A DNA stretch of 36,921 nt. Source: a virus (taxonomy: Duplodnaviria > Heunggongvirae > Uroviricota > Caudoviricetes). Below are positions 1 to 36,921 of this stretch, piece after piece. Within the stretch, counting starts at the first letter, position 1; every line of letters starts with the position of its first letter. Position numbers and translations under genes: made by a program. The DNA is taken from IMG/VR virus record IMGVR_UViG_2531839667_000014, positions 1 through 36,921 of that record; one strand, written 5' to 3'. The notes under the pieces are model-generated. The model did not search any database, had not been told where the DNA came from, and saw nothing but the letters and a program-made list of their open reading frames with translations.

Positions 1-729
1 TACGGCGTCTTCCGCCGCTATCCTGCTTTGTTCCGCTGACTGTGCGCTTTCTGCTGACTCCCGGGCTTTTTCTGCTGCGGTCGTTGCATCCCTGGATGCA
101 TTACCGGCTGCACTTTCTGCCGTCTTTCTTGACAATTCAGCTTCTGCTGCACTTTGTGATGACTCACTGGCTTTTTGAGCGGCCGCAGAAGCCGAGGACG
201 AGGACGCCTCCTCTGACTGCTTTGCAGCGGCTGCACTTTCTGCCGCCTGCCGGGCTGACTCCGATGCCTCCCCTGCTGAAGTGTCAGCATTTGCAGCGCT
301 CTTTTCTGCCTGACTGGCTGATATGCCGGCATTCCTCGCGGACGTCTCTGCCTCTCCGGCATTCTTCTTCGCCTCCTCTGCGTGACGCGCCACCTCTTCC
401 ACCATCAGTTCAAAACGGCGCAGTGCCTCCGGCCGGACGTCATCCTCCGACATGGCACCGAGAAAATCATTCAGCGTACCGGGTTGAGAATCTTCATACA
501 CGGTGATGGTCCCGGCATGTGACGGAGGAAATCCCTCCACCAACAGAATAACGCTGTACTGACCGTACTCAACGTCCATGCTGTAACGACCGGCTTCATC
601 CGGATTTTCTGAGGCCACCGTGTTCACCACCACCGTGGCGCTGTTACGTCTGGCTTTCAGTTGAATGGTGCAGTTCTCTACCGGTTTTCCTGTGCCGTCT
701 TTCAGTACACCTGAAATCTTTACTGCCAT
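1..729 (-). CDS. stf: side tail fibre protein Stf, N-terminal part; gene runs off the window start
   Basis: ATG at 729..727; I checked the frame is open for all 243 codons down to position 1 (not in the ORF track because it has no stop). Translation begins MAVKISGVLKDGTGKPV..., matching lambda Stf N-terminus from memory, followed by Ala/Ser/Glu-rich repeats. Confidence 0.75.
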   Translation of the reverse strand, partial: MAVKISGVLKDGTGKPVENCTIQLKARRNSATVVVNTVASENPDEAGRYSMDVEYGQYSVILLVEGFPPSHAGTITVYEDSQPGTLNDFLGAMSEDDVRPEALRRFELMVEEVARHAEEAKKNAGEAETSARNAGISASQAEKSAANADTSAGEASESARQAAESAAAAKQSEEASSSSASAAAQKASESSQSAAEAELSRKTAESAAGNASRDATTAAEKARESAESAQSAEQSRIAAEDAV

Positions 730-740
730 ATTCCCCCCAC

Positions 741-766
741 AAAAAAGCCCGCCTGAAACGGCGGGC
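741..766 (-). terminator. rho-independent terminator downstream of lom
   Basis: Minus-strand hairpin GCCCGCC-gtttca-GGCGGGC followed by TTTTTT, about 28 nt after the lom stop. Confidence 0.6.
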
Positions 767-793
767 TGTCATAACACTGTGTTACCTGGCTAA

Positions 794-1393
794 TCAGAAC
801 TTATAACCGACACCCACGATGAAACCGTCAGTGCGCCAGTCACCACTGCCGGAGCCTTCATAAGCAATATCAATGGCCACGGATTCGGTCGGGTTAAACT
901 GCACGCCAGCTCCCCACGCCAGAGACGTGTTGCTGTGGCGACCGTCATCACTTCCGGTCAGCACGTCGTGCGTTTTCCCCTTGTTGTCAGTTACGCGAAG
1001 ATAATCCCCGGAGAAAGTCGACACACGGCTGTAAGCCATACCCGCCATCGCATACGCGCTGAACCATTCATTCACGCGCACAGACGGCCCCGCCATCACG
1101 CTGAACCAGCGGTTACGCACGGAATCTTCATGCCAGCGGGTATCGCTGTAACGGGTAAGCTGGCGATTCTTGTCTCCTGCATAGCTGAATGACGTCACCA
1201 TTCCCAGCGTGTCCGTAAATTCATAACGGTATTTCACGTTAATCCCGTTCAGATCATCGCTGCCGGGAGCGTTCGTCCGGGCATGAAGATACCCCGCGCT
1301 CAGTGTGGACTGATGTTCAGACGCCCATGCAGGCGCACCGGATACGGACAGACAGATGGCTGCGGACAAAATGGCTGCACAAACTTTACGCAT
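794..1393 (-). CDS. lom: Lom/Ail-family outer membrane protein (prophage moron)
   Basis: 199 aa, N-terminal signal peptide, C-terminus ...[24 protein letters not shown] matching lambda Lom from memory; lies directly downstream of J as in lambda. Confidence 0.9.
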
Positions 1394-1416
1394 AATTACC
1401 TCTCGCTTTTCTGCAA

Positions 1417-1441
1417 TAAAAAAGGCGTCATTCCTGACGCC
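1417..1441 (-). terminator. rho-independent terminator between J and lom
   Basis: Minus-strand hairpin GGCGTCA-ggaa-TGACGCC followed by TTTTTTT. Confidence 0.55.
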
Positions 1442-1463
1442 ATTTATTGGGGTTATAAATATT

Positions 1464-4400
1464 TCAACGAATACTGATGCCGGAAGCCGCTTTTTTGGTC
1501 ACAATCACCGTACAGTCGGTGATATTGCCTGCCCCCTGATTGCCTTTCTGGAAAATCTTAAACTCCAGAGTGACGCTACCACCACCACTAGGCATATCAA
1601 TAACTGCACTGTAACTACCGGGAATGGCCCCTTTAGTTTCTCTGGATGCGATTAATACACCGTTTTTGCGAACTTCAAAACCATAACCCGTGTAACTTGT
1701 ACCTCCCGGGTTATTACCACTTCCCGGATAGCTATACGCTATTCCGTTAAAGATAATGGGCGGAATAATGATTTGACGGTCAAAGTTATGATCATCGCTG
1801 ATGGTGACTGTAACCGTCCCGTTTGGTGTTTCCGTGTTACCCCACGTACCAGCCTGTTTCGGGAATGATTTGGATACAGCTTTAACGAAGTCACCTCTGA
1901 CCTGAGTCGCCTCCAGCATGCCCTTAATCGTACAGTTTTCATTTACCGTGACGTTGTTGAGCGTCCCGGAGTTCGCATTCACACTGCCACTGATATCCGC
2001 ATTTTTAGCGGTCAGCTTTCCGTCTGATGTCAGGGAAAATACCGGAGGACTGCCACCACTGGTAATGGTGGGAGCCGTCAGGCGCTTCAGGAACACGTCG
2101 TTCATGAATATCTGATTGCCCTGCGCCACAAACATCGGCGTTTCATTCCCGTTTGCCGGGTCAATAAACGCGATACGGTTAGCGGCAACCAGAAACTGGC
2201 TCAGCTTGCCTTCTTCCGTGTCCTCCATGCTGAGGCCAATACCCGCGACATAATGTTTGCCGTCTTTGGTCTGCTCAATTTTGACGCCCCACATGGCATT
2301 CCATTTATCGTTAGCGTCCTTCCACTCTTTCGAAAACTCCTCCAGTCTGCTGGCGTTATCCTCCGTCAGATCGACTTTTTCCAGCAGCTCCTTGCCGAGA
2401 TGAGATTCGGTTATCTTGCCTTTGAAAAAATCCAGGTAACCTTCCGCATCATCGCTCGCCCGACCGACGGCCTCCACGAATGCCGATTTGCCAACGGTGT
2501 TCACACTGCGAACATAAAAGTAATAATCATGGCCCGGTTTGATATTGATACTGGCGGCTATCCAGTACAGCCCCGTGCCAAGGTAGCGGGCTGTGGTTTC
2601 AACCTGCCTGATATCGGTAATCCGCGTTTCCGAGAACCAGAACTCAAACTGTACCGTCGGATCATAAACCGCAAGATGCGGCGTGGCAGTTATCTGAAAA
2701 TAGCCCGGCGTCAGCTCAATCTGTGACGGCGCTGCCGGTGCGGCAATCCGGAACGATACCGACGCCGGATCGCCCTGCTGTCCCCGGGCATTTACCGCCC
2801 GGACTGTCAGCGTGTAACGCCCCAACGCCAGCTGCCTGAAGCGGTATGTGGTTTCCGTCGTCCGGGCCGTGCTGACCAGCCGCTCACTGCCGTCATCCGC
2901 TGCCACGGTCAGGCGAAGCATAAAGCTCCCCCCCTTCACCACCTTCGGCGTGTCCCAGCGCGCCAGCACCTGGTATTCCCCGCTGTCTGCGGTGACTTCT
3001 GCGGTCAGGTGCTGCACTGCTGGCGGCGTGACACCATTCACCGTGCCGCTCTGGTCGCCGTCAAAGTGCGCCCCGTTATCCACGATGGCCTCTTTCTCCG
3101 GCACATGCTGCACAGCGGTGATGGCATACGTGCCGTCGTCATTCTCACGGATACTCACGCAGCGGAACAGGCGCTGGCGCAGCGTCGGCAGCTTCAGCCC
3201 CCATACGCTGTATTCAGCAACACCGTCAGGAACACGGCTCACTTTTACCTTCACGCCGTCGGTGACGGACTGAACCTCCACGCTGACCGGATTGCCACTT
3301 CCGTCAACCAGGCTTATCAGCGTGGTACCGGAGGATGGCAGCGTGATTTCACGGTCGAGCGTCAGCGTCCGGGTCTGGCTGTTCACCGCCAGCACACGAC
3401 CACCGGTGCTGATACCGGCATAGTCATCATCACAGATTTCAATGACATCGCCCGGCACATGGCGAAGCCCTTCTGCGCCCACGCAGAAGTCCACGGTCTG
3501 CGTTTCCAGCAGTTCTGTTTTAATCAGCCACAGCCCGGCGCGGTGTGCCTGCCCCCGGCTGGTACAGCCAAAAGCATCCATCTTCGTGACGTTACGACCG
3601 TAACGGGCAATGGCCTGCGTATCCTCCACAAGCTCTGTCGCCGTCTCCCAGCCGTTGTCCGGGTCAATCCAGTTCACCTCAACGGCATTATGGCGGTCTT
3701 TCAGGGCGCTGAAGCTGTAGCGGAACGGCGCGCCATCATCCGGCATCACCACATTACTGCGGTTATAGGTCCACACCTTATCCGACGGTCGGTCCTGCAC
3801 GAACGTCAGCGTCTGCCCGTTCCATACCGGCATACAGCGCATCGCCGAGCAGAAATCACTGAGCACATCCCACGCCTTGCGCTGTGTGGTCAGGTACGCA
3901 TTACAGGTGATGCGCGGCTCCGTGCCGCCAAAGCCGTCCGGCACTGACTGGTCGCAGTACTGGCCGATGACATACAGCGCCCATTTGTCCACATCCGCCG
4001 CACCAAGACGTTTCCCCATGCCGTAGCGTGGATGGGTCAGCATATCCCACAGACACCAGGCCATGTTATTGCTGTATGCTGGCTTAAACGTTCCGTCCCA
4101 GATACCGCTGTATTGCCGCGTCTGCGGGTTATAGTTCGACGGCACCTGCAGAATACGCCCGCGCAGATGATAATTACGGCTCACCTGCTGGCTGCCGAAC
4201 TGCTCCGAATCCACCTGTACGCCGACCAGTGCCGTGTTCGGGTAGCACTGTTTCACATCGATGATTTCGGTGTATGACGACCAGAGCGTTTTGTTCTGCA
4301 GCTGGTCTGTGGTGCTGTCCGGCGTCATCCTGCGCATCCGGATATTGAACGGGCGCGGCGGCAGGTTACCCACCACCACCGATGCCAGATACTGTGAGGT

Positions 4401-4877
4401 GGTTTTGCCTTTAATGGTGATGTCTTTTTCCGTCACCCAGCCACCGTTACGCTGTATCTGAACCAGCAGGCGGACTTCCGACGGATTCCGGTCCCCCTTT
4501 GAGGTGGTTTCCACCAGTGCCTGCACACCGAAGGTCAGGCGCAGACGGTCGATGTTTGCAGACGTAATGGTGCGGGTGATCGGCGTGTCATATTTCACTT
4601 CCGTACCCAGCACCGTCTCGGAGCCGGAGGATTCAAACCCCTCCGGCGGTGTCTGCTCCTGCTCACCGGCACGGAACACCACCGTGACACCGGAGATATT
4701 GGTATTCCCCTCACTGTCCAGCACTGGCGTACTGTTCAGCAGCACACTTTTTAATCCGTCCACCGGACCTTCAATCGGCCCTTCACTGATGGCGTCTATC
4801 ACGCTCAGCATCTGGGATGATTTCAGGTTGTCCTTCGCTTCGCGCGGGGTATGCCCCTTACTGCTGCCTTTACCCAT
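1464..4877 (-). CDS. J: host specificity / central tail fibre protein J
   Basis: 1137 aa; N-terminus [20 protein letters not shown]... and most of the length match lambda J from memory; the C-terminal ~150 aa appear divergent. Confidence 0.95.
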
Positions 4878-4937
4878 TCGTCACGCTCCAGAAACGACAA
4901 AACCGCCCTGAGGCGGTTTCACATAAAACATTTTGCA

Positions 4938-5585
4938 TCAGCGACCAATCACCACAACCTGACCACCATCTCCTTCATCTGCCGTGCTGATCTCCTGAGA
5001 AATCACCCGTGACCCCACGCGCATTTCACCGTACAGAACCGGCAGAACATTGCCCTGGGCAACCATGTTATCCAGTGAGGAGAAATAGGTGTTCTGCTTA
5101 CCGTTATCCGTTGTCTGTGTGCGGGGAGTTCTGGCTTTCGGTGCCAGCATCTGAGCCACACCGCCCAGGATCATACTGGCCCCTGCCGCATACATGCCCG
5201 ATACAGCCGCGGCACCCAGCCAGCCCACAGGGTTCCACCATGCCACCGCAATCAGCGCCGCACCCAGCACTGCCTGAAAAACACCGCCACTTTTAGCTCC
5301 CGCCAGACGCGGCACAATGTGGATCACGGCACCATTTGCCAGCGGCTCATTAAGACGGGCAGATAATTCATTTTCTCCTGCATCACGCCCGACAATGCGC
5401 ACCTGATACCAGCCCTCATTCAGTTTCTGACGAAACGCCGGGAGCTGTGTGGCCAGCGCCCGGATGGCTTCGGCCCCCGTTTTCACACGAAGGTCGATGC
5501 GGCGGCCAAATCGTTGCAAATCCCCGTAAAGGCAGATGCGTGCCATGCCCGGTGACGCCAGAGGGAGTGTGTGCGTCGCTGCCAT
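4938..5585 (-). CDS. I: tail assembly protein I
   Basis: 215 aa, MAATHTLPLASPGMARICLYGDLQRFGRR... matches lambda I from memory; sits between K and J. Confidence 0.9.
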   Translation of the reverse strand: MAATHTLPLASPGMARICLYGDLQRFGRRIDLRVKTGAEAIRALATQLPAFRQKLNEGWYQVRIVGRDAGENELSARLNEPLANGAVIHIVPRLAGAKSGGVFQAVLGAALIAVAWWNPVGWLGAAAVSGMYAAGASMILGGVAQMLAPKARTPRTQTTDNGKQNTYFSSLDNMVAQGNVLPVLYGEMRVGSRVISQEISTADEGDGGQVVVIGR

Positions 5586-6226
5586 TTTTCGGTATACCTC
5601 TCTCGTTTGCTCAGTTGTTCAGGAATATGGTGCAGCAGCTCGCCGTCACCACAGTAAATGGCGGCATGATTCGGCACCGATGAACCAAAACAGCACAGCA
5701 GCACATCGCCCGGCTGCGCCGCTGACAACGGCACCTGATACAGCCCTGTGGCCTCCAGATTATCCAGATAGAGATTCTGACCGTTACGCCACCAGTCATC
5801 CTCACGATGAAAATCCGGCATCTCAATCCCCGCCAGATGGTAAGCATCCCGGAACAGCGTGTAACAGTCCGTCACCCCGTGCTCAAAGCGCCGCCCGGTA
5901 AGATGCGGCACACAGCGGAATTTATGAATCGCTCCCCGGCAGACCAGCCACCACGGCAAATCACTCTGCACCTGCAGCCGCCGGTCAGCCTCACTCAGCC
6001 AGGGCAGACCACCGGGGTGGCTGTGGACCAGCGCCACAATCTCACCCTGCATTTCTGCCTGCAGCCAGTCCTCCGGCGACATCCGGAAATAATCTTCCGG
6101 CTCACCGGAGATATTCACGCAGGGAAAATATCTTTCTCCCTCCGGCGTTCTCACCACGAAGCCGCACGACTCCGCTGGCGCACATCGCCGGGCGTGCGCC
6201 AGAATCGCTGATTCTGTCTCTGTCAT
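5483..6226 (-). CDS. K: tail assembly protein K (MPN/JAB plus NlpC/P60-like)
   Basis: 247 aa; HSHP motif and cysteine peptidase-like region; overlaps the start of I as lambda K does. Confidence 0.85.
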   Translation of the reverse strand: MTETESAILAHARRCAPAESCGFVVRTPEGERYFPCVNISGEPEDYFRMSPEDWLQAEMQGEIVALVHSHPGGLPWLSEADRRLQVQSDLPWWLVCRGAIHKFRCVPHLTGRRFEHGVTDCYTLFRDAYHLAGIEMPDFHREDDWWRNGQNLYLDNLEATGLYQVPLSAAQPGDVLLCCFGSSVPNHAAIYCGDGELLHHIPEQLSKRERYTEKWQRRTHSLWRHRAWHASAFTGICNDLAAASTFV

Positions 6227-6231
6227 GGGAT

Positions 6232-6930
6232 TTACTGCGAAAGTTTGTTAATGGAAAGGAAGCCGCCAAAGTTGCCGACATTATTGCGAAACTTACAACC
6301 GCTCAGGCATTTGCTGCATTTATCCTTCGTGATATCGGATGTCGGCTGGTCATATTCATCCGCGACCGCCGGACCGTGATAACCGCACTCATCACCGCGA
6401 TAGGTCCAGGTACAGGTGTTGGCCAGCATGGTGCGCCCCGGAAAAACAGCGCCATCCGTTTCCGTCGGCGTGGACAGTACAAAAGAGGCACTGACTGCGC
6501 TCAGTTCGCTGCACTGCTCGATGCGCCAGCGGCTGATCGCCTCCTGCTCCGGGTCTGCGTCGATGTTTCCGTTGACGAAGTTCACCGCATCCAGAAAACG
6601 GGCGTAAACCTTACGCCTGACCACCGTTCCGCCGACCAGACTCTGCAAATCTTCCACCATCCCGGTGACCATGCCGTGCAGATTAGAGACTTTCAGCGTT
6701 GGCCTGGCGCTGGCTCCTTTACCGTTCATCTCAAATCCCGTCCCCTGAATGGGATAGGCCTGATACTGCCGCCCCTGCCAGATGACCGATTCGCCTTTTT
6801 CGTTCTGCTCATTACAGAAAAAATAACGCTCTCCGCCGACTTCTGTCAGATCGACTTCCCAGAGCACGACCAGCGCGGATTGCTCCGCTTTTGTACACTC
6901 ATTCAGTGTTTCCTGCTGTATATCCTGCAT
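6232..6930 (-). CDS. L: minor tail protein L
   Basis: 232 aa, same length and position as lambda L; cysteine cluster near the C-terminus. Confidence 0.85.
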   Translation of the reverse strand: MQDIQQETLNECTKAEQSALVVLWEVDLTEVGGERYFFCNEQNEKGESVIWQGRQYQAYPIQGTGFEMNGKGASARPTLKVSNLHGMVTGMVEDLQSLVGGTVVRRKVYARFLDAVNFVNGNIDADPEQEAISRWRIEQCSELSAVSASFVLSTPTETDGAVFPGRTMLANTCTWTYRGDECGYHGPAVADEYDQPTSDITKDKCSKCLSGCKFRNNVGNFGGFLSINKLSQ

Positions 6931-7229
6931 CAGTGAGTGACCTCTTCAAAGGTACAGTTAAAATCGGTATACATGGCATTATCCGAAATACTCCACTCCC
7001 TGCAGACAACCCGGACGGTTCTGTTGTGTTTTGGCGGACGCCACAAAAAAGCACGTATCCCGGCATGACGGGATAAAAAACTGTCCAGCGCAGCACGGGA
7101 ATATTCATCTGTGACACGAAACACCGGTTTAAACGTTTTCAGATCCGCATTCAGACCACCAGCCCGTCGCTGTTCATATCCGTCACCGAACTTTACCGTA
7201 ATAACAGATGGCTTTCGTGTCGTCTCCAT
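6930..7229 (-). CDS. M: minor tail protein M
   Basis: Track ORF 6930..7316 is probably over-extended; the internal Met (METTRKPSVITVKFGDGYEQR...) at 7229 gives ~99 aa, similar to lambda M; start site uncertain. Confidence 0.7.
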   Translation of the reverse strand: METTRKPSVITVKFGDGYEQRRAGGLNADLKTFKPVFRVTDEYSRAALDSFLSRHAGIRAFLWRPPKHNRTVRVVCREWSISDNAMYTDFNCTFEEVTH

Positions 7230-7263
7230 CCCCTCGCGGGGGATCCAGTTAAAAACTTCAGAC

Positions 7264-10200
7264 TCAGGCACTGCATAATCCTCCGTCCCGACGTGATGAC
7301 TGCATAATTGACACAACCCTGCTGTCGATCAGATCCACCAGCCCCCTGGCTGACTGCGTATCTGTCTCGCCATTGCTCCCTTGATTCTGAATGCTGATGT
7401 GATACACGGGAGAATAAACAAATCCACCGCCACCATTCACATTGCCAATGGCTCTGACTCCAAGAGAGCCGTCCGCTGCCCGAGTCAGTGGCATGATAGC
7501 TTCAGGCCCGGCCTCGCCCATCAGCCCGGCACCTTTCGCAAAAGCAAAATACGTCGGTGTATCCACAATGGTGTTACTGTAAGCACTCAGATTTGCCGAT
7601 GTGTAAACACCACCTTTTGCGTTTGCCACTGCACCGGAAAGCCAGTCGCCGACCGTACCAAGCCATCCTCCGGCACCGGACATGCTTTTGGAAAGTGACT
7701 TCAGCCCGTTAACGATGGCAGCGTTCATCAGAATTTTTGAAACTTCCTGGAGAATTGAACTCCCCCAGTTTCTCCAGTCCACAACATTCCCGGCCAGTGC
7801 ATCGGAAATATTTGATACCAGCCCGTCCATAGTGGAAACGACAGCATCTGCCGCCTGCGAAGCATAATCAGTGGCACTGTCTGCCCAGTTCGTCAGTCCC
7901 TCCTGGAGTCCGGCATTCCAGTTACTGCGTAAAGCATCAGCCTTTGCATAATAATCCTGCTGATCGTTGAGACGCTCTTCCAGATATTTTTCATTCAGTG
8001 CTTTTTCCTGTTTCCACAGGGATTCTTCAATTTCTCCGGTCTGATACTGTCTCAGCAGCTCATTATTTTTCTGCTCAAACGCCTGCCGGATACTCCACAT
8101 TTCCTGAAGTCGTTCACGCATCCGTGAGCCTTCACCATATCCCAGTAACTGAGCCTCATTTGATGCTCTGACACTGGCGTTACTGTCCGCCAGACTGCTT
8201 TCATACGCGGCAAGCTGCTCGCGAATTTTTTTCTGGTCGATGAGTGCCGCATTCTGTAAAAGCGTTTTTTTCTGCGCTTCTGACAGGGTTGATAATTCGC
8301 CCTGACTGACCTGATATTTCATCTTAGCCAGTTCAGTATTTTGCCCTGCCAGTGCTATTTGTTCTTTTTGCTGTTTAATCAGCCATTTATAAATATCTTC
8401 TGTTTTTTCCGCTTCGGTCTTTTTATGTGTTTTGGGTTTATTTGCCTGGTTATTTCGCCATGCATCCAGTGAGTTATTGATATAATTCTGTCTGGCTGTC
8501 TGATACGCCTCCCCCACAAAACCAAGATCATCCGCAACATAGCCCAGTCTGGCACGCTCACGCGCTTCCCCCTTCAGACGGGACAGAGCCAGTTCGCGCT
8601 TGCTGTTATTCAGTGCAGTCTGCTGCTTATCATCCAGAGTGGCCTGTGGCAGCCGTAATGGTGCAGTCACCAGCCCCTGTCGCTGCTGAAGTAATTCATT
8701 ACCAAGCCCGAGAAGGCGATTAAACTCGGTATACTGCCCGTTCATGATCAACAGGGACTGATACGCTTTGTTTTGTTCCGCCGCCTGTTGACGGATCAAC
8801 GCCACCCGTCGCTCCTCCAGCCCGGCAAGCACATCCTGAATGGATTGCGCTTTGCCCTGCATTTGAGTGAGGCGAGACTGTTCAACTGCCAGTTGATTTG
8901 TTGCTTCTGCAAGCCCTTCTGTGACAGTTTTTACCGACGTCATGTAGTTAATCATAAAACCGTTATCGGTTGTCCAGCCCGGGTTTGCCAGCACATACTG
9001 ATAGCCAGCAATTTTTTCCTGTAAGGATTTAATCTTACTTTTCTGCTCGTCAATTAACCTGTTCTGCTCCTTCAGTGCCTGCCGCGTCTTTTCTTCATTA
9101 TCTGACGTTTCAGGAAGCGACATTGCCGACGTTTTCTGGCGAATTTCGTCGATTGTTGCGGCATACTGGCGTGCAGATTCTCTGGCCTGCTCCTGATTCT
9201 GATACATTGTGTACCAGGCCGTCGCCCCCAGCATGACGAGTCCCGGCACACCACCAACCAGCCCCAGCGCACCACTTAACAGACGGCTCCCCACTGACGT
9301 GACATTATTCAGCGTTGTCTGTGCCGCTGTTCTGGCCGCAATATTACGGGTAAGTGACGCCTGGGCAACTGTCAGCTTCGCTTCTGCTGCGGCCTGCCTT
9401 TCGGTACCGCGAGCAGCAACAACCGCCTGTTGCGCACGATAAACCGCCGCACGCGCCCTGGCGGTTGCTATCTGTGTCCCCCGGAGTTGCGCTTCCGCAA
9501 GAGCCACTTCGTTTCTGGCAGCAGTAATTAATCCGGCAGTTGCAGATCCAGCAGAAGCCGCCATATTGCCAAAATATCGGGCTACCCCGACGGCAACCAG
9601 AGCACCGGCAGCGGTTGCCACGGTGTCAATATTGCCTGCAATACCATTCAGCACCCCGGAGAGCGTCTTCGTCACTCCGCTTGCCTCGTTCGCACCACCA
9701 ACCCAGGCCATAAAGGCGTTTTCAACTTTGGTTGCAGAGGATGAAACCGTATCAGGCATTGCTGCATATTCATCACGCAACGCCCCAAGCTGACTAATCA
9801 GTGCAGGAACAACCTTATCGGCGGTCAGTTTTCCGTTATCCGCCATGGCCTTCAGATCCTTACGGGCAACGCCCATTCCCGCAGCCAGCGCACGAATAAC
9901 ACGATCACCGCTCTCATTCACGGCGTTAAATTCTTCACCGCGCAGCACTCCCTGCGCCAGTGCCTGGCTGAACTGCGTGATCACCGAACTGGCTTCTGCT
10001 GTACTGGCACCGGATAATTTCAGGCCCGTGGAGATCGCCTCGGTGACTTTCAGTACCTCCTCAGAACTGTAACCATACTCCCGCATGGAAGCTGCAGAGC
10101 GGGCAAAAAGGCTGGCGTTATCAGAAAAAGCCGTCCCCGTTCTCTGGCTGATTGCCATTAATTCACGTTGTGATGCCTGAAAATCATCACTGGACTGCGT

Positions 10201-10509
10201 GGCCTGCTTCAGACGGGCATTTACTGAATTCCACTCATCGGCGAGAGAAATTAGATGACCGGTAGCAAAAGCCCCGGCAAATGCCCCCGCCATATTCAGT
10301 GCCGAAGATTTAGCTGTATTTATCTGATCCGTCACTTCTGCCAGTGCACGCCGCATTTCACGGGATGCGGCAGCGGACTGCCGGCCTCCGTTCTGCATGG
10401 TACGGTAGTAATCCTGCCCCATACGCGAAGCCCGGGAGATCTCTGACTGGAATGACCGGGAATTTGCCGAGATTTTAATAATCAGTTCACGTAATGTCGC
10501 CACACTCAT
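7264..10509 (-). CDS. H: tail tape measure protein H
   Basis: 1081 aa, long Ala/Gln-rich coiled-coil region with hydrophobic segments; position between GT chaperone and M. Confidence 0.9.
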   Translation of the reverse strand: MSVATLRELIIKISANSRSFQSEISRASRMGQDYYRTMQNGGRQSAAASREMRRALAEVTDQINTAKSSALNMAGAFAGAFATGHLISLADEWNSVNARLKQATQSSDDFQASQRELMAISQRTGTAFSDNASLFARSAASMREYGYSSEEVLKVTEAISTGLKLSGASTAEASSVITQFSQALAQGVLRGEEFNAVNESGDRVIRALAAGMGVARKDLKAMADNGKLTADKVVPALISQLGALRDEYAAMPDTVSSSATKVENAFMAWVGGANEASGVTKTLSGVLNGIAGNIDTVATAAGALVAVGVARYFGNMAASAGSATAGLITAARNEVALAEAQLRGTQIATARARAAVYRAQQAVVAARGTERQAAAEAKLTVAQASLTRNIAARTAAQTTLNNVTSVGSRLLSGALGLVGGVPGLVMLGATAWYTMYQNQEQARESARQYAATIDEIRQKTSAMSLPETSDNEEKTRQALKEQNRLIDEQKSKIKSLQEKIAGYQYVLANPGWTTDNGFMINYMTSVKTVTEGLAEATNQLAVEQSRLTQMQGKAQSIQDVLAGLEERRVALIRQQAAEQNKAYQSLLIMNGQYTEFNRLLGLGNELLQQRQGLVTAPLRLPQATLDDKQQTALNNSKRELALSRLKGEARERARLGYVADDLGFVGEAYQTARQNYINNSLDAWRNNQANKPKTHKKTEAEKTEDIYKWLIKQQKEQIALAGQNTELAKMKYQVSQGELSTLSEAQKKTLLQNAALIDQKKIREQLAAYESSLADSNASVRASNEAQLLGYGEGSRMRERLQEMWSIRQAFEQKNNELLRQYQTGEIEESLWKQEKALNEKYLEERLNDQQDYYAKADALRSNWNAGLQEGLTNWADSATDYASQAADAVVSTMDGLVSNISDALAGNVVDWRNWGSSILQEVSKILMNAAIVNGLKSLSKSMSGAGGWLGTVGDWLSGAVANAKGGVYTSANLSAYSNTIVDTPTYFAFAKGAGLMGEAGPEAIMPLTRAADGSLGVRAIGNVNGGGGFVYSPVYHISIQNQGSNGETDTQSARGLVDLIDSRVVSIMQSSRRDGGLCSA

Positions 10510-10519
10510 TCTCCGGACG

Positions 10520-10541
10520 AAAAAAAACCGCCGAAGCGGTT
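10520..10541 (-). terminator. terminator-like hairpin between T and H
   Basis: Minus-strand hairpin ACCGC-ttcg-GCGGT followed by an 8-T run, inside the 40-nt gap between the T stop and the H start. Confidence 0.5.
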
Positions 10542-10549
10542 ATGTTGAC

Positions 10550-10861
10550 TCACTGAGACACTATTAAAAGCGCGTTTTCCAGTCCGGCAAATGGATCTGA
10601 TACGCCTTCTGTCTGCTCCTTCTCCCACTGAAGAAGCGCATCATTCAGTGGCACTTTGACCCCCTGCGCACCGTAAACAGCTGAAACAATCTGGGCAGCC
10701 CGGATATCAGCCCGTTCGTCCCCCAGCGGACTGAACCTGTCAAATTCTGCCCACATCATGATTTCTGATGCTGACATTTCCCGGCGTAACTCTGACAATG
10801 TGCGCCCCATCCTGAGCGCCAGCATCATCAGAAAACGCATCCCCGGAAGCGCTACTTTTTT
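10550..10861 (-). CDS. T: tail assembly chaperone T segment, expressed as a G-T fusion by -1 frameshift
   Basis: ORF in the -1 frame relative to G; reading from the slippery site gives ...KKVALPGMRFLMMLALRMGRT...; contains a DRFSPLGDERAD segment typical of lambda gpT-like proteins. Confidence 0.75.
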   Translation of the reverse strand, partial: KKVALPGMRFLMMLALRMGRTLSELRREMSASEIMMWAEFDRFSPLGDERADIRAAQIVSAVYGAQGVKVPLNDALLQWEKEQTEGVSDPFAGLENALLIVSQ

Positions 10862-22502: not shown

Positions 22503-22717
22503 TATTCACCTCTCGCAGCCTTTCTTCTGTCTTCTCTGATTTTGAAGTACAGATTTGTCAGATAAGTCAGGAAGCCCAGAACCAGACTCCCCAGTACACC
22601 AATCGCAGCCCACTGTGACGGACTGACCTGATCAAGCCACTGTAAAAACCAGTAGCCAGCACTGCCTGCGGAGGTGCCGTAGGCAATGCCCGTTGAAATT
22701 TTGTCCATGGATTTCAT
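22502..22717 (-). CDS. S: pinholin S21 with dual-start motif
   Basis: 71 aa [14 protein letters not shown]... with two TM segments; Met1-Lys-Ser-Met4 dual start as in phage 21 S (S21-71 antiholin / S21-68 holin). Confidence 0.9.
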
Positions 22718-22773
22718 AGCCTCACCTCCGCAAATAACGGATGGCGTAGTTTTACACTGAGAGATGAAAGGGA

Positions 22774-22802
22774 TTTGAAAAGAAAAGCCCGCAAAAGCGG
22801 GC
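22774..22802 (-). terminator. terminator-like hairpin upstream of the lysis cassette
   Basis: Minus-strand GCCCGC-tttt-GCGGGC followed by TTTTCTTTTC. Confidence 0.45.
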
Positions 22803-23009
22803 GAAATTGGATCTACAGTCAGGAAAGCACTCTATCCAACAAACCACCCACAGTTAATCGGAATAAAAGCAGAGCGCTTATGAATGATCGCCTGCCCGAA
22901 GGTTAGTATTTCTGCACAGCAATTTTGCAAAAAAAAGCGATCATTCATAACTTAAACGTCTTTCAGTCACTCCGGGCTTTCCCATCATCGCAGACTGAAA
23001 GACTCTAAC

Positions 23010-23084
<75 letters not shown>

Positions 23085-23087
23085 ATA

Positions 23088-23163
<76 letters not shown>

Positions 23164-23351
23164 ATTGGTTCTTCGGGTGTGAATGAGATGCCCGGATACA
23201 TAATTTACCCTTCCCTCGGAACCGCAGAGATAATACAAATAAATAACCAGAATTCAATATTTGCTTATTCGTCTGTCGAAAAATCCAGCAAGATGAAAGA
23301 ACCGTATTCGCAACCACCAGCGTGTTTAATGTACCGTACCGCTTTTCAGGC

Positions 23352-23377
23352 ATAAAAAACCCGCTCGGAGGCGGGCT
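23352..23377 (-). terminator. rho-independent terminator downstream of the late promoter (tR'-like)
   Basis: Minus-strand AGCCCGCC-tccga-GCGGGTT followed by TTTTTAT. Confidence 0.65.
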
Positions 23378-23423
23378 GTAAAATTCTTCTAACGTCAGGC
23401 ATAAAACGCCCATCGTTATGGAA

Positions 23424-23451
23424 AATTTACCACAAATTCGGGAAAAATCAA
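23424..23451 (-). promoter_or_regulatory. late promoter PR'-like (-35 TTGATT, -10 TAAATT) with Q-utilisation region
   Basis: Minus strand TTGATT-N16-TAAATT then ...AACGATGGG..., resembling the lambda PR' segment GGGTAAATTTGACTCAACGATGGG as I recall it; directly downstream of the Q-like gene. Confidence 0.6.
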
Positions 23452-23456
23452 CAACA

Positions 23457-24278
23457 CTATCGCGTTACCCTCTTTAACTGCCGCTCCGCCCATGTCTCTT
23501 CAATGTCAAACCGAACCACCAACGTATCGTAAAAGCGTTTCACTGATTTTTTCCACGTATCAAGCGTGATAGCACTCGTCACTTTACATATGGCATTAAA
23601 TGCCTCCGTTGATGGCAGTCTTTCATAGCCCCGACCACCACAACGCTGGCAGTTCCTGATTACAGGCATACCCCGTTTTTCCGACTCTTCACGATGAATG
23701 GCAACACCACGCCCACGGCAGTCTTTACAGGCAGTGGAAATCTCCCCCTTCCCTTTACATTCAGGACAGGAAACTTTCACCACCTCCCGGATTTTTTTCC
23801 ATTCTTCCCAGTAAGACGGATACACACCCTTCGTACACTTTGCCCATACTGGCGGCTTGCCATCCGGATACTGGACCTTGTTTGTAAAAACTTCGCTTTC
23901 AATAAATTTTTCCCCATGGCAACAAGGGCACTGCTTTTTACTCGCTGCGCTGCGGGCATAATCCTCAAAAGCATACGAAGCCATAATGCGCATCACTGCC
24001 GGTTTTATTTCTGCCGGAAGTTTTCTTAACGCCGCCACGCGATCGCACTGACTTAATGCATAATCTGCCAGTAATTCTGTTGCCCGCGCCCTGTCATTCA
24101 TACTAATGCCCATTTTCCCCAGGAACGCAGAAAATCCCATCTCAGCACGGTTTTGTGTCATACCCTGCGCAGCCATCACATCAGTGATACTCAGCGTATC
24201 TTTTGACGTCGAGACGGATGCATCAGTCAGGCCAGGCGATTTTGGGGAGTAGTATTTCGGTAAATCTTCCAGCTTCAT
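23457..24278 (-). CDS. Q: late antiterminator Q-like protein (zinc-binding)
   Basis: 273 aa with several CxxC pairs; located between rusA and the PR'-like promoter; ATGA overlap with rusA. Confidence 0.65.
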   Translation of the reverse strand: MKLEDLPKYYSPKSPGLTDASVSTSKDTLSITDVMAAQGMTQNRAEMGFSAFLGKMGISMNDRARATELLADYALSQCDRVAALRKLPAEIKPAVMRIMASYAFEDYARSAASKKQCPCCHGEKFIESEVFTNKVQYPDGKPPVWAKCTKGVYPSYWEEWKKIREVVKVSCPECKGKGEISTACKDCRGRGVAIHREESEKRGMPVIRNCQRCGGRGYERLPSTEAFNAICKVTSAITLDTWKKSVKRFYDTLVVRFDIEETWAERQLKRVTR

Positions 24279-24655
24279 TTATTGACCTGCCCGTCATGCA
24301 TTATTTCGTAAATTTTCACGCCCAGTCGACCACCAGGAACGAGCTGACCGCGCACTATATTGATTTCGTCAAACTGCTCATCGTCGATAAGCAGTCCTGC
24401 ATGTGTCAGTGCATCCAGTGGTGCCTTCAGGATATTGTCCAGGTCGCGGCAGCGCTTATCCGGTGGCTCTGCAATAATCCTGATTGCCAACCTACCGGAC
24501 AGATTTAATTTCAGTCGCTGCTGGCGAACAATAAGCGCCACATCCCGGCGATAACGCTCACCGGCTTTTGATACAAAATATACGCCACCACGACGGCGCC
24601 AGTAGGTGTTCACCGACGGCGGGTAAGGCAAAACAAATTCTATGCGCTCAGTCAT
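24275..24655 (-). CDS. rusA: Holliday junction resolvase RusA
   Basis: 126 aa; N-terminal ...EFVLPYPPSVNTYWRRRGG... and acidic catalytic residues typical of RusA; nin-region position. Confidence 0.85.
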   Translation of the reverse strand: MTERIEFVLPYPPSVNTYWRRRGGVYFVSKAGERYRRDVALIVRQQRLKLNLSGRLAIRIIAEPPDKRCRDLDNILKAPLDALTHAGLLIDDEQFDEINIVRGQLVPGGRLGVKIYEIMHDGQVNK

Positions 24656-25711
24656 TTATGCTTTCCACTTCAGGACACCCGAATTTCTCGCGTGCATTAA
24701 AAAACGAATCAGCAACAACAGCTGGCTGCCGTGTTTTTCTTCAAAATCTTTTACCCCGGCGTGCAGTTCGTTATGACATTTACGGCACAGCGGAATAACA
24801 AACAAATCATCAGCCTTTGTTCCCATCCCTCCCAGTCCATGACCAATGATGTGATGCGGATCATCTGCCTGATTACCGCACGTCATGCATTTCTGCGTTT
24901 TTACCCAGCGCGTGTATACAGGCATCTCTTCCCGTTGTGGTTTCTGGCGCTGGAGATACTGAGCCGGTGACTCCGGATCAACGGCAATGCTGACCACCGT
25001 CTTTTCCTGTGGCGGATTTTGCTGGTGGGCGTGAGGCAGCGGCGCAAGATTTTTTGTGCGCTGCTTCAGTATGCTGGTGGCGGTCTGCTCTCCCGGTACG
25101 ATGTCGCTTTCACGGTACACTGAGCGGATTTTTTCCGCACGCCCCCCCAGCGAACGACGTAATACCGCTTCCGGTAGCGCGTCCGCCACCTGATTGCGGA
25201 CCGCCCACCAGGATAATTCAGCCAGAGATAACTCCCGTTCCTGTGTACCGCTTATTGCGTGGCGGATGACGCCAATCATCCAGGCTGCCAGATTTTGATG
25301 AGCAAGTTGCCCGAGTGATTCGGATGTCTGGTCACGCAGCAGGTTGTCGCAGTGCCAGCACAACACTATTGCGCCGGTACCATAACGGTGAATGACGGTT
25401 TCGCTGTGATGATAATCGCCGTGTGGCCACTGGCAGGATTTAATATGGCGCAACAGCCAGTCAGACAATGCACCAGCACCACCAGCAGCACGAATCACCC
25501 GTGCGTTACTGAAAAACGGCAGCAATGTTTTGTCTTCCACCAGCGGCTGGCGAACGGCAGGAACGACCCCGGACGGCAGATTACGCATGCTTTTCGGTTC
25601 CGGCTCCACCAGCACTCGAGGATTGTGAAATACCTGCATGGATTCACGGCCCGGCTTAACGATCACCAGCCCGAGTTCCGGTACCAGAACAGGTCGAAGT
25701 AATACCCGCAC
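24656..25711 (-). CDS. DUF968-family prophage protein (YdfU-like) with C-terminal HNH-like motif
   Basis: 351 aa; C-terminal ...CMTCGNQADDPHHIIGHGLGGMGTKADDLFVIPLCRKCHNELH... has HNH-type Cys/His spacing; an internal start (MQVFHNPR) is possible. Confidence 0.65.
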   Translation of the reverse strand: MRVLLRPVLVPELGLVIVKPGRESMQVFHNPRVLVEPEPKSMRNLPSGVVPAVRQPLVEDKTLLPFFSNARVIRAAGGAGALSDWLLRHIKSCQWPHGDYHHSETVIHRYGTGAIVLCWHCDNLLRDQTSESLGQLAHQNLAAWMIGVIRHAISGTQERELSLAELSWWAVRNQVADALPEAVLRRSLGGRAEKIRSVYRESDIVPGEQTATSILKQRTKNLAPLPHAHQQNPPQEKTVVSIAVDPESPAQYLQRQKPQREEMPVYTRWVKTQKCMTCGNQADDPHHIIGHGLGGMGTKADDLFVIPLCRKCHNELHAGVKDFEEKHGSQLLLLIRFLMHARNSGVLKWKA

Positions 25712-25712
25712 G

Positions 25713-25991
25713 TTACCTCCAGATCCGTTGCTGGAATGTGCGGGACGGACGCGGTGGGCGTTCGGAATAAGGGAGTCTGACGTAGATTATCCAGAGACGA
25801 TAATCGAGGCTGAGGGCTTTCCTAAACTCATACCCACGTCTGCGGTAGTTATGAATCAGCCATTCGGCCTGTTCTTCAGTGCAGGGGTCATGCTGGTACC
25901 AGTCATATTTGAATGCGTGAGGGCGCCGCCCGTGCCCGCTGGCAAAGACGGCTGAATTATCAGAATTGTTAATTTTCTTGTAATGCACCAC
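25713..25991 (-). CDS. hypothetical prophage protein
   Basis: 92-aa ORF abutting the DUF968 gene on the same strand; no family recognised. Confidence 0.4.
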   Translation of the reverse strand: MVHYKKINNSDNSAVFASGHGRRPHAFKYDWYQHDPCTEEQAEWLIHNYRRRGYEFRKALSLDYRLWIIYVRLPYSERPPRPSRTFQQRIWR

Positions 25992-26057
25992 TACTGTCCT
26001 CGTAATGGTGCGACAGACGCCAGTTGTTCAGGCTGGCTTTGACTACGGCATTATAAT

Positions 26058-26252
26058 CTAGTCTTTCTTAATGCTGAAGTGACTGACCGAATCCACATGC
26101 GATTCTTTGGTGATCAGAATAACATCGGATGGCAATGGCATTACGATAAATTCACCATTCTCAAGAACTATTACTTCATAATTACCAGGTACAGAAAGCG
26201 CAGCAATTAATTCCTTATCGTTCATAACCAAAATCCCGTGAACTTTAAACAC
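26058..26252 (-). CDS. hypothetical protein
   Basis: 64-aa ORF; the annotated start is GTG with no spacing to a GGGGAG stretch, so the true start may be the ATG at 26225. Confidence 0.35.
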   Translation of the reverse strand: MFKVHGILVMNDKELIAALSVPGNYEVIVLENGEFIVMPLPSDVILITKESHVDSVSHFSIKKD

Positions 26253-26467
26253 CTCCCCTTAAGGGGTCCATCCATCTTCTCCCTGCGCGCTACTCAAAAC
26301 GGGTGAATTCTAATTAATCTTTATTTCGAAGCAATCGCAAAAAACAAAATAGAAAATAAAAACAAACACACTAAAAACAACAAATACAACTATATCGAAA
26401 ATTAATTAACTATTCGGACAGCAGAGCAATATAACTTCAGTTAAAATCATTAATCTCCCTTATTCAT

Positions 26468-26494
26468 GAAAAACAAAACCCGCCGAAGCGGGTT
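26468..26494 (-). terminator. rho-independent terminator at the 3' end of the hok transcript
   Basis: Minus-strand AACCCGC-ttcg-GCGGGTT followed by TTGTTTTTC. Confidence 0.6.
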
Positions 26495-26562
26495 AAGTGC
26501 GGGTGCGTTGAGGATGCCTGACACATCAGAGGTGGCGAGGGATTTCTCCCCCGCCGGGTCTC

Positions 26563-26718
26563 TTACTCCTCAGGTTCGTAAGCTGTGAAGACAGCGACCT
26601 CCGTCTGTCCGGTTCGGATTCGTACCTCGCAGAGGTCTTTCCTCGTTACCAGTGCCGTCACAATGACGGTTAAACAGATGACGATCAGGGCGATTAGCAT
26701 CGCCTTTTGCTGCTTCAT
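26563..26718 (-). CDS. hok: Hok-family type I toxin (HokD/RelF-like)
   Basis: 51 aa MKQQKAMLIALIVICLTVIVTALVTRKDLCEVRIRTGQTEVAVFTAYEPEE; single TM helix; AAGGAG RBS; the track ORF is extended in frame by 19 codons. Confidence 0.9.
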   Translation of the reverse strand: MKQQKAMLIALIVICLTVIVTALVTRKDLCEVRIRTGQTEVAVFTAYEPEE

Positions 26719-27007
26719 AGCCTGCTTCTCCTTGCCTTTCGGCACGTAAGAGGCTAACCTACGTGTGCAAGTCATAGATATGGCCTCAGATTAATGTTAA
26801 GCGTCTTGCAGGACGCGTAATGTTAACTGGGGCTTTCTCTGCCTGCCTTACAGTGGCATGCCCGAGGCAGACAGCCTCAAGCACCCGCAGCAATTCTACT
26901 TAACTATCTTTCTCCCGCAAATCGTTTTTATCCCCAGCGGCAAATCGAATACACAACCAGTGCTACCGCCATTGCAATTCCTACTGTTGTGAATGCCTCA
27001 GGCCAGG

Positions 27008-27700
27008 TCATCGTAAAACATCCTCCACGCCTATCAACCCGTTCCGCTCCAGATAGCCCATCGCATTATCTGGCAATTTGCAGTCCGGTTTCGATTTCTT
27101 CAGTTGGCTGACTAATTGCTTCACCAGCATTGTCAATTCGATAACCTGTTTGCCTGATGTTCGCTCACTACAGCTTATCCAATCATCCGGAGTTGCCGGG
27201 GAGCTGGTTGACGAATTCTTATTTTCCCGAAAGTTTCCGGCCTGAAACATAGCGGCGCGGTGACACCAGATAATCCAGCCAATCGCCATATCCCATGCCA
27301 TGTATTCGCTACCGCCATTTTTTGCCCTGCGGCGATCAACAGAATCCCCGAAATGCTTCTCCATAAATAACTCATAGGCAGCCCGTTCATCCGGCACCAC
27401 CAGCATTGGCGGCGTGGCGTATAGCTTACGGGTCTGAACACCTGCCCCCTGGCATTTCTCTTCCTCAACAAATCTTTCGAAAGCATATTCCCCGCAATCT
27501 TCCCATTCTCCCCATTCATCATATTCTGCATCCCACTGGCGATACTGATATGCCACTGGCTCTGCTTCCAGCGATGCCAGAGCAATACGAAACACATTGG
27601 CAAGCAGGCTGTTTGAAGATTGGTTATCGTGCGCCGAATCGCTCAGAAAACCAGTGATGAATGATTTAATCTCCGCGCTTTCTCTGGTAATAGTGGTCAT
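27008..27700 (-). CDS. hypothetical protein, acidic Trp-rich N-half and basic C-terminus
   Basis: 230-aa ORF tightly packed with neighbours; no recognisable family. Confidence 0.5.
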   Translation of the reverse strand: MTTITRESAEIKSFITGFLSDSAHDNQSSNSLLANVFRIALASLEAEPVAYQYRQWDAEYDEWGEWEDCGEYAFERFVEEEKCQGAGVQTRKLYATPPMLVVPDERAAYELFMEKHFGDSVDRRRAKNGGSEYMAWDMAIGWIIWCHRAAMFQAGNFRENKNSSTSSPATPDDWISCSERTSGKQVIELTMLVKQLVSQLKKSKPDCKLPDNAMGYLERNGLIGVEDVLR

Positions 27701-27701
27701 A

Positions 27702-27905
27702 TCACTCTCCTTTAGTGCGCAAGTGGTTTTTCCAGCGGTTTTTCGCCGCGCTGGGCTTTTTAAGGGAACACATCACAATATCAGCTGTGTTTGTGAACAA
27801 GCCCATTCTGCGGTTACTGAGTTTTAACCATTGCTGGACGCCGCGAGCATTTCTACAGGTCAAAAGAATTTTTGCTTTACGGTTTTTCATTGTTTTGCTC
27901 TCCAA
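27702..27905 (-). CDS. hypothetical small basic protein
   Basis: 67 aa, Lys/Arg-rich; stop abuts the start of the 230-aa gene. Confidence 0.4.
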   Translation of the reverse strand: MESKTMKNRKAKILLTCRNARGVQQWLKLSNRRMGLFTNTADIVMCSLKKPSAAKNRWKNHLRTKGE

Positions 27906-27919
27906 TTGATTCAGCCATT

Positions 27920-28093
27920 TTATTCTTCCTCTTCATCTTTTATTTCGTGGTATGCGTAATTGCAGTAGTTAAAGAAAATATCTTTAGCTTCGTCATAAAC
28001 TTCATCAGGTGTCGCGTCATCGCCCACTTCGAATACATCCTCAAAATCTCCACCAGCTATTCCCGTTTCAATAATTATTTTGAACTTTCGCAT
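27920..28093 (-). CDS. hypothetical small acidic protein
   Basis: Manually found ORF (below the track threshold): MRKFKIIIETGIAGGDFEDVFEVGDDATPDEVYDEAKDIFFNYCNYAYHEIKDEEEE, 57 aa, strongly acidic. Confidence 0.4.
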   Translation of the reverse strand: MRKFKIIIETGIAGGDFEDVFEVGDDATPDEVYDEAKDIFFNYCNYAYHEIKDEEEE

Positions 28094-28188
28094 TTCACTA
28101 CCGCCCTTTCGGACGGCCTCCTGATGTATTGAGGTTGCAGGAATCCCTCCGGTTAAGGATTAAATTTTATTTACAGTGCTAAATTTAA

Positions 28189-28803
28189 TTATTCTGGAGC
28201 GCGAAGCTGTTCCGCACAATGCAGCAGCGCATCCGTTGCTTCATTAAGCGTTACGGTATCGGCATCATCCAACCCTGCAACTTTTGCGTGCCTGACAAAC
28301 GCCGCGCAAAGGTCGTTAAACGCCAACGCCCGCACTTCAGCCAGAAAAACATCGGTGGCCGGGGTGGGCTTTTGTGGTGATATAGCAATACGAATTGTTT
28401 CAAGCCCCGATTTTGTTTTCATTGCTGGCGCTTTGATATGCCCAAGTTGCACCACATTCATGATAAACCTGCGACGGTCATCACATATCGCCTTCACCTC
28501 TGCATTCTCCGCCGCCAGCGCCACAAGATTAGCCTCCAACTCTCCTATATGCTTGTTTTGGGCTTCCCGCTCATCCAGCAGCGCCTGCACTACTGCAGGG
28601 TTGAAAGCTGCGATATAACGAGCGTTGTTCTCTGCGTTTTTCTGTCCGTCAAAACCGGGCCATTTGATAACGTCTTCACATCGTTTATCACCGGGCGTAT
28701 GCACCGCATACGTACCAGTACCCGTCGAAATAAATGCGCCCCATTCGCCCTGTGTTGCCTGTTTTGCTATCTCACGTAGTACCTGATGGTTAATTTCACT
28801 CAC
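28189..28803 (-). CDS. Ead/Ea22-like protein
   Basis: Track ORF trimmed to a GTG start with a GGAGGTG RBS that overlaps the upstream stop (GTGA); contains ...NARYIAAFNPAVVQALLDEREAQ... plus coiled coil, reminiscent of Ea22-like proteins. Confidence 0.5.
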   Translation of the reverse strand: MSEINHQVLREIAKQATQGEWGAFISTGTGTYAVHTPGDKRCEDVIKWPGFDGQKNAENNARYIAAFNPAVVQALLDEREAQNKHIGELEANLVALAAENAEVKAICDDRRRFIMNVVQLGHIKAPAMKTKSGLETIRIAISPQKPTPATDVFLAEVRALAFNDLCAAFVRHAKVAGLDDADTVTLNEATDALLHCAEQLRAPE

Positions 28804-29222
28804 GATAACACCTCCTGAAATTTCCCCTGATAAAACGCCAGCACACGCTGCATAGCTTCGCTCTTCCGGCACTCACGACAGATTATGTTCATACGCCTGT
28901 CGTAGCGGCGTATTTCTCCATCTTGTAACGACCGGATAAGACCCGGATCAACCACAGCAGGTTTCTTCACCTTTGCCCTTGATAGTTTTTTACGGGTGTT
29001 TTGCCAGTCCTTGCGAGCCTGTTCAGACGGAAATAACCCGTAGCCAGAATTGTATACATCACCACTGGCAACCAGCTCTCTGGCAAGAACGCTCATCAGA
29101 TATCTTGTCGTACCTGTCTTGGCTTCCAGTTGTCGTAACGTCTCGCGCCCACTCTGGCGCACGAGTTCAACAACCTGCCCCTTAATTTTTTCCCGCTCTT
29201 CTTGTGTAAAAACTTTTGCCAC
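28800..29222 (-). CDS. hypothetical protein with N-terminal helix-turn-helix
   Basis: 140 aa; HTH-like segment RETLRQLEAKTGTTRYLMSVLARELV; C-terminal CxxC. Confidence 0.5.
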   Translation of the reverse strand: MAKVFTQEEREKIKGQVVELVRQSGRETLRQLEAKTGTTRYLMSVLARELVASGDVYNSGYGLFPSEQARKDWQNTRKKLSRAKVKKPAVVDPGLIRSLQDGEIRRYDRRMNIICRECRKSEAMQRVLAFYQGKFQEVLS

Positions 29223-29262
29223 AAGTCCTCCTGAAAATTACCTCATGACCTGAAATCAACAA

Positions 29263-30210
29263 TTACCCTCTGAACCCAGGTGGAATTTCGGTATCCGGTT
29301 CAGAAATATGATTCACACAACGCTGTATTGGCGAACGCCCCAAGCGAATAACCAGCTCATCCCATTTTTCGCGAAGCTTTGACGGGCTCATGATGTTTTT
29401 TACCCAGAATGGATCCCGCTGTACCCGACCAAACATTTCACAAATTTGTCTGTGAGTTCTGCCATCCAGCATCCGCATTGTGCGCACATCATTGGCCCAT
29501 GCGGTCCAGTTTGGTTCTTTCGGTCGCATGATTTCGCCATCATCGCTGGCAGCCTGCTCGTAAAGACTCACGATTCGTCCCCAGATCCACTGCGCACACG
29601 CCAAATCTTCCTGGCTACCCCACTGGCGTTTTTTCGCACTGAACACAACCGCGTCAGGGTGTCGGGTTAAAAAATCCTGTTCAGCCGTCTGCGGCTCCGG
29701 TTGCGAAGCGTCCGGACAAGAAGATCTTTTATCTGACGGATCAGGTTTTAATACTGACGGATCGGGGCCAACCATCGCCCCCCTAACCGGATGTTTTTTA
29801 TCAACGGTTGATCCATCAAAATTTGACGGGTCAACCGTTGAGGGGTCAATGTTTGACGGGTCATTTTTTACCTGGTTAATTTTTCTTTTCGGTTTATATG
29901 CCTCACGCGCCGCCGCTGCTGCTGCTTCGAGTTTTTCCACATTAAGACGGTAGATATTGCTTTCATTACGCCCACCGACCTTACGTTCCTCCTTCGTCAG
30001 CCAGCCGTTCTTTTCCAGTTCTGCTATCGCAGCTTTAACCGTTGATTCACTCTTTGCCCCAATCTGACGACGAATGGTCTCCACTGCAGGCCATGACACA
30101 CCTTCGTCATTGCTGTAATCTGCAAGGCGAGCCATTACTGCCACCCTGGATAAGATCATGCCGGTGAAGGCACACCCTTCCCAGACAAGACCATGAAGCT
30201 TGCTGCTCAT
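29263..30210 (-). CDS. replication initiation protein (O-like, N-terminal winged-helix domain)
   Basis: 315 aa; N-terminal DNA-binding domain ...SWPAVETIRRQIGAKSESTVKAAIAELEKNGWL...; the linker is encoded by the iteron cluster; position downstream of cro-like and YdaT-like genes. Confidence 0.65.
   Translation of the reverse strand: MSSKLHGLVWEGCAFTGMILSRVAVMARLADYSNDEGVSWPAVETIRRQIGAKSESTVKAAIAELEKNGWLTKEERKVGGRNESNIYRLNVEKLEAAAAAAREAYKPKRKINQVKNDPSNIDPSTVDPSNFDGSTVDKKHPVRGAMVGPDPSVLKPDPSDKRSSCPDASQPEPQTAEQDFLTRHPDAVVFSAKKRQWGSQEDLACAQWIWGRIVSLYEQAASDDGEIMRPKEPNWTAWANDVRTMRMLDGRTHRQICEMFGRVQRDPFWVKNIMSPSKLREKWDELVIRLGRSPIQRCVNHISEPDTEIPPGFRG
29734..29900. repeat. candidate origin of replication: iteron cluster plus AT-rich tract inside the initiator gene
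   Basis: 9-mer TGACGGATC/TGACGGGTC at 29734, 29755, 29824 and 29854, an inverted near-copy at 29810, an inverted pair TCAACGGTTGA/TCAACCGTTGA, then a T/A-rich stretch at 29863..29900. Confidence 0.55.
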
Positions 30211-30233
30211 AAAAAACTCCGAACACCGTGCTT

Positions 30234-30659
30234 TTAGTGCATCACCAGGGCATTTCCCGCCGGACCACCACGATTCATCTGATTGAAACCAGCGATCGCC
30301 ACTGCGACAAAATCATCAGCGTCTCTCACCAGTCGTTCCCGCGTCTCCACCAGCTCCCGAAAATAGGCTGAACTGTGGCTGCGCATTCGGGCCACCAGCA
30401 GAGGTGGCATTGCCTTTTCGATCGCTGGTAACAACGCCTGAATTTTTTTAACCGCATCAGGGGTGTCTTTCTCCACCCAGCGGAAAATTTTCTGAGTATT
30501 GCGAGCCAGGGCTTCCGGATGGCTGTCGTCATACAGTTCCGGAAACGTCATACCCAACTCAAAATAAGCCTGGGTTATTCCAGCTGCCGGAACTTTTTCG
30601 CCATAAGTACGCGCCCAGGCATTCATCGCCATGCGGATGTGTTCATGCTTGATTTTCAT
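30234..30659 (-). CDS. YdaT-like / CII-position regulator (putative)
   Basis: 141 aa starting MKIKHEHI...; second gene of the rightward early operon after the cro-like gene; family call from memory and weak. Confidence 0.4.
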   Translation of the reverse strand: MKIKHEHIRMAMNAWARTYGEKVPAAGITQAYFELGMTFPELYDDSHPEALARNTQKIFRWVEKDTPDAVKKIQALLPAIEKAMPPLLVARMRSHSSAYFRELVETRERLVRDADDFVAVAIAGFNQMNRGGPAGNALVMH

Positions 30660-30918
30660 GAATCAACTCCGGTGTATTTGGTGTGTTAGCCTTATCTCCA
30701 ACAGGCAACCCGTCTGTTGGATTCGGGTATAAATCTGGTCGCAATTCATGAGGAGTCACCCCAGTTGCAATATAAATTTGACGAACCCGTTCTCCTGTCG
30801 GCACTCGACCTTTGTATTCATTTGCCCATTTGTGTATTTGAGACGGCCAAGCCCCTATTGCTCGCCCTAGCGGACGAATACCACCAGCAATCTTTATTGC
30901 TTTGTCCAATGCTGTCAT
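30643..30918 (-). CDS. Cro-like (YdaS/DicC-type) HTH regulator
   Basis: 91 aa; HTH-like segment near the N-terminus; GGAGG RBS 5 nt upstream; divergent from the repressor gene. Confidence 0.65.
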   Translation of the reverse strand: MTALDKAIKIAGGIRPLGRAIGAWPSQIHKWANEYKGRVPTGERVRQIYIATGVTPHELRPDLYPNPTDGLPVGDKANTPNTPELIHENQA

Positions 30919-30946
30919 ACAACCTCCAATTCAACTAATCACAACA

Positions 30947-31015
30947 ATTGTTCACTTAAAACGAACATAAGTCAACAACCTGAGGAATTGTTAGTGTTCA
31001 CTGAACGGTTATAAT
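30947..31015. promoter_or_regulatory. immunity switch: divergent promoters with operator repeats
   Basis: Minus-strand promoter TTGACT-N17-AACAAT (30975..30947) overlapped by TGTTC-N9-GAACA (30949..30967); plus-strand promoter TTGTTA-N16-TATAAT (30988..31015) with the palindrome GTTCAcTGAAC (30996..31006) in its spacer; TATAAT ends 6 nt before the repressor ATG. Confidence 0.6.
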
Positions 31016-31021
31016 TGCCAA

Positions 31022-31411
31022 ATGGACATGAGAAAAAAGCAATACGACACCCCGCTGGCAGAAAGGTTAGATACGATCTCGCAACAGCATCATTTAAGCG
31101 GTTCAGATTTAGCGCGTATCGCTGGTGTAGGTCGTTCATCAGTCAACGCATGGAAAAAAAGAGGGACAATCAGTAAAGATTCCGCAGCTAAAATTGCAGA
31201 AGCTACAAACGTTTCCCTTTCTTGGCTACTGACAGGAAAAGAAGATACAAATAGAGAGGCGCTTGATGATGATGAGAAAGCCCTGCTTGATGTTTACAGA
31301 AACCTGCCACCCGTAGAACGTAGAAATATGCTGGCAGCTTTTCAAATGCGACTTCAAAAACTGACCGAATTTTACTCAGAATACGTTGACCCAATCACAC
31401 GACAAAAATAA
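31022..31411 (+). CDS. CI/DicA-like repressor (HTH-XRE type, no peptidase domain)
   Basis: 129 aa with HTH ...LSGSDLARIAGVGRSSVNAWKKRG...; divergent from the cro-like gene; followed by a terminator and the dicB-operon promoter. Confidence 0.7.
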   Translation: MDMRKKQYDTPLAERLDTISQQHHLSGSDLARIAGVGRSSVNAWKKRGTISKDSAAKIAEATNVSLSWLLTGKEDTNREALDDDEKALLDVYRNLPPVERRNMLAAFQMRLQKLTEFYSEYVDPITRQK

Positions 31412-31432
31412 TTCTTTATTTTACAAAATGAT

Positions 31433-31455
31433 ACCGCCGTAAGGCGGTTTTTTTT
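31433..31455 (+). terminator. rho-independent terminator after the repressor gene
   Basis: ACCGCC-gtaa-GGCGGT followed by TTTTTTTT. Confidence 0.7.
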
Positions 31456-31466
31456 GCCTCTCGCGC

Positions 31467-31495
31467 ATTCATAGTGTTGACATTTGTTCACCTAA
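31467..31495 (+). promoter_or_regulatory. promoter of the dicB-type operon with overlapping operator
   Basis: TTGACA (31467..31472), 17-nt spacer, AACAAT (31490..31495); operator TGTTC-N9-GAACA at 31475..31493 has the same geometry as the site in the cro-like promoter. Confidence 0.6.
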
Positions 31496-31578
31496 AGAGA
31501 ACAATGTATTCCATCAAAGTACAACGGTGCGACAGGTCTTAGTTCCGCTACCCCGGCGTTAAGGGGAAATGAGGTCAC

Positions 31579-31734
31579 ATGGATACTATCAATCTTGGCA
31601 ACAACGAATCTCTGGCATACGGTGTGTTTCCCAACCAGGACGGTACGTTCACCGCTATGACGTATACCAAAAGCAAAACGTTTAAAACCGAATCTGGCGC
31701 ACGTCGCTGGCTGGAAAGAAACTCAGGTGAGTGA
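31579..31734 (+). CDS. ydfA: small protein, YdfA-equivalent (51 aa)
   Basis: Manually found ORF MDTINLGNNESLAYGVFPNQDGTFTAMTYTKSKTFKTESGARRWLERNSGE; length and operon position match K-12 ydfA as recalled; symbol assigned by synteny. Confidence 0.55.
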   Translation: MDTINLGNNESLAYGVFPNQDGTFTAMTYTKSKTFKTESGARRWLERNSGE

Positions 31735-31735
31735 T

Positions 31736-31864
31736 ATGGATTTCGACACAATCATGGAAAAGGCTTACGAAGAATACTTCGAAGGCCTTGCCGAAGGCGA
31801 AGAAGCTCTCAGCTTCAGTGAGTTTAAACAGGCGCTTTCCTGCTCGGAAAAATCTAACGGCTGA
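31736..31864 (+). CDS. ydfB: small acidic protein, YdfB-equivalent (42 aa)
   Basis: Manually found ORF MDFDTIMEKAYEEYFEGLAEGEEALSFSEFKQALSCSEKSNG starting 1 nt after the ydfA stop; symbol by size and synteny. Confidence 0.5.
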   Translation: MDFDTIMEKAYEEYFEGLAEGEEALSFSEFKQALSCSEKSNG

Positions 31865-31893
31865 TAAGCGAAGCAGCACCGCGAGGAATCAGT

Positions 31894-32112
31894 ATGCAGA
31901 AACGAGAACCCGTCATCATCGCGCCAGACTATACCGATGATGAACTTTATGAGTGGATGCACCAGAAAATTAAGGCAGCGCAGGACCTGAAATGGGCCAA
32001 TGAAGCCAGGGCTAAGCAGGCCGAAAATCTGTCTGCTCTGGAAAAAGATATTACCAATCTGGAAAAAGCAGCGGCATTAAGTATCGCCAGAATGATTACA
32101 TACCCGCGTTAA
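31894..32112 (+). CDS. ydfC: small protein, YdfC-equivalent (72 aa)
   Basis: 72-aa ORF with a coiled-coil-like sequence; third gene of the operon; symbol by size and synteny. Confidence 0.55.
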   Translation: MQKREPVIIAPDYTDDELYEWMHQKIKAAQDLKWANEARAKQAENLSALEKDITNLEKAAALSIARMITYPR

Positions 32113-32452
32113 TAGCTAAACAACGAAGCTAAGGTTGGTAATTAAGGAGTTCTCCACGGGTGAGGTGGAGTGCGTGCGCCGGACACGGGTGAACATCCGG
32201 CACTGACAGTTTACTGAAAGGATATTTCCCTGAAAAGTCAGACCATAACGCGAAAGCGCACGGCGAGGTAGCTGGTTCATAGATAGCCTGTCGTTAAATT
32301 TTCGTCGACCGTGCGCTTCCGGTTGTGGCAATCCGCGAAATGGCGCGGCGGTAAGTATGGCGGGGTTATTCCTTCCCCGTTGAGGACACCGGGTTGTCAG
32401 GTTGACCATACGCTTAAGTGACAACCCCGCTGCAACGCCCTCTGTTATCAAT

Positions 32453-32508
32453 TTTCTGGTGACGTTTGGCGGCATCTGTTTGCCCATGAACTGATGTCCG
32501 CCCTTTTT
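32453..32508 (+). ncRNA. dicF: DicF-like small RNA (cell-division inhibitor sRNA)
   Basis: TTTCTGGTGACGTTTGGCGG...GATGTCCGCCCTTTTT: the 5' and terminator-hairpin ends match K-12 DicF as I recall it; sits between ydfC and dicB; exact ends uncertain. Confidence 0.6.
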
Positions 32509-32677
32509 AAAGTGAATTTTGTGATGCGGTGAATGCGGCTAAGCGCACGCGGAACAGTTAAAGCTAAAAACAGTGTTATGGGTGGATTCTCTGTATCCGG
32601 CGTTAATTGTTAACTGGTTAACGTCACCTGGAGGCACCAGGCACCGCATCACAAAATTCATTGTTGAGGACGCGATA

Positions 32678-32866
32678 ATGGAAACGTTATTACCAAACGT
32701 TAATACGTCTGAAGGTTGTTTTGAAATTGGTGTCACTATCAGCAATCAGATATTTACTGAAGATGCCATTAATAAAAGAAAACACGAACAGGAACTGCTA
32801 AATAAAATATGCATTGTTTCGATGCTGGCCCGTTTACGTCTGATGCAAACAGGATGCAGGCAATGA
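32678..32866 (+). CDS. dicB: cell division inhibitor DicB
   Basis: 62 aa METLLPNVNTSEGCFEIGVTISNQIFTEDAINKRKHEQELLNKICIVSMLARLRLMQTGCRQ, near-identical to K-12 DicB from memory; GAGGA RBS; the track ORF is over-extended upstream. Confidence 0.9.
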   Translation: METLLPNVNTSEGCFEIGVTISNQIFTEDAINKRKHEQELLNKICIVSMLARLRLMQTGCRQ

Positions 32867-33054
32867 ATACGGCATTTGTACTCGTTCTGACTGTTTTTTT
32901 TGTTTCTGGTGAACCGATTGATCTTGTTATTGACATACATGACTCAATGGAAGAATGCATGACTGCCGCGGCAGAGCAAAAAATTCCCGGGAACTGTTAT
33001 CCTGTCGACAAAATTATTCGCATGAACAATAACGAAATCCCGGCAGGCCTTTAA
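32863..33054 (+). CDS. ydfD: YdfD-like small membrane protein
   Basis: 63 aa MNTAFVLVLTVFFVSGEPIDLVIDIHDSMEECMTAAAEQKIPGNCYPVDKIIRMNNNEIPAGL; ATGA overlap with the dicB stop. Confidence 0.8.
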   Translation: MNTAFVLVLTVFFVSGEPIDLVIDIHDSMEECMTAAAEQKIPGNCYPVDKIIRMNNNEIPAGL

Positions 33055-33143
33055 AGCCCCATAATAAATATCCGGTTTTATTTTTATATGTCAGCAATGG
33101 CAGGGATTTGTCCACCCTTAAATCTGTAATGAGGTAAAACAAA

Positions 33144-35615
33144 ATGAGTAAAGTCTTTATTTGCGCCGCCATTCCGGACGAACAGGCAACAGCAGAAGGC
33201 GCCAAACCTGTGGCCACTGCCATTGAAGCAGGCGACGAACGCCGGGCAAGAGCCAAATTTAGCTGGTTATTTCTGGAACAATACCCGGAAGCTCAGGACT
33301 GTGCTTATAAATTTCTTGTCTGCGAGGATAAACCCGGCATGGCCCGCCCTGCTCTCGATTCCTGGGATTCCGAATATATGCAGGAAAACCGCTGGAATGA
33401 GGAGTCGGCTTCCTTTGTTCCGGTCGACCCTGAACCGGATACAGAAACTGTTAACTTTAATCAGTTATCTGAAGACAAGCGGGCTGCTGTCCTTGTCAGG
33501 TTCGGTACACATGAAAACATCACCGTGGATATGGTCATCAATGCAAGCGGGCTTCTCGGCGATGACGAGATGACGACTTTTGATGGACACCTCACTGAAG
33601 CAATTATCAGGACTAAAGAAATTAACGCCATGTATCCTGAGCGTCAGACTGAGTACATCAACGATGCCAGACGTGATTTAAAACCAACAGCCAAATGGCC
33701 CGACGTTCAGGCGTATTTTCTCGAACGTAAAAAACGCATGGAAAAGGAGCGCAAAGAAGGTGGAGCATATAATTCCGTCGTCGATCTTGCCCGCGCCAGA
33801 GTCAACCGGCAAGGCACTGAAAACTCTGCAGGAAAAACTGACTCCGTAACTGCTGTCGTTCGTCGCGAATACAGGCAGACATGGAAAACACTGGATGAAG
33901 AACTGGCCTACGCTTTCTGGCCTGGTGATATTGATGCCGGAAACATTGACGGCAGCATCCATCGCTGGGCAAAAAATGAAGTTATCGACAAAGATCGCGA
34001 AGACTGGAAGCGTATTTCCGCATTAATGCGCAAACAACCTGATGCCGTTCGCTACGACCGTCAGACTATTTTTGGCCTTGTCCGTGAGCGTCCGATCGAC
34101 ATTCACAAAGATCCCGTGGCGCTGAACAAATACATCACTGAATACCTGGCGACAAAGGGCGTGTTTGAGGATGAAGAAACAGACCAGAGCACTGCTGATA
34201 TTCTCCAGCCGTCAGCAGCACAAACTGATGCAGTGGAAACTGAAGTATCTGATACCCAAAAAAATGAAAGCGCGCTGGAAACTGAACCATCTGTAGAGCG
34301 TGAAGGACCGTTCTACTTCCTCTTCACCGATAAGGATGGCGAAAAATATGGTCGTGCAAACAAACTTTCTGGTCTGAATAAGGCGCTGGCTGCCGGGGCT
34401 ACTGAAATCACGAAAGAAGAATATTTTGCCCGTAAAAACGGCACGTACTCAGGTTCACAACAAAATACTGGTGCATCTGACACGACCGCACAACCAGAGC
34501 CGGTAAAAGTTACCGCTGACGAAGTAAACAAAATTATGCAGGCAGCCAATATCAGCCAGCCTGACGCCGATAAGTTGCTTGCTGCCTCTCGCGGAGAATT
34601 TGTTGCAGGGATTAGCGACCCGAATGATCCGAAATGGGTGAAGGGGATTGAAACCCGCGATTCTGTAAACCAGAACCAGCAAGAATCGGAACAGAACGAC
34701 CAGAAAGCGGAACAAAACAGCCCAAATGCGCAACAAAACGAGCCAGAAACGAAACAATCCAAACCAGTAACGCAACAGGAACCTGAAAAAGTCTGCACCG
34801 CCTGCGGTCAGAGCGGTGGCGGCAACTGCCCTGATTGTGGCGCGGTGATGGGCGACGCAACATACCAGGAAACATTCGATGACGAGAATCAGGTTGAAGT
34901 TCAGGAAGACGATTCGGAGAAAATGGAAGGCGCTGAACATCCACACAAGGAGAATGCTGGCAGCGATCAGGATCACGCCAGCGATAGTGAAACTGGCGAG
35001 ACGGCAGATCCCTTAATTGCGGTGAACGGTCATCACGTTATCACATCCACCAACAGAGCGGGGATTCATCTGATGATCGACCTTGAAACCATGGGAAAAA
35101 ATCCTGATGCCCCGATTATCGCAATAGGTGCAATATTTTTCGATCCGCAAACCGGAGATATGGGGCCGGAATTTAGCAAGACCATCGATCTGGATACTGC
35201 TGGCGGAGTCATTGATCGTGACGTCATTAAATGGTGGCTTAAGCAATCACGTGAGACGCAATCTGCCATTCTGACCGATGAAATTCCGTTAGATGATGCA
35301 CTACTGCAATTGCGGGAATTTATAGATGAAAACTCCGGTGAATTTTTTGTTCAGGTCTGGGGAAATGGAGCCAACTTCGACAACGTGATTTTACGCCGTT
35401 CATACGAACGACAGGGTATCCCCTGCCCGTGGCGCTACTGCAACGATCGCGATGTACGCACAATCGTTGAGCTGGGGAAAGCTATAGACTTCGATGCCAG
35501 AACGGCTATCCCATTCGAAGGTGAGCGCCACAATGCACTTGATGACGCCCGTTACCAGGCAAAATACGTTTCAGCTATCTGGCAAAAACTGATCCCGAAT
35601 CAGGCTGATTTTTAA
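33144..35615 (+). CDS. large multidomain protein: RecE-like N-terminal/central regions, zinc ribbon, C-terminal DEDDh 3'-5' exonuclease domain
   Basis: 823 aa; C-terminal motifs DLET, NGANFD and HNALDDA (DnaQ-like DEDDh); CxxC-x8-CxxC (CTACGQSGGGNCPDCG); Q/N/E-rich low-complexity linker; central segment ...LLAASRGEFVAGISDPNDPKWVKGIETRD... resembles Rac RecE from memory. Confidence 0.8.
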   Translation: MSKVFICAAIPDEQATAEGAKPVATAIEAGDERRARAKFSWLFLEQYPEAQDCAYKFLVCEDKPGMARPALDSWDSEYMQENRWNEESASFVPVDPEPDTETVNFNQLSEDKRAAVLVRFGTHENITVDMVINASGLLGDDEMTTFDGHLTEAIIRTKEINAMYPERQTEYINDARRDLKPTAKWPDVQAYFLERKKRMEKERKEGGAYNSVVDLARARVNRQGTENSAGKTDSVTAVVRREYRQTWKTLDEELAYAFWPGDIDAGNIDGSIHRWAKNEVIDKDREDWKRISALMRKQPDAVRYDRQTIFGLVRERPIDIHKDPVALNKYITEYLATKGVFEDEETDQSTADILQPSAAQTDAVETEVSDTQKNESALETEPSVEREGPFYFLFTDKDGEKYGRANKLSGLNKALAAGATEITKEEYFARKNGTYSGSQQNTGASDTTAQPEPVKVTADEVNKIMQAANISQPDADKLLAASRGEFVAGISDPNDPKWVKGIETRDSVNQNQQESEQNDQKAEQNSPNAQQNEPETKQSKPVTQQEPEKVCTACGQSGGGNCPDCGAVMGDATYQETFDDENQVEVQEDDSEKMEGAEHPHKENAGSDQDHASDSETGETADPLIAVNGHHVITSTNRAGIHLMIDLETMGKNPDAPIIAIGAIFFDPQTGDMGPEFSKTIDLDTAGGVIDRDVIKWWLKQSRETQSAILTDEIPLDDALLQLREFIDENSGEFFVQVWGNGANFDNVILRRSYERQGIPCPWRYCNDRDVRTIVELGKAIDFDARTAIPFEGERHNALDDARYQAKYVSAIWQKLIPNQADF

Positions 35616-35681
35616 TGTTCAACCCTGATCGCCGTCCACCAGCTATAGTGGCGGCGGTCATGCTGTAAGGCACGTGACCAC

Positions 35682-35933
35682 ATGTACGAATTAACTCTAT
35701 CGCCAGCAGAGATTAGAGAGCTCACGAGATACGAACGGTACACAAAACAGCAACACCAGTTAAGGTTGCACGGTATCCCATTTGTAACCGGTCCTAAAAA
35801 CGAACCAATAGTTCTTCGCAGTGATGTTCCACGCGGAGTGACTGCGATGCCGAAAGTATCTGAACTGGTTTCTGCTGAACCCGATTTTGAGGCGCTGAAC
35901 AATGGGAAGACCAAGAAAAAACAAAAAAGATAA
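35682..35933 (+). CDS. xis: excisionase
   Basis: 83 aa, basic C-terminus, overlaps the int start by 32 nt as lambda xis does. Confidence 0.8.
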   Translation: MYELTLSPAEIRELTRYERYTKQQHQLRLHGIPFVTGPKNEPIVLRSDVPRGVTAMPKVSELVSAEPDFEALNNGKTKKKQKR

Positions 35934-36921
35934 TGCACTACCACCGCGTGTTAGATCAAATGGTTACAGTTACGTGTGGAAACCCGAGGGAAGCACAAGA
36001 ACTATAGGGCTCGGAAGAGTGCGGGAAACCAGCGTAGCTAAAGTCTGGCAAAATTATGAACTGGAAAAAGCAAAACTCCACAACATAATGACCGTCGCTA
36101 AATTATGGCATATGTTTATGGATTCTCCCGCATTTACAGAGCTGGCCCCCAGAACCCAAAAAGATTATCGGCAACATCAAAGAGCGTTGCTGGCGGTATT
36201 CGGGAAAGTACTGGCTGATAATGTAAAAATTGAGCAGGTAAGAATTTTCATGGATAAACGAGGACTAGAAAGCAAAACCCAGGCAAACCATGAACTGGCA
36301 AGTCTGAGTCGCGTATACGGATGGGGGTATGAGCGTGGATATGTGAAAAATAATCCATGCAAAGGAGTCAGAAAATTCACGCTTAAAGCCCGTACTGTTT
36401 ACATCACTGATGAACAGTATGCTGCGATATATGCGGAAGCAATTCCACAGTTACGTATTGCAATGGAGATATCCTATCTTTGTGCGGCAAGGCTCGGTGA
36501 TGTGCTCGAGCTAAAATGGCAGGATATTATGGATAAAGGAATTTACATTGAGCAAAACAAGACTGGTGCTAAACAAATTAAGGAATGGTCTCCGCGATTA
36601 CGTACCGCGATCCAGTTAGCCCGAAATGTAACTTCCGGCACATGCGAGTATGTGATCAACACAACCAAAGGTGGGAAAGTTATAGCCAAAACGCTGAACA
36701 ACTGGTGGAATCAGGCTAAACGCGCAGCAGAGCAAAAAGCCGGTGTTCCGTTTGGGTGCAATTTCCATGACATAAAAGCCAAAGGGATATCAGATTACGA
36801 GGGAAGCAGTCGCGACAAACAAATTTTCAGTGGGCATAAAACAGAAAATCAGGTGTTGATTTATGATCGAAAAACAAAAGTCACACCAACACTGGACTTG
36901 CCACTTGTGGTTAGTAAATAG
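35902..36921 (+). CDS. int: tyrosine integrase (lambda Int family)
   Basis: 339 aa; N-terminal arm-binding-like MGRPRK...NGYSYVWKPEG; C-terminal catalytic region with a conserved Tyr (...VLIYDRK...); stop codon is the last triplet of the window. Confidence 0.9.
   Translation: MGRPRKNKKDNALPPRVRSNGYSYVWKPEGSTRTIGLGRVRETSVAKVWQNYELEKAKLHNIMTVAKLWHMFMDSPAFTELAPRTQKDYRQHQRALLAVFGKVLADNVKIEQVRIFMDKRGLESKTQANHELASLSRVYGWGYERGYVKNNPCKGVRKFTLKARTVYITDEQYAAIYAEAIPQLRIAMEISYLCAARLGDVLELKWQDIMDKGIYIEQNKTGAKQIKEWSPRLRTAIQLARNVTSGTCEYVINTTKGGKVIAKTLNNWWNQAKRAAEQKAGVPFGCNFHDIKAKGISDYEGSSRDKQIFSGHKTENQVLIYDRKTKVTPTLDLPLVVSK

Follow-up and report, generated by a model that had tools for sequence, protein, structure and literature searches.

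The J tail-tip protein of a lambda-like Escherichia coli prophage carries a C-terminal cassette of the phage 434 (h434) type

Gene J of the prophage described here raises a question of host range. Its product follows lambda J closely along most of its length and departs from it at the C-terminal end, which in lambda binds LamB, and it may be asked to which type this end belongs, how it came to be joined to a lambda-like body, and which receptor it would recognise. The window is the whole stretch of DNA that was analysed, 36,921 nucleotides of a virus record (IMGVR_UViG_2531839667_000014), and the features discussed below are collected in Table 1.

J is the tip attachment protein of a lambda-like E. 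coli prophage. The 3414-nt reading frame contains neither a frameshift nor a premature stop in the list of open reading frames, and its product carries the Pfam series FNIII-A_GpJ, Phage-tail_3, Ig_J, Ig_J_second, Phage_Tail_Tip and Ig_GpJ_C, all far above their cut-offs, and matches the solved lambda J chains (8iyk and others) with E = 0 in phmmer. Gene calls and Pfam assignments on the source contig place J after homologues of the tape measure, M, L, K and I genes and before lom and stf, and in lambda, 434 and the present prophage alike J closes the tail gene block in this way. The body of the protein comprises hub domains, FNIII domains, a helical shaft and a beta-prism fibre (names as given by Pfam and by the lambda structure paper). 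Overlapping reading frames on the plus strand and in the other minus frames (1356..1655, 1739..1942 and 1918..2115) were set aside as chance frames inside or across a well-supported gene.

The prophage as a whole is a mosaic, with at most 67% of its first 24 kb (window 1..24000) covered by any one phage record; J matches lambda- and 434-like phages, and HK97-family domains (HK97-gp10_like, Phage_HK97_TLTM) are found in the genes for the head and the proximal tail. The window begins inside stf, where contig AFAF02000004.1 (GCA_000194665.2) ends. The start region of this gene aligns with lambda and 434 stf, and E. coli genomes annotate a prophage tail fibre N-terminal domain there; because the window holds just this conserved N-terminal part, the side-fibre specificity of the prophage is unreadable from it.

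Table 1. Position of J, its parts and neighbouring features in the window.
Feature	Position	Strand	Basis
J (tip attachment protein / central tail fibre)	1464..4877	-	longest ORF over the region; 1137 aa; intact
Conserved J body, codons 1-973	1958..4877	-	96.7% aa and 95.4% nt identity to lambda J, gapless
Specificity cassette in J, codons 974-1137 + stop, 434/h434 type	1464..1957	-	92.7% to 434, 38% to lambda
Ig-like receptor-binding domain proper, aa 1001-1136	1470..1877	-	Pfam PF12421 Ig_GpJ_C
Block non-homologous to lambda: J codons 974-1137, spacer, most of lom	873..1957 (about)	-	~1085 bp; window/434/lambda alignment
Terminator-like hairpin just 3' of the J stop	1424..1441	-	consensus scan; terminator annotated at the equivalent place in 434
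lom (Ail/Lom outer-membrane beta-barrel), 434 type	794..1393	-	199 aa; ORF list; Pfam Ail_Lom
stf 5' part, side tail fibre	1..729	-	called gene running to the contig end; cut by the window/contig end
IS100 (IS21 family)	~11198..13151	-	istB 11264..12046, istA 12043..13065

The prophage also carries a copy of IS100, 99.5-99.8% identical to annotated copies of this element and bounded by 28-nt imperfect terminal inverted repeats. The element has inserted after the major tail gene (13197..13901) and ahead of the tail chaperone gene (10852..11187), and late transcription reaches it before J. An insertion at this place may be polar on the tail operon, J included, and J may have ceased to be produced as part of working virions. 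It is therefore possible, if on balance doubtful, that the prophage is defective and its J a leftover with no present function, whatever its specificity: the position of the element on the upstream side of J, in the same direction of transcription, favours such a reading, but J has kept its full length with an uninterrupted frame, the insertion is intergenic, and the gene calls show the adjacent tail genes as intact.

Comparison with lambda J (J02459 15505-18903) by BLASTP gives an identity of 88% overall, with the difference concentrated at the C-terminal end. Residues 1-973 align without a gap and are identical at 941 of 973 positions (96.7%), with a DNA identity of 95.4% over J nt 1-2919, whereas residues 974-1137 are 38% identical (64/170 aligned columns) with four gaps. 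In 100-nt windows the DNA identity is 87-99% before J nt ~2921 and about 45-50% from there on; the divergent block opens at codon 974 (window position 1957), the first to differ, and the DNA of the C-terminal segment has no blastn match to lambda. The initial annotation had described most of J as near-identical to lambda J and its C-terminus as different from the LamB-binding end of that protein, and both statements agree with the pairwise alignment; far from being conserved with lambda J throughout, the C-terminus departs from it abruptly and far beyond chance. The start of the divergent part had been set at 1950 (a motif from N979), within 7 nt of the border found here, and its extent was underestimated at the last ~150 residues, the actual number being 164.

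The four gaps lie at lambda residues ~1012, 1048-49, 1077-78 and 1107, which are reported indel hot spots. A published study of natural J homologues named residues 960-1132 the specificity region, reported it as fast-evolving and with a history different from that of the rest of J, and defined the J lineages by indels at these same residues. A J of the LamB-binding type would be lambda-like over its last 160 residues, including those around 1012 and 1107; the window protein, at the low identity given above, has gaps at all four hot spots. Its likeness to lambda J (P03749; PDB 8iyk, 8xcj and 8xck) thus lies in the order of the domains, in the body and in the Ig-like C-terminal fold, and its difference in the last 164 residues and in the lom gene, which in lambda is of another type.

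The divergent end of J is, by its alignment, the receptor-binding domain of phage 434, the classical h434 host-range allele. Window J and 434 J (OL657226 15505-18918) are equal in length and 97% identical over all 1137 residues; within residues 974-1137 the match is gapless, with 152/164 residues identical (92.7%), and 434 J shares the same four indels relative to lambda and is followed by a lom of the same type. The differences in this segment (window to 434) are V978I, E980Q, S1004A, Q1008K, A1009V, N1019D, S1049D, Y1050D, S1061R, I1108V, Q1110H and G1115R. Many phage records match the whole J gene at 95-97.5% DNA identity, among them 434, lambda h434 imm21, mEp460, Perceval and 2B8. An even closer relative is found in a different prophage and host, the enteropathogenic E. 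coli O127:H6 strain E2348/69, in which the corresponding J (NC_011601 761819-765232, WP_000515449.1) is 100% identical to the window over residues 974-1137 and differs by a single residue upstream of the cassette (S970A); the 494-nt cassettes are 1 nt apart, and downstream of them the order of lom and the side fibre genes is the same.

This segment behaves as a discrete unit in the sequence record. The 487-nt J end alone finds matches of 92-99% in 74 phage records with blastn, and at the protein level tblastn divides the phage records into 74 with a domain identity of 90-99%, the group to which the window belongs, and 169 below 60%, with none between, the best among the matches listed below 60% having 51% identity over 44% of the query. 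The same gap is seen for the domain in a large protein database. Since identities in the phage records are either 90-99% or below 60%, without intermediates, the 434-type end can be regarded as a discrete cassette, and it is carried by otherwise different phages and prophages and present in 2114 of 5426 complete E. coli genomes. The 434-type cassette is a very common and already described module swap, real and ordinary and not new.

In structural terms the cassette is predicted to keep the C-terminal Ig-like fold of lambda gpJ. Residues 1001-1136 score 91.8 bits against PF12421 (cut-off 26.2), and an AlphaFold2 model of residues 958-1137, computed as a monomer from 57 homologues, is all-beta with a mean pLDDT of 85.7. 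The four top Foldseek matches of this model in the PDB (E 8e-16 to 1.5e-15, TM about 0.7) are the receptor-binding domains of lambda gpJ (8xcj/8xck) and of A8 gpJ (9wcb/9wca), in closed and LamB- or OmpC-bound states, and the next matches, at E about 5e-5, are ten orders of magnitude weaker. The A8 chimera (PDB 9wca, and 9wcb with the OmpC of EDL933) shares the fold and is of another cassette type, about 48-50% identical; the 1A2 chimera represents a further type, with C-terminal DNA that is clearly different on reading. These two engineered OmpC-binding gpJ variants, considered as possible members of the 434 type, were accordingly rejected, being about 50% identical or less.

With regard to the receptor, two papers, both reviews, report that 434 uses OmpC and that giving lambda the 434 J gene changes its receptor from LamB to OmpC. 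Comparison of the sequenced lambda h434 imm21 hybrid (OM418627) with both parents places the change from lambda, which extends up to J nt 2115, to 434, which begins at nt 2133, and the 434-derived part of this hybrid also includes lom, stf and tfa. Because these genes are present, the OmpC use of the classical hybrids could, taken alone, be due to either J or the side fibre. Independent support that the J end suffices for a receptor switch comes, by analogy, from two other cassette types: the exchange of gpJ from residue 964 only for the natural E. coli prophage C-termini A8 and 1A2, in particles with no lambda side fibre, changed delivery from LamB to OmpC. The receptor of window J, extrapolated to the present allele from the 434 type, is thus most likely OmpC and not LamB. 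A 2026 preprint of a receptor screen, the extended BASEL paper and the ECOR13 paper contain no receptor data for phages with the 434-type cassette. Phage 21, first taken for an OmpC-specific phage, was dropped as a comparison, since a published study gives LamB as its native receptor; it gains OmpC by one J mutation, and in phages of this kind a single change can be enough to add a porin.

The alleles of the 434 type are not uniform, and their variation bears on this assignment. Among 24 sequences of the type, recurrent variation is limited to positions 978, 980, 1004, 1008/1009, 1019, 1049/1050, 1061, 1099, 1108/1110 and 1115; 12 of these recurrently variable sites distinguish the window allele from 434, and it has the less common residues S1049-Y1050 and S1061. 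Relative to synonymous codon differences, nonsynonymous ones between window and 434 are more frequent in the cassette (12/20) than in the body (21/97; Fisher p = 0.028). Furthermore, the laboratory allele of the hybrid (OM418627) differs from wild-type 434 J, over the 434-derived part, by D1050N and R1115W only, and both sites also vary among the natural 434-type alleles, the window allele included. This coincidence is suggestive of tuning to receptor variants. An enrichment of variable sites in predicted loops over strands was not significant in what is a crude test (7/44 versus 8/87, p = 0.26). A tentative proposal, which we would consider doubtful at present, is that positions 1049/1050, 1061, 1099, 1108/1110 and 1115 form a fine-tuning code for OmpC variants, and that the range of the S1049-Y1050-S1061-G1115 allele found in the window and in E2348/69 may differ from that of 434.

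A stronger departure from the receptor of 434, in which the same cassette, by virtue of S1049, Y1050, S1061, G1115 and other residues, would recognise another porin (OmpF or LamB, or just certain OmpC variants absent from K-12), appears improbable. The dozen differences in 164 residues and the raised nonsynonymous ratio would be compatible with it, as would the fact that the naturally variable sites include both h434 changes, that other gpJ cassettes discriminate between OmpC variants, and that phage 21 needs a single mutation to gain OmpC; however, the domain is 92.7% identical to one with OmpC as its reported receptor, the allele is common and recurs unchanged in E2348/69, and nothing points to a specific alternative receptor. 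OmpC therefore remains the preferred assignment.

As to how the 434-type cassette came to be joined to the lambda-like body, the borders of the divergent block are informative. On the upstream side it is preceded by a 67-nt stretch identical to lambda, ending at J nt 2920, and on the downstream side lambda-like sequence resumes near nt 4005, counted from the J start, with ~75 nt of lom remaining; past the block, the lom terminator and the start of stf are again about 95% identical to lambda. The block that is swapped relative to lambda thus consists of the J end, the spacer and ~174 codons of lom (873..1393), a gene with a nucleotide identity of 93-99% to 434 and about 45-60% to lambda. Because the swapped block spans both, the receptor-binding domain and the type of lom travel together in the window and in 434.

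The acquisition of the cassette by recombinational exchange, as opposed to divergence in place, is supported by the sharp borders between conserved flanks, by the fact that identity is lost at synonymous and nonsynonymous sites alike, and by the lack of intermediates. Gradual divergence of the C-terminus from a lambda-like ancestor under strong selection, without exchange of a module, is highly implausible: although the domain is homologous to that of lambda, shares its fold and is known to evolve fast, the DNA identity drops from ~95% to ~48% within a few bases with synonymous sites lost as well, the block of low identity continues through the spacer and lom and then ends sharply, and the cassette, for which intermediates at 60-90% identity are absent, sits on phages that differ in their other genes. 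The modular exchange proposed in the initial annotation is in this way corroborated by the sharp borders, by the gap between 90-99% and less than 60% identity, and by the occurrence of the cassette on differing phages and prophages. The exchanged receptor-recognition domain is borne out as well, with the qualification that its type is the classical h434 allele and implies nothing new, and the different host receptor that had been envisaged gains indirect support from the 434-type cassette taken with the literature reports of OmpC for 434.

Taken together, the observations would be explained by a J that forms a trimeric central tail fibre composed of conserved lambda-type machinery (973 residues) and a separately inherited 434-type cassette (164 residues). 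The cassette would have entered by homologous recombination between the flanks: on the upstream side the lambda-identical stretch, and on the downstream side the lom 3' end with its terminator and the beginning of stf. When lambda binds LamB, the three Ig-like domains of its fibre each push four loops at their lower end into the extracellular face of the porin trimer; the domain trimer widens at the bottom and closes at the top, and a relay through the beta-prism and the helical shaft opens the tail tip. By analogy with the lambda gpJ-LamB and A8 gpJ-OmpC complexes, the three copies of the window domain would dock onto a trimeric porin, for the 434 type most likely OmpC, and docking would be relayed up the fibre so that the tail tip opens and DNA is ejected. 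Since the body is 96.7% identical to that of lambda, we infer the same relay for window J, with only the docking surface changed. To this explanation as a whole, a 434-type cassette acquired by recombination and an Ig-like domain docking on a porin that is likely OmpC, we would assign a probability of roughly 0.8.

Genes for type III secretion effectors (homologues of nleB, nleC and nleH) lie downstream of the tail fibre genes stf-tfa in both 434 and the E2348/69 prophage, and on account of these downstream genes the 434-type tail module may be said to be often linked to virulence cargo.

The present case is one more textbook example of the mosaic exchange of receptor-binding modules among lambdoid phages, in a family of sequences in which J residues 960-1132 have already been analysed at scale, and it carries little weight beyond the correct annotation of a prophage with a 434-type host-range module. 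As the prophage carries this module, OmpC rather than LamB is predicted as its requirement. The practical use of such an assignment would lie in the prediction of prophage receptors from sequence and in selecting gpJ modules when lambda particles are engineered.

Follow-up and report, generated by a model that had tools for sequence, protein, structure and literature searches.

The perfect 14-bp inverted repeat upstream of the holin gene is the central helix (stem B) of a non-coding RNA of about 190 nt, which is encoded on the minus strand and consists of three hairpins. The window, i.e. the whole stretch of viral DNA under analysis, has a length of 36,921 nt, and positions refer to it unless another locus is named. 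The structured core of the RNA, comprising stems A, B, and C, extends from 22827 to 23009 (minus strand) and starts with the first base after the CCA end of a tRNA-Gly.

The inverted repeat and the fold of the RNA

The inverted repeat is real and lies far beyond the level of chance. A repeat search yielded two arms of 14 nt with 100% complementarity, at positions 22878-22891 (TTATGAATGATCGC) and 22937-22950 (GCGATCATTCATAA), which are separated by a spacer of 45 nt. The first-pass annotation had recognized the perfect 14-bp repeat, but had placed the second arm one base too far, at 22938-22951, and had given the loop as 46 nt. It had also regarded a chance origin as unlikely, and the numbers agree: this is the sole perfect inverted repeat of at least 14 bp with a loop of up to 100 nt in the 36.9-kb window, versus a mean of 0.01 such repeats in 200 dinucleotide-preserving shuffles. 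A second perfect inverted repeat of 11 bp (22958-22968 / 22993-23003), 7 nt away from the first one, had been missed, and so had the two small hairpins inside the presumed 46-nt loop, which is thus itself folded, and an intrinsic terminator (22787-22802, minus strand) that lies between the 14-bp repeat and the holin gene. A perfect inverted repeat of 11 bp with a short loop also occurs at 29801-29811 / 29831-29841; at this length, about one per window is expected by chance.

RNA folding of the late leader had been proposed as a check and was performed for the 238 nt of minus-strand RNA from the CCA of tRNA-Gly to the terminator. The predicted fold has an energy of −88.8 kcal/mol, with a z-score of −5.8 in comparison to shuffled sequences, and stems A, B, and C each fold identically when they are taken alone.

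Stem A (22958-23003, minus strand) is preceded by a single-stranded 5′ end of 9 nt. Its perfect helix is formed by the 11-bp repeat mentioned above, and a short variable loop serves as its cap. It contains an asymmetric internal loop, GC-GAU-GA-UGGG (22981-22991) opposite CCCG-GA-GU (22969-22976), which is invariant wherever stem A is intact; stem A is missing from some homologues.

Stem B as a whole domain (22878-22950, minus strand) consists of a 16-bp helix that closes a three-way junction, and it is characterized by an MFE z-score of −4.1 and by covariation. The 5′ arm (UUAUGAAUGAUCGC, 22937-22950, minus strand) corresponds to the second arm of the first-pass annotation at its corrected coordinates, and the 3′ arm (GCGAUCAUUCAUAA, 22878-22891, minus strand) to the first arm. 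The 14 bp of the repeat are extended to 16 bp by a U.G and a U-A pair at 22892-22893 / 22935-22936. Within the junction, the inner hairpin B1 (22909-22933, minus strand) has an 8-bp stem (UUUUUGCA/UGCAGAAA) and a nearly invariant loop of 9 nt (AAAUUGCUG, 22917-22925), and a U-run directly 5′ of B1 differs in length by 1-2 nt among the homologues. The junction also contains the mini-hairpin CC-UUCG-GG (22895-22902, minus strand). The role of the 14-bp helix would be architectural, i.e. it would hold the junction that displays the conserved loop.

Stem C (22827-22877, minus strand) abuts stem B without any linker. Its basal 8 bp include four to five compensated pairs, while the distal helix is G.U-rich and has a nearly invariant, G/U-rich 3′ strand (GGGUGGUUUGUUGG, 22836-22849). 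A possible loop-loop contact between AAAUUGC in loop B1 and GUGGUUU in stem C is compatible with all sequences; its partners are nearly invariant, and the pairing is G.U-rich. An additional closing helix, CAGUUAG/CUGACUG, which generates a four-way junction in the MFE fold of the window, was rejected, because it is lost in the homologues and its two sides vary in an uncorrelated manner.

Conservation, covariation, and modularity

Of 5426 complete E. coli genomes, 536 (about 10%) contain the element, and the query coverage is at least 80% in 529 of them. Four E. coli phages, including the Shiga-toxin phage phi467, carry it at about 95% identity, and phage HK639 at about 75%. It also occurs in genomes of Enterobacter hormaechei and Shigella flexneri, and further homologues were found in one Salmonella replicon, in many IMG/VR contigs, and in metagenome contigs. 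The metagenome hits to a loose pattern were mostly chance matches, about 45 of 120 being true after filtering with BLAST.

Two alignments were used to characterize conservation of the fold. The first one (A2) contains 55 distinct full-length sequences, which were folded jointly with RNAalifold. The three hairpins were recovered, and 15 of the 62 pairs had changed on both sides with pairing kept. Standard pairs made up 98.7%, compared to 39-48% when the 3′ partners were slid by 1-3 columns. The covariation score of A2 was reached by none of 500 shuffles; related sequences can beat shuffles without any structure, and it is the control with slid partners that argues strongly for the structure here. 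The second alignment (A3) contains 48 distinct sequences of stems B and C, new variants included; 97.4% of its cells were paired, and 11 pairs were compensated. Overall, about 100 distinct homologues keep 97-99% of the predicted pairs, compared to about 42% with slid partners, and 11-15 pairs are compensated, although the number of independent compensatory events is small, because most changes separate two clades.

The inverted repeat itself participates in the covariation. Among the 14 bp, full compensation is seen at two positions (A-U to U-A and U-A to G-C), and one A-U pair is changed to G-U. Covariation extends to the two additional pairs of the 16-bp helix, and at the base of stem C at least four pair combinations were seen in A3. 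The “perfect” 14 bp are specific to the clade of the window, since the HK639-like clade has a fixed A.C mismatch at one position. The repeat is thus both present and covarying in diverged homologues, which had been named as a further check.

The pairs also reveal the strand. G-U pairs represent 13.5% of the cells, and the fraction of paired cells is 98.7% for the minus-strand RNA, but only 85.5% for the plus strand. The G-U content and the drop in pairing on the plus strand show that the structure belongs to the RNA of the late-sense strand. The idea of the first-pass annotation that the repeat could form a stem-loop in the late mRNA is thus supported, with a helix that is kept by compensatory changes and is strand-specific through its G-U pairs.

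The element is modular. One group of metagenomic variants consists of stems B and C only, without a tRNA and without stem A; in this group, the stop codon of a small membrane ORF immediately precedes the element, a lysis cassette follows after about 700 nt, and some members are devoid of a nearby terminator. In another variant, the tRNA-Gly is joined straight to stem B. These variants lacking stem A or the tRNA indicate that stems B and C represent the core of the element, with the 14-bp helix as its backbone. At four loci, the tRNA-Gly is truncated at differing points, and the start of the element is unchanged.

Gene neighbourhood

The late region on the minus strand contains, in this order, a Q-like gene, a terminator, tRNA-Thr, tRNA-Gly, about 290 nt without a conserved ORF, a class II holin gene, and a lysozyme gene. 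The Q-like antitermination protein gene (23457-24278) was assigned from the RefSeq annotation of a genome with 99.9% identity, and a tR′-like intrinsic terminator (23358-23377) lies just downstream of it. A sigma-70 promoter-like sequence, TTGAAT-16-TATTAT, followed by a GC-rich discriminator (23230-23257), precedes tRNA-Thr(UGU) (23088-23163) and tRNA-Gly(UCC) (23010-23084), which is the last tRNA of the array and at the 3′ end of which the RNA begins. The RNA is followed by a variable linker of 24 nt and by an intrinsic terminator, GCCCGC-UUUU-GCGGGC with a U-tract (22777-22802). The holin ORF (22502-22717) is outside of the RNA, so that the inverted repeat is indeed situated between the tRNAs and the holin gene, as had been noted at first; all these features are on the minus strand.

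Two further observations concern the region close to the Q-like gene. A direct repeat, TCAGGCATAAAA(A/C)(A/G)CCC, at 23346-23362 and 23395-23411 flanks the tR′-like terminator, and positions 23351-23441 (minus strand) gave a weak Trp-leader-like Rfam match (E = 0.011), which is probably a resemblance of leader plus terminator only.

The position next to the tRNA array is conserved. The first base of the element directly follows the CCA of tRNA-Gly(UCC), both in the window and at almost all homologous loci. The composition of the array is Met-Lys-Thr-Gly at 63 loci, Thr-Gly, as in the window, at 14 loci, and Met-Arg-Thr-Gly at 11 loci, in addition to others. Most related arrays have a conserved TTGCAA-17-TATTAT with a GC-rich discriminator directly before the first tRNA, in many mosaic contexts, and this promoter motif is usually located just downstream of a tR′-like terminator. 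At the other end, the terminator after the element is strong in the window. Of 54 distinct downstream variants, 37 likewise possess it, about 12 retain a stem of 3-4 bp only, and about 5 have lost it or carry a replacement. In many close relatives (e.g. L002, L010, and L023), G-to-T changes have turned GCGGGC into GCGGTT or GCGTTT; the stem of the terminator is thereby shortened to 3-4 bp and the U-run is longer, so that termination before the holin gene may leak in these cases.

The flanks are mosaic. A Q gene like that of the window is found in a minority of loci only, the HK639-like clade carries other lysis cassettes, and the loci of Enterobacter, Salmonella, and HK639 show an identical arrangement with Q and lysis genes that are unrelated. 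The lysis genes are about 110 nt away from the element at the shortest distance and about 700 nt at the longest, with some unrelated cassettes at 470-700 nt. All homologues detected have a Q-type gene on one side and a lysis cassette on the other, and all are encoded on the late-sense strand. The combination of the promoter motif, the tRNAs, the structured RNA, and usually a terminator suggests an autonomous insert inside the late operon. The tRNAs and the RNA thus look like a promoter-to-terminator “moron” between Q and the lysis genes of a lambdoid prophage, with a predicted promoter.

The tRNAs of this insert offer some side observations. The tRNA-Thr and tRNA-Gly of the window (23010-23163, minus strand) are 100% identical, in two aligned pieces, to chromosomal tRNA-Thr/tRNA-Gly of E. 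coli, where the match is annotated as Tyr / Thr / Gly. This identity of phage and chromosomal tRNAs suggests that they were acquired from the host. In related loci, the array has a second member that is absent from the window and represents one tRNA-like scaffold (CCGCCACTAGCTCATC…GGTTCGAG…GGTGGCGG.CCA; examples at L017:923-996, L006:5537-5609, L071:3695-3767, and L012:11001-11077). Its anticodon loop is hypervariable in sequence and length, with UUU, UCU, AAA, UUA (a “stop” anticodon), AGG, and CAG, and some of the loops have 5-8 nt and were left unnamed by ARAGORN.

Possible functions and comparison with known RNAs

In the explanation that we regard as the best one, and to which we give about an even chance, the element is a discrete, stable RNA, i.e. 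the 3′ trailer of a tRNA operon within a moron, which acts in trans. The predicted tRNA promoter would allow transcription of the unit even in lysogens, and after Q action transcription would also originate from pR′. Processing of the tRNA 3′ end would release the trailer, and the hairpins together with the terminator would stabilize it. The released RNA could act by base pairing, with either the invariant loop or the G/U-rich strand as the pairing region, and would then be a sponge or a chaperone-dependent small RNA, or it could serve as a protein-binding scaffold via the kink-turn hairpin described below. An action in trans is favoured by the nearly invariant single-stranded and wobble motifs, by the presence of other RNA genes next to the element, and by a layout that is modular and resembles that of a gene. 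Within the phage, possible targets with complementarity to the G/U-rich strand or loop B1 did not occur more often than expected by chance.

A function in cis, as an element of the Q-antiterminated late transcript, is a serious but rather doubtful alternative. It could involve protection of the 5′ end, processing by RNase III or RNase E, or pausing or read-through at the next terminator, and it is with the same reserve that we consider that excision of the tRNAs leaves an mRNA for the lysis and structural genes that begins with three strong hairpins. The constant position of all homologues on the late-sense strand between a Q-type gene and the lysis cassette would be in accord with such a role, but it is expected anyway from recombination, because lambdoid phages recombine with preservation of synteny. 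The long and stable helices and the lack or weakening of the terminator in some variants also point to a function in cis; the stem B and C module, which can follow an ORF instead of tRNAs and has no terminator in some cases, fits to a segment of a longer transcript as well as to a discrete RNA. In contrast, neither the sequence nor the length of the downstream linker and terminator is constant, a conserved alternative (antiterminator) pairing was not found, and the variable distance to the lysis genes includes extra terminators and another RNA gene. Furthermore, the single-stranded 5′ end ahead of stem A would be a poor shield, and the nearly invariant loops and the kink-turn motif exceed the needs of a stabilizer. 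The expression platform of a riboswitch or an attenuator was rejected, because no conserved helix connects the core and the terminator, and the linker and the terminator vary between clades.

The internal loop of stem A opens a further view. Kink-turns are sharp helical kinks whose folding depends on protein or Mg, and they are known from Kt-7 of rRNA, box C/D RNAs, and several riboswitches. Judged by inspection of the sequences, the loop fits to the kink-turn consensus, with a canonical helix, a 3-nt bulge (GAU), tandem G.A/A.G pairs, and a short helix, and the pattern is invariant in 55 of the 55 sequences of A2. Deviations from the consensus are that the Salmonella copy has a degenerate loop with UA for one GA, the short helix being compensated nevertheless, and that some homologues have no stem A. 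No L7Ae-type kink-turn binder is known in Enterobacteria. The kink-turn hairpin and the invariant loops might bind a factor of the host or the phage, as a decoy or a scaffold; the RNA would then represent a new class of phage-encoded structured RNA that operates via proteins instead of base pairing, but we consider this unlikely. If it were true, the RNA would be co-expressed with a tRNA array whose second member, in related phages, is the tRNA-like scaffold with the hypervariable anticodon loop, and both together would be a module for host takeover or counter-defence in about 10% of E. coli genomes.

The first-pass annotation had envisaged control of lysis timing, and a plain long hairpin ahead of the holin gene, with an effect on the translation of the holin or on the time of lysis, has become very unlikely, because the RNA travels with the tRNA array and not with the holin. 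The same RNA is found upstream of unrelated lysis genes, and the class II holin of E. coli E2348/69 is situated behind an unrelated upstream region. It is true that the element lies on the same strand as the holin gene, 160 nt upstream of its start, and that a close clade keeps a fixed distance of about 278 nt from an anchor motif to the holin; the fixed spacing in this one clade is due to recent common ancestry (at least 95% identity). In addition, the intrinsic terminator and the variable linker intervene ahead of the holin ribosome-binding site, and no conserved pairing with the holin leader was found.

Even less probable is the second early proposal, i.e. a protein-binding site in duplex DNA. 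A perfect 14-bp palindromic pair in non-coding DNA might be bound by a protein dimer at an operator, a recombination site, or a packaging site, but a spacer of 45 bp is long for a dimer, and the repeat is embedded between two other covarying hairpins. The half-sites differ between clades while complementarity is kept, and this, like the strand asymmetry, does not fit a site in duplex DNA; the many conserved G-U pairs of the minus strand would be A.C on the other strand or devoid of meaning in a duplex.

The probability is negligible that a 38-aa ORF (22832-22948, minus strand), with its start in the 5′ arm of stem B, encodes a small protein: a similar N-terminal peptide (…FLQNCC…LTFG) is readable in HK639 and in locus L131, but 7, 8, 9, or 10 bases make up the U-run that separates the ATG from the conserved part, with a shifted frame in the about 20% of the distinct variants that have 7 or 9-10 bases instead of 8, and a 1-nt indel between the clades alters the C-terminal half, so that the 38-aa frame is not preserved and the region is non-coding; moreover, start codons and lengths differ, and the substitutions follow base pairing rather than codon position.

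For comparison with known RNAs, region 22400-23600 was scanned with cmscan and Rfam release 15 at E-values up to 10, and only the two tRNAs and noise were obtained, with no match for the element. The HK639-type variants and the variants with stems B and C only likewise yielded no match for the element in an Rfam scan at this E-value limit. The covariance models covered include those of RtT (a family that we take to be part of release 15), AgvB, AsxR, STnc100, Esr41, DicF, and IsrK/IsrJ, and none of them matched the element. Short resemblances to what we presume to be GcvB sequences, i.e. GGUCUGCGAU, UUUGCAA.AUUG, and G/U-rich runs, were given no weight, and GcvB was not matched in the Rfam scan of the element. 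Diagnostic 13- and 14-mers of the element, in DNA and RNA letters, retrieved nothing in a full-text literature search, and the element is not mentioned in the HK639 literature examined. The scans also gave other RNA matches in the window. In the early region of the prophage, the sok antitoxin RNA, which belongs to a hok/sok-type module, was matched strongly (26713-26886, minus strand; 100 bits, E = 1e-21). A DicF-like match (32454-32503, plus strand; 43.5 bits versus a gathering score of 48) is directly followed by an STnc100-like match (32501-32710, plus strand; 39 bits versus 47).

The slot from pR′ to the lysis genes has been documented as a hotspot of small RNA genes in prophages, with AgvB/AsxR as an example (PMC4104026). 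PasA, PasC, PasD, and STnc100 are located in the same slot (preprint 10.64898/2026.05.13.724894). The element shares with all of these the slot in lambdoid prophages of E. coli, and a terminator usually follows. In contrast to AgvB/AsxR and PasA, which are convergent, it is sense to late transcription, and it is 3-4 times longer than AgvB/AsxR (51-60 nt). Identity with AgvB, AsxR, or STnc100 was rejected, because the Rfam models give no match on the element. The same applies to PasA-D, for which the published coordinates and probes differ and the probe sequences are absent from the element; PasB is situated between tail genes, and the PasA region of E2348/69 does not align with the region of the element. 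An STnc100 gene follows right after the terminator of the element in HK639 (L001:2206-2411; 52.6 bits, above the gathering score), and likewise directly after it at one metagenomic locus (L198:1153-1262). These adjoining STnc100 genes show that the element sits in a string of RNA genes. A weak isrJ-like match was also observed on the pR′ leader of HK639 (L001:2838-2910). Prophages of pathogenic E. coli are known to rewire the regulation of their host through small RNAs encoded between Q and the lysis genes. The element would add a large, well-structured, and widespread RNA that has been missed by current annotation and that is present also in a Shiga-toxin phage and in Shigella, Enterobacter, and Salmonella.

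The put antiterminator RNAs of HK022 and HK639 have about 70 nt and two hairpins, are located just downstream of early promoters, and replace N. Like them, the element is phage-encoded and consists of consecutive stem-loops on a transcript that passes terminators, and HK639 contains both. Unlike them, it has about 190 nt and is located in the Q-dependent late region, behind tRNA genes.

The 3′ trailer RNAs of tRNA operons in E. coli comprise 3′ETS-leuZ of the glyW-cysT-leuZ operon and the RtT RNA of the tyrT operon. RNAs of the 3′ETS type are released by RNase E, are bound by Hfq, and sponge or pair with other RNAs. 3′ETS-leuZ is listed as a small RNA in an EPEC data set (PMC8550237). As in these cases, the element is located directly 3′ of the last tRNA of a polycistronic transcript, the group behind the small ORF being the exception, and tRNA 3′ processing would set it free as a by-product. 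It also has the shared promoter motif of the tRNA operon and a terminator, the latter being weak or absent in about one third of the distinct variants. In contrast to 3′ETS-leuZ and RtT, it is phage-borne, no similarity in sequence or model was detected, Rfam having given no match to a trailer RNA, and one group of its variants is attached to no tRNA; furthermore, it is much larger and more structured than 3′ETS-leuZ (about 50 nt). The best class for the element is a previously unannotated small RNA of the prophage moron or tRNA-trailer type. With regard to annotation, an RNA gene followed by a terminator makes up the “non-coding leader” that precedes the holin gene in these prophages. The modular build, with an optional stem A and a core of stems B and C, and the invariant loops offer handles for experiments, and the element would be a phage example of a tRNA-operon trailer that is used as a functional RNA.

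What the first reader, a model, noticed from the sequence alone, without database searches (positions are those of the whole stretch)
23352..23451. Lambda-like late promoter and terminator directly after the Q-like gene
The minus-strand sequence TTGATT-N16-TAAATT followed by AACGATGGG closely resembles the lambda PR' and qut region as I remember it, and a strong intrinsic terminator follows about 50 nt downstream. That implies Q-dependent antitermination controlling the tRNAs, lysis and morphogenesis genes, and supports calling the 273-aa zinc-binding protein a Q-type antiterminator.
Basis: partly seen in the sequence, partly recalled or inferred. Interest (0 to 1): 0.45.

Follow-up and report, generated by a model that had tools for sequence, protein, structure and literature searches.

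The report
Lambda-type late promoter, pause site, terminator
This is an ordinary lambda-style "late gene switch" of an E. coli prophage, where a promoter, a polymerase pause signal and a terminator sit right after the antiterminator gene Q; it is useful mainly because comparing about 150 relatives shows that the short leader RNA it makes has a conserved folded 5' end.

Summary
On the minus strand, TTGATT (23451-23446), 16 nt, TAAATT (23429-23424), 6 nt, then AACGATGGG (23417-23409) are followed by an intrinsic terminator (stem 23377-23358, U-run to 23354).

Lambda PR' has the same -10 hexamer, the same 6-nt gap and the identical AACGATGGG. In lambda this is the sigma70-dependent pause element at +1 to +6 plus its GGG.

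The 273-aa ORF directly upstream is a full-length homologue of lambda Q (Pfam PF03589; PDB 7UBM E=2e-40). It carries a 66-69-aa insert with two extra CxxC motifs, like phi80 Q.

The cassette is conserved in close relatives and recurs across Enterobacterales. In 83 of 88 Q-lambda-family loci a terminator follows, with the stem ending at a median of +62. Lambda's 194-nt leader is the outlier.

The interpretation (Q-dependent antitermination of the lysis and morphogenesis genes) is supported by homology and conservation, not by experiment. The tRNAs may also have their own promoter.

One extra result: the RNA copy of the pause element (+1 to +4/5) pairs with a downstream segment to form a 5'-terminal hairpin. 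Compensatory changes maintain it in many lineages. No Rfam family covers these leaders.

Verdict: a new member of a known kind, with low interest for the finding itself.

The parts
23457..24278 (-). Q gene: a 273-aa Q-lambda-family antiterminator of the long form, with an extra zinc-motif insert at aa 114-182.
   Evidence: Pfam PF03589 at 1.9e-50. phmmer against PDB 7ubm_Q at 2.1e-40, with aa 1-113 matching lambda Q 1-113 and aa 183-273 matching lambda Q 117-207. Alignment A1 shows C184/C187/C210/C213 invariant, and the insert carries CxxC at 117-120 and 170-173.
23446..23451 (-). -35 hexamer TTGATT of the late promoter (PR'-like).
   Evidence: Invariant in 28 unique close relatives. Aligns with lambda TTGACT.
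23430..23445 (-). 16-nt spacer TTTCCCGAATTTGTGG, the candidate Q-binding element (QBE).
   Evidence: The GAAT and GTG cores are invariant in close relatives. The motif tttcc[cg]gaa.ctgtg is kept in loci whose Q is only 52-61% identical, while other Q clades have other spacers. The phi80 record annotates a Q site at the same place. Its function is inferred.
23424..23429 (-). -10 hexamer TAAATT, identical to lambda PR'.
23409..23417 (-). Sigma70-dependent pause element: -10-like AACGAT (predicted +1 to +6; +1 = 23417) plus GGG.
   Evidence: Identical to lambda and at the same 6-nt distance from the -10 hexamer. Lambda AACGAT = +1 to +6 with a GGG discriminator-like element, pause at +16 (PMC4005639). 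The P22 record places the RNA 5' end on the first A. Invariant in close relatives.
23391..23417 (-). Predicted 5'-terminal leader hairpin (+1 to +27): AACG pairs with CGTT as the outer helix, and GGGCGU pairs with AUGCCU as the inner helix.
   Evidence: MFE -9.3 kcal/mol, z = -2.6. Covariation across the family.
23352..23377 (-). Intrinsic terminator (tR'-like): stem at +41 to +60 and U-run to +64. The predicted terminated RNA is about 62-65 nt.
   Evidence: Relatives change the stem and loop but keep the hairpin.
23230..23257 (-). Promoter-like site TTGAAT-16-TATTAT about 60 nt upstream of tRNA-Thr. It could be a Q-independent tRNA promoter.
   Evidence: The 933W record annotates an analogous 'pT'. 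Not tested further.
23010..23163 (-). tRNA-Thr (UGU) at 23088-23163 and tRNA-Gly (UCC) at 23010-23084, lying between the two terminators.
   Evidence: ARAGORN. Rfam tRNA.
22777..22802 (-). Second intrinsic terminator (GCCCGCTTTTGCGGGC followed by a T-run) between the tRNAs and the holin gene.
   Evidence: phi80 and SfV also carry two terminators before the holin gene.
21541..22717 (-). Lysis cassette, the first late genes: holin (22502-22717), lysozyme (22005-22502), Rz (21541-22020) and the embedded Rz1-like ORF (21603-21788).
   Evidence: Pfam PF04971, PF00959 and PF03245. ORF list.

Best explanation
This is the late-gene regulatory cassette of a lambdoid E. coli prophage, of the Q-lambda type.

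Proposed sequence of events (inferred by homology unless marked otherwise):
1. Sigma70 RNA polymerase starts at about 23417, from TTGATT-N16-TAAATT.
2. Sigma region 2 re-binds the -10-like AACGAT(GGG) in the non-template strand of the first transcribed bases, and the polymerase pauses at about +16/+17.
3. Without Q, the polymerase terminates at the hairpin and U-run at +41 to +64. This releases an RNA of about 64 nt.
4. When the 273-aa Q protein has accumulated, it binds the spacer between -35 and -10 (candidate site TTTCCCGAA..GTG) and engages the paused complex.
5. Q then travels with the polymerase and makes it read through this terminator and the second one at 22802-22787. The holin, lysozyme, Rz/Rz1, HNH, terminase and head/tail genes are then expressed.

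What is shown here: the sequence elements, their identity and spacing relative to lambda, the homology of Q, and the conservation of the cassette. What is inferred: the start site, the pause, Q binding and read-through.

In addition, the leader RNA folds so that the RNA copy of the pause element (+1 to +4/5) pairs with +24 to +27, forming a hairpin flush with the 5' end. Covariation across the family indicates selection on this RNA structure. The most likely role is protection of the 5' end of both the short RNA and the long late mRNA against 5'-end-dependent decay; this role is an inference.
For: Sequence elements:
- Exact elements and coordinates.
- Lambda PR' reads TTGACT-N17-TAAATT-N6-AACGATGGG.
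- Lambda AACGAT is the -10-like pause element at +1 to +6, with GGG (PMC4005639).
- The cassette is defined as Q gene, then PR', then SDPE, then terminator, and PF03589 is the Q-lambda family (PMC9388147).

Q protein:
- PF03589 at 1.9e-50.
- Full-length match to the lambda Q structure at 2e-40.
- Zn ligands invariant.

Conservation:
- In 28 unique close relatives the -35, spacer cores, -10 and +1 to +12 are invariant. The discriminator, the linker and the terminator loop vary.
- Eighty diverse Enterobacterales loci show the same architecture directly after Q.
- 83 of 88 have a terminator, with the stem ending at a median of +62.
- The phi80 and P22 GenBank records annotate the same features.
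- Late genes lie downstream.

Leader hairpin:
- 61 of 75 unique leaders have a perfect complement of +1 to +4 within +10 to +36. Mean match with the leader's own arm is 3.80 of 4, against 2.94 with arms swapped between sequence classes and 2.95 for shuffles (sd 0.06).
- On an alignment not fitted to the structure, 81% of cells are paired, against 14-45% when the partner is slid. Pair 3 is CG 34 / UA 7 / UG 2 and pair 4 is GC 28 / AU 10 / GU 3.
- The result was replicated on a separate IMG/VR sample: 87% against 32% in shuffles.
Against: - There are no experimental data for this element.
- The promoter matches only 8 of 12 consensus positions, has a 16-nt spacer, and was not picked up by the generic scan.
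- The spacer, the presumed Q-binding site, shares little with lambda's, so Q binding is inferred only from within-clade conservation.
- The Q protein carries a 66-69-aa insert next to the DNA/sigma-contacting arm. The effect of this insert on loading geometry is unknown.
- RNAalifold did not call the 5' helix on the MAFFT alignment, because it is short (4-7 bp) with variable loops.
- The related sequences are not independent, so the shuffle statistics overstate significance.
- The 5' arm's sequence is constrained by its DNA role. Only the 3' arm is free to track it.
Confidence: 0.88

Rival explanations
1. The short terminated transcript is itself the functional product. In this reading it is a prophage-encoded regulatory small RNA made constitutively in lysogens, like StxS or IsrK, and antitermination is only one of two uses of the locus. 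This does not exclude the main explanation.
For: - The short PR'-tR' RNA of Stx phages binds Hfq and regulates in trans. The same paper notes short late-leader RNAs in lambda, 21, phi80, 82 and P22 (PMC7547250).
- IsrK of Gifsy-1 is encoded directly downstream of a Q-like gene and acts both as an sRNA and as an mRNA (PMC4825925).
- The predicted RNA of about 64 nt has a conserved 5' hairpin, an A/G-rich linker (AGAAGAAUUUUAC) and a terminator with a U-tail.
- Leader length is tightly kept: 76 of 83 terminator stems end between +50 and +69.
- Covariation in the 5' helix shows selection at the RNA level.
Against: - No target, no Hfq binding and no expression data exist for this RNA.
- It matches no Rfam family, IsrK included.
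- The linker and loop sequences diverge between Q clades, so no trans-acting seed common to the whole family exists.
- A 5' hairpin is equally explained by RNA stability alone.
Confidence: 0.25
2. The promoter-like hexamers are fortuitous, and the hairpin is simply the terminator that ends the upstream (nin/Q) transcript. In this reading there is no dedicated late promoter or pause site here.
For: The promoter matches only 8 of 12 consensus positions and is missed by the generic scan. AACGATGGG alone is expected 0.33 times per window by chance.
Against: - The composite pattern is found in 0 of 100 shuffles.
- The -10 hexamer, the gap and the 9-mer are identical to lambda.
- Exactly these elements are invariant in 28 unique relatives, while the flanking bases vary.
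- The same layout follows Q in about 80 divergent loci.
Confidence: 0.03
3. The region encodes a protein or leader peptide. The candidates are the 95-aa ORF at 23126-23413, or a trp-like attenuator leader.
For: An ATG lies at 23413 within AACGATGGG and opens a 95-aa ORF. There is a sub-threshold Rfam Trp_leader hit at 23351-23441 (25.8 bits against a gathering score of 41; E=0.014).
Against: - The ORF runs through the terminator and into tRNA-Thr, and has no Pfam match.
- Relatives diverge completely just after the terminator, so the ORF is not conserved.
- The Rfam hit is below threshold and is explained by a hairpin plus U-run. The ORF's translation contains only one Trp, at residue 52, about 90 nt beyond the terminator's U-run, so no Trp codons lie in the leader upstream of the terminator.
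Confidence: 0.01

Closest known systems
Bacteriophage lambda Q / PR' / qut (QBE + sigma-dependent pause element) / tR' (6S RNA)
   Same: - The gene order is the same: Q, then promoter, then pause element, then terminator, then lysis genes.
- The -10 hexamer TAAATT is identical, the 6-nt gap is identical, and the AACGATGGG pause element is identical.
- Q is homologous over its full length, with conserved Zn ligands, an arm-tip-like SEKRG against lambda's TELWG, and a conserved N-terminal 'torus' segment.
   Different: - Q is about 31% identical by tblastn and about 40% in the alignment. It carries a 66-69-aa insert with two extra CxxC motifs.
- The -35 is TTGATT rather than TTGACT, and the spacer is 16 rather than 17 nt with a different sequence, so Q-site specificity is presumably different.
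- The terminator stem ends at +60, whereas lambda's is at about +194. Lambda is the outlier of the family.
- tRNA genes and a second terminator lie before the holin gene.
Phage phi80 gp17 (Q) with pR', and phage P22 gp23 with P late / qut / t late
   Same: - phi80 Q is a long-form Q like this one (40% identity), and its record annotates a -35, a Q site in the spacer, a -10 and a terminator about 50 nt downstream, plus a second terminator.
- P22 has a short leader: the terminator feature annotated in its record spans about +31 to +59, and the stem found here spans +28 to +57. Its RNA start is annotated on the first A of AACGAT.
   Different: - phi80 uses AACGCT seven nt after TAGATT and a different spacer (TCGCGGAAAAACTGGA).
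- P22 Q is the short 207-aa form.
- Neither is close in sequence to the element here.
Same module in phage Evi, the vB_EcoS-640R1 group, Stx2a phage Stx2_EH1910, and E. coli prophages ('quuQ'-type Q)
   Same: - Q is 90-96% identical, and the promoter, pause element and terminator are 81-92% identical.
- The match to E. coli NZ_CP090611 is 100%.
- In Stx2_EH1910 this module lies upstream of tRNAs and stx2A.
   Different: What follows the terminator differs from phage to phage, because the mosaic junction lies just after the U-run. None of those records annotates the promoter, pause element or terminator.
StxS (Stx phage PR' leader sRNA) and IsrK (Gifsy-1)
   Same: These are short RNAs made from an antitermination-controlled phage promoter directly downstream of a Q-type gene and ended at the first terminator.
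   Different: - StxS belongs to phages with the 144-aa Q clade and is a 74-nt RNA processed from a longer leader.
- There is no sequence or Rfam similarity to the leader here.
- No function is shown for the leader here.
Q21 (PF06530) and Q82 (PF06323) antiterminator cassettes
   Same: The regulatory logic is the same: a QBE, a sigma-dependent pause and a terminator (PMC9388147).
   Different: These are unrelated protein folds and families. The protein here scores only for PF03589 among the antiterminator families.

Membership tests
Q-lambda-type late regulatory cassette (Q - PR' - QBE - SDPE - tR') | A Q-lambda-family (PF03589) antiterminator gene lies immediately upstream. | tested here: met
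   PF03589 at 1.9e-50. 7UBM lambda Q at 2e-40 over the full length. The stop codon is 5 nt before the -35 hexamer.
Q-lambda-type late regulatory cassette (Q - PR' - QBE - SDPE - tR') | A sigma70 promoter lies directly downstream of Q. | tested here: met
   TTGATT-N16-TAAATT (8 of 12 consensus positions; -10 identical to lambda). Invariant in 28 unique relatives. Promoter activity itself was not tested.
Q-lambda-type late regulatory cassette (Q - PR' - QBE - SDPE - tR') | A sigma-dependent pause element: a -10-like hexamer with A at position 2 and T at position 6, located at +1 to +6 and followed by GGG. | tested here: met
   AACGATGGG is identical to lambda and at the same distance from the -10 hexamer. 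The pause itself is not testable here.
Q-lambda-type late regulatory cassette (Q - PR' - QBE - SDPE - tR') | A Q-binding element lies between the -35 and -10 hexamers. | tested here: inconclusive
   The spacer differs from lambda's. It is conserved within the clade whose Q is at least 52% identical, and it differs between Q clades, which fits co-evolving specificity. Binding was not tested. The key paper on the lambda and phi80 Q DNA-binding regions is not held in the library.
Q-lambda-type late regulatory cassette (Q - PR' - QBE - SDPE - tR') | An intrinsic terminator lies between the promoter and the late genes. | tested here: met
   Stem at 23377-23358 plus a U-run. A second terminator lies at 22802-22787. 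Lysis and terminase genes follow.
Q-lambda-type late regulatory cassette (Q - PR' - QBE - SDPE - tR') | Q-dependent read-through of the terminator. | not testable with these tools
   This needs in vitro transcription or genetics.
Q-lambda protein family (structure 7UBM/4MO1) | A Zn ribbon 'arm' with two CxxC pairs, a helical body, and an N-terminal segment that forms the RNA-exit 'nozzle'. | tested here: met
   C184/C187/C210/C213 align to lambda C118/C121/C144/C147 and are invariant in 13 sequences. Residues 1-113 align to lambda 1-113, including SPKSP and TDVMAAxGM.
Known Rfam RNA families (IsrK, Trp_leader and others) for the leader RNA | A score at or above the family's gathering threshold. 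| tested here: not met
   There was only a sub-threshold Trp_leader hit (25.8 bits against 41). No family hit any PR' leader in the window or in 18 related loci.

The most novel reading that the evidence does not exclude
Q-lambda-type late leaders may encode a conserved, so far uncatalogued, structured RNA of about 60-65 nt. Its 5'-terminal hairpin is built from the RNA copy of the sigma-dependent pause element, so the same bases would serve as a DNA signal for sigma70 and as one arm of an RNA helix. The downstream arm co-evolves to keep the pairing. The observed arm pairs are AACG/CGTT, AACA/TGTT, AACAAT/ATTGTT, AACGG/CCGTT, AATGA/TCATT, GATGA/TCATC, TAGTG/CACTA and ATAAT/ATTAT. The element would stabilise the late mRNA and/or make the terminated leader a prophage sRNA comparable to StxS or IsrK.
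Probability: 0.4. Interest if true: 0.5.

Novelty: new member of a known kind. Interest (0 to 1): 0.22.

Why it matters
The finding itself matters only for annotation. It marks where late transcription of this prophage starts and where the lysogen's constitutive short transcript ends, and it assigns the 273-aa protein as the late-gene switch.

The same Q/PR' module sits upstream of stx2 in at least one Stx2a phage. Knowing its promoter, pause element and terminator is therefore relevant to toxin expression in strains with this Q type.

The wider comparison adds two points of modest general interest:
- The textbook lambda leader (194-nt 6S RNA) is atypical. The family norm is a leader of about 62 nt.
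- The leader has a covarying 5'-terminal hairpin that overlaps the pause element. This is directly testable by mutation and could help explain why such leader RNAs accumulate, a question raised again by the StxS and IsrK studies.

Tried and rejected
- **Trp-leader or attenuator reading.** The Rfam hit is sub-threshold, so this was rejected.
- **The 95-aa ORF from the ATG inside AACGATGGG.** It crosses the terminator and a tRNA, has no Pfam match and is not conserved, so this was rejected.
- **RNAalifold on 49 leaders.** It predicted no consensus pairs. I tested the helix explicitly instead with the count of structure pairs on the same unfitted alignment, and with my own swap and shuffle controls.
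- **Guo & Roberts 2004 (lambda and phi80 Q DNA-binding regions).** The paper is not held, so the lambda and phi80 Q-site sequences could not be compared base by base.
- **Structure prediction of Q from alignment A1.**
- **HK97 as an outgroup.** It turned out to have a lambda/P22-type Q and leader.
- **933W as an outgroup.** It gave only one anecdotal non-lambda-type leader.
- **Fels-1 clade loci.** Their promoter geometry differs and the automatic +1 anchoring was unreliable. I excluded them from the replication statistics, and I withdraw the AATCA/TGATT pair seen in Fels-1 as evidence.
- **The 12-nt direct repeat TTTTATGCCTGA (+12 to +23, and again just after the terminator).** It is present here but not kept in most relatives, so it is probably coincidental.

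Full report
**1. The observation**

Read on the minus strand, the window shows the following series:
- the Q-like ORF stop (TAG, 23459-23457)
- gtgttg
- TTGATT (23451-23446)
- tttcccgaatttgtgg (16 nt)
- TAAATT (23429-23424)
- ttccat
- AACGATGGG (23417-23409)
- cgttttatgcctgacgttagaagaattttac
- AGCCCGC-ctccga-GCGGGTT followed by TTTTAT

The composite pattern TTGATT-N15-18-TAAATT-N6-AACGATGGG occurs once and in none of 100 dinucleotide shuffles. The 9-mer alone would not be significant, since 28 of 100 shuffles contain it.

The terminator scan lists the hairpin at 23377-23358 with 7 pairs, 5 of them G-C, followed by a T-run. It is part of the minimum-free-energy fold.

The hexamers match only 8 of 12 consensus positions, so the generic promoter scan did not list them. 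The case for a promoter rests on comparison with relatives.

**2. Comparison with the real lambda sequence**

Lambda (NC_001416) reads TTGACT-tattgaataaaattggg-TAAATT-tgactc-AACGATGGG. The -10 hexamer, the 6-nt gap and the 9-mer are identical to the window. The -35 differs at one base, and the spacer is one base longer with a different sequence.

Strobel & Roberts state that lambda's AACGAT occupies +1 to +6. [quoted passage not shown]

The P22 record puts the 5' end of the late RNA on the first A of AACGAT, and annotates 'qut' and 't late' right after it. The phi80 record annotates a -35, a Q site in the spacer, a -10 and a terminator about 50 nt downstream.

A MAFFT alignment of the window with lambda, P22, HK225, SfV, phi80 and FSL SP-016 puts the -35, the -10 and AACGATGGG in the same columns.

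**3. The protein**

The 273-aa ORF (23457-24278, minus strand) scores 1.9e-50 for Pfam PF03589. Yin et al. give this as the Q-lambda family, distinct from the Q21 (PF06530) and Q82 (PF06323) families (PMC9388147).

Against PDB sequences it matches lambda Q (7UBM) at 2e-40. Residues 1-113 align with lambda 1-113, and residues 183-273 align with lambda 117-207.

The four Zn-ribbon cysteines are invariant in a 13-sequence alignment. The N-terminal segment that forms the RNA-exit nozzle in lambda is well conserved.

Between body and arm there is a 66-69-aa insert with two further CxxC motifs (C117/C120 and C170/C173). Inserts of 31-66 aa with the same two motifs occur in phi80, SfV, HK225, ES2, SE1, Fels-1 and others. 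This 'long form' is therefore common, and lambda and P22 are the short form.

**4. Origin and surroundings**

The stretch from Q to the tRNAs is 100% identical to an E. coli chromosome from pig (NZ_CP090611), and 173 complete genomes hold at least 80% of it.

Upstream of Q lie RusA and a DUF968/HNH protein. Downstream lie tRNA-Thr, tRNA-Gly, a second terminator (22802-22787), a P21-type holin, lysozyme, Rz/Rz1, an HNH endonuclease and terminase. This is a complete lambdoid late region.

**5. Conservation**

Among 71 close relatives (Q 92-100% identical; 28 unique sequences), the following are invariant:
- the -35 and its flanks
- GAAT and GTG in the spacer
- the -10
- +1 to +12

The six bases between the -10 and +1, the linker, and the terminator loop vary. 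Terminator stems change while keeping pairing, for example GCCCGCC/GGCGGGT, CCCGTC/GGCGGG and CCCGCC/GTGCGGG. Similarity ends just after the U-run, which is therefore a mosaic junction.

A scan of one genome per species returned 80 loci with Q 35-93% identical, from Escherichia to Photorhabdus. Nearly all have the same layout directly after the Q stop: a promoter, then 5-7 nt, then a -10-like hexamer with A at position 2 and T at position 6 (usually followed by GG), then a terminator.

Each Q clade has its own spacer motif:
- tttcc[cg]gaa.ctgtg for Q at least 52% identical to this one
- acgtggcggaa.ttggc for a second clade
- ttcgcggaaaaactgga for the phi80 type
- ttttcaaaaaatatgga for the SfV type

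This is what one expects if the spacer is the Q-binding element. It remains an inference.

In 83 of 88 leaders an intrinsic terminator follows. The stem ends at a median of +62, and 76 of the 83 end between +50 and +69. Lambda and two lambda-like loci, with long leaders, are the exceptions.

**6. An extra feature: a 5'-terminal hairpin**

In the window, +1 to +27 folds as AACG-AU-GGGCGU-UUU-AUGCCU-GA-CGUU (-9.3 kcal/mol; z = -2.6).

Across the family, the first four or five transcribed bases are complementary to a segment ending between +13 and +31 (most often +23 to +28). When the pause element differs, the partner differs with it:
- AACGA/TCGTT (lambda, P22, HK225)
- AACA/TGTT (9 of 9 AACA leaders, against 7 of 49 AACG leaders)
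- AACAAT/ATTGTT
- AACGG/CCGTT
- AATGA/TCATT
- GATGA/TCATC
- TAGTG/CACTA
- U-G intermediates such as AATG/CGTT

The statistics are as follows:
- 61 of 75 unique leaders have a perfect complement of +1 to +4 within +10 to +36. The mean match is 3.80 of 4, against 2.94 when arms are swapped between classes and 2.95 in shuffles (sd 0.06, maximum 3.15).
- On a MAFFT alignment not fitted to any structure, the 5-pair helix is 81% paired, against 14-45% when the partner is slid. Nineteen cells have changes on both sides, a count reached by 0 of 500 shuffles. Pair 3 is CG 34 / UA 7 / UG 2, and pair 4 is GC 28 / AU 10 / GU 3.
- In a separate IMG/VR sample, fetched with three other Q proteins, 87% of 23 non-redundant leaders have a Watson-Crick helix of at least 4 bp starting at +1 to +3, against 32% in shuffles. 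The genome set gives 94% of 50, against 27%.
- New pair types appeared in that sample: ATAAT/ATTAT, TAATG/CATTA and TCAT/ATGA.

Four limits apply. The helix is short, RNAalifold did not call it, and the sequences are related by descent. The start site outside lambda and P22 is inferred from spacing.

The arm spacing varies by more than 15 nt. This argues for an RNA helix rather than a protein-binding DNA palindrome.

No Rfam family covers these leaders. I found no description of the helix in the held literature. Older papers on 6S RNA are not held, so prior description cannot be excluded.

**7. Mechanism**

The best-supported reading is the textbook one, as set out in PMC9388147:
1. Transcription from PR' is constitutive.
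2. The polymerase pauses, dependent on sigma, at the AACGAT(GGG) element.
3. Without Q, it terminates at +41 to +64.
4. With Q bound to the spacer and loaded onto the paused complex, it reads through this terminator and the next into the lysis and morphogenesis genes.

The sequence anatomy, homology and conservation are shown here. The start, the pause, Q binding and read-through are inferred.

For the hairpin, the most economical role is protection of the 5' end, since a helix flush with +1 blocks 5'-end-dependent decay. That principle is established knowledge recalled from memory, not tested here. A role of the terminated RNA as a prophage sRNA is possible by analogy with StxS and IsrK, but it is unsupported for this sequence.

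**8.

The tRNAs lie between the two terminators. A promoter-like TTGAAT-16-TATTAT (23257-23230) lies about 60 nt upstream of tRNA-Thr. The 933W record annotates a comparable tRNA promoter. The tRNAs may therefore be expressed without Q.

**9. Verdict**

The finding is real and correctly interpreted. It is a further member of a well-known kind of element, so its interest is low. The family-wide leader hairpin is the only part that may be new.

Noticed in passing
window, whole (e.g. 23314-23321 on the minus strand): There are 17 Chi sites (GCTGGTGG) in 36.9 kb, against 1.5 expected from shuffles. Fourteen of them are on the minus strand, the strand of the Q, lysis and terminase genes. One lies about 35 nt after the late terminator and is conserved at that spot in SfV, Stx2 phages and many IMG/VR relatives.
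   Followed up: partly
window 26563-26886 (minus strand): A hok/sok-type toxin-antitoxin locus. The Rfam sok hit scores 100 bits (gathering score 59) at 26713-26886, and it overlaps a 70-aa ORF whose C-terminal 50 aa look like Hok.
   Followed up: no
window 23733-23939 (aa 114-182 of the Q ORF): The Q protein has a 66-69-aa insert with two extra CxxC motifs, a weak DnaJ_CXXCXGXG match at 1.1e-07. The insert lies between the body and the Zn-ribbon arm of lambda Q. Inserts of 31-66 aa occur in most family members, and lambda and P22 are the short form. How the insert affects Q-site geometry is unknown. The promoter spacer is 16 nt in this clade and 17 nt in the others.
   Followed up: partly
L003 (Stx2a phage Stx2_EH1910), 1743-5217: The same Q/promoter/pause/terminator module (81% identical over the regulatory region) lies upstream of a methylase, three tRNAs and stx2A. 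This Q type therefore controls Shiga toxin 2 in some STEC phages.
   Followed up: no
L002 (phage Evi), 310-1359; window 24656-25711: The DUF968/HNH-nuclease-like protein two genes upstream of Q is annotated 'Phage antitermination protein Q' in the Evi record. Pfam gives DUF968 and HNHc_6 only, so this is probably a mis-annotation.
   Followed up: no
window 22777-22802 and 23230-23257 (minus strand): A second intrinsic terminator lies between tRNA-Gly and the holin gene. A promoter-like TTGAAT-16-TATTAT lies upstream of tRNA-Thr. The tRNAs thus sit in their own small unit between two terminators.
   Followed up: no
window 23395-23406 and 23345-23356 (minus strand): The 12-mer TTTTATGCCTGA occurs twice: inside the leader hairpin (+12 to +23) and again starting in the terminator's U-run. 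Most relatives do not keep the second copy, so it is probably chance.
   Followed up: partly
L001 (lambda), L152, L164 compared with all other leaders: Lambda's long leader (terminator at about +194, the 6S RNA) is atypical for its own Q family. 76 of 83 relatives end the terminator stem between +50 and +69.
   Followed up: yes
L175 (933W), 1201-1217: The late leader of 933W (157-aa Q, a different Q type) also starts with a possible 5' helix, aGUGGuuacauugCCAC, whose loop holds the annotated qut/-10-like TACATT. This is a single example and was not analysed further.
   Followed up: no
L177-L256 (Fels-1-type Q loci): The Fels-1 clade has a different promoter geometry: TTGACT-N18-TATGCT, with the -10-like AATCAT only 3 nt downstream. 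The start site and any 5' helix could not be assigned reliably.
   Followed up: partly

Follow-up and report, generated by a model that had tools for sequence, protein, structure and literature searches.

YdfU, the product of a widespread Escherichia coli prophage gene, is predicted to consist of a folded N-terminal module and a C-terminal HNH DNA-cutting domain that are joined by a flexible tether, and the gene is followed by a resolvase gene in most of its catalytically intact relatives. With moderate confidence we favour the interpretation that YdfU is a tethered two-module phage endonuclease that nicks branched DNA and recombination intermediates beside a resolvase during lytic growth. Nuclease activity and substrate are proposed from this design and from the nearest relatives, and a dependence on RecA is proposed by analogy.

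The ydfU gene, its family and its surroundings

The window, i.e. the entire stretch of 36,921 nucleotides analysed here, represents a complete lambdoid prophage with its early-right and late genes on the minus strand (Table 1). The original prediction had placed a DUF968-type nin-region gene next to rusA, and this assignment was confirmed. The open reading frame is present with exactly the coordinates given and is located on the minus strand, which had not been specified; the Pfam family DUF968 (PF06147) matches residues 160–343 over profile positions 1–169 of 171 with 214.8 bits against a cut-off of 27.8 (E = 1.1e-63); and the gene is part of the nin-type end of the delayed-early operon, with rusA and Q, which marks the end of this operon, downstream. 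The same slot holds rap/ninG in phage λ and ybcO-rusA in DLP12. RefSeq lists the identical coding sequence as ‘DUF968 domain-containing protein’ (WP_001265123.1) on a 100% identical E. coli chromosome (NZ_CP090611.1). Plus-strand reading frames that overlap ydfU (e.g. 25352–25702) were without any support and were set aside. The TAA of the upstream 92-aa reading frame (25715–25713, minus strand) is positioned between the GGAGG sequence and the GTG start codon of ydfU, one nucleotide before the GTG, and the stop codon of ydfU abuts the start codon of rusA as TAAATG; ydfU is thus translationally coupled on both sides. No Pfam match was obtained for the 92-aa reading frame (25713–25991).

Table 1 Features of the ydfU region in the window and genes downstream of ydfU homologues
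Feature	Position	Strand	Description
ydfU-type CDS	24656..25711	-	351 aa, GTG start; DUF968 family member (ORF list, Pfam, PHROG, RefSeq)
Shine-Dalgarno sequence GGAGG	25716..25720	-	4 nt before GTG; read directly from the sequence
92-aa ORF upstream of ydfU	25713..25991	-	unknown function; PHROG 1212, E = 4e-37; RefSeq ‘hypothetical’
N-terminal globular module	25052..25711	-	residues 1-220; small β unit, helices, ββα zinc unit, helical bundle (predicted)
Second Cys/His motif	25337..25435	-	residues 93-125; C93...[H/C]101...C118-W-H-[C/H]121-D122-N123; consensus LCWHHDN
Flexible linker	24968..25051	-	residues ~221-248; pLDDT <50 for 229-241; joins N-terminal module to nuclease domain
C-terminal HNH (His-Me finger) nuclease domain, predicted	24677..24967	-	residues ~249-345; conserved lead-in VDPExP...RPK257...YxxWVK
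Core catalytic and zinc motif, predicted	24761..24889	-	C275xxC278 + C309xxC312 Zn site; D302 in ‘N’ position
rusA, Holliday-junction resolvase	24275..24655	-	PF05866, E = 1.1e-15; PHROG 34, E = 3e-55; directly after ydfU stop
Q, late-gene antiterminator	23457..24278	-	PF03589, E = 1.9e-50; overlaps rusA stop by 4 nt
Window, L005, L007/8, L010/11			downstream gene RusA
L006 (Vibrio prophage)	L006:6001-7499		downstream VRR-NUC resolvase / PHROG 5702
L012	L012:81-1450		downstream PHROG 190 / DUF1064-type ‘Holliday junction resolvase’
L014	L014:3544-5095		PHROG 190 / DUF1064-type resolvase downstream, past one 62-aa ORF
Two further catalytically intact homologues			no adjacent resolvase
Two catalytically dead variants (probably P1-like elements, ~90 kb)			downstream Lpa-like activator, no resolvase

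Over its full length the protein is a member of PHROG 96 ‘HNH endonuclease’ (residues 1–348, E = 2.7e-163) and is collinear with YdfU of E. coli K-12 (b1560; 80% identity over 348 aa, one gap). NCBIfam holds no model for YdfU. The family of P1 Ref, RecA_dep_nuc (PF16786), was absent among the Pfam hits at E ≤ 0.01; the family of λ Rap/NinG (PF05766) gave no Pfam match and a best BLASTP value of E = 1.6. A search of PADLOC-DB with YdfU and the two upstream reading frames yielded 0 defence families at E ≤ 0.01, and a defence-system reading was set aside on this result.

The initial homologue search returned only E. coli sequences of >90% identity; diversity was obtained by a representative-cluster search (50% identity), which gave 2169 representative homologues at E ≤ 1e-3. 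From these, 31 diverse full-length homologues of 25–49% identity were aligned (alignment A1), with sources that include Klebsiella/Raoultella, Ewingella, Gilliamella, Vibrio and Cronobacter. At the DNA level, ydfU has matches in 4545 of 5426 complete E. coli genomes (84%), in up to nine places per genome, and the matches cover at least 80% of the gene in 1950 complete E. coli genomes. Stx2a-converting and other Escherichia phages also contain matches, and the gene is labelled ydfU there.

Several other features of the prophage were recorded. Two stretches of Q (273 aa) are covered by the Antiterm model, and around residues 171–218 the protein also has a zinc-finger repeat of the DnaJ type, CXXCXGXG, with a score that falls just short of the cut-off (PF00684, E = 1e-7). 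Past Q follow tRNA-Thr(TGT), tRNA-Gly(TCC), the holin and the lysozyme gene; a terminator-like hairpin, which may be the equivalent of tR', immediately precedes the two tRNA genes that separate Q from the lysis genes (minus strand, 23010–23163 and 23358–23377). Upstream of ydfU there is a reading frame for a Hok/Gef type I toxin (26563–26775, minus strand; PF01848, E = 3e-23), which the matching RefSeq record names hokD. After it comes a strong hairpin of the terminator type with a T-run (26477–26494, minus strand; AACCCGC-TTCG-GCGGGTT), and the same operon includes further upstream a conserved 230-aa reading frame (27008–27700, minus strand) without a Pfam or PADLOC match. A second, unrelated HNH endonuclease gene (21148–21498, minus strand; PF01844, E = 2e-16) is found directly upstream of the gene for a P27-type small terminase (20517–20999), an HK97 gp74-like packaging arrangement. 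The early-left operon encodes an 823-aa ‘exonuclease’ (33144–35615, plus strand) that ends in a 3'-5' exonuclease domain of the Rv2179c-like/DnaQ type (PF16473, E = 6e-65); an annealing protein of the Redβ, RecT or Erf type was not noticed among the reading frames scanned.

The C-terminal end is a predicted HNH domain

The original prediction had drawn attention to an HNH-like spacing of cysteine and histidine residues in the last 60 residues of the protein, behind a region of about 290 aa. The peptide is present (KC275MTC278GNQADDPH286H287IIGHGLGG...C309RKC312H313NELH317), but it spans residues 275–317, i.e. it belongs to the last ~77 residues, and the region in front of it comprises ~270 aa. 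Its cysteine and histidine residues are C275, C278, H286, H287, H291, C309, C312, H313 and H317. An AlphaFold2 model calculated with alignment A1 (mean pLDDT 88.3) folds this segment into two strands (284–287 and 305–308) and a helix (310–318), a predicted ββα-metal unit as is characteristic of the His-Me finger superfamily. In the model, H286-H287 are located in the first strand, as expected of a general base, and H313xxxH317 on the helix, as expected of ligands of the metal; C275, C278, C309 and C312 are predicted to form a zinc site. Structure prediction, the check named at the outset, thus produced a ββα unit that includes the catalytic residues, not a zinc ribbon only, and the HNH-like spacing is best read as a predicted HNH domain, to which HNHc_6 (PF16784) matches with E = 1.6e-7 (31.6 bits, cut-off 26.6; profile positions 119–184 of 204 only). 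Taken as a whole, the first interpretation of the gene is supported.

When YdfU, YbcO, Ref, Gp16 and λ NinG are aligned, H287 and C309 do not vary, and within the YdfU family H287 is at least 90% conserved. The full pattern CxxC-HH-CxxC/H-HxxxH is kept in 22 of ~34 full-length representatives. Eight others, mostly from Vibrio and metagenomes, keep HH and HxxxH without the Cys4 zinc site and have lost three of the four zinc cysteines (P0173, P0186, P0208, P0213, P0229, P0235, P0240 and P0254); judged by their sequences they are probably a zinc-less variant that is still catalytic. The catalytic histidines are lost in four (P0207, P0212, P0228 and P0221), and H313xxxH317 is retained in 30 of the ~34. 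The catalytic residues therefore outlast the decay of the zinc site, which indicates that selection acts on catalysis.

The family profile matched Gp16 of phage PhiNM1 (hhalign, profile-to-sequence: 94.5% probability, E = 8e-8), YbcO (82%, E = 1e-5) and Ref (76%, E = 2.4e-5 over 56 columns), and BLASTP aligned YdfU to Gp16 with 39% identity over 59 aa (E = 2e-8). The model of the C-terminal domain has a structural match to Ref, with the HNH domains of McrA, GVE2 HNH and Cas9 among the later matches. A Foldseek search against the PDB gave nothing significant, a HMMER search of PDB sequences with the single protein had E = 0.37 (YbcO) and E = 0.95 (McrA) as its best values, and profiles of the full-length protein and of the N-terminal domain gave no PDB matches; the relationship is thus remote in sequence.

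The N-terminal module includes a second, predicted HNH-like zinc unit

Residues 1–235 were also modelled alone and were predicted as one globular unit (AlphaFold2, pLDDT 89.1, pTM 0.78). No Pfam family matched residues 1–160, even at E ≤ 10, and PHROG 11007 ‘unknown function’ covers residues 2–134. Within this module, C93 and C118 are invariant in the alignment, W119 and D122 are at least 90% conserved, and positions 101 and 121 are always occupied by His or Cys. An exchange of histidine against cysteine is typical of zinc ligands. The motif is modelled on a β-hairpin (residues 105–110 and 113–118) that is followed by a helix (119–125), and this predicted topology is that of a zinc-finger HNH unit that is devoid of the HH and HxxxH residues.

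A profile of the N-terminal unit (residues 84–160) aligned to the profile of the C-terminal domain (262–346) in the expected register, albeit weakly (E = 0.05, probability 1%). Weak matches in a consistent register were also obtained for the N-terminal unit against Ref (E = 0.0035) and against the prophage's own packaging HNH protein (E = 0.037), and as a second BLASTP segment against Gp16 (E = 0.089). Since the alignment of the two profiles is weak, homology of both units rests mainly on predicted structure. From the models we conclude that the N-terminal module holds a catalytically dead, HNH-like (treble-clef) zinc unit with a predicted structural zinc site. Such a dead unit inside a single globular N-terminal module, tied to the nuclease by a disordered linker that doubles as a recombination joint, appears to be a new point. 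Gram-positive ‘Orf-HNH’ proteins have a NinB/Orf fold in their N-terminal part (Curtis et al. 2014, PMC4118853; Xu et al. 2026, PMC12817073); this NinB/Orf-like (RAGNYA) domain was not found in YdfU.

The linker is also a mosaic joint

Identity to K-12 YdfU amounts to 85–90% up to residue 240 and to 50–64% beyond, and several phage DNA matches stop at nucleotide 748 of the gene (residue ~249). The linker is therefore a mosaic recombination joint as well. The HNH module and its lead-in VDPExP...RPK were also found behind other N-termini. In some reading frames the N-terminus of YdfU is joined to a tail-tip J, tail-fibre, portal or capsid domain that is truncated, and in others a truncated Dam or MT-A70 domain precedes the HNH end (P0147, P0180, P0182, P0230, P0127, P0160, P0191 and P0198). 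Because the partner domains are truncated, these chimeras were most likely left behind by in-frame deletions in decaying prophages and were set aside as real domain architectures; a fusion of LexA_DNA_bind to DUF968 (P0203) may be a real one.

A resolvase gene is usually kept downstream

The genomic context of 11 diverse homologues was examined, and unannotated neighbours were typed with PHROGs (Table 1). Seven of nine catalytically intact homologues are followed by a resolvase gene, either directly or, in L014, past one 62-aa reading frame, and these resolvases belong to three unrelated families. On the basis of the sequences, the replacement of RusA by unrelated predicted resolvases is a non-orthologous displacement in which the adjacency has been kept. 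An adjacency that survives a swap of the resolvase family gives good grounds to connect the function of YdfU with the processing of junctions, and its presence in seven of nine intact homologues supports a role in the processing of branched DNA.

The relatives that have lost HH and HxxxH are situated differently. Two of them (L013:5001–6044 and L004:376–1365; P0212 and P0207) are encoded on contigs of ~90–94 kb from E. coli and Cronobacter and have no adjacent resolvase gene; both, as well as P0228, keep the N-terminal module, the four zinc cysteines, D302 and P307. Since genes for an Lpa-like late activator and a P7/P1-type C1 repressor adjoin, the element is probably a P1-like phage-plasmid. 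A DUF4406 gene was observed directly upstream of the ydfU homologue in L009 (5717–6007) and L015 (1805–2116) and ~1.7 kb upstream in L014 (1410–1817); it is absent from the window.

Proposed function and alternative explanations

We assume that the Cys4 site (C275, C278, C309 and C312) holds the ββα unit of a zinc-stabilised HNH domain (residues ~250–345), in which H287, together with H286, would serve as general base and H313 and H317 would be ligands of the catalytic divalent metal. The N-terminal module (residues 1–220), on its disordered tether of ~25 residues, most likely targets a DNA structure or a partner protein, an idea that mirrors P1 Ref and PhiNM1 Gp16, whose N-terminal parts direct their HNH domains. 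YdfU would be expressed together with RusA from the delayed-early (nin-type) operon, just before Q and the activation of the late genes, and during lytic growth would nick D-loops, forks and RecA-bound DNA. Junctions made or processed by this nicking would then be resolved by the co-translated resolvase, with the presumed outcome that recombination-dependent replication is promoted and unbranched DNA is left for packaging. Nicking of branched or RecA-bound DNA is suggested by this design and, by analogy, by the nearest relatives Ref, Gp16 and Rap.

A nuclease at this position could instead be directed mainly against the host or against competitors, i.e. damage or condense host or foreign DNA and stop host replication or exclude other phages. 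We consider this rather unlikely: no PADLOC defence model matches, and ydfU, being part of the delayed-early operon downstream of the terminator-like hairpin (26494–26477) and upstream of Q, does not have the location that an exclusion gene would need to be expressed in the lysogen. The conserved adjacency to a resolvase points to DNA-branch metabolism, and the position of the family has stayed the same in phages of Enterobacterales, Vibrio and Gilliamella. Loss of catalysis does occur in the family, where P0207, P0212, P0228 and P0221 are without the catalytic histidines yet keep the N-terminal module, the Cys4 site, D302 and P307; the N-terminal module would itself be an HNH-like unit that lost catalysis, and homologues are entered in some records as transcription regulators or antiterminators (PMC5714182). 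That YdfU is a non-catalytic zinc-finger factor that binds DNA or protein, for example a regulator or an accessory of RusA or RecA, is nevertheless improbable, since no catalytic residue is missing from the window protein or from 30 of ~34 diverse homologues, eight of which are without the zinc site, and the dead variants occur in a different, P1-like context without a resolvase.

Free-standing HNH genes of phages are often mobile, a role should not be inferred from position (Genome Res 2025, PMC12315714), and ydfU is mosaic with a 3' module that is exchanged among relatives, all of which would suit a selfish homing-type enzyme that cuts a site in phages without the gene and spreads by repair. 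We nonetheless regard this as very unlikely for a gene that has remained at the end of the early-right operon, in a constant orientation, in homologues of only 25–50% identity from several orders of Gammaproteobacteria and that is tightly coupled translationally on both sides; moreover, Pfam revealed none of the usual DNA-binding modules of homing endonucleases (NUMOD, AP2 or similar), and the closest relatives Ref, Gp16 and YbcO are not homing enzymes. An HNH protein that aids the terminase in cos cleavage, as HK97 gp74 does, is hardly credible here and was set aside, because the separate PF01844 gene (21148–21498) is already located directly upstream of the small terminase gene. This holds even though the prophage has HK97-like head and packaging genes and HNH proteins are widespread terminase partners according to Kala 2014, as cited in PMC4330346; ydfU itself is ~3 kb away in the early operon, and homologues are found in phages whose terminases are of the λ Nu1/GpA type and do not require an HNH protein.

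A more far-reaching version of the nickase reading can be put forward only tentatively, as we rate it a minor possibility. YdfU would then be a built-in pseudo-dimer of His-Me fingers that arose by an ancient duplication, one unit dead and one live, and would act as an obligate single-strand nickase in a cassette with the resolvase. The dead unit (C93/[HC]101/C118/[HC]121, ‘LCWHHDN’) may recognise a DNA branch or a RecA or RusA partner, and the live HNH domain on its flexible tether may nick D-loops and forks that are handed to the co-translated resolvase; nickase and resolvase may thus constitute a conserved two-gene cassette with RusA, a VRR-NUC or a DUF1064-type protein as the partner. If true, one of the commonest uncharacterised E. 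coli prophage genes would define a new class of branch- or RecA-directed nickases.

The gene, its family and the HNH prediction have already been published, and the novelty of the present analysis is low since both the family assignment and the recombination hypothesis appeared in 2017 (PMC5714182). Added here are a model-based link to Ref and a sequence link to Gp16, the predicted dead HNH-like unit, the linker as mosaic joint and the synteny that outlasts a swap of the resolvase. For a gene of the y-ome these points are of use as leads, but a specialist will not be surprised by them. YdfU is one of the most widespread E. coli prophage genes without an assigned function and belongs to the K-12 ‘y-ome’, for which the two-module model, with its catalytic and zinc residues named for mutation, offers a starting point, and the characterised relatives P1 Ref and PhiNM1 Gp16 suggest, by analogy, a RecA-linked nicking. 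A RecA- or branch-directed nickase, if this reading of YdfU is true, would help to explain recombination-dependent replication in lambdoid phages without Rap, and like Ref it might serve as a programmable nicking tool.

Comparison with known systems

YdfU was placed in ‘group 7’ of the His-Me finger superfamily by Jablonska et al. 2017 (PMC5714182), who noted RusA and Q as neighbours and proposed a role in recombination. The copy in the Qin prophage of K-12 resembles that of the window in its full-length identity of 80%, in its domain matches and in its location next to Q with hokD upstream; it differs in its C-terminal third, which at 50–64% identity represents an exchanged HNH module, and in that ydfU is followed directly by ydfT, a homologue of Q, whereas rusA follows in the window. 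YbcO of DLP12 and phage 82 (DUF1364; PDB 3G27), predicted to be a nuclease in 2016 (PMC4999995), is a protein of only 96 aa without N-terminal module or linker, and its zinc/His pattern differs from that of YdfU.

[quoted passage not shown] The N-terminal 76 aa of Ref are disordered and basic, whereas the N-terminal module of YdfU is predicted to be folded; the Ref family RecA_dep_nuc does not match YdfU, and ref adjoins cre/c8 in P1 while ydfU is found in the nin region with a resolvase gene. The closest experimentally studied relative by sequence is PhiNM1 Gp16 (HNHc_6), which itself scores on DUF968 with 29.1 bits. Like YdfU, Gp16 is an early phage protein made up of two modules, with the zinc HNH domain at its C-terminus and a RusA gene in the same early region; it has been described as a RecA-stimulated nickase on which phage DNA replication depends (Xu et al. 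2026, PMC12817073). The ‘Orf-HNH’ proteins of the phiETA Orf20 type are grouped with Gp16 in HNHc_6 and differ from YdfU in the NinB/Orf fold of their N-terminal part.

λ Rap (NinG) is a branch-specific His-Me finger nuclease that targets D-loops and junctions (PMC5714182). It shares with YdfU the superfamily and the nin-region slot shortly before Q, and its catalytic histidine and a zinc cysteine align; its architecture is different and its sequence has no significant similarity to YdfU (BLASTP E > 1). Rap is an analogue by position only, and it is found without RusA, in contrast to YdfU, which is usually accompanied by a resolvase.

Follow-up and report, generated by a model that had tools for sequence, protein, structure and literature searches.

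Why does a prophage of balanced base composition carry, between the terminator of a hok gene and the next gene, a block of DNA dominated by runs of A? The block lies at positions 26253–26462 of a 36,921-nucleotide sequence (IMG/VR record IMGVR_UViG_2531839667_000014, analysed at its full length and hereafter called the window). The initial annotation of this sequence suggested three answers: intrinsically curved DNA that acts as an H-NS silencing site, an UP element, or the scar of a module junction. The evidence presented below favours the last of these. We estimate at roughly 0.68 the probability that the block is a non-coding, hypervariable linker that extends from the hokD/sok terminator to a conserved sigma-70-type promoter, that is, slack DNA that is replaced as a unit.

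Genomic context of the block

The window is a nearly complete lambdoid prophage (36.9 kb, 51 per cent GC) of the pig isolate Escherichia coli DCE7 (NZ_CP090611.1, 100 per cent match). Its organization is Qin-like, with an integrase, an exonuclease, the dicB operon, a repressor and cro-like pair, replication genes, and hokD/sok, followed by a small ORF, a 92-aa ORF, DUF968, RusA, Q, two tRNAs, and the lysis, head, and tail genes. All genes in the neighbourhood of the block are on the minus strand. Read in that direction, hokD is followed by its terminator, which forms the right-hand edge of the AT-rich block, and then by the AT-rich spacer, a promoter-like element, a leader with a palindrome hairpin, and a 55-aa ORF (Table 1).

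Table 1. Features in and around the AT-rich block (window coordinates).
Feature	Position	Strand	Basis	Details
sok	26886–26713	−	Rfam match, 100 bits	
hokD CDS	26718–26563	−	Annotation	
Intrinsic terminator of hokD/sok	26494–26477	−	Terminator scan	Stem-loop AACCCGC-TTCG-GCGGGTT; T-tail to ~26464
Non-repetitive AT-rich segment of the A/T-rich spacer allele	26396–26463	−	Alignment of 10 alleles	~80 per cent identity to siblings
Low-complexity tract	26335–26395	−	TRF, autocorrelation, sibling alignment	T/G-rich on the transcribed strand (A-runs on the plus strand)
Putative sigma-70-like promoter	26307–26334	−	Conservation across loci	−35 TTGCTT 26334–26329; 16-nt spacer; −10 TAGAAT 26312–26307
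Putative 5′ leader of the 55-aa ORF transcript	26226–26300	−	Comparison of loci	~75 nt
Palindrome CCCCTTAAGGGG	26255–26266	−	Centroid fold	Predicted 4-bp G:C hairpin with UUAA loop in the leader RNA
55-aa ORF (phrog_34610)	26058–26225	−	PGAP; PHROG match, 7e-38	First gene of 55-aa ORF > 92-aa ORF > DUF968 > RusA > Q

In an Rfam scan of the window, only sok scored above threshold, and no family was found within the block. Three sub-threshold matches were recorded elsewhere. An isrK match (27 bits versus a gathering score of 50; E-value 0.006) covers the 3′ end of the hok mRNA and the terminator (26473–26554, minus strand) and is probably driven by the terminator. A DicF homolog at 32454–32503 (plus strand) scores 43.5 bits, narrowly under the Rfam gathering score of 48, and is therefore missed at the default threshold. 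It is followed by an STnc100-like match (32501–32710, plus strand; 39 bits versus 47) upstream of dicB. The prophage also contains two sets of intragenic repeats. Tandem 15/30-bp repeats (TCAAAATTTGACGGG-like) at 29801–29863 lie within a helix-turn-helix gene (29263–30210) and look like origin iterons within an O-like replication gene, and four copies of a 21-bp repeat with 70 per cent identity (34674–34757) lie within the exonuclease gene (33144–35615). An IS200C transposase gene (2098–2556, minus strand) is situated between the tail-fibre genes and a lom-like gene.

Composition of the block

The A-runs reported in the initial annotation are located where they were described (AAAAAACAAAAT at 26339–26350, AAAATAAAAACAAACAC at 26353–26369, CTAAAAACAACAAATACAAC at 26371–26390, and AATTAATTAA at 26400–26409), as is the perfect palindrome CCCCTTAAGGGG. 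The contrast in composition with the surroundings is equally real: the block holds the most AT-rich stretch of the whole window at lengths of 74, 173, and 210 bp. The AT fractions of these stretches (0.82, 0.76, and 0.70, respectively, versus a window mean of 0.49 with a standard deviation of 0.05–0.07) are well beyond chance, being approximately 4–5 standard deviations above the mean. AT content is 66.7 per cent across 26253–26462, 73.4 per cent across 26298–26470 (48 per cent A and 9 per cent G on the plus strand), and 82 per cent across the 74 bp at 26339–26412 (66 per cent A and 2.7 per cent G).

The 26253–26462 interval combines four things: the leader, the promoter, a low-complexity tract, and a unique AT-rich segment. 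The last of these contains TTAATTAA and the AGTTAATTAA motif, while TCGATATAGT (26389–26398) spans its boundary with the low-complexity tract. No function was detectable in this segment, in which motif counts are not above chance. The AGTTAATTAA motif (26402–26411, minus strand), which is kept in the sibling alleles described below and lies approximately 100 nt upstream of the predicted transcription start, matches the old ArcA-box consensus WGTTAATTAW (one match in the window versus 0.21 expected). As a single match not above chance, it was rejected as a protein-binding site.

Unrelated spacer alleles between shared flanks

If the block marked a module junction, homology should stop at its ends. 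Using a 15-nt probe from the leader, we retrieved at least 120 IMG/VR loci; together with the E. coli loci, 134 loci were compared. The hok/sok module is present in approximately 100 phage records with 92–97 per cent identity, and every one of these matches ends at the terminator (window 26469–26491). From the other side, the leader and 55-aa ORF are found in 85 of 5426 complete E. coli genomes, with matches that end at 26297, 26344–26348, or 26368. The borders of the modules thus coincide with both ends of the AT-rich block. The block as a whole was recovered from the source genome only, and the exact window version is present in 1 of the 5426 E. coli genomes.

The terminator, TAGAAT, and the leader are common to approximately 130 loci among those listed. 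Between the terminator and TAGAAT/leader, these loci carry at least six mutually unrelated spacer alleles of 79–258 nt. By far the commonest is the K-12 type (79 nt, 58 per cent AT), which is also the hokD–rem intergenic region of the cryptic K-12 prophage Qin. It was found in approximately 95 of the 134 loci compared, 40 of which share one exact 79-nt variant. The A/T-rich allele family, to which the window copy belongs, is present in 21 of the 5426 complete E. coli genomes. Each of the K-12-type, A/T-rich, and L005-type spacer classes occurs with both downstream genes (a rem-like gene and the 55-aa ORF), and the promoter-plus-leader module also sits behind the terminators of non-hok genes. 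Because spacer classes pair with either downstream gene and because the terminator upstream need not be that of hok, the block behaves as an exchangeable linker at a mosaic joint. Hence, of the suggestions made in the initial annotation, the module junction is the one that the comparison with related prophages bears out: the block varies as a replaceable allele between shared flanks, and matches to either flank stop at its ends.

In three hok-less IMG/VR prophages (L015, L019, and L030), the stem AACCCGCTTCGGCGGGTT of the hok terminator is located approximately 100–150 nt upstream of the leader, where it terminates unrelated genes. Since its stem ends unrelated genes in prophages without hok, the terminator acts as a shared boundary element.

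Searches for the A/T-rich block in other DNA returned little. There was no match to it in plasmids and no genuine match among GTDB species representatives, where the single match, a 20-mer in a MAG that is unrelated, arose by chance. When positions 25990–26480 were searched against the phage collection, only query positions 264–333 (window 26253–26322) matched, and the block is therefore without a phage match beyond approximately position 26322. An origin from a mobile element was considered and rejected: the block has neither terminal inverted repeats nor a convincing target duplication, and no further copy of it turned up in E. coli, in plasmids, or in the phage collection.

A conserved promoter-like element downstream of the spacer

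The hexamer TAGAAT is invariant in the approximately 130 loci among those listed, with variable sequence on both sides of it, and is always preceded by a terminator, even where hok is absent. A TTGnnn hexamer is positioned 16 or 18 nt upstream of TAGAAT in every one of the at least six spacer alleles (TTGAAG-18, TTGCTT-16, TTGATT-16 in two classes, TTGATA-16, and TTGAGG-16), and the bases between the two hexamers are unrelated. Conservation of TTGnnn-16/18-TAGAAT amid unrelated DNA is the signature of a sigma-70 promoter. On this comparative evidence, the TAGAAT element is probably an active promoter, with transcription predicted to start near 26300. The window version matches the consensus at only 8 of 12 positions, which is below the threshold of the promoter scan, and it was therefore not reported by that scan.

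The K-12 counterpart of the promoter and leader is at positions 2404–2510 (minus strand) of locus L133. The supplementary data of the TSS studies searched list no start site near the corresponding K-12 position (1644975 in v3; 1642999 in v2), and a full-text literature search for the leader sequence gave no match. A candidate antisense promoter on the plus strand (TTAACT-18-TATAAC, approximately 26408–26437), identified by eye and kept in siblings, was discarded: its −10 hexamer does not have the invariant final T, and the promoter scan did not report it.

The leader and the gene that follows it

The leader starts approximately 15–20 nt downstream of TAGAAT and reads AGTAGCGCGCAGGGA-AAGA-GGATGG, followed by a hairpin of C3–5/G3–5 and then AG. 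Its core, AGTAGCGCGCAGGGAGAAGATGGATGG, and the hairpin (26294 to approximately 26252; ~45 nt) are nearly invariant, regardless of whether rem or the 55-aa ORF is downstream. The same leader is carried in the hokD–rem intergenic region of Qin. In the centroid fold, the hairpin formed by the palindrome is the sole stable element; taken in full, the leader lacks a stable fold (z = +1.7), and none of the Rfam families matches it. In relatives, the stem is kept, while the loop varies in both sequence and length (GAACA, TTAAA, GAA, TGAA, GAGA, or ATAA, versus TTAA in the window). The window has no excess of perfect 12-bp palindromes (six observed versus 8.8 expected from composition), and this one is significant only for its conservation as a hairpin in relatives.

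The initial annotation also took the palindrome to contain the start region of a 64-aa ORF, a claim that does not hold. PGAP places the start at ATG 26225, which gives a protein of 55 aa, and in a relative (L033), a TAG occurs in frame four codons before the equivalent ATG. Because the ORF starts at this ATG and not at the GTG of the 64-aa version, the palindrome is situated within the 5′ leader, approximately 30 nt upstream of the start.

All leaders also have an invariant ATG (26268–26270, minus strand), preceded by GGGAG, directly ahead of the hairpin. The mini-ORF that begins there has 8 codons in the window (26270–26244), 3 in K-12, and 14–15 in others; the stops of the 14–15-codon versions overlap or abut the start of rem. 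The encoded peptide is not conserved, and any role would therefore lie in translation itself. We also considered the hairpin as part of a nut site, in which boxA (CGCTCTTA) precedes a boxB hairpin whose pentaloop is GNRA-like; such sites are used by phages with an N-type antiterminator. This candidate was rejected: the window has no boxA, the UUAA loop does not resemble GNRA, and the annotation of the prophage shows no N-like gene. A boxA-like GCTCTTA is found in one allele class only.

The 55-aa ORF has no Pfam match and no similarity to Rem. It holds the position that rem has in K-12 Qin, and the window prophage has no rem. The window repressor (31028–31411, plus strand) has only 26 per cent identity to the DicA of K-12, despite the Qin-like dicB operon. 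Together, the divergent repressor, the absence of rem, and the presence of the 55-aa ORF in its place raise the possibility that the ORF encodes an alternative antirepressor. In a 2023 study (PMC10448788), Rem was shown to act as an antirepressor on DicA; the signal that induces Rem is, according to that study, unknown. The conserved promoter-like element and leader upstream of rem offer a concrete cis element with which to approach that question.

A 9-bp minisatellite in sibling alleles

To characterize the A/T-rich allele family, we read and aligned nine sibling alleles from E. coli (10 alleles with the window copy). At the position of the window A-runs, siblings carry head-to-tail copies of a 9-bp unit, GTATTGTTT on the transcribed strand, with approximately 5–13 aligned copies per allele (9.3 copies at 85 per cent in L003). 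Exact units number from 1 in the degenerate allele L130 to 11 in L128; the window has none. The sibling blocks are 201–255 bp long and differ mostly by multiples of 9, with additional 1-nt indels in T-runs.

The window copy is the shortest allele and is degenerate. Its tract contains no tandem repeat: TRF reports only a period of 6 with 61 per cent matches, and the autocorrelation at lag 9 is not significant (z = 1.7). Judging by their position and the homology of their flanks, the window A-runs are probably a degenerate, collapsed counterpart of the sibling array, and we infer that the tract was generated by slippage.

When a 25-nt probe of approximately 2.8 repeat units was searched against IMG/VR, the matches were mostly low-complexity DNA of giant viruses. 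In loci L126–L132 of E. coli chromosomes (approximately positions 240–530 of each locus), the minisatellite allele accompanies a rem-like gene, which RefSeq marks as frameshifted in all seven of the fetched loci.

Regulatory, coding, and structural alternatives

The most serious alternative is that the AT-rich island nucleates H-NS or another nucleoid protein, which would spread over the promoter and silence the 55-aa ORF-to-Q unit in the lysogen. Nowhere is the prophage more AT-rich than in the block, which lies upstream of a conserved promoter, and the unit ends in the gene for the late antiterminator Q, so its silencing would be useful. From composition, binding of the block by H-NS is plausible. 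TCGATATAGT, on the minus strand, agrees at 9 of 10 positions with TCGATATATT, reportedly a high-affinity H-NS site. However, such a motif is not above chance (one found versus 1.6 expected in the window), and a second H-NS motif (TCGATAAATT) has no match in the block. Consensus sites for IHF, Fis, or LexA are absent from the block. The island is short (~170 bp) and without predicted curvature that would favour binding. Most prophages with the same promoter, including Qin, evidently manage with a spacer of 79 nt and 58 per cent AT. We regard such a silencing role as unlikely.

A second regulatory alternative is an UP element, in which the T-rich tract upstream of the −35 hexamer would contact the C-terminal domains of the RNA polymerase alpha subunits and boost the TAGAAT promoter. 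The block spans −36 to approximately −165 of the promoter-like element. If the putative promoter is real, the tract at 26335–26358, which is T-rich on the non-template strand, adjoins its −35 hexamer upstream and falls at the right position (−38 to −59, within the −40 to −60 range of UP elements). The UP consensus is nnAAAWWTWTTTTnnnAAAnnn, with a proximal subsite of AAAAAARNR that is usually the more important part of the element. Scored against this consensus, the window matches 7 of 14 positions (background 4.1, standard deviation 1.7), with 8–9 of 11 in the distal subsite but only 0–2 of 8 in the proximal one. In the K-12 allele, a T-rich run (the tail of the terminator) likewise falls at this position, whereas the L005-type and other alleles have no A/T-rich upstream region (4–6 of 14). 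Moreover, an UP element would explain at most approximately 22 bp of the 170-bp block, leaving ~150 bp to be accounted for. As the reason for the block, it is quite improbable.

Some observations count against the linker. The segment at 26396–26463 is well conserved among the nine siblings, which could be a sign of function and not of recent shared ancestry, and the presence of a T-rich tract directly upstream of the −35 hexamer in both the A/T-rich and K-12 alleles suggests that A/T-richness upstream of the promoter may be selected. In a regulatory interpretation that we consider very doubtful, the minisatellite-bearing spacer would be a tunable cis-regulatory element, whose length (in 9-bp steps) or occupancy by nucleoid proteins sets the activity of the promoter. 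Were this true, the promoter of the antirepressor slot and Q would be set differently in different lysogens, resulting in heritable differences in spontaneous induction, that is, a contingency-type switch for a prophage.

That the block encodes a small hydrophobic peptide or, alternatively, a small RNA is highly improbable. Open frames do exist, and the length of the 9-bp unit is divisible by three; the window has a candidate 22-aa frame with a TTG start (26321–26389), and siblings have frames of the form MRL(YCL)n...ALLRNKD, with the same ATG and C-terminus in five of nine (L127, L128, L129, L131, and L002). However, stop codons are missing from all frames of the T/G-rich unit, so that the open frames simply follow from composition. 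A Shine-Dalgarno sequence is lacking, the 1-nt indels in T-runs break the frame in four of the nine siblings, and the ATG is absent from the window. The MRL(YCL)n ORF is most likely an artefact of composition. A 14-aa ORF with a Shine-Dalgarno sequence (26452–26408), noted by eye, was rejected, because its ATG is lost in every sibling. The lack of both an Rfam match and a terminator inside the block speaks against a small RNA. Conserved coding sequence in homologs, named in the initial annotation as an observation that would overturn its readings of the block, was not found; there is no conserved ORF.

Finally, intrinsic curvature from phased A-tracts is very improbable: the block contains many A4–A6 runs, but curved DNA needs A-tracts repeated every 10–11 bp or so, in phase with the helix, and these runs (starting at 26339, 26346, 26353, 26358, 26373, and 26398) are out of phase because their spacings are 7, 7, 5, 15, and 25 bp. 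The curvature prediction that had been proposed as a check gave only background values. In three dinucleotide wedge models, which we implemented ourselves, the block averages 3.6–5.4 degrees per turn, equal to the window mean (5.0–5.5) and far below a phased-A6 control (20–27; out-of-phase control tracts, 2–3). The 9-bp unit is also off-phase, giving 6–9 degrees per turn in a control. A modest local peak (~12 degrees per turn at 26298) is located beside the promoter and not in the A-runs.

Interpretation and significance

In the linker that we favour, the constrained elements would be the terminator and the −10 hexamer with its leader, which would serve as patches of homology for recombination between phages. 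The DNA between terminator and promoter would then be free to be replaced, to expand, and to contract. Its AT-richness and low complexity would be maintained by the origin of the tract in a slippage-prone 9-bp array and by a general A/T bias upstream of promoters. The promoter and the leader with the CCCCTTAAGGGG hairpin would head the next unit (55-aa ORF, 92-aa ORF, DUF968, RusA, and Q). A weak UP-like contribution may come from the nearest 20–25 bp, and H-NS may be drawn to the island; both are compatible with a linker. The A-runs themselves probably have no sequence-specific function and would provide, at most, an upstream region that is T-rich, UP-like, or friendly to nucleoid proteins.

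The block itself matters little, as one rare allele of an exchangeable terminator-to-promoter linker of the kind expected at lambdoid mosaic joints. More useful are two by-products of the analysis: a conserved promoter-like element with its leader in the Rem/antirepressor slot, and a 9-bp minisatellite that differs between strains. The latter is prophage-borne and varies among STEC and ETEC isolates, and it could serve as a strain marker. To our knowledge, this locus has not been described as a VNTR for typing.

Comparison with known systems

H-NS-bound AT-rich islands resemble the block in that it is 73–82 per cent AT within an element of 51 per cent GC and lies beside a promoter. The block differs from them in that curvature is not predicted and motifs are not enriched, and most sibling prophages have no island at all. 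UP elements of the rrnB P1 type share with the window an A/T-rich tract at −38 to −59 with a T-run similar to the distal subsite, but the window has no proximal subsite (7 of 14 positions overall), and the block reaches approximately 100 bp past the UP region.

The sibling alleles resemble the intergenic minisatellites (VNTRs) of enterobacterial genomes, which arise by replication slippage: they have head-to-tail 9-bp units in strain-variable number and lengths that change in 9-bp steps. The window copy differs in that it is not itself a tandem repeat.

A close counterpart is the hokD–rem intergenic region of Qin, in which the hokD terminator, TAGAAT, and the AGTAGCGCGCAGGGA... leader with its C/G hairpin are the same as in the window, and the gene order matches (hok, a small gene, DUF968 [ydfU], and Q). 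Between these shared anchors, the spacer is 79 nt and 58 per cent AT in Qin versus 197 nt and 70 per cent AT in the window, the −35 hexamer is TTGAAG at 18 nt versus TTGCTT at 16 nt, and the downstream gene is rem versus an unrelated 55-aa ORF. The flanks of the window block assort independently, as is expected of the mosaic joints of lambdoid phages.

Follow-up and report, generated by a model that had tools for sequence, protein, structure and literature searches.

The canonical scheme for hok/mok/sok type I toxin-antitoxin loci is that of plasmid R1, for which repression by Sok, cleavage of the duplex by RNase III, 3' trimming of hok mRNA, and killing upon loss of Sok have been shown (PMC9841398). 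The tac/fbi/ucb/dcb scheme and the requirement for mok translation come from the same source, in which the mok Shine-Dalgarno (SD) sequence of R1 is GAGG, a mutation of the R1 sok promoter falls in dcb, and translation of mok up to the hok SD matters while the Mok protein does not (PMC9841398). In a prophage, hokW-sokW of 933W/Sp5, whose toxin is 44% identical to R1 Hok (Takada et al. 2021, PMC8621323), operates as a type I system that shows repression and a partial dependence on RNase III. The sokW gene requires its -10 element, and changing TAACCT to GAGCCG (primers YO-421/422) destroys antitoxin activity. After mitomycin C treatment, sokW RNA disappears and HokW appears in a RecA-dependent manner, and in a hokW-sokW deletion growth arrest comes later and phage release falls by half (PMC8621323). 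The HokD protein is likewise toxic when expressed (bioRxiv 10.1101/2025.08.07.668861).

We analysed a window of 36,921 nucleotides, which is the whole stretch of viral DNA under study (IMG/VR record IMGVR_UViG_2531839667_000014). Judged from its sequence, the segment 26469..26920 carries all parts of a hok/mok/sok type I toxin-antitoxin locus, and homology identifies it as E. coli hokD in its full-length version, closely related to the Stx-phage hokW-mokW-sokW. We consider it highly probable that the locus is intact, that it follows the canonical R1 scheme, and that its likeliest role is the one tested for hokW-sokW. All RNA ends were assigned by homology; expression and biological role are what we infer from the comparison. 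The module itself is already well known, and it is ordinary and common in E. coli; a sequence related to the locus is present in 4738 of 5426 complete E. coli genomes. The features are collected in Table 1.

Table 1. Features assigned to the hok/mok/sok locus and its upstream flank in the window.
Feature	Position	Strand	Basis or remark
27-codon hydrophobic ORF (MTWPEAFTTVGIAMAVALVVYSICRWG)	26928..27011	minus	ATG overlaps the stop of the upstream gene
hok/mok promoter: -35 TTGCGG (26920..26915), 16-nt spacer, -10 TAGAAT (26898..26893)	26893..26920	minus	sequence and homologues
Full-length hok mRNA, ~418 nt: leader, mok/hok, and a 3' UTR containing fbi and the terminator	26469..26886	minus	5' end from the Rfam model start and tac homology; 3' end from the terminator
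tac (translational activator element) GGGUGCUUGAGG	26875..26886	minus	mRNA 5' end
ucb / anti-SD box AAAGCCCC	26829..26836	minus	Rfam consensus, minimum free energy (MFE) fold; definitions in PMC9841398
Long leader hairpin	26788..26828	minus	complement of the Sok hairpin
mok SD GAGG	26784..26787	minus	GAGGC conserved in homologues
mok ORF, 70 codons	26563..26775	minus	in-frame 19-codon N-terminal extension of hok
dcb (downstream complementary box) AGCCUC	26750..26755	minus	Rfam consensus pairing
hok SD AAGGAG	26728..26733	minus	
hok toxin CDS, 51 aa	26563..26718	minus	PF01848, PHROG 251, identity to K-12 HokD
UACG motif at Tyr47 (UAC), candidate TadA A-to-I site, Tyr to Cys	26577..26580	minus	hokD homology
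fbi (fold-back inhibitory element) CCUCAACGCACCC	26501..26513	minus	complementarity to tac
Intrinsic terminator, hairpin AACCCGCUUCGGCGGGUU followed by UUGUUUUU	26469..26494	minus	
sok promoter: -35 TTGCCT (26732..26737), 17-nt spacer, -10 TAACCT (26755..26760)	26732..26760	plus	
Predicted Sok antisense RNA, ~70 nt	26767..26836	plus	homology to the annotated 71-nt sokW

Toxin gene and mok reading frame

The sequence-only reading had proposed a hok-type type I toxin, and this was borne out by a minus-strand Hok/Gef ORF matching PF01848. The 70-aa in-frame ORF gave E=2.9e-23 against this profile, with all 42 profile positions covered, and Hok matched PHROG 251 ("MokW-like host killing") with E=2.8e-33. 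The toxin, which carries the RefSeq gene name hokD, is identical to K-12 HokD at 51/51 residues and to HokW at 46 of 51. Scores against the NCBIfam Hok models were below the curated cut-offs (48.5 bits vs 73) and were therefore left out of the evidence. Among copies whose DNA differs by 5-10%, the Hok protein is constant, the changes being synonymous. The surroundings of the UACG motif are identical to those in K-12 hokD, the mRNA of which is reportedly edited at the equivalent Tyr (PMC5630033), and Tyr47 is accordingly listed as a candidate site for TadA recoding to Cys. The window contained no second hok locus, as judged by a single match to the tac pattern (0.02 expected) and a single match to RF01794. 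In RefSeq, only hokD is annotated here and mok and sok are unannotated; therefore, the record lacks the antitoxin RNA as well as the regulatory elements.

The doubt expressed earlier as to whether the in-frame extension of hok is the real mok was not upheld. Its ATG occupies the same position as those of mokW, mokC, and R1 mok, lying 12 nt after the start of GAGGC in every homologue compared, R1 included, and the annotated mokW (933W) and mokC (K-12) are likewise in frame and share the hok stop. A mok in another frame was rejected because the minus strand has no further ORF of 20 codons or more across the hok start. The exact 70-aa mok sequence is recorded on 150 contigs. Among close relatives, the mok frame is 0, +1, or +2, which fits the view that translation of mok, not the Mok protein, is what counts. 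The context of the hok SD, AAGGAGAAG, is invariant across all aligned hok loci.

Leader, promoters, and predicted RNA structures

The full hok/mok/sok layout that had been anticipated was supported by the Rfam match of the leader, the tac/fbi pairing, and the Sok hairpin. The leader, about 170 nt long, matched RF01794, a model of the hok-sense strand that extends from tac as far as the hok AUG, over the full model (1-157) with 100 bits (gathering score 59, E=1.1e-21). The corresponding scores were 89 bits for R1-type loci, 114 for 933W, 110 for hokB, and 118 for hokC, and the strand relation of the match to hok was the same in all of them. Alignment of the leader with R1 and chromosomal hok loci, as the sequence-only reading had advised, located the sok promoter, tac, and fbi. 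However, the non-coding leader of about 290 nt (26719..27007) had to be shortened: according to homology and the Rfam model, only 26886..26719 (168 nt) is transcribed leader, and the rest consists of the hok promoter followed by the conserved 27-codon ORF, which is outside the toxin-antitoxin core.

The -10 element of the hok promoter ends 6 nt upstream of the predicted start site, G26886, and aligns at the same position with TATAAT of hokC and TATGAT of R1; TAGAAT and its spacing to tac are kept in all aligned prophage homologues. The sok hexamers and their spacing are identical to those of sokW in 933W/Sp5. The antisense gene, whose intactness had been posed as a condition, appears to be intact, given this identity with the tested sokW promoter and the predicted Sok hairpin. 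A promoter consensus scan missed both the hok and the sok promoter, since they reach only 8/12 and 7/12 consensus positions, respectively. Both promoters were placed by homology to 933W, hokC, and R1, together with the published sokW -10 mutant, and the scan result is therefore a caveat and not evidence of absence.

The predicted Sok RNA has a single-stranded 5' tail of ~17 nt that spans the SD and AUG of mok, continues into a long hairpin (MFE -31.9 kcal/mol, z=-4.55), and has the 3' end GGGGCUUU, whose U-run (UUU) is one U shorter than the UUUU of sokW. In the complementary strand, the leader hairpin carries a 16-nt insertion, GCGUCCUGCAAGACGC, that is absent from hokC, R1, and the Rfam consensus.

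In silico folding of the full-length hok mRNA (MFE -179.3 kcal/mol, z=-7.17) paired its 5' end with the 3' region. This structure contains the tac/fbi duplex, which consists of 12 bp with one bulged C (-19.8 kcal/mol) and covaries in hokB (U-A to C-G, G-C to A-U) and also in R1; the ucb sequence GCCCCAG is paired with CUGAGGC. In the closed fold of the full-length RNA, ucb would pair with the mok SD; in the open fold it would pair with tac, and dcb, which overlaps the sok -10 of the opposite strand, would pair with the mok SD. In the Rfam consensus, the tac/ucb pairs (1-8 with 52-58) and the mok-SD/dcb pairs (100-104 with 133-137) are each 99-100% canonical across 97 distinct homologues from IMG/VR and RefSeq, which are close relatives with few informative pairs and in which mRNA positions 1-19 are invariant by construction because the homologues were retrieved with the tac pattern. 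Compensatory changes were seen at pairs 60-98 (GC/CG) and 63-94 (AU/GC) of the leader hairpin, and the window itself shows a compensatory G15-C46 where most of the 97 homologues have A-U. The tac/ucb stem of the Rfam consensus was not reproduced in the MFE structures of the 3'-trimmed mRNA or the isolated leader, both of which form a 5' hairpin of tac and the sequence immediately downstream; this may be the metastable hairpin described for R1.

The intrinsic terminator noticed behind the toxin gene was recovered as a terminator-like hairpin (26494..26477) followed by TTGTTTTT to 26469. It is common to K-12 hokD and most prophage copies and is missing at 933W hokW.

Prophage setting and likely role

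The assignment to a prophage proved correct. The window belongs to a lambdoid prophage of E. coli DCE7 and spans the integrase end and the replication, Q, lysis, head, and tail genes. The locus sits between the replication genes and DUF968-RusA-Q, and comparable copies precede DUF968-RusA-Q in 8 other E. coli genomes. It is co-oriented with a pR-like early promoter (near 30975..30947) and lies ~4 kb downstream of it, and the early genes from this promoter to hok are on the hok strand. A scan of this interval gave only three terminator-like sites, which were weak and at chance level; the hok terminator was the most convincing such site in the scan.

The 27-codon ORF upstream of the locus is conserved in 933W and other prophages, with one peptide encoded by three nucleotide variants, and at L008 an ORF6N gene intervenes between it and hok. 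About half of the sampled prophage copies have a short hydrophobic single-helix ORF upstream, in at least three sequence classes, and this ORF might be functionally linked to hok and not just adjacent to it. The 27-aa ORF was also considered as the tail of a DUF551 protein; although it clustered with 121-aa DUF551 proteins, the peptide is absent from them, and the grouping was dismissed as an artefact.

Extended to the window from sequence and structure, the R1 scheme would operate as follows. The hok promoter would give rise to the ~418-nt mRNA, in which the 5' tac pairs with the 3' fbi and ucb sequesters the mok SD, so that the full-length RNA would be neither translated nor bound by Sok. 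Slow 3' trimming would strip fbi, and the 5' end would refold into tac/ucb and mok-SD/dcb pairs with the mok start region exposed. The unstable ~70-nt Sok, made from the convergent promoter inside mok, would pair through its 5' tail around the mok AUG, blocking mok translation and marking the duplex for RNase III. Once Sok is lost, mok would be translated in frame with hok, the hok SD would be opened, and the 51-aa Hok would depolarise the inner membrane.

The likeliest role of the locus is that, upon prophage induction, Sok would vanish and Hok would aid growth arrest, lysis, and phage release, with prophage addiction as a second possible effect. Because the locus is co-oriented with the pR-like promoter and lies ~4 kb past it, induced read-through could silence the convergent sok promoter. 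On the other hand, the 3' end and the prophage position differ from those of hokW, and the hokW phenotype may therefore not transfer. The sequence-only reading had suggested an addiction or abortive-infection module, which is plausible but contrasts with the sole tested close homologue, since hokW-sokW helps lysis and phage release (PMC8621323). It seems rather unlikely that addiction is the main role, such that prophage loss would lead to Sok loss and to killing by the stable hok mRNA. Stabilisation of the prophage is not a known effect of hokW or hokD-type loci. The study of Takada et al. covered growth, which was normal in the deletion lysogen, and lysis, viability, and phage release, which were affected. 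The intact-looking chromosomal hokA, hokB, and hokC gave no post-segregational killing in earlier work cited in a preprint (bioRxiv 10.1101/2025.08.07.668861). These points stand against the classical role of R1 hok/sok (PMC9841398), the label "prophage maintenance" given to mokW/hokW in the 933W record, the ~4-fold enrichment of hok genes in prophages stated in the literature, and the tac/fbi-locked design for a stable mRNA that is present here.

Abortive infection or phage exclusion, in which transcription shut-off by a lytic phage would deplete Sok and Hok would kill the cell before the invader matures, is improbable as the role of this copy. Defence genes are frequent in prophages, and high-copy R1 hok/sok is cited as having cut T4 plating by 42% and plaque size by ~85% (PMC8621323); however, this R1 effect was modest, was seen at high copy, and came from a plasmid and not a prophage copy, and hok is reportedly not enriched near defence systems. 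We regard it as equally improbable that the locus is structurally intact but silent, with Hok never released in a meaningful amount and the genes carried as neutral prophage cargo. Several chromosomal hok loci are reported to be of this kind, both promoters are weak by consensus, and the U-run of Sok is shortened. Yet the regulatory elements are all intact, compensatory changes maintain the structural pairs, Hok is constant despite the divergence of the DNA between copies, and decay of the K-12 type (IS insertion, truncation) is absent from the window locus; moreover, hokW-sokW, which is 90% identical, functions in its own prophage (PMC8621323).

Variation within the transcribed locus is greatest in the first ~10 nt of Sok and in their target, the first mok codons. 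At least eight discrete alleles of this Sok-tail region exist, whereas the promoter, the hairpin, and the toxin are almost constant. The allele of the window differs from that of SokW at 9 of 20 positions in the 5' tail and target, and the window Sok would not share the specificity of SokW. The predicted energies for 12-nt pairing between the window and SokW were -2.9 and -5.9 kcal/mol for the non-cognate combinations, compared with -17.5 and -19.5 kcal/mol for the cognate ones. Tentatively, the alleles could be selected specificity classes by which co-resident lambdoid prophages each control only their own Hok, although we hold this to be doubtful; if true, the loss or induction of each prophage would be sensed separately. 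If the classes are real, such loci would form a natural set for tests of antisense cross-talk between co-resident prophages, and they could also be used to examine early-promoter read-through as the switch that turns Sok off at induction. Beyond correct annotation, the significance of the locus is small.

Comparison with described hok loci

With R1 hok/mok/sok (parB), the locus shares the order of elements, i.e., tac, ucb, mok SD, dcb, hok SD, and fbi, and the R1 sok promoter (TTGCGC-17-TATCCT) has the same position as that of the window. In R1, mok occupies the +1 frame and runs on through hok, whereas the window mok is in frame. R1 is plasmid-borne, with proven post-segregational killing, and the window copy is in a prophage. 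The hokC(gef)-mokC-sokC locus of the E. coli chromosome has an in-frame mok, the same tac, and the same leader architecture, with 74% identity over 362 nt. It lacks the Sok-hairpin insertion, which measures 16 nt against the Rfam consensus and appears as an 18-column gap in the hokC row of the alignment. In addition, hokC is chromosomal and lies outside a prophage, and the K-12 copy has IS186 beside its 3' end.

The hokW-mokW-sokW locus of 933W/Sp5 (AF125520) is ~90% identical to the window locus over 521 nt (89.7% over 523 aligned columns), and the alignment spans the small upstream ORF, promoter, leader, CDS, and fbi. Both are carried by lambdoid prophages and have the same in-frame 70-codon mok and the same tac and fbi, and the Sok hairpins are identical but for one loop base. 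The two toxins differ at five C-terminal residues, where the window Hok agrees with HokD. A terminator follows fbi in the window, whereas there is none at that place in 933W, and the 933W locus lies near the record end beside a large ORF and not between replication genes and DUF968-RusA-Q.

K-12 hokD (relF, Qin prophage) is 98% identical to the window over 264 nt, with a near-identical 3' UTR, fbi, and terminator, and its downstream neighbourhood matches that of the window, with small ORFs followed by DUF968/ydfU. The contrast drawn earlier with this copy, which sits behind relBE, was confirmed, as the window has a full leader and sok and lacks relBE. Homology to the window begins at the hok SD, directly behind relE; tac, ucb, mok, the sok promoter, and Sok, all of which are present in the window, are absent from K-12 hokD, and the truncated locus gave no Rfam leader match. 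The window copy shows the state of K-12 hokD before relBE replaced its leader.

Toxin gene, leader and mok frame

The hok gene is a 51-codon ORF on the minus strand (26563..26718); read from an in-frame ATG lying 19 codons further upstream, it is a 70-aa ORF (26563..26775, minus strand). The 70-aa product matched Pfam PF01848 (Hok/Gef) over the entire profile (E=2.9e-23), and the 51-aa form matched PHROG 251 'MokW-like host killing' (E=2.8e-33). As the sequence-only reading had stated, this ORF is followed by an intrinsic terminator, consisting of a hairpin and a T-run (26494..26469). Scanning the minus strand over the ~4 kb that follow the early promoter revealed just three other terminator-like sites, all much weaker and about as many as the scan's shuffles gave. 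Directly 3' of the terminator, before the next small gene, lies a very A+T-rich, ORF-free stretch of ~160 nt (26300..26460), which gave no Rfam match at gathering thresholds. The UAC codon of Hok Tyr47 is part of a UACG (26577..26580, minus strand), the TadA recognition motif; the sequence at this site is identical in K-12 hokD, whose mRNA has been reported to be A-to-I edited at the same Tyr, giving Cys (PMC5630033).

RF01794 'sok' was the sole non-tRNA Rfam match in the entire window (26886..26713, minus strand; model positions 1-157), at 100 bits (gathering score 59; E=1.1e-21). Although named 'sok antitoxin', this family matched the hok-sense strand, from tac to the hok AUG, at every reference locus (L001, which is phage 933W, L003, L005, and L015), indicating that it models the hok leader and not Sok itself; such a match tells the strand of hok, not that of sok. 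The leader comprises only 168 nt (26886..26719) and not the 290 nt of non-coding sequence initially proposed; the promoter and a 27-codon ORF (26928..27011, minus strand) lie upstream of it. When the locus was compared with R1 and chromosomal hok loci, as the same reading had suggested for the leader, tac, fbi, and the sok promoter elements were all found. Elements are named, and their roles understood, as described for R1 (PMC9841398); mRNA positions count from 26886 as position 1 towards lower window coordinates, and all coordinates were checked against the sequence.

Coordinates of the elements of the hok/mok/sok locus
Feature	Coordinates	Strand	Remarks
hok promoter -35 TTGCGG	26920..26915	-	
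hok promoter -10 TAGAAT	26898..26893	-	16-nt spacer
hok mRNA start site G	26886	-	
tac GGGUGCUUGAGG	26886..26875	-	
ucb (anti-SD) AAAGCCCC	26836..26829	-	
long leader hairpin	26828..26788	-	
mok SD GAGG	26787..26784	-	
mok AUG	26775	-	
dcb AGCCUC	26755..26750	-	
hok SD AAGGAG	26733..26728	-	
hok AUG	26718	-	
hok stop codon	26565..26563	-	
fbi CCUCAACGCACCC	26513..26501	-	
terminator	26494..26469	-	hairpin 26494..26477, then T-run 26476..26469
sok -35 TTGCCT	26732..26737	+	
sok -10 TAACCT	26755..26760	+	17-nt spacer
Sok RNA	~26767..~26836	+	~70 nt

The in-frame extension had been considered probably not the real mok, a view that four observations contradict. Its ATG (26775) follows the first base of the conserved GAGGC by 12 nt, the same distance as in mokW, mokC, and R1 mok; the annotated mokW and mokC end at the stop codon of hok and are thus in-frame extensions; and the ORF listing of the window contained no second minus-strand ORF of ≥20 codons overlapping the hok start. 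Moreover, three forms of the mok frame occur among near-identical prophage and plasmid copies that are ~90% identical to each other: frame 0 (70 aa, in frame with hok) in the window, 933W (L001), and EC16; frame +1 (68-70 aa, reading through hok) in pFORC64 and R1; and frame +2 (an upstream ORF of 19 codons ending in a UGA that overlaps the hok AUG) in BMH-17 and p4A. K-12 mokB is likewise out of frame with hok. Small indels in the stretch from the mok ATG to the hok SD switch the frame. These three frames fit the published finding that what counts is translation as far as the hok SD and not the Mok peptide (PMC9841398).

RNA pairing and the antisense gene

Every element of the scheme is present and arranged at the window locus with the potential to pair. 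The predicted fold of full-length hok RNA reached -179.3 kcal/mol (z=-7.17), and no shuffle was equally good. In this fold, the first 12 nt pair with fbi (-19.8 kcal/mol for the duplex taken alone), and ucb GCCCCAG pairs with CUGAGGC, which contains the mok SD. The tac/fbi pairing is kept with changed bases in hokB (U-A to C-G and G-C to A-U) and in R1. After the Rfam consensus pairs were mapped onto 97 distinct homologues from IMG/VR and RefSeq, the tac/ucb and SD/dcb stems were 99-100% canonical, mRNA positions 1-19 being conserved by construction, as the homologues were fished by a tac pattern. Compensatory pairs were found at 15-46 (AU in 76, GC in 13; G15-C46 in the window locus itself), 21-40, 60-98, and 63-94. 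The tac/ucb stem was not reproduced in minimum free energy folds of the 3'-trimmed hok RNA or of the leader alone. The prophage hokD/hokW group shares a 16-nt insertion, GCGUCCUGCAAGACGC (26801..26816, mRNA 71-86), that the Rfam consensus, hokC, and R1 lack; it extends the Sok hairpin, and likewise its target, by five G+C-rich pairs at the top.

The antisense RNA expected of such a layout was supported by a predicted Sok fold (-31.9 kcal/mol, z=-4.55), in which ~17 nt at the 5' end stay unpaired and a long hairpin follows, and by a promoter whose -35, spacer length, and -10 are base-for-base equal to those of the tested 933W/Sp5 sokW. The SokW hairpin differs from that of the window in one loop base, and the 3' U-run of the window Sok is one U shorter. 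On this sequence evidence, the antisense gene looks intact. In Sp5, sokW RNA is seen in northern blots, and changing the sokW -10 TAACCT into GAGCCG with primers YO-421/422 (the 'pro-less' construct) abolishes protection against HokW, which sokW in trans partly restores (PMC8621323). We infer that Sok is also expressed in the window's strain.

Within the transcribed locus, column entropy was highest at mRNA 111-120 (window 26776..26767), the target of the Sok 5' end, where the sampled loci carry at least eight discrete alleles. The Sok 5' tail and first mok codons (26767..26786, mRNA 101-120) are its most variable part; there is hardly any variation in the sok promoter, hairpin, and toxin. Predicted pairing energies of the first 12 Sok nt were -17.5 to -19.5 kcal/mol for cognate targets, which are perfect pairs by construction, versus -1.5 to -11.8 kcal/mol for non-cognate ones. 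The window allele, ATGACTTGCACACGT, recurs at ≥99% identity in ~20 RefSeq records; of the three hok-like places on the DCE7 chromosome, just one has this allele.

Prophage context and distribution

The 581 bases around the locus are 100% identical to E. coli DCE7 (pig lung, NZ_CP090611.1), in a lambdoid prophage annotated as adjoining yccA; the window starts at the integrase end and is thus essentially the prophage. The prophage genes run in the order integrase, exonuclease, dicB, ydfC/B, a divergent repressor pair, YdaT-like, replication-type HTH, DUF977, Ea22-like, three hypothetical genes, hokD, two small ORFs, DUF968, RusA, antiterminator, two tRNAs, holin, lysozyme, terminase, and head and tail genes. 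RefSeq annotates hokD alone at the locus, with mok and sok absent. It places tRNA-Thr and tRNA-Gly (23013..23163, minus strand) between the antiterminator and holin genes, as in many lambdoid and Stx-type prophages. Seven other chromosomes showed the same placement (variable early/accessory genes, the locus, a few small ORFs, and DUF968), and two plasmid copies adjoin phage antirepressor genes or IS elements. The locus was matched by 106 records of the phage collection and in 4738 of 5426 complete E. coli genomes (median two places per genome, maximum 10), with matches covering ≥80% of the query in 2188 of the 5426. According to a recent survey, almost 80% of the Enterobacteriaceae genomes available carry hok, which is ~4-fold enriched in prophages.

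The 27-codon ORF upstream of hok encodes a hydrophobic peptide, MTWPEAFTTVGIAMAVALVVYSICRWG; its ATG overlaps the stop of the 230-aa gene upstream (ATGA), its end is 8 nt from the hok -35, and it is missing from the RefSeq annotation here. The peptide is conserved with six substitutions in 933W and identical in two other contexts. Among the sampled loci, three nucleotide variants encode this one peptide, and such synonymous variation suggests that the ORF is translated. Of the 125 hok loci sampled, 69 had a hydrophobic single-helix ORF that ended 25-110 nt upstream of tac and belonged to one of at least three sequence classes (..VVYSICRWG, ..MAVMCIEYWR, and ..YCLVVFLMDRLGN); examples were noted at the window and L001, L007, L008, L012, L018, L033, and L061. 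In one genome, an ORF6N gene intervenes between the MTWPEAFTTVGIAMAVALVVYSICRWG ORF and hok, indicating a frequent neighbour and not a required part.

Role and relation to hokW and hokD

The mechanism is most likely the canonical hok/mok/sok scheme, by which transcription, 3' processing, Sok binding, RNase III cleavage, and killing would proceed at the window locus. The sole direct evidence on role in a close relative comes from Takada et al. (PMC8621323): after mitomycin C, sokW disappears and HokW appears in a RecA-dependent manner, and without the hokW-sokW locus, growth arrest comes ~40 minutes later and phage release is halved. The cause of sokW removal was left open by these authors. In the window, the early genes and the locus share one orientation, the locus lying ~4 kb downstream of a pR-like promoter (TTGACT-17-AACAAT, 30975..30947), with only weak, chance-level terminator-like sites between; early transcription might therefore read through into the convergent sok promoter, a testable explanation. 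Addiction and abortive infection are both possible roles, and each is compatible with the others.

The layout had been described as unlike that of K-12 hokD. This proved correct: the K-12 HokD protein is identical to the window Hok and its 3' UTR is 98% identical over 264 nt, but homology ends at the hok Shine-Dalgarno, with relE upstream instead. Rfam found the RF01794 leader in 933W, hokC, hokB, and the R1-type plasmid locus, and no leader match in the K-12 hokD region. By sequence comparison, the window locus is the untruncated form of hokD. The terminator hairpin after fbi is common to the window, K-12 hokD, and most prophage copies, whereas in 933W (L001 3013..3060) and 2015C-3107, homology to the window ends right after fbi and a YgiW-like gene comes next. 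A match to Rfam sRNA-Xcc1 (RF02221, 69 bits) ~2.4 kb upstream of hokW (L001 186..274, plus strand) falls outside the region homologous to the window.

At the sequence level, the locus has all the features of the hok/mok/sok family and falls, like hokW, into the lambdoid-prophage group. It is an ordinary, widespread element that had been correctly identified, two details aside, and is nothing new in kind: annotation of the group goes back to the 933W genome record, tests of hokW-sokW date from 2021, and the toxin family is catalogued as PHROG 251. The 933W record (AF125520) carries curated mokW, hokW, and a 71-nt sokW antisense RNA beneath the match to the window (89.7% identity over 523 aligned columns), and the window differs from hokW in its Sok-tail allele, HokD-type C-terminus, terminator after fbi, and prophage position.

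Follow-up and report, generated by a model that had tools for sequence, protein, structure and literature searches.

Three separately inherited accessory genes in the early-right operon of a lambdoid prophage of Escherichia coli

We analyzed three small genes, here called A, B, and C, in a Qin/Rac-like, lambda-like prophage of E. coli DCE7 (the window, the whole stretch of 36,921 nucleotides of viral record IMGVR_UViG_2531839667_000014; source genome NZ_CP090611.1) and found that they assort independently of one another. An earlier note on this DNA had described them as a cluster, with the implication that they act together, and this was not borne out. The three genes are probably independent accessory cassettes of the delayed-early rightward (nin-type) operon that form no functional unit; each is a genuine coding sequence, and its family is a recurrent one that recombination has moved. 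All three ORFs look protein coding from their excess of third-position change. In lambdoid, P22-like, and P1-like phages, recombination would shuttle the three families between accessory regions on the early-left and the early-right side.

The locus and the assortment of its genes

The genes and their immediate neighbors are as follows.

27008 to 27700, minus strand: gene A, a 230-amino-acid (aa) mosaic protein (phrog_660, WP_000208146), an EaA/DUF551-type modular prophage protein without DUF551 (ORF, PHROG, module alignment, DNA mosaic)
27702 to 27890, minus strand: gene B, a 62-aa very basic protein (phrog_1380, WP_001346428) (ORF, RefSeq start at the ATG, PHROG)
27920 to 28093, minus strand: gene C, a 57-aa acidic protein (DUF7167, phrog_1997, WP_001224678) (ORF, Pfam, PHROG, AlphaFold2)
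28189 to 28803, minus strand: the ead/Ea22-like protein, upstream neighbor (Pfam PF13935, E value of 1.4e-24; RefSeq annotation)
26563 to 26886, minus strand: the hokD toxin ORF with the mok and sok region, downstream neighbor (Pfam HOK_GEF; Rfam sok, 100 bits; RefSeq hokD)

The earlier note had listed three minus-strand ORFs at 27008 to 27700 (230 aa), 27702 to 27905 (67 aa from a TTG), and 27920 to 28093 (57 aa). All of them are present in the ORF listing, and RefSeq also annotates the three genes, calling each a hypothetical protein in the source genome. Their placement between an Ea22-like gene and hok agreed with the RefSeq annotation of the source prophage, which puts them in the nin-type segment of the early-right operon. 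Upstream on the same strand are cro-like, YdaT-like, O-like, and DUF977 genes and the ead/Ea22-like gene, and downstream are hokD, DUF968, RusA, and the Q antiterminator. The statement that these proteins match nothing was wrong, since the 57-aa protein belongs to Pfam DUF7167 and all three proteins fall in PHROG families, whose function is unknown. The description of the genes as uncharacterized accessory occupants of a hypervariable early-operon slot was supported, with relatives of the two small genes (B and C) occupying comparable regions, either early-left (exo-xis/ea) or nin-type, of lambdoid, P22-like, and P1-like phages.

In searches with all three genes, none proved homologous to a housekeeping phage protein. 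NCBIfam, PADLOC, and PDB sequence searches left all three proteins without a match. No homologue of gene A, B, or C is present in the MG1655 Rac prophage, and so no K-12 gene name applies. No publication was retrieved by searching for DUF7167, the PHROG numbers, or the RefSeq accessions, and the passages searched in the exo-xis papers do not mention the ORFs of the trio.

We measured co-occurrence in 80 viral contigs (IMG/VR loci) for each small gene and prevalence in 5,426 complete E. coli genomes. These samples bear on whether the trio is one functional module, for example an anti-defense or toxin/antidote system in which the acidic 57-aa protein neutralizes the basic 62-aa protein and the 230-aa protein serves as effector or sensor. 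Such a module would fit the tight packing on one strand, where the gene B stop codon lies 1 nucleotide (nt) before the gene A ATG, and the opposite net charges of B (+14) and C (−13). The exact alleles each occur on 48 to 62 contigs, which fits one prophage lineage carrying all three genes, and a second E. coli genome, that of TUM9812 (L002), keeps the order C, B, A, although A is there in a 175-aa form and an additional ORF separates C from B. However, the trio occurred together in only 1 of the 80 gene B loci and 1 of the 80 gene C loci. Gene B stood without C and A in 79 of its 80 loci, the exception being a contig identical to the window, and it was present in 1 of the 80 gene C loci. The usual downstream neighbor of gene C is a different 58-aa ORF, also acidic (62 of 80 loci), and not gene B. 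Moreover, gene C was found in 1,781 of the complete genomes and gene B in 353, a roughly 5-fold difference, while the full-length gene A mosaic was found in 1; PADLOC, as noted, matched none of the proteins. We consider a three-gene module very doubtful. The stretch is an ordinary mosaic region, typical of lambdoid "dark matter," because it consists of three separately inherited small genes that all come from catalogued families.

Mosaic structure of gene A and the boundaries of gene B

Gene A resolves into the following modules.

27551 to 27700, minus strand: N-module, residues 1 to 50 (MTTITRES...ALASLEAEP), nearly invariant in hundreds of E. coli prophage proteins and predicted to be helical
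27394 to 27561, minus strand: acidic Trp-containing insert, residues ∼47 to 102, net charge of −7 (blastn gap against TUM9812, alignment)
27233 to 27393, minus strand: helical module, residues 103 to 156 (ERAAYELFMEK...WCHRAAMFQ) (module alignment, AlphaFold2 model)
27011 to 27154, minus strand: C-module, residues 183 to 230 (homology to the DUF551-type gene ends at window position 27160)

Nucleotides 1 to 541 of gene A are 96.3% identical to a DUF551-type gene, and the remainder is 91 to 95% identical to the 175-aa type, which lacks the 168-nt insert. The acidic insert is present in DUF551-type relatives and absent from the common 175-aa form. The closest relatives have DUF551 itself, but in gene A the C-module stands in its place from residue ∼181; in other prophages this C-module is joined to a variety of N-terminal parts and lies immediately upstream of hok. 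Among the 80 DUF7167 loci, 65 contained the C-module and 61 contained hok.

The 230-aa protein had been described as combining an acidic, Trp-rich N-terminal half with a basic C terminus. The N-terminal half is indeed acidic (residues 1 to 115, net charge of −12), but the C-terminal half is only mildly basic (residues 116 to 230, net charge of +2). The seven Trp residues are spread over both halves (three in residues 1 to 115 and four in residues 116 to 230), so "Trp-rich" holds only for the acidic insert, which has three within residues 51 to 102. By the alignment and the DNA mosaic, the acidic/basic contrast reflects a junction at which recombination joined modules that differ in origin.

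The AlphaFold2 model of gene A (pLDDT of 46.5) was too poor for a fold search. A PDB profile search with the tail matched the first helix of the C-module to designed coiled coils, a match that is repeat based and compositional. No Pfam family matched gene A at an E value of 0.01 or better, including Ead_Ea22 (PF13935) and DUF551 (PF04448), and its partial matches to phrog_60, phrog_924, and phrog_8171 are common to the neighboring Ea22-like protein. From its shared modules and build, gene A belongs, in a loose sense, to the EaA/DUF551-type mosaic prophage proteins. Its conserved helical N-module is followed by the acidic insert, then by the helical module, and finally, where DUF551 would otherwise stand, by the coiled-coil C-module.

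The known proteins nearest to gene A are those of the lambda Ea22, P22 EaA, and E. coli YfdS group, as its first 180 residues are 96% identical at the DNA level to proteins annotated as DUF551 domain containing. According to published work, Ea22 proteins are mosaics built from an N-terminal domain, a coiled coil, and a C-terminal domain that can be swapped, DUF551 being one such domain, and they have a pro-lysogenic effect (PMC10834534). Gene A and the Ea22 variants described there are alike in having an N-terminal segment, a helical or coiled-coil part, and a swappable C-terminal domain. Unlike the Ea22/DUF551 proteins, gene A has no Pfam match, carries a 48-aa helical C-module instead of DUF551, and maps to the early-right region instead of exo-xis; the pro-lysogenic effect was demonstrated with Ea22 proper only. 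By analogy with lambda Ea22, we infer that the gene A product may not be an enzyme but an adaptor that forms oligomers and modulates the development of the phage or the physiology of its host.

The middle ORF is present, but the 67-aa form starting at TTG 27905 did not hold up, and the gene is best read as 62 aa from the ATG at 27890. This start is the most likely because GGAG lies 9 nt upstream of it, the TTG lacks a Shine-Dalgarno sequence, and relatives begin with MKNRKAK. The protein is highly basic, as had been noted (pI of 11.7, net charge of +14 for the 62-aa form). It belongs to no Pfam or NCBIfam family, and a profile search of the PDB gave nothing meaningful. The phrog_1380 relatives 933W L0068, VT2-Sakai H0078, and Min27 ORF09 are also 62-aa basic proteins with the same N and C termini as gene B (69% identical) and, like gene B, lie downstream of an ead/Ea22-like gene. 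They differ in their central allele and in their location, which is early-left in Stx phages or on P1-like phage-plasmids. Relatives of gene B are also present in a phage of the BASEL collection. We infer that the gene B product may bind nucleic acid. A structured RNA at this position was rejected (fold z score of 0.19; no Rfam match within 27000 to 28100).

The boundary between genes B and A is a feature of its own.

27698 to 27713, minus strand: inter-cassette joint AAAGGAGAGTGATATG, comprising the last codons and stop of gene B, a Shine-Dalgarno sequence, and the gene A ATG (sequence)

The 3' end of gene B thus holds the ribosome-binding site of whichever gene comes next, here gene A, and abuts its start, and therefore the pair is probably translationally coupled. 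The exact 16-mer recurs elsewhere between genes, where the flanking ORFs include at least 8 unrelated ones upstream and at least 10 unrelated ones downstream. Gene A, a clean three-piece intragenic recombinant, illustrates how accessory genes are rebuilt, as does a single exact 16-nt joint of stop codon, ribosome-binding site, and start codon common to many unrelated cassettes. Given this recombinant origin and the shared joint, composition contrasts within such proteins should not be taken as functional design.

The same observations raise the question of whether either gene is a functional protein gene. Gene A could be a nonfunctional chimeric remnant of recombination between two prophage genes, since the exact three-piece mosaic is full length in 1 of the 5,426 complete genomes, its recombinant junctions are clean, and its model is poor. 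However, its reading frame is intact across all junctions, each module is found in many other intact proteins, and the C-module is under purifying selection (pN/pS of 0.14 to 0.28). The exact protein also occurs on 62 contigs in the wider collection, and intragenic mosaics are the norm for phage genes of this class according to published work (PMC3945230; PMC10834534). We therefore find a remnant very unlikely.

The case for gene B as an open spacer, whose conserved ends are a recombination joint and the ribosome-binding site of the next gene, is somewhat better but still unlikely. The first ∼50 and last ∼65 nt of its alleles are essentially identical at the DNA level and the centers differ by about a third, a pattern that might stem from constraint on the DNA itself or from recombination and not from what the protein does. 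The 3' joint is found at unrelated gene boundaries, some copies are frameshifted in the center, RefSeq leaves the gene unannotated in 933W and RCS47, and it has, as stated, no Pfam or NCBIfam family. On the other hand, the ORF is full length in 78 loci and in both main alleles, the alleles agree in length and basic character, and the gene has its own Shine-Dalgarno sequence and ATG. Variable sites show a third-position excess (17/15/33 by codon position), and pN/pS (0.39) is lowest of the six frames in the annotated one, which is modest sequence evidence for selection. Genes A and B thus remain, in our preferred reading, real coding sequences of separate cassettes.

The DUF7167 protein and its comparison with phage inhibitors

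Of the three genes, only the one encoding the DUF7167 protein is worth an experiment. Gene C matches Pfam PF23768 (DUF7167) with an E value of 1.8e-11 and 44.4 bits (gathering threshold, 24.4), the match spanning residues 2 to 53 and profile positions 1 to 60 of 60. It fits the pattern of the family, a single acidic domain of ∼55 to 60 aa with an FEV-x-DDAT-x-EEI core in a 62-member alignment; nearly all of 159 representatives are acidic and 50 to 60 aa long. The strongly acidic character that had been noted for the 57-aa protein was confirmed (pI of 4.05, net charge of −13, acidic C-terminal tail). Compared to the common E. coli allele, the gene C of the window is a minority variant, 91% identical and without the usual C-terminal QNG. 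Variable sites by codon position are 5/3/26, with a pN of 0.037 versus a pS of 0.25 (pN/pS of ∼0.15), and the annotated frame has the lowest pN/pS. Distant relatives also occur in Klebsiella, Pseudomonas, and lytic Enterococcus phages, where they sit with other small early genes. Fusions of DUF7167 to DUF7446, YopX, or helix-turn-helix domains yielded no clue to function and may result from read-through in gene calling. A hairpin overlapping the gene C ribosome-binding site was not significant (z score of −1.27).

AlphaFold2 modeled gene C with a pLDDT of 75, with strands at residues 2 to 9 and 16 to 23, a helix at residues 29 to 40, and a strand at residues 46 to 51, a predicted acidic beta-beta-alpha-beta fold. 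Foldseek searches with this model found nothing significant in the PDB and only uncharacterized phage proteins in BFVD (best E value of 0.012), and a profile search of the PDB gave nothing meaningful. The residues that DUF7167 conserves, a hydrophobic core and a Thr-x-x-Glu helix cap, appear to serve the structure and give no hint of a binding site.

The acidity of gene C had been likened to that of DNA-mimic or anti-restriction proteins, and one reading is that it blocks type I restriction-modification enzymes in the manner of Ocr or ArdA. Its pI, net charge, and acidic tail would suit a DNA mimic, as would its early-region location in many phages and the wide host range of DUF7167, which fits a widespread target. 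However, a Pfam scan returned DUF7167 alone and no anti-restriction family, the PDB profile search gave no Ocr or ArdA match, and no DNA mimic matched the structure significantly. The predicted fold is a compact beta-beta-alpha-beta unit, whereas Ocr and ArdA are much larger proteins of different architecture. We regard this reading as quite unlikely.

Our best guess is that DUF7167 proteins are small inhibitors of a nucleic-acid-binding protein. It is possible, and we put it forward tentatively, that DUF7167 is an unrecognized and very widespread phage inhibitor family, newly comparable to Gp2, Dmd, and p56, whose members fill the groove in which a common defense nuclease, or a conserved bacterial enzyme acting on nucleic acid, binds DNA or RNA and so block it. 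The family spans a third of E. coli genomes as well as lytic phages of Gram-positive hosts. Because DUF7167 proteins are small, under strong purifying selection, extremely common, and spread across phages of distant hosts, they are cheap and reasonable candidates for an inhibitor screen. The occurrence of gene B relatives in a BASEL phage and of gene C relatives in other isolated phages adds to the appeal of such a screen.

Three small acidic phage inhibitors provide the comparison: T7 Gp2, an inhibitor of host RNA polymerase; T4 Dmd, an antitoxin; and phi29/PZA p56, an inhibitor of uracil-DNA glycosylase. The predicted fold of gene C weakly resembles all three, and Gp2 and p56 recur among the top Foldseek matches, although none of these scores is significant and generic ferredoxin-like domains score equally. 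Sequence homology to Gp2 was rejected, as hhalign of a 62-sequence DUF7167 profile against T7 Gp2 gave a probability of 0.2% with 8 columns aligned. Gp2 binds the beta-prime jaw of the host RNA polymerase through Arg56 and Arg58 of its strand 3, whereas strand 3 of gene C (YAYHEIK) has no arginine. Gene C would act, as do Gp2, Dmd, or p56, as a stoichiometric small inhibitor, covering a basic surface with which a host or competitor protein binds nucleic acid.

Genomic setting and distribution of the three genes

The window is a segment of the E. coli DCE7 chromosome (NZ_CP090611.1; isolate from pig lung) and covers a Qin/Rac-like lambdoid prophage. The early-right operon lies on the minus strand and encodes cro-like, YdaT-like, O-like, DUF977/Ren-like, and ead/Ea22-like proteins and then genes C, B, and A, followed in order by hokD with the sok region, two small ORFs, DUF968, RusA, and the Q antiterminator. 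All three ORFs that an earlier note had claimed were found in place, and their RefSeq entries are hypothetical proteins.

Genes C, B, and A and their neighbors
29263-30210, minus strand, O-like helix-turn-helix protein
28800-29222, minus strand, DUF977/Ren-like protein
28189-28803, minus strand, ead/Ea22-like protein
27920-28093, minus strand, gene C, 57-aa acidic protein
27702-27890, minus strand, gene B, 62-aa very basic protein
27008-27700, minus strand, gene A, 230-aa mosaic protein
26563-26886, minus strand, hokD with sok region

In the RefSeq annotation, genes for tRNA-Gly and tRNA-Thr separate the Q antiterminator from the lysis genes (window ~23000-23170; L001:5111-5264). Adjoining hokD downstream is a subthreshold Rfam match to the Hfq-binding sRNA IsrK (26473-26554, minus strand; 27 bits versus a gathering score of 50; E = 0.004), which ends in a terminator-like hairpin (26494-26477). 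A sigma-70-like promoter match (TTGATA, 16 nt, TACGAT) lies within the last codons of gene A at 27010-27037 (minus strand), facing hok/sok; it may be due to chance, the promoter scan having given fewer sites than shuffles predicted.

We sampled 80 viral contigs with a gene B relative and 80 with a gene C relative. In the gene B set, genes A and C lay alongside only in a contig identical to the window, and gene B was found once in the gene C set. These counts did not bear out the proposal of a joint-function cluster: the genes are three independent cassettes, copresent in 1 contig of each set. The separately fetched E. coli genome TUM9812 keeps the order of gene C, gene B, and a short form of gene A but has one more ORF after gene C, ahead of gene B. 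The usual order in the gene C set was DUF7167, another 58-aa acidic ORF (62/80), a gene ending in the gene A C-module (65/80), and hok (61/80). This acidic ORF (MADFGSTKYNVSFEEWHELLMDYAELRGG...CDEWGDE, pI 4.05), which is without a Pfam family, follows the DUF7167 gene in most prophages, about 10 to 180 nt downstream in fetched loci L092-L169 (e.g., L128:3180-3350); in the window, basic gene B occupies its place.

Among 5,426 complete E. coli genomes, gene C matched 1,781, gene B 353 (many copies on P1-like plasmids), and pieces of gene A 862, while the full-length gene A mosaic was present in 1. The exact A, B, and C proteins were each on 48 to 62 contigs in a wider protein collection, consistent with a single prophage lineage, and all sources name them hypothetical or DUF7167. 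The earlier interpretation is supported in part: the genes are accessory and uncharacterized, and the slot they occupy in the early operon is hypervariable. The statement that they match nothing does not stand, since their families are already catalogued, and the analysis yielded no evidence of an anti-defence or exclusion role.

Composition and coding evidence

Gene C (57 aa) has a pI of 4.05 and a net charge of -13, and gene B (62 aa) a pI of 11.7 and a charge of +14. Gene A residues 1 to 115 have a pI of 4.35 and a charge of -12, versus 8.53 and +2 for residues 116 to 230. The compositions reported in the earlier note largely hold; in gene A, the C-terminal half is only mildly basic and the seven Trp residues are in both halves (three and four), with residues 51 to 102 (the insert) the sole part both acidic and Trp containing.

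On evolutionary evidence, all three ORFs are genes. Variable sites in gene C fell 5/3/26 by codon position (25 distinct alleles), and mean pN was 0.037 versus a pS of 0.25 in the annotated frame, with no comparable bias in the other two frames. Coding evidence was weaker for gene B (17/15/33), where pN/pS between the two main alleles was 0.39, the minimum among six frames. Its alleles are essentially identical over ~50 nt at the 5' end and ~65 nt at the 3' end and about one-third diverged in the center, which is frameshifted in a few copies, and the ORF lacks RefSeq annotation in 933W and RCS47. The gene B region gave no RNA structure signal (z = 0.19) and no Rfam match. The last 48 codons of gene A had a pN/pS of 0.14 to 0.28 versus most relatives.

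Gene C and the DUF7167 family

Gene C belongs to phrog_1997 and matches Pfam DUF7167 over its full length (44.4 bits versus a cutoff of 24.4). Searching 1.8 billion representative proteins with a profile gave 159 members, nearly all acidic and 50 to 60 aa long, with the common core M-R/K-K-x-x-V-x-I-E-T...F-E-V-x-D-D-A-T-x-E-E-I-E-x-x-A...F-N; the few tandem duplications or fusions offered no functional clue. Using tblastn, we found relatives in a Klebsiella lambdoid phage (68% identity), Klebsiella Guernseyvirinae, a Pseudomonas phage, a 150-kb Escherichia phage, and about 36 lytic Enterococcus Herelleviridae, in every case examined within an early region and surrounded by small hypothetical genes. 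This wide host range suggests that DUF7167 may have a broadly conserved target.

The AlphaFold2 model of gene C (pLDDT 75, moderate confidence) has a strand, strand, helix, strand order. In a Foldseek search of the PDB, Gp2 and the uracil-DNA-glycosylase inhibitor p56 ranked high but with nonsignificant scores, and BFVD returned only uncharacterized phage proteins. We rejected homology to Gp2, as hhalign of the family profile against it gave a probability of 0.2%. With nonsignificant structural scores and no profile match to Gp2, gene C would at best work like these inhibitors and lies outside their families. A DNA-mimic or anti-restriction role, raised in the earlier note, stays conceivable but gained no support; a Pfam scan gave no match to known anti-restriction families. 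DUF7167 could, tentatively, be a small acidic inhibitor. It is the only part of the finding worth follow-up, because it is very common, highly conserved, and wholly unstudied.

Gene B, the putative joint at its 3' end, and the gene A mosaic

Gene B, a phrog_1380 member, is best read from ATG 27890, giving 62 aa: GGAG lies 9 nt upstream and relatives open with MKNRKAK, whereas TTG 27905, the start behind the 67 aa of the earlier note, has no ribosome-binding site. All relatives came from Escherichia, Salmonella, or a Yersinia phage. Among them are unstudied ORFs of 933W (L0068), VT2-Sakai (H0078), Min27 (ORF09), P1-like phage-plasmids, and BASEL phage Bas106, and in the neighborhoods examined the relatives occupy ea/exo-xis or nin-type accessory regions, several downstream of an ead/Ea22-like gene. 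The N terminus (MKNRKAKILL) and C terminus (KPSAAQNRWKNHLRTKGE) are invariant, and the center exists in several alleles. The charge suggests nucleic acid binding, and the product might be a basic nucleic acid binder.

A single nucleotide separates the gene B stop from the gene A ATG, and the gene A Shine-Dalgarno sequence (AAGGAG) sits within the last codons of gene B. The 16-mer AAAGGAGAGTGATATG (27698-27713, minus strand) takes in these codons and the stop, together with the strong ribosome-binding site and the ATG that follows. In the fetched loci, exact copies also separate other small, unrelated genes (e.g., L003:4178-4193, L099:4191-4206, and L005:4898-4913), after at least 8 unrelated proteins, all ending in KGE, and before at least 10 unrelated proteins. 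The 16-mer looks like an intercassette joint shared among lambdoid accessory regions; it would provide translational coupling and possibly short homology for cassette exchange, consistent with the homology-driven swapping of small fragments by lambdoid phages (PMC3945230). In 933W, the RefSeq start of ST933Wp08 (L003:4119-4406; GTG 4119) overlaps an unannotated gene B homologue by 68 nt, and the in-frame ATG 4191, which directly follows the joint, is more likely to be the start.

Alignment with relatives divided gene A (phrog_660) into modules.

Modules of gene A
Residues 1-50, near-invariant N-module
About residues 47-102, acidic Trp-containing insert, absent from the common 175-aa form
Residues 103-156, helical module
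Residues 157-182, low-complexity linker
Residues 183-230 (window 27011-27154, minus strand), C-module, at the exact DUF551 position of the closest relatives, P0002 and P0003

The mosaic is clean at the DNA level. Nucleotides 1 to 541 share 96.3% identity with a DUF551-type gene from E. coli A3, the identity beginning exactly at the gene A ATG and ending at window 27160. Gene B plus gene A codons 1 to 46 are 94.7% identical, and codons 103 to 230 plus downstream DNA 91.4% identical, to the TUM9812 175-aa type, which lacks the 168-nt insert (27394-27561). Recombination of modules of different origin thus accounts for the contrast between the acidic N-terminal and mildly basic C-terminal halves. 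The C-module also occurs on unrelated N-terminal parts, in 171-aa, 152-aa, and minimal 114-aa proteins; its carriers in L092-L169 are nearly always immediately upstream of a hok/sok locus. Its first helix matched designed antiparallel coiled coils by composition, which points to an oligomerizing helix. The AlphaFold2 model of gene A was poor (pLDDT 46.5).

The closest characterized relatives of gene A are the Ea22/EaA/YfdS group. Gene A partially matches phrog_60, phrog_924, and phrog_8171, and the neighboring Ea22-like protein also matches phrog_60 and phrog_8171. We place gene A in the group only loosely because it failed both the Ead_Ea22 and DUF551 Pfam tests; its product may conceivably be an oligomeric Ea22-like adaptor. 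Published descriptions give members of the group a mosaic build, in which an N-segment and a coiled coil are joined to exchangeable C-terminal domains, DUF551 among them, and report a prolysogenic effect for Ea22 and stress phenotypes for YfdS (PMC10834534; PMC4776307).

Follow-up and report, generated by a model that had tools for sequence, protein, structure and literature searches.

A probable lambda-type replication origin within the O-like initiator gene of a lambdoid prophage

The O-like gene and its prophage context

The window analysed here, i.e., the whole stretch of 36.9 kb of DNA, includes an O-like replication initiator gene whose host element is an Escherichia coli lambdoid prophage with the gene order cI-like, cro-like, cII-like, O-like and ren-like (Table 1). 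The O-like gene is neighboured by a DUF977/Ren-like gene and then an Ead/Ea22-like gene, and no P, DnaC-like, DnaB-like or helicase-loader gene was found between O and Q in this prophage. Lysis, Q, integrase and exonuclease genes are retained, and the element may be a defective prophage. Transcripts from the pR-like promoter candidate would cross the cro-like, cII-like and O genes, and would thereby also traverse the origin that is proposed below. An Rfam scan of the window returned sok and two tRNAs only, and nothing at the O-like locus.

The O-like protein is matched over its full length by phrog_391 ('replication initiation O-like', E 4e-113), and the gene has been annotated as a helix-turn-helix protein in NZ_CP090611.1. 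From its N- to its C-terminus, the protein has a winged-helix domain of the HTH_36 type (N-domain), a disordered linker, a lambda-O-like domain (C-domain), and a tail that resembles DnaT. In the AF2 model, the linker (aa 109-174) is disordered between the folded domains 1-104 and 176-290, and the N-domain has the topology H-H-H-H-E-E-H with a pLDDT of 73-88. Foldseek matches of the N-domain are winged helix-turn-helix (wHTH) dimers of the MarR/ArsR/PadR type; the fold search with the AF2 model returned generic winged-helix regulators only, none of which pointed specifically to an initiator of solved structure. The N-domain is presumed to be the iteron-binding domain. The C-domain shares 36% identity with lambda O (E 3e-25, BLASTP) and also matches phi80 gp15 (E 2e-26). 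As the N-domain belongs to the Pfam family HTH_36 rather than PF04492 (Phage_rep_O), and the C-domain has its homologues in lambda O and phi80 gp15, the gene is, by sequence homology, a mosaic lambdoid O gene. The original prediction had assigned the gene to an initiator family different from that of lambda, which holds for the N-domain and is only half right for the protein, because of the homology of the C-domain. The C-terminal tail, for which the AF2 model shows disorder, is nearly identical to the final 20 residues of host DnaT. It was matched by phmmer to the PDB chains 2ru8_A, 6aep_A and 9zbt_D, and it also matches positions 160-179 of the NCBIfam DnaT model; two recent preprimosome papers do not state a function for this C-terminal end of DnaT.

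Table 1. Features of the O-like locus (positions in the window;. denotes no strand assigned)
Feature	Position	Strand	Basis or remark
pR-like promoter candidate, TTGACT-17-AACAAT	30947..30975	-	upstream of cro-like gene; consensus scan only
O-like replication initiator gene, 315 aa	29263..30210	-	ORF; phrog_391; Pfam HTH_36; AF2
N-terminal winged-helix domain, aa 1-104	29899..30210	-	Pfam HTH_36 at aa 25-71; AF2
A/T-rich tract (T/A stretch of the original prediction), upstream of array in gene orientation	29861..29900	.	encodes KPKRKINQVKN
Iteron unit 1 core	29846..29856	.	gene orientation TCAAACATTGA; encodes S-N-I-D
Iteron unit 2 core	29831..29841	.	gene orientation TCAACGGTTGA
Iteron unit 3 core	29816..29826	.	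gene orientation TCAAATTTTGA
Iteron unit 4 core	29801..29811	.	gene orientation TCAACCGTTGA
G+C-rich spacer	29764..29800	.	43% A+T
GATCCGTCAG pair, candidate unwinding/host-factor region	29713..29763	.	elements 29754-29763 and 29733-29742
C-terminal helical domain, aa 176-290	29341..29685	-	BLASTP; AF2 pLDDT 85-91
DnaT-like C-terminal tail, aa 296-315, QRCVNHISEPDTEIPPGFRG	29266..29325	-	phmmer; NCBIfam DnaT model

The repeat array and its A+T-rich flanks

The original prediction of an origin at this locus was based on a cluster of repeats and a T/A-rich stretch inside the gene, and all of its sequence statements proved correct. Copies of TGACGGRTC are present on the plus strand at 29734, 29755, 29824 and 29854, and represent four of the six in the whole window, where 0.56 would be expected and none of 100 shuffles reached six. 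Moreover, the inverted near-copy is TGATCCATCA (29809-29818), the inverted pair consists of TCAACGGTTGA at 29801 and TCAACCGTTGA at 29831, the T/A-rich stretch has an A+T content of 75% vs 49% in the window, and the minus-strand ORF encodes the repetitive peptide ...NDPSNIDPSTVDPSNFDGSTVDKK... as described. The choice of TGACGG(A/G)TC as the iteron unit has to be revised, since it mixes two elements: two of the four copies correspond to the spacer and core ends of the array (GA-CCCG-TCA), and the remaining two belong to a separate, family-wide element, GATCCGTCAG, the two GATCCGTCA copies thus being a conserved element distinct from the iteron.

The actual unit measures 15 bp, and four such units, each with an 11-bp palindromic core TCAAnnnTTGA, make up the array at 29801-29856. 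The cores (TCAANNNTTGA) start at 29801, 29816, 29831 and 29846, at an exact spacing of 15 bp, and account for four of the five sites in the 36.9 kb (0.83 expected), the only other core motif being located at 19916. If the peptide and the local codon usage are taken as fixed, the probability of TCAAnnnTTGA in all four units is approximately 1e-4 according to an analytic calculation. The core of unit 3 is the centre of a 41-bp near-palindrome (29801-29841), and the dyad of the repeat unit may be either TCAAnnnTTGA or TTGAnnnnTCAA. A degenerate fifth unit is present within the spacer at 29768-29778, and reads GCGATGGTTGG here and TCAATGGTTGA in relatives from Erwinia, Mixta and Edwardsiella in the unit alignment; the four cores and this degenerate unit compare with the three or more dyad-symmetric repeats of lambda-type origins. 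The array together with the GATC pair covers codons 119-160, which belong to the disordered linker.

The region of the GATCCGTCAG pair contains three Dam sites, is moderately A+T-rich, ends with ...GATAAAAGATCTTCTTGTCCG, and aligns with the sequence that is located right of the iterons in lambda and phi80, i.e., the position of the AT-rich ori arm. Its first GATCCGTCAG element (GATCCGTCAGTAA) is unchanged, even at synonymous sites, in 84 of 85 species-level genes, and the third-position diversity of the region is 0.008 among 47 E. coli variants. The 30-bp window 29724-29753 has an A+T content of 70% (z 2.3), which is shorter and less A+T-rich than the lambda counterpart, and in most relatives the lowest stability within the gene is found in the GATCCGTCAG-pair region. 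At the opposite flank, the A/T-rich tract 29861-29900 is the most A+T-rich tract of this particular O-like gene and contains its least stable 30-bp window (z 2.7), with a third-position diversity of 0.007 in the same 47 variants. This tract is absent from clade B relatives, and the T/A stretch of the original prediction (29862-29900) is conserved only within the clade of the window. The A+T-rich tract that had been predicted does exist, but the probable lambda-equivalent side is the GATCCGTCAG-pair flank downstream of the iterons in gene orientation (29713-29763) and not 29862-29900. Both flanks are short (61-77% A+T) and weaker than those of lambda.

Other origin-associated signals were also considered. 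Analysis of GC skew, which had been proposed with the original prediction, and of AT skew across the locus revealed no interpretable switch at this scale. Two exact DnaA-box matches, at 29203 (-) and 29933 (+), are found within 1.1 kb. Of these, the one close to the array (29933-29941) was rejected as a family feature, because its conservation is confined to the E. coli lineage and it is absent from other genera and from clade B. For IHF, a single one-mismatch match overlapping unit 4 was obtained, which is uninformative.

Conservation and distribution of the array

A sequence comparison of approximately 135 distinct relatives identified the DNA, and not the encoded peptide, as the target of selection. 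In clade B (76 distinct relatives, 354 units), the first Ser of the unit is encoded by TCA in 93% of cases, compared with 16% in the remainder of these genes, the second Ser is encoded by TCT in 87% and in no case by TCA, and Lys is encoded by AAA in 100% vs 61% elsewhere; the Fisher P values for this codon choice overstate independence, since duplication links the units of an array and common descent links the genes. As a control, the conserved four-fold sites of the N-domain in the same clade B genes are saturated, with a third-position entropy of 1.72 bits. In the clade of the window, amino acids vary (S/P/L, N/T/I/M, I/V/F, D/E/G) and the pattern YYAAnnnTTGA with the CCCC/GGGG spacer is retained. 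Moreover, third-position diversity among the 47 E. coli variants is 0.007-0.046 over 29719-29910 vs 0.12-0.18 in the flanking domain-coding parts, and synonymous diversity of the ori segment is 3-20 times below that of the flanking domains. The lambda-like layout that had been predicted, with an origin inside the O gene, thereby stands in so far as a putative cis-acting DNA element under DNA-level selection is located in the part of the O-like gene that codes for the disordered linker.

A near full-length copy of the O-like gene, 90-97% identical, is present in approximately 1500 of 5426 complete E. coli genomes, and relatives are encountered in Shigella serotype-converting phages, Klebsiella, Salmonella, Yersinia, Erwinia, Edwardsiella and Providencia. 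The number of units per relative ranges from 1 to 8, 5 being the commonest, and close relatives show in-frame differences in copy number (315 vs 320 aa in E. coli; 733R5 vs Klebsiella phage 1 LV-2017). The array always accompanies the HTH_36 N-domain, a co-occurrence that is partly mere physical linkage, and is combined with at least three types of C-terminal region, with the tail present or absent. Conversely, the lambda-like C-domain is also joined to other N-domains, each with its own array in the same place, including six 23-bp palindromic units in mEp460, four 18-bp units in lambda, and four annotated gp15 sites in phi80. Neighbouring genes vary among the relatives, with the N-domain and array remaining constant, and in several relatives a gene for an own adenine methylase adjoins the O gene. 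The layout with O only is found in the isolated plaque-forming phages LLS, SfIV and mEp460.

Natural plasmids were considered as evidence of autonomy and discarded, as the matches are mostly prophages in large replicons or mislabelled chromosomes. One 16-kb circular record consists of early-right DNA from a related prophage, and typing revealed no other replicon in it; it is suggestive of autonomous replication, but its O gene is frameshifted in the assembly.

Probable function of the array and comparison with known systems

The repeat cluster is probably a lambda-type replication origin of the lambdoid prophage, located inside its own initiator gene, in agreement with the textbook principle of an origin within an initiator gene. 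Three other explanations have to be weighed against this function. The repeats could be a by-product of a repetitive, low-complexity DPSxx pentapeptide linker that grows and shrinks by replication slippage, leaving DNA without a cis function. The unit comprises exactly 5 codons, so that DNA and peptide repeat in step, and the in-frame shifts in copy number between close relatives and the disorder of the segment in the AF2 model would fit such an origin of the repeats; nevertheless, this explanation is highly improbable, since codons are position-specific (TCA for the first Ser, TCT for the second), the palindrome of the dyad-symmetric cores survives amino acid replacements, the synonymous sites of GATCCGTCAGTAA are invariant, and synonymous diversity is low in the array with saturated synonymous sites nearby. 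Moreover, the equivalent repeats of the mEp460 type have a period of 23 bp, which is not a multiple of three. The array could also be a relic, i.e., a former origin of this type that is now non-functional in this prophage, whether because its fifth unit is degenerate, because a partner gene was lost, or because the element is cryptic. The fifth unit is indeed degenerate here (GCGATGGTTGG) and intact in other genera, the cores of units 1 and 4 vary at some positions among E. coli variants, and a helicase-loader gene is absent. The O gene, however, is intact, full length, and conserved at 90-97% identity in the approximately 1500 complete E. coli genomes, the synonymous diversity of the ori segment is strongly depressed, the plaque-forming phages LLS, SfIV and mEp460 share the layout with O only, and the prophage has kept its lysis, Q, integrase and exonuclease genes, which together render a relic improbable.

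Somewhat less improbable, although still unlikely, is a purely regulatory role, in which the repeats bind the initiator or another protein for autoregulation, handcuffing copy-number control, or as a roadblock to early-right transcription, with the origin being located elsewhere. Plasmid iterons are known to double as control elements, as is the case for those of P1, F and R6K, and the modest A+T-rich flanks and the lack of a DnaA box conserved outside the E. coli lineage are compatible with such a role. Against it stand the segment-by-segment match to the experimentally defined lambda ori and the annotated phi80 gp15 sites in homologous genes, and the constancy of the N-domain and array while neighbouring genes differ among relatives. 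Moreover, the single further core motif in the 36.9-kb window (19916) implies that no second array is available as origin.

For the origin function, the following sequence of events, including binding, unwinding, helicase recruitment and origin activity itself, is inferred. Transcription from the pR-like promoter would express the O-like protein and traverse the origin, upon which winged-helix dimers of the N-domain would bind the four packed TCAAnnnTTGA units and possibly also the weaker fifth unit. The resulting nucleoprotein complex would destabilise a neighbouring A+T-rich flank, for which the conserved GATC-bearing region 29713-29763, at the place of the AT-rich arm of lambda, is the best candidate and 29861-29900 the alternative. 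Subsequently, the lambda-O-like C-domain and the DnaT-like tail would recruit host DnaB/DnaC without a phage P protein. As the spacing of 15 bp is far tighter than that in the arrays of lambda, phi80 and the mEp460 type (20-24 bp), the geometry of the complex must differ.

With dimers placed every 15 bp on nearly opposite helix faces, the complex could be filament-like rather than a wrapped O-some as in lambda. The invariant Dam-site pair (GATCCGTCAG) could act as a methylation-sensitive unwinding or sequestration element, and the initiator could mimic the C-terminal tail of the restart protein DnaT, dock on host helicase loading, and thereby replace P. It is tentatively proposed that these three properties jointly define a P-independent and mechanistically distinct branch of lambdoid replication, which is possible rather than likely.

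In the published literature on lambdoid phages no description of the origin of this family was found, and the genome paper on SfIV is silent on an origin. The array family belongs to a widespread 'initiator-only' replication module, which very many lambdoid prophages carry. The location of the probable origin provides a testable start, with a repeat unit, a register, a conserved GATC pair and a co-travelling domain, and opens the way to miniplasmids, to the question of helicase recruitment without P, and to predicted incompatibility or specificity groups among prophages.

The locus resembles lambda ori, as well as its Stx-phage and phi80 gp15 versions, in the location of the probable origin in the linker-coding part between a DNA-binding N-domain and a recruitment C-domain. 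As in lambda, there are four dyad-symmetric repeats, here followed in gene orientation by a candidate A+T-rich segment, and the gene context is cro, cII, O and ren-like. Right of the repeats, the three systems have recognisably similar sequences, which read AAAAGATCTTC.. here and in phi80, and AAAAGATTATTC.. in lambda. The locus differs from these origins in its HTH_36 N-domain (vs Phage_rep_O), in the G+C-rich spacer and two GATCCGTCAG elements between the iterons and the A+T-rich part, and in the extra A-rich tract upstream of the array in the clade of the window. Further differences are the 11-bp core at 15-bp spacing (vs 18-19 bp at 20-24-bp spacing), the lack of a P gene, and the DnaT-like tail, which is absent from lambda O and phi80 gp15.

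The origins of iteron plasmids, P1 oriR among them, combine initiator-binding repeats with an adjacent G+C-rich stretch and short GATC-containing repeats, the methylation of which matters for initiation. Their iterons are located outside the rep gene, their Rep proteins carry two winged-helix domains in tandem, and DnaA boxes form an integral part. Unlike these origins (RepA/pi/RepE type), the locus described here has intragenic iterons, a single wHTH domain, and no conserved DnaA box.

The mEp460-type O genes (loci L011 and L002) share the lambda-like C-domain, the DnaT-like tail, the layout with O only, the DUF977/LygF gene downstream, and an array at the same gene position; their N-domain, however, is unrelated, and their array consists of six 23-bp palindromic units (CATCGGGTCAAAATGACCYGATG) and three 12-bp units. 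Gene 44 of LLS (locus L008) has the same N-domain family (clade B), TCAAAATCTGA units, a GATCC pair and a GFRG tail, and differs in its C-domain, which is Phg_2220_C instead of lambda-O-like. According to passages of a 2025 study (Genome Res 2025, PMC12315714), 34 of 314 lambdoid phages encode an O homologue only, and these phages are unstudied and their replication is not understood; in its passages on O-only replication, this LLS paper mentions neither an origin, nor iterons, nor the DnaT-like tail.

Lambda, P22 and L carry their own iterons within the O or gene 18 coding region, and such repeats have been regarded as the likely origin; for L, six 11-bp repeats were proposed as origin from sequence alone (PMC8022706). 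Gene 18 of P22 and L is comparable in being a distantly related O-type initiator with its own repeat family in the coding region, and is different in belonging to another initiator subfamily, with a DnaB-type helicase partner (gene 12) and unrelated repeats. Finally, DopC (Brezellec et al. 2017, PMC5509034) combines an HTH_36 N-terminus with a DnaT C-terminal motif (PDB 2ru8) and originates from lambdoid O genes. It has become a domesticated gene of the chromosome, and its authors found no iterons in it (PMC5509034), whereas the repeat array is present and conserved in the O-like gene of the window.

The prophage and its mosaic O gene

The O-like gene is 100% identical to a chromosomal stretch of E. 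coli strain DCE7 (NZ_CP090611.1), in which the prophage adjoins yccA, and near full-length copies with 90-97% identity occur in approximately 1500 of 5426 complete E. coli genomes. The element that carries it is a lambdoid prophage of Escherichia coli, in which the local gene order includes no P-like, DnaC-like or DnaB-like gene (see the table). Together with a hokD toxin gene, annotated at the matching position of the DCE7 record, the sok RNA makes up a type I toxin-antitoxin locus (hok/sok) that lies between the replication region and the Q region, and the two tRNA genes are annotated there as tRNA-Thr and tRNA-Gly. The leftward arm (31022-32112 and beyond, plus strand; 9766-11792 in the DCE7 locus) resembles the Qin/Kim cryptic prophage of K-12, with the order cI-like repressor, DUF1391 (ydfA-like), ydfB, ydfC, dicB, and DUF1482.

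Features of the early-right region and neighbouring genes in the window
Feature	Position	Strand	Remarks
cI-like repressor gene	31022-31411	+	divergent
pR-like promoter candidate	30975..30947	-	consensus match only
cro-like gene	30643-30918	-	YdaS family
cII-like gene	30234-30659	-	YdaT family
O-like gene	29263-30210	-	315 aa
DnaA-box match	29933-29941	+	TTTTCCACA
Array unit 1			TCAAACATTGA-CCCC, gene orientation
Array unit 2			TCAACGGTTGA-CCCG, gene orientation
Array unit 3			TCAAATTTTGA-TGGA, gene orientation
Array unit 4			TCAACCGTTGA-TAAA, gene orientation
GATCC pair	29754-29763, 29733-29742		GATCCGTCAG
DnaT-like tail, aa 296-315	29266-29325	-	QRCVNHISEPDTEIPPGFRG
DnaA-box match	29203-29211	-	TTTTACACA
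DUF977/Ren-like gene	28800-29222	-
Ead/Ea22-like, further small genes, hokD, RusA, Q, lysis genes		-	beyond DUF977/Ren-like gene
sok antitoxin RNA	26713-26886	-	Rfam, 100 bits
Two tRNA genes	23013-23163	-	between Q antiterminator and holin genes

Pfam detects only HTH_36 (aa 25-71) in the O-like protein, and PHROGs assigns the whole protein to phrog_391, 'replication initiation O-like' (E 4e-113). An AlphaFold2 model built on 42 homologues predicts a winged-helix domain (1-104), a disordered stretch (109-174), a helical domain (176-290), and a disordered tail (293-315); the N-domain fold matches dimeric MarR/ArsR/PadR-type winged-helix regulators (Foldseek). The C-terminal half of lambda O can be aligned to residues 152-288 (36% identity, E 3e-25) and phi80 gp15 to residues 178-299 (E 2e-26), whereas the N-domains of these two proteins belong to Phage_rep_O. 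The different initiator family of the original prediction thus applies to the N-domain but not to the C-domain. Moreover, the last 20 residues are nearly identical to the extreme C-terminus of the host restart protein DnaT (PDB 2ru8, 6aep, 9zbt). On the basis of these three parts the gene is a mosaic lambdoid O, whose DNA-binding module is of a different kind, whose recruitment domain is lambda-like, and to which a DnaT-like tail has been added. An ending of the type IPxGFRG recurs behind different C-domain types in relatives such as SfIV, LLS, Kp4866-6, and mEp460. Lambda O, phi80 gp15, and phiP27 L17 lack it, and each of these three has a P-like or DnaC/helicase partner. The tail may substitute for P; the articles consulted on DnaT give no function for it there.

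Architecture of the repeats and their flanks

Every sequence statement of the original prediction holds: four copies of TGACGGRTC lie between 29734 and 29862 (expectation for the entire window, 0.56), the inverted near-copy and the two 11-mers are present, and so is the T/A-rich tract (29861-29900, 75% A+T). The proposed single unit, however, merged two different elements, since two copies represent the inter-unit junction GA-CCCG-TCA and the other two the separate GATCC element. A repeat finder returned a 15-bp period in four copies (29801-29875) and a 41-bp near-palindrome (29801-29841). Each unit consists of an 11-bp palindromic core, TCAAnnnTTGA, and a 4-bp spacer, and the 15-bp spacing places successive sites approximately 154 degrees apart around the helix. 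The array contains four of the five TCAANNNTTGA sites in the 36.9 kb (0.83 expected). The minus-strand frame across the repeats encodes DPSNIDPSTVDPSNFDGSTVD, and with this peptide and the local codon usage all four units would spell the palindrome with a probability of ~1e-4. As the unit junction TTGA-CCCG-TCAA is itself nearly palindromic, the true dyad could alternatively be centred on the spacer, which would put the GACCCGTCA of the original prediction at the site centre.

Relatives with the same N-domain were retrieved by tblastn and pattern scans from isolated phages (SfII, SfIV, LLS, phiNP, YeP1, phiP27, and several Klebsiella and Escherichia phages), 80 IMG/VR contigs, and 80 species-representative Enterobacterales genomes. 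Dereplication left 136 distinct genes in two N-domain clades. Clade A (the window, other E. coli prophages, Erwinia, Mixta, Edwardsiella, Morganella) has YYAAnnnTTGA units with CCCC or GGGG spacers, and clade B (SfIV, LLS, most other genera) has one to eight TCA(A/G)AATCTGA units per gene. In every non-truncated gene the array directly follows the N-domain, and in both clades it is followed by GATCCGTCAGTA...GATCC(A/G)TCAG(A/T)TAAAA. Copy number is polymorphic in frame among E. coli alleles, which encode 315 aa with four units or 320 aa with an extra LTVDP unit (TTAACGGTTGA). The array codes for aa 119-137 and the GATCC pair for aa 150-160, which places both within the predicted disordered linker.

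In lambda and phi80 an A+T-rich arm follows the iterons in gene orientation (...AAAAGATTATTCGTCAG... and ...TTAAAAGATCTTCGTCCG..., respectively). Both arms line up with ...GATAAAAGATCTTCTTGTCCG... at ~29733-29713 of the window, exactly where the lambda O protein alignment begins. In a nearest-neighbour stability scan (30-bp windows across the gene), most relatives in each clade have their stability minimum at the GATCC pair (z 2.4-3.3). In the window's own gene this segment ranks second (29724-29753, 70% A+T, z 2.3), after the upstream A-rich tract (29861-29890, 77% A+T, z 2.7). The tract, which is the T/A-rich stretch of the original prediction, exists only in clade A, but its synonymous sites show strong conservation within E. 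coli. In view of the alignment and the scan, 29713-29763 is taken as the probable lambda-equivalent arm, with the upstream tract kept as a second, clade-specific candidate; both flanks are modest compared with that of lambda.

Two copies of the element GATCCGTCAG(T/A) stand 18-24 bp apart, and their synonymous sites do not vary across genera, so that two Dam sites are strictly kept; the element matches no known protein-binding consensus. Six of the phage loci examined (733R5, Klebsiella phage 1 LV-2017, phiNP, LLS, YeP1, mEp460_4F5) have a gene for a DNA adenine methylase close behind O, with one small gene in between in the last two. Together, the kept Dam-site pair and these methylase genes suggest that the putative origin is under methylation-dependent control. 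Two exact DnaA-box matches lie within 1.1 kb around the gene, where an estimated far fewer than one would occur by chance; the box next to the array is present in every E. coli variant and absent from other genera and clade B.

Selective constraint on the DNA of the repeats

Four tests agree in pointing to constraint on the DNA of the repeats, and not on the peptide. Among 354 units in 76 distinct clade B genes, the first serine is encoded by TCA in 93% (16% for serines of these genes outside the units), the second serine by TCT in 87% and never by TCA, and the lysine by AAA in 100% (versus 61%). Neither peptide selection nor general codon bias can explain why serines only five bases from each other keep different, fixed codons. 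Shared ancestry was controlled for with the conserved four-fold N-domain codons of the same genes, whose third positions are close to saturation (mean entropy 1.72 bits), compared with 0.45 bits for the third position of the first serine. The P values overstate independence because units and genes are related, which leaves effect sizes and the ancestry control unaffected. In clade A the residues vary between genera (S/P/L; N/T/I/M; I/V/F; D/E/G/N; P/G), yet the DNA retains -CAAnnnTTGA- and a C4 or G4 spacer. The first GATCC element is GATCCGTCAGTAA in 84 of 85 species-level genes, with GAT instead of GAC in 84/84, TCA in 84/84, and GTA in 82/84. Finally, across 47 distinct E. coli variants, third-position nucleotide diversity reaches 0.154 (N-domain), 0.116 (C-domain), and 0.18 (tail), but only 0.046 for the array, 0.016 for the G-rich spacer, 0.008 for the GATC-pair segment, and 0.007 for the A-rich tract. 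Within the cores, variation is highest at the central base of unit 4, and a dyad site is least likely to be contacted at its centre.

Binding of the repeats by another nearby protein is argued against by the genes around O, which differ among relatives. The N-domain and array occur in front of three or more types of C-terminal region (lambda-O-like, Phg_2220_C, and others), with or without the GFRG tail, and the lambda-O-like C-domain also stands behind other N-domains with their own arrays at the equivalent position, as in the mEp460 type, lambda, and phi80. The mEp460 type, with a different N-domain lacking a Pfam match, carries inside its O-like gene six palindromic units of 23 bp, CATCGGGTCAAAATGACCYGATG, and after them three of 12 bp, TACAGAGAATAC (1759-1940 and 4465-4636 in loci L011 and L002). 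Its 23-bp period is not a multiple of three, and the repeat there is thus plainly a DNA feature; this iteron set is apparently undescribed. The exchange is consistent with the classical lambdoid picture, in which N-domain and iterons form a specificity module swapped against a recruitment module. Co-inheritance of N-domain and array is consistent but not decisive, as linkage alone would produce it for two segments 100 bp apart.

Comparison with lambda-type origins

The sequences show the anatomy and the selective constraint; binding, melting, helicase recruitment, and origin activity are proposed by analogy with lambda. In this model the initiator would be expressed by transcription that starts at the pR-like promoter and runs across the origin. 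Dimers of the winged-helix domain would fill the four or five dyad sites, the nucleoprotein complex would melt an adjacent A+T-rich flank, and the C-domain and DnaT-like tail would bring in host DnaB/DnaC without P.

The distantly related O/gp18 proteins of lambda, P22, and L each have their own iterons in the coding region, and these repeats are taken as the probable origin (PMC8022706). DopC is a domesticated O derivative with HTH_36 and the DnaT C-terminal motif, for which no iterons were found (Brezellec et al., PMC5509034). According to a Genome Research 2025 article (PMC12315714), an O-only replication module, with an O homologue and no P gene, is present in 34 of 314 lambdoid phages, including LLS; the article states that none of these phages has been the subject of experiments and that how they replicate is not understood. 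A published description of an origin for the HTH_36-type O family was not found, although many subscription articles lay outside the search and this absence is not proof. A 15,977-bp circular 'plasmid' record (NZ_CP148542.1) comprises nothing but the early-right part of a related prophage, namely cI, cro, the cII-like gene, an O-like gene whose array has five units, a DnaC-like ATPase gene, DUF977, Q, and lysis genes. It has no replicon typed and carries frameshifts in the cII-like and O genes, and represents either a lambda-dv-like element that occurs naturally or an artefact of assembly.

Lambda has four annotated iterons of 18 bp and phi80 four annotated gp15-binding sites; these arrays and those of the mEp460 type have roughly two-turn spacing, in contrast to the 15 bp found here. 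Clade A units (CCCC-TCAAnnnTTGA-GGGG in Edwardsiella/Erwinia; 29801-29856 in the window) resemble the lambda iterons TCCC-TCAAAACGA-GGGA (1035-1119 in the lambda locus), sharing a C-run, TCAA.., ..GA, and a G-run. This likeness could reflect distant common ancestry of a winged-helix/site pair or coincidence; the N-domain Pfam families differ. The repeats of the original prediction are confirmed with a corrected unit, and its interpretation is partly supported: the array very probably represents an origin of the lambda type within a mosaic O gene, which is not a new arrangement. The new detail lies in the iteron type and tight spacing, the invariant Dam-site pair, and the association with an O-only module bearing a DnaT-like tail.

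Follow-up and report, generated by a model that had tools for sequence, protein, structure and literature searches.

The window, by which we mean the whole 36,921-bp stretch of DNA analysed, is a 36.9-kb lambdoid prophage of E. coli DCE7. A 103-bp region in it separates divergent genes for a CI-like helix-turn-helix (HTH) repressor and a Cro/YdaS-like protein, and these switch genes have a module of YdaT (CII-like) and replication genes on one side and a dicB/recE early-left operon on the other (Table 1). The Phage_CI_repr repressor, the divergent Cro/YdaS-like gene and the lambdoid gene context bear out the original prediction that this region is an immunity switch. PHROG 35, the family matched by the product of the cro-like gene, carries the label of a transcriptional repressor. 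The terminator of the repressor gene is followed by DUF1391, ydfB and ydfC, and related loci also have an equivalent hairpin and T-run at this position. The PL-like promoter reads into a ydfA-like gene (DUF1391), ydfB, ydfC, dicB and a recE-like exonuclease gene. Its conserved leader (31512-31582) folded no better than shuffled sequences (z = 0.55), and an Rfam search of the window found only sok and two tRNAs.

Table 1. Features of the immunity region, with coordinates in the window and the basis of each assignment
Feature	Coordinates	Strand	Basis
YdaT gene, CII-like regulator	30234..30659	-	PDB 8bt1, E 7e-77
Cro-like gene, 91 aa, YdaS family	30643..30918	-	Pfam YdaS_toxin E 3.4e-10; PHROG 35 E 1e-24
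Putative YdaT operator OM, TTGATTTTCATGAATCAA, at the cro/ydaT junction	30649..30666	.	Pattern search
Immunity cassette: most of cro, OR, repressor gene, terminator, PL/OL	30671..31540	.	blastn
PR-like promoter: TTGACT 30975..30970, 17-nt spacer, AACAAT 30952..30947	30947..30975	-	Promoter scan, 9/12 matches
Main right operator, TGTTCAC-TTAAA-ACGAACA, 19 bp, pseudo-symmetric	30949..30967	.	Exact repeat match
PRM-like promoter: TTGTTA 30988-30993, 16-nt spacer, TATAAT 31010-31015	30988..31015	+	Promoter scan, 10/12 matches
Predicted weak operator at PRM, conserved half-site GTGTTCACTG at 30994-31003	30994..31013	.	Four-genus conservation
Repressor gene, 129 aa from the first ATG; PGAP start 31028	31022..31411	+	Pfam, hhalign
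Intrinsic terminator 3' of the repressor gene	31433..31456	+	Terminator scan: ACCGCCGTAAGGCGGT then T8
PL-like promoter: TTGACA, 17-nt spacer, AACAAT	31477..31505	+	Promoter scan, 10/12 matches
Left operator (OL), TGTTCAC-CTAAA-GAGAACA	31485-31503	.	Second exact repeat, inside the PL-like promoter

The extent of the immunity cassette was obtained by comparing positions 29001-33200 with related prophages by blastn. CP-933P (L020) aligned over 29265-30670 at 86.8% and then again from 31533, and Qin (L021) aligned from 31541 at 91.5%. The cassette differs from both prophages, with which its two flanks are common. It was present in 82 of 5,426 complete E. coli genomes. Among the 50,697 records of a phage collection, no isolated phage carried the repressor at an identity of at least 60%, and the best matches reached at most 59%.

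The divergent promoters and operator-like motifs that had been proposed were all located by sequence reading and the promoter scan. In the PRM-like promoter, six nucleotides, TGCCAA, separate TATAAT from the repressor ATG at 31022. An alignment of the region from four genera, represented by E. coli, Lelliottia, Salmonella and Klebsiella aerogenes, showed invariant half-sites and promoter hexamers, with variable centres and variable bases between the elements. The invariant promoter sequences were TTG and GGTTATAATTGC in the PRM-like promoter, and GTCAACA and ATTGTT in the PR-like promoter.

Two exact copies of TGTTC-N9-GAACA, and no further ones, were found in the window. Each of them lies in the spacer of a sigma-70-like promoter, one on either side of the repressor gene, a placement that mirrors OR and OL of lambda. 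The right operator occupies the PR spacer and shares 4 bp with the PR -10 hexamer; Lelliottia, Salmonella and K. aerogenes keep its half-sites unchanged around a variable centre. At the place of the left operator, TTGAC-N4-GTTCAC-N7-GAACAAT was found in the same three genera and in the E. coli prophages L023 and L024. The O157:H7 copy (L002) has a one-base variant half-site, TGTTCAT, at PL/OL, and does not match the exact pattern. Three operators had been predicted within 30941-31021. Two sites lie there, and the third good site is the left operator, outside this interval.

The weaker of the two right-hand sites is the one predicted at PRM. In its 19-bp frame (30995-31013), the right half, GGTTATA, overlaps the -10 hexamer and three of seven positions are symmetric. 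In relatives with GTTAGC-type operators, the equivalent PRM site is a better repeat, GTTAGC-N5-GCTTAT. Binding of the repressor at the predicted site is uncertain, because it is only a half-operator and because two sequence-predicted PRM-proximal sites of DicA are unbound in vivo (PMC3441716). Another candidate, a two-mismatch site at 30989-31007 overlapping the PRM -35 hexamer, was dropped because the other genera do not conserve it.

On the cro side, YdaT is 83% identical to YdaT of CP-933P. The latter was footprinted on TTGATT-N6-AATCAA, a site that overlaps a YdaT-controlled promoter directed toward the repressor gene (PMC9986795). OM is the sole zero-mismatch occurrence of this pattern in the window.

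Across 16 related loci, the operator sequence co-varied with the HTH regions of both the repressor and Cro. Loci with TGTTCAC operators had ...NAW(K/R)KRG in the recognition helix of the repressor, and their Cro HTHs were near-identical; loci with TGTTAGC, TGTTGAC or other operators had Y, F or H at the K/R position, and different Cro HTHs. The N-terminal HTH of Cro was 71-80% identical in loci with the same operator, compared with 46-57% in loci with other operators. The sequences suggest that position 45 of the repressor is a specificity determinant, with K or R corresponding to TGTTCAC, and Y, F or H corresponding to the others, mainly TGTTAGC.

The repressor matched the Pfam families Phage_CI_repr (E 1.8e-12) and HTH_3 (E 2.6e-8), and is made of an N-terminal Cro/C1-type HTH (about 11-71), a linker and a C-terminal helical hairpin (83-121). 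Its AF2 model (pLDDT 82.8) was all-helical, with five helices over 11-71 and hairpin helices at 83-94 and 97-121, and its N-terminal part matched the DNA-binding domains of 434, P22 c2 and SinR. The best PDB fold match was SinR (1b0n_A; E 3.7e-4, 106 aligned columns), a modest match with TM 0.40-0.49 and 24% sequence identity. SinR of Bacillus subtilis has a 434-type HTH and an oligomerisation hairpin, which is the target of the small antagonist SinI. It is a structural analogue only, not a phage repressor, and bears only on how an antirepressor might act. No Peptidase_S24 match was obtained for the repressor in Pfam at E <= 0.01. At 129 aa it is too short for the S24 autocleaving class (lambda CI/LexA-like), whose C-terminal domain has a Ser/Lys dyad and an Ala-Gly cleavage site, and its model is all-helical, in agreement with the earlier statement that it lacks a LexA-like peptidase domain.

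When the repressor was compared with DicA, hhalign aligned the two over the full length (97% probability, E 2.6e-11, 112 columns), and BLASTP gave 26% identity (E 5e-7). With P0089, a GfoR-like protein, BLASTP gave 46% identity over the full length (E 2e-32). P0089 is a cluster representative and not GfoR itself, and its N- and C-termini match the ones that the gfoR primers in Lemire 2011 encode. The repressor has the sequence features of the DicA/GfoR type, namely a Cro/C1 HTH, a length of about 125-135 aa without S24, and homology in both domains. It scored only 38.7 bits with the NCBIfam DicA model (NF007257), under the cut-off of 101, so by sequence it is a relative of DicA and not a DicA orthologue. 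On these comparisons, it is a new-specificity member of the known short prophage repressor family that includes DicA and Gifsy GfoR. The cluster members of a Salmonella homologue, P0052, had no informative names by which to call it a named Gifsy repressor, and a search for papers citing WP_001380402 found none.

The repressor mRNA had been predicted to be leaderless or nearly so, and the comparison supported this. The order of -10 hexamer, 6-7 nt and ATG recurs in each of the 16 related loci, which come from about 12 genera, and the intervening bases are unconserved. There is no Shine-Dalgarno sequence between the repressor -10 hexamer and either the ATG at 31022 or a second in-frame ATG at 31028. 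By contrast, the cro transcript, with a predicted start near 30940, has GGAGG (30927..30923) 5 nt before its ATG (30918, minus strand). The lambda cI mRNA transcribed from PRM is leaderless, and there the -10 hexamer lies 6 nt before the AUG. The geometry of paaR2 is alike (GATAAT, 6 nt, ATG), and its message was proven to be leaderless by 5' RACE and N-terminal sequencing (PMC8630535). The dicA and racR mRNAs were also found to be leaderless by dRNA-seq and primer extension (PMC4681348, PMC9638921). A leaderless repressor mRNA, as predicted from spacing and relatives, is well supported.

Translation of the repressor might instead start at the second ATG, which would leave a leader of about 6 nt and a message that is not strictly leaderless. 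This start gives the PGAP CDS (31028-31411) in DCE7 and O157:H7, the corresponding length of 127 aa is recorded for many database homologues, and the relative gfhR has two functional in-frame AUGs (Lemire et al., PMC3121763). We consider this rather improbable, however. The first ATG is favoured by the conserved -10 hexamer and the 6-7 nt spacing, relatives with a single ATG have it exactly at the position of the first, and for strain PapRG-04-4 PGAP also places the start there. The group conserves both ATGs, and both could be used.

Repressors of the DicA/GfoR class are not cleaved but are inactivated by small antirepressors (PMC3121763, PMC10448788). RecA-stimulated cleavage would not be expected as the route of induction here. 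The repressor lacks an autocleavage domain, so derepression would be expected to occur via a small antirepressor or by spontaneous flipping of the switch. A tblastn search of the window gave no Rem homologue, and a PHROGs search of ten early-region proteins gave no antirepressor family. No 20-mer in the window matched the LexA box consensus at more than 12 of 20 positions, and the sole CTGT-N8-ACAG in the window, at 12623, is inside a DUF4035 gene just downstream of the tape-measure gene.

A 55-codon ORF at 26058-26225 sits exactly in the slot that rem occupies in Qin; its flanks align to Qin, and the insert is unrelated. Among the 5,426 complete E. coli genomes, 84 carried the ORF cassette and 76 carried it together with the immunity cassette, which occurred without the ORF in six genomes. 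This co-occurrence may be largely clonal, because most of the genomes are O157:H7. One genome with the ORF and without the immunity cassette has a prophage repressor with a different DNA-binding domain and the same C-terminal domain. The 55-aa product had no sequence similarity to Rem, and its low-confidence model (pLDDT 69.7) had no fold match in BFVD. It is conceivable, though doubtful, that this ORF encodes the cognate antirepressor and that it acts on the conserved C-terminal helical hairpin (LPPVERRNMLAAFQMRL).

The region is laid out like DicA/DicC in Qin, where a cro-like gene with an operator in its promoter is followed by the repressor and by a PL promoter leading to ydfA-ydfB-ydfC-dicF-dicB. 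From position 31541 on, the early-left operon matches that of Qin at 91% identity. The DicA operator Oc, TTGTTAGTCATAACTAACAA (PMC3441716), has the same form and position as the right operator. The half-site is TGTTCAC here and TGTTAGT in Oc, and the two centres differ in length by 1 bp. In Qin, Rem acts as the antirepressor of DicA, which is without a cleavage site, and spontaneous flipping occurs through DicC. Cro of this prophage has no detectable similarity to DicC (E 0.08), and the prophage, apparently complete, has YdaT and replication genes on its cro side, unlike Qin. GfoR and GfhR of Gifsy-1/Gifsy-3 in Salmonella are likewise short and without a peptidase domain. Lemire et al. 2011 (PMC3121763) list homologues from most strains of E. 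coli, DicA and RacR among them, and the Gifsy antirepressors of GfoR/GfhR are LexA-controlled (PMC3121763). The prophage studied here differs from Gifsy in operator specificity, and no LexA box or GfoA- or Rem-like gene was found in it.

The PaaR2/YdaS/YdaT system of CP-933P in E. coli O157:H7 also has the same architecture, with flanks common at 87-95% DNA identity and with both OR and OL operators (Jurenas et al. 2021, PMC8630535). PaaR2 has no peptidase domain and does not respond to mitomycin C (PMC8630535). The CP-933P operators are, however, built on GTTTAGTAA (PMC8630535), its YdaS is not similar to Cro here, and its paaA2-parE2 toxin-antitoxin pair is absent after the repressor gene, where a terminator is found instead. 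Homology to the DNA-binding domain of PaaR2 was rejected, as BLASTP gave no alignment at E <= 100; hhalign weakly aligned 39 C-terminal residues only (42% probability). Lambda CI/Cro is alike in its divergent PR/PRM promoters and in having operators within or overlapping the promoters on both sides of the repressor gene. Lambda has three graded 17-bp sites per side, whereas here there appear to be one strong site on each side and one weak site on the right. The S24 autocleavage/oligomerisation domain of lambda CI is replaced by a helical hairpin in the 129-aa repressor, and CII by the unrelated YdaT.

From this analysis, the region is very probably the lysis-lysogeny switch of a lambdoid E. 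coli prophage that uses a short DicA/GfoR-type repressor. Repressor dimers would bind the 19-bp pseudo-symmetric operators through the half-site TGTTC(A)(C). The operator in the PR spacer would control the cro, ydaT and replication side, and that in the PL spacer the ydfABC, dicB and recE side; binding at these operators would obstruct RNA polymerase, so that the prophage stays silent. The repressor would be made from the PRM-like promoter, with transcription starting at the A of the AUG to give a leaderless mRNA. Cro would be made from PR with a normal leader and Shine-Dalgarno sequence, and would recognise the same operators. The weaker half-operator in the PRM spacer and -10 hexamer would most likely let Cro or excess repressor shut off the repressor gene. 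At its own operator at the cro/ydaT junction, YdaT would drive CII-like establishment transcription toward the repressor gene. The switch would be derepressed when a small antirepressor binds the conserved C-terminal hairpin, or when the bistable switch flips spontaneously.

We weighed this model against the possibility that, in an intergenic region rich in AT, the repeats and promoter-like hexamers match by chance. The promoter scan of 30500-31800 gave 3 sites against 2.2 expected, and operators with two mismatches were hardly enriched in the window (28 against 17.9 expected), which speaks for chance. The exact repeat, however, occurred twice against 0.06 expected, two matches were seen in none of 100 shuffles, and the two copies occupy mirror positions around the repressor gene. 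The comparative data, that is, conservation across genera and co-variation with the DNA-binding proteins, refute chance, to which we give practically no credence. A different question is whether the functional site at PRM is the 11-bp palindrome GTTCAcTGAAC (30996-31006), bound as a closely spaced dimer site. The palindrome had been pointed out in the PRM spacer, where it is indeed present. Its symmetry is complete in the window and in the three further E. coli copies that were compared, but as a conserved element it did not hold beyond E. coli. It becomes GTTCACTGCGA, GTTCACTGAGA or GTTCACTGAGT in Lelliottia, Salmonella and K. aerogenes, which have the same half-site and PR/PL operators and a near-identical recognition helix of the repressor (K or R at one position). 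Since these three genera lost the palindrome and kept the half-site, the conserved PRM element, judged by the alignment, is the half-site GTGTTCACTG, whose distance from the -10 hexamer is fixed. In addition, the half-sites are 1 bp apart in the palindrome and 9 bp apart in both strong operators, spacings so incompatible that one dimer geometry cannot serve both. A functional palindrome thus appears highly unlikely.

In another reading, the switch has ceased to govern a decision between lysis and lysogeny. As in Qin, it would survive in a defective prophage and mainly silence a toxic dicB-type early-left operon, with occasional bistable flipping. An IS200 insertion lies at 2098-2556, and no helicase-loader (DnaC/P-like) gene follows the O-like gene, unlike in the O157:H7 relative; the prophage may not be inducible to a productive cycle. 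The Qin-like ydfABC-dicB operon driven by PL and the absence of the repressor, at the 60% threshold, from the phage collection are in line with such a role. However, the annotation shows the integrase, exonuclease, Q, lysis, terminase, head and tail genes as intact, and we regard this reading as possible but somewhat unlikely. This concerns what the switch does at present and not how it works, and is compatible with the lysis-lysogeny switch described above.

Relatives already provide documented cases of leaderless messages and of non-SOS induction, and there is nothing new in these two respects. Leaderless repressor mRNAs and antirepressor control are established for close relatives, and the locus opens no new question. 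The locus provides an example of heteroimmune variants in the DicA/Gifsy family, in which an 870-bp cassette is swapped between conserved flanks. The swap leaves the C-terminal domain of the repressor and the promoter geometry, including the leaderless start, fixed. Prophages with this immunity type occur in O157:H7 and in other STEC and ETEC strains, where the operators and the likely non-SOS induction are relevant to prophage induction and superinfection immunity.

All motifs that the original prediction placed at 30941-31021 were present as described and in their predicted positions. With lambda-style names, the cro-side promoter is PR, the repressor-side promoter is PRM, and a third promoter past the repressor gene is PL. 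The site predicted to overlap PR was an exact repeat. Two exact TGTTC-N9-GAACA matches were found in the window against 0.06 expected, and the second one fell outside the predicted span. The layout was TTGACT-TA-TGTTCGT-TTTAA-GTGAACA-AT in PR and TTGACA-TT-TGTTCAC-CTAAA-GAGAACA-AT in PL; in both, the operator started 2 nt past the -35 hexamer and its final four bases were the first four of the -10 hexamer. This placement is the arrangement of right and left operators (OR/OL). Any protein occupying such an operator must keep RNA polymerase off the promoter. The observation behind the original prediction is real and non-random.

Features of the immunity switch and annotated genes of the prophage
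Feature	Position or extent	Strand	Details
Repressor-side promoter (PRM)	TTGTTA 30988, TATAAT 31010-31015, ATG 31022	plus	N16 between hexamers; TGCCAA before ATG
Cro-side promoter (PR)	TTGACT 30975..30970, AACAAT 30952..30947, ATG 30918	minus	N17 between hexamers; then GGAGG before ATG
Right operator	30949-30967		TGTTC-N9-GAACA
Palindrome	30996-31006		GTTCAcTGAAC
Second operator copy	31485-31503		TGTTC-N9-GAACA, in spacer of third promoter
PL-like promoter	31477-31505		TTGACA-N17-AACAAT, 3' of the repressor gene's intrinsic terminator
Intrinsic terminator of repressor gene	31433-31456		
Annotated genes, first group	window		head, tail, terminase, lysis; Q-type antiterminator, RusA; hokD/sok module
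Annotated genes, second group	window		O-like replication gene, YdaT, small 'transcriptional regulator', HTH protein
Annotated genes after HTH protein	window		DUF1391, ydfB, ydfC, dicB, RecE-like exonuclease, int

Conservation was analyzed in 16 loci encoding repressor relatives at 44-82% identity, from E. coli, Lelliottia, Salmonella, K. aerogenes, Enterobacter, Cronobacter, Raoultella, Serratia, Cedecea, Buttiauxella, Arsenophonus and Phlomobacter. In all 16, an intergenic region of ~103-116 bp separated a cro-like gene from the repressor gene, and a -10 hexamer stood 6-7 nt before the repressor ATG, with differing bases between. TGTTCAC operators at PR, PRM and PL were common to three loci outside E. 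coli (Lelliottia, Salmonella and K. aerogenes). In an alignment of these three intergenic regions and those of three E. coli copies, the blocks without any variation were the Shine-Dalgarno (SD) sequence of cro, ATTGTTCAC, GAACA, GTCAACA, TTG, GTGTTCACTG, GGTTATAATTGC and ATG, and the operator centres varied. The palindrome predicted as the PRM element was not kept outside E. coli: its TGAAC became TGCGA, TGAGA or TGAGT. Since these completing bases vary across genera and the half-site is conserved, the PRM element is rather that half-site, set in a frame of 19 bp in which the -10 region makes up the right half.

In the remaining loci, the operators at these three positions were of the TGTTAGC-N5-GCTAACA type or the TGTTGAC type. 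The recognition helix was NAW(K/R)KRG with CAC operators and NAWY, NGWF, NGWH or TNWF with the other types, and the Cro HTHs also differed between TGTTCAC loci and loci with other operators. This co-variation of operator and HTH sequences is the best available evidence suggesting that the repressor and Cro both read these sites. Oc, the DicA operator that was defined by experiment (TTGTTAGTCATAACTAACAA, in the dicC promoter; PMC3441716), has a position equivalent to the main right operator in the window. Two other sequence-predicted DicA sites were unbound in vivo (PMC3441716), which calls for caution on the weak PRM site in the window. Downstream of PL, the first ~60 nt of the predicted transcript (31510-31575; ...CATCAAAGCACAACGGTGCGACAGG...GTTCCGC..CCCGGCGTTAAGGGG) were conserved across genera, although the upstream operators differ. 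As single-stranded RNA, this stretch was predicted to fold no better than shuffled sequence; it is possibly a nut-like or processing site.

The near-leaderless repressor message that had been predicted is supported by the geometry of PRM, a perfect -10 hexamer, 6 nt and ATG without an SD, kept in the 16 loci. It equals that of paaR2 (GATAAT-TACCAC-ATG), the repressor gene in the switch of CP-933P of E. coli O157:H7, for which leaderless translation was proven by 5' RACE, N-terminal sequencing and mass spectrometry (PMC8630535). In E. coli K-12, dicA, racR and ymfK were leaderless by dRNA-seq (PMC4681348), and racR also by primer extension and promoter mutagenesis (PMC9638921). By analogy, the repressor transcript in the window is likely leaderless, starting at A31022. 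PGAP, the RefSeq annotation source, was inconsistent for the same sequence context, placing the start at the second ATG (31028) in DCE7 and O157:H7 and at the first in PapRG-04-4. The first ATG (31022) fits the conserved promoter geometry better and is likely the main start; in the relative gfhR, two in-frame AUGs are used (Lemire et al. 2011, PMC3121763), thus both ATGs may also serve as starts in the window.

The 129-aa repressor matched Phage_CI_repr (E 1.8e-12) and HTH_3 and no other family, in agreement with the prediction that it has no peptidase domain. DicA was the nearest NCBIfam model, yet the score was far under the cut-off (38.7 vs 101 bits). Over 112 columns, a profile from 23 homologues aligned with DicA (97%, E 2.6e-11), with pairwise identity of 26% between the repressor and DicA. 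Among 1.8 billion representatives, the cluster representative P0089 showed 46% identity to the repressor over the full length, and its N- and C-terminal peptides matched those encoded by the primers used for tagging and cloning gfoR, a Gifsy prophage repressor gene of Salmonella (Lemire et al. 2011, PMC3121763). According to the same study, most E. coli strains have gfoR/gtgR homologues, with DicA and RacR as members. The AlphaFold model (pLDDT 82.8) contained an HTH domain of five helices, a linker of low confidence and, at 83-121, a helical hairpin. Its top PDB match, at E 3.7e-4, was SinR from the complex with SinI, followed by the DNA-binding domains of 434, P22 c2 and C-proteins. Among family members, conservation was higher in the C-terminal segment LPPxERRNMLAAFQMRL...DPxTRQK than in the HTH. 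The repressor of a Stx2e-converting prophage in E. coli STEC409 (locus L026, 735-1133) had a different DNA-binding domain at its N-terminus and the same C-terminal domain as the window repressor (PPVE..NML.AF.MRL), which suggests that domains are shuffled in this family and that the C-terminal domains share a partner.

The window was identical to E. coli DCE7 chromosome 2,514,591-2,551,511, a lambdoid prophage extending from tail-fibre genes to an integrase adjoining yccA, with the switch region flanked by the minus-strand gene of the small regulator at 30643-30918 and, on the plus strand, the gene of the HTH protein, which runs from 31022 or 31028 to 31411. The small regulator, the Cro-like protein, belongs to the YdaS family, and the adjoining YdaT showed 83% identity to the YdaT of CP-933P, for which there is a solved structure (8bt1). 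CP-933P was retrieved via the paaR2 5' end rebuilt from published primers. An exact copy of the YdaT operator OM, TTGATTTTCATGAATCAA, was found at the cro/ydaT junction (30649-30666), as in CP-933P. Similarity between PaaR2 and the window repressor was undetected except for a weak 39-residue C-terminal match, and CP-933P YdaS was not similar to the window Cro. Given the exact OM and a YdaT so close to the crystallised protein, a CII-like establishment module is shared with CP-933P despite the unrelated repressor and Cro. The DNA match to CP-933P (87%) ended at 30670, inside the cro 3' end, and restarted at 31533; that to Qin (91%) began at 31541. Because the match is confined to the two sides and its boundaries are sharp, cro, OR, the repressor gene, terminator and PL/OL form an immunity cassette of about 870 bp (30671-31540) with shared sequence on either side, the kind of mosaic that is usual for heteroimmune lambdoid phages.

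Elsewhere in the prophage, an insertion between the lom-like and tail-fibre genes carried an IS200C transposase gene (2098-2556). The O-like gene (29263-30210) had no DnaC/P-like helicase-loader gene after it, whereas such a gene is present in the O157:H7 relative that has this repressor; the prophage is possibly replication-defective. In the nin-like region, the hokD toxin gene (26563-26886) came with a match to sok antisense RNA over its full length (Rfam RF01794, 100 bits). For the sRNA dicF, conservation with K-12 (93%) was limited to the 5' 29 nt (32453-32481), and the 3' half had diverged; Rfam reported no DicF there at the gathering threshold, although ydfC and dicB flank the site.

The window repressor cannot autocleave. 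Derepression in relatives occurs by spontaneous Cro-dependent flipping, heat or urea, and by the small LexA-controlled antirepressors GfoA, GfhA and GftA (PMC3121763); DicA of Qin has the antirepressor Rem. No LexA box, Rem homologue or annotated antirepressor was found in the window prophage. A 55-codon ORF (26058-26225, minus; cassette 25977-26252) replaced rem in the same slot between hokD and a DUF968 gene, with flanks conserved with Qin on both sides. The ORF cassette was present in 84 and the immunity cassette in 82 of 5,426 genomes; both occurred in 76, out of 90 E. coli genomes with at least one of the two, in a largely clonal sample and with exceptions in both directions. In one genome with the ORF and another immunity type, the repressor C-terminal domain was the same as that in the window. 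The ORF product showed no similarity to Rem, and its weak structure model gave no fold match. By position alone, the ORF is a candidate antirepressor, and an improbable one.

WP_001380402, the repressor, was cited in no paper found, and no isolated phage in the phage collection searched had it; the immunity specificity of TGTTCAC operators and this repressor appears uncharacterised. The interpretation in the original prediction was essentially right, but the features it flagged as unusual were already documented in relatives or analogues: the leaderless repressor message, missing peptidase domain and compact operator set are the documented norm for this repressor family and its analogues.
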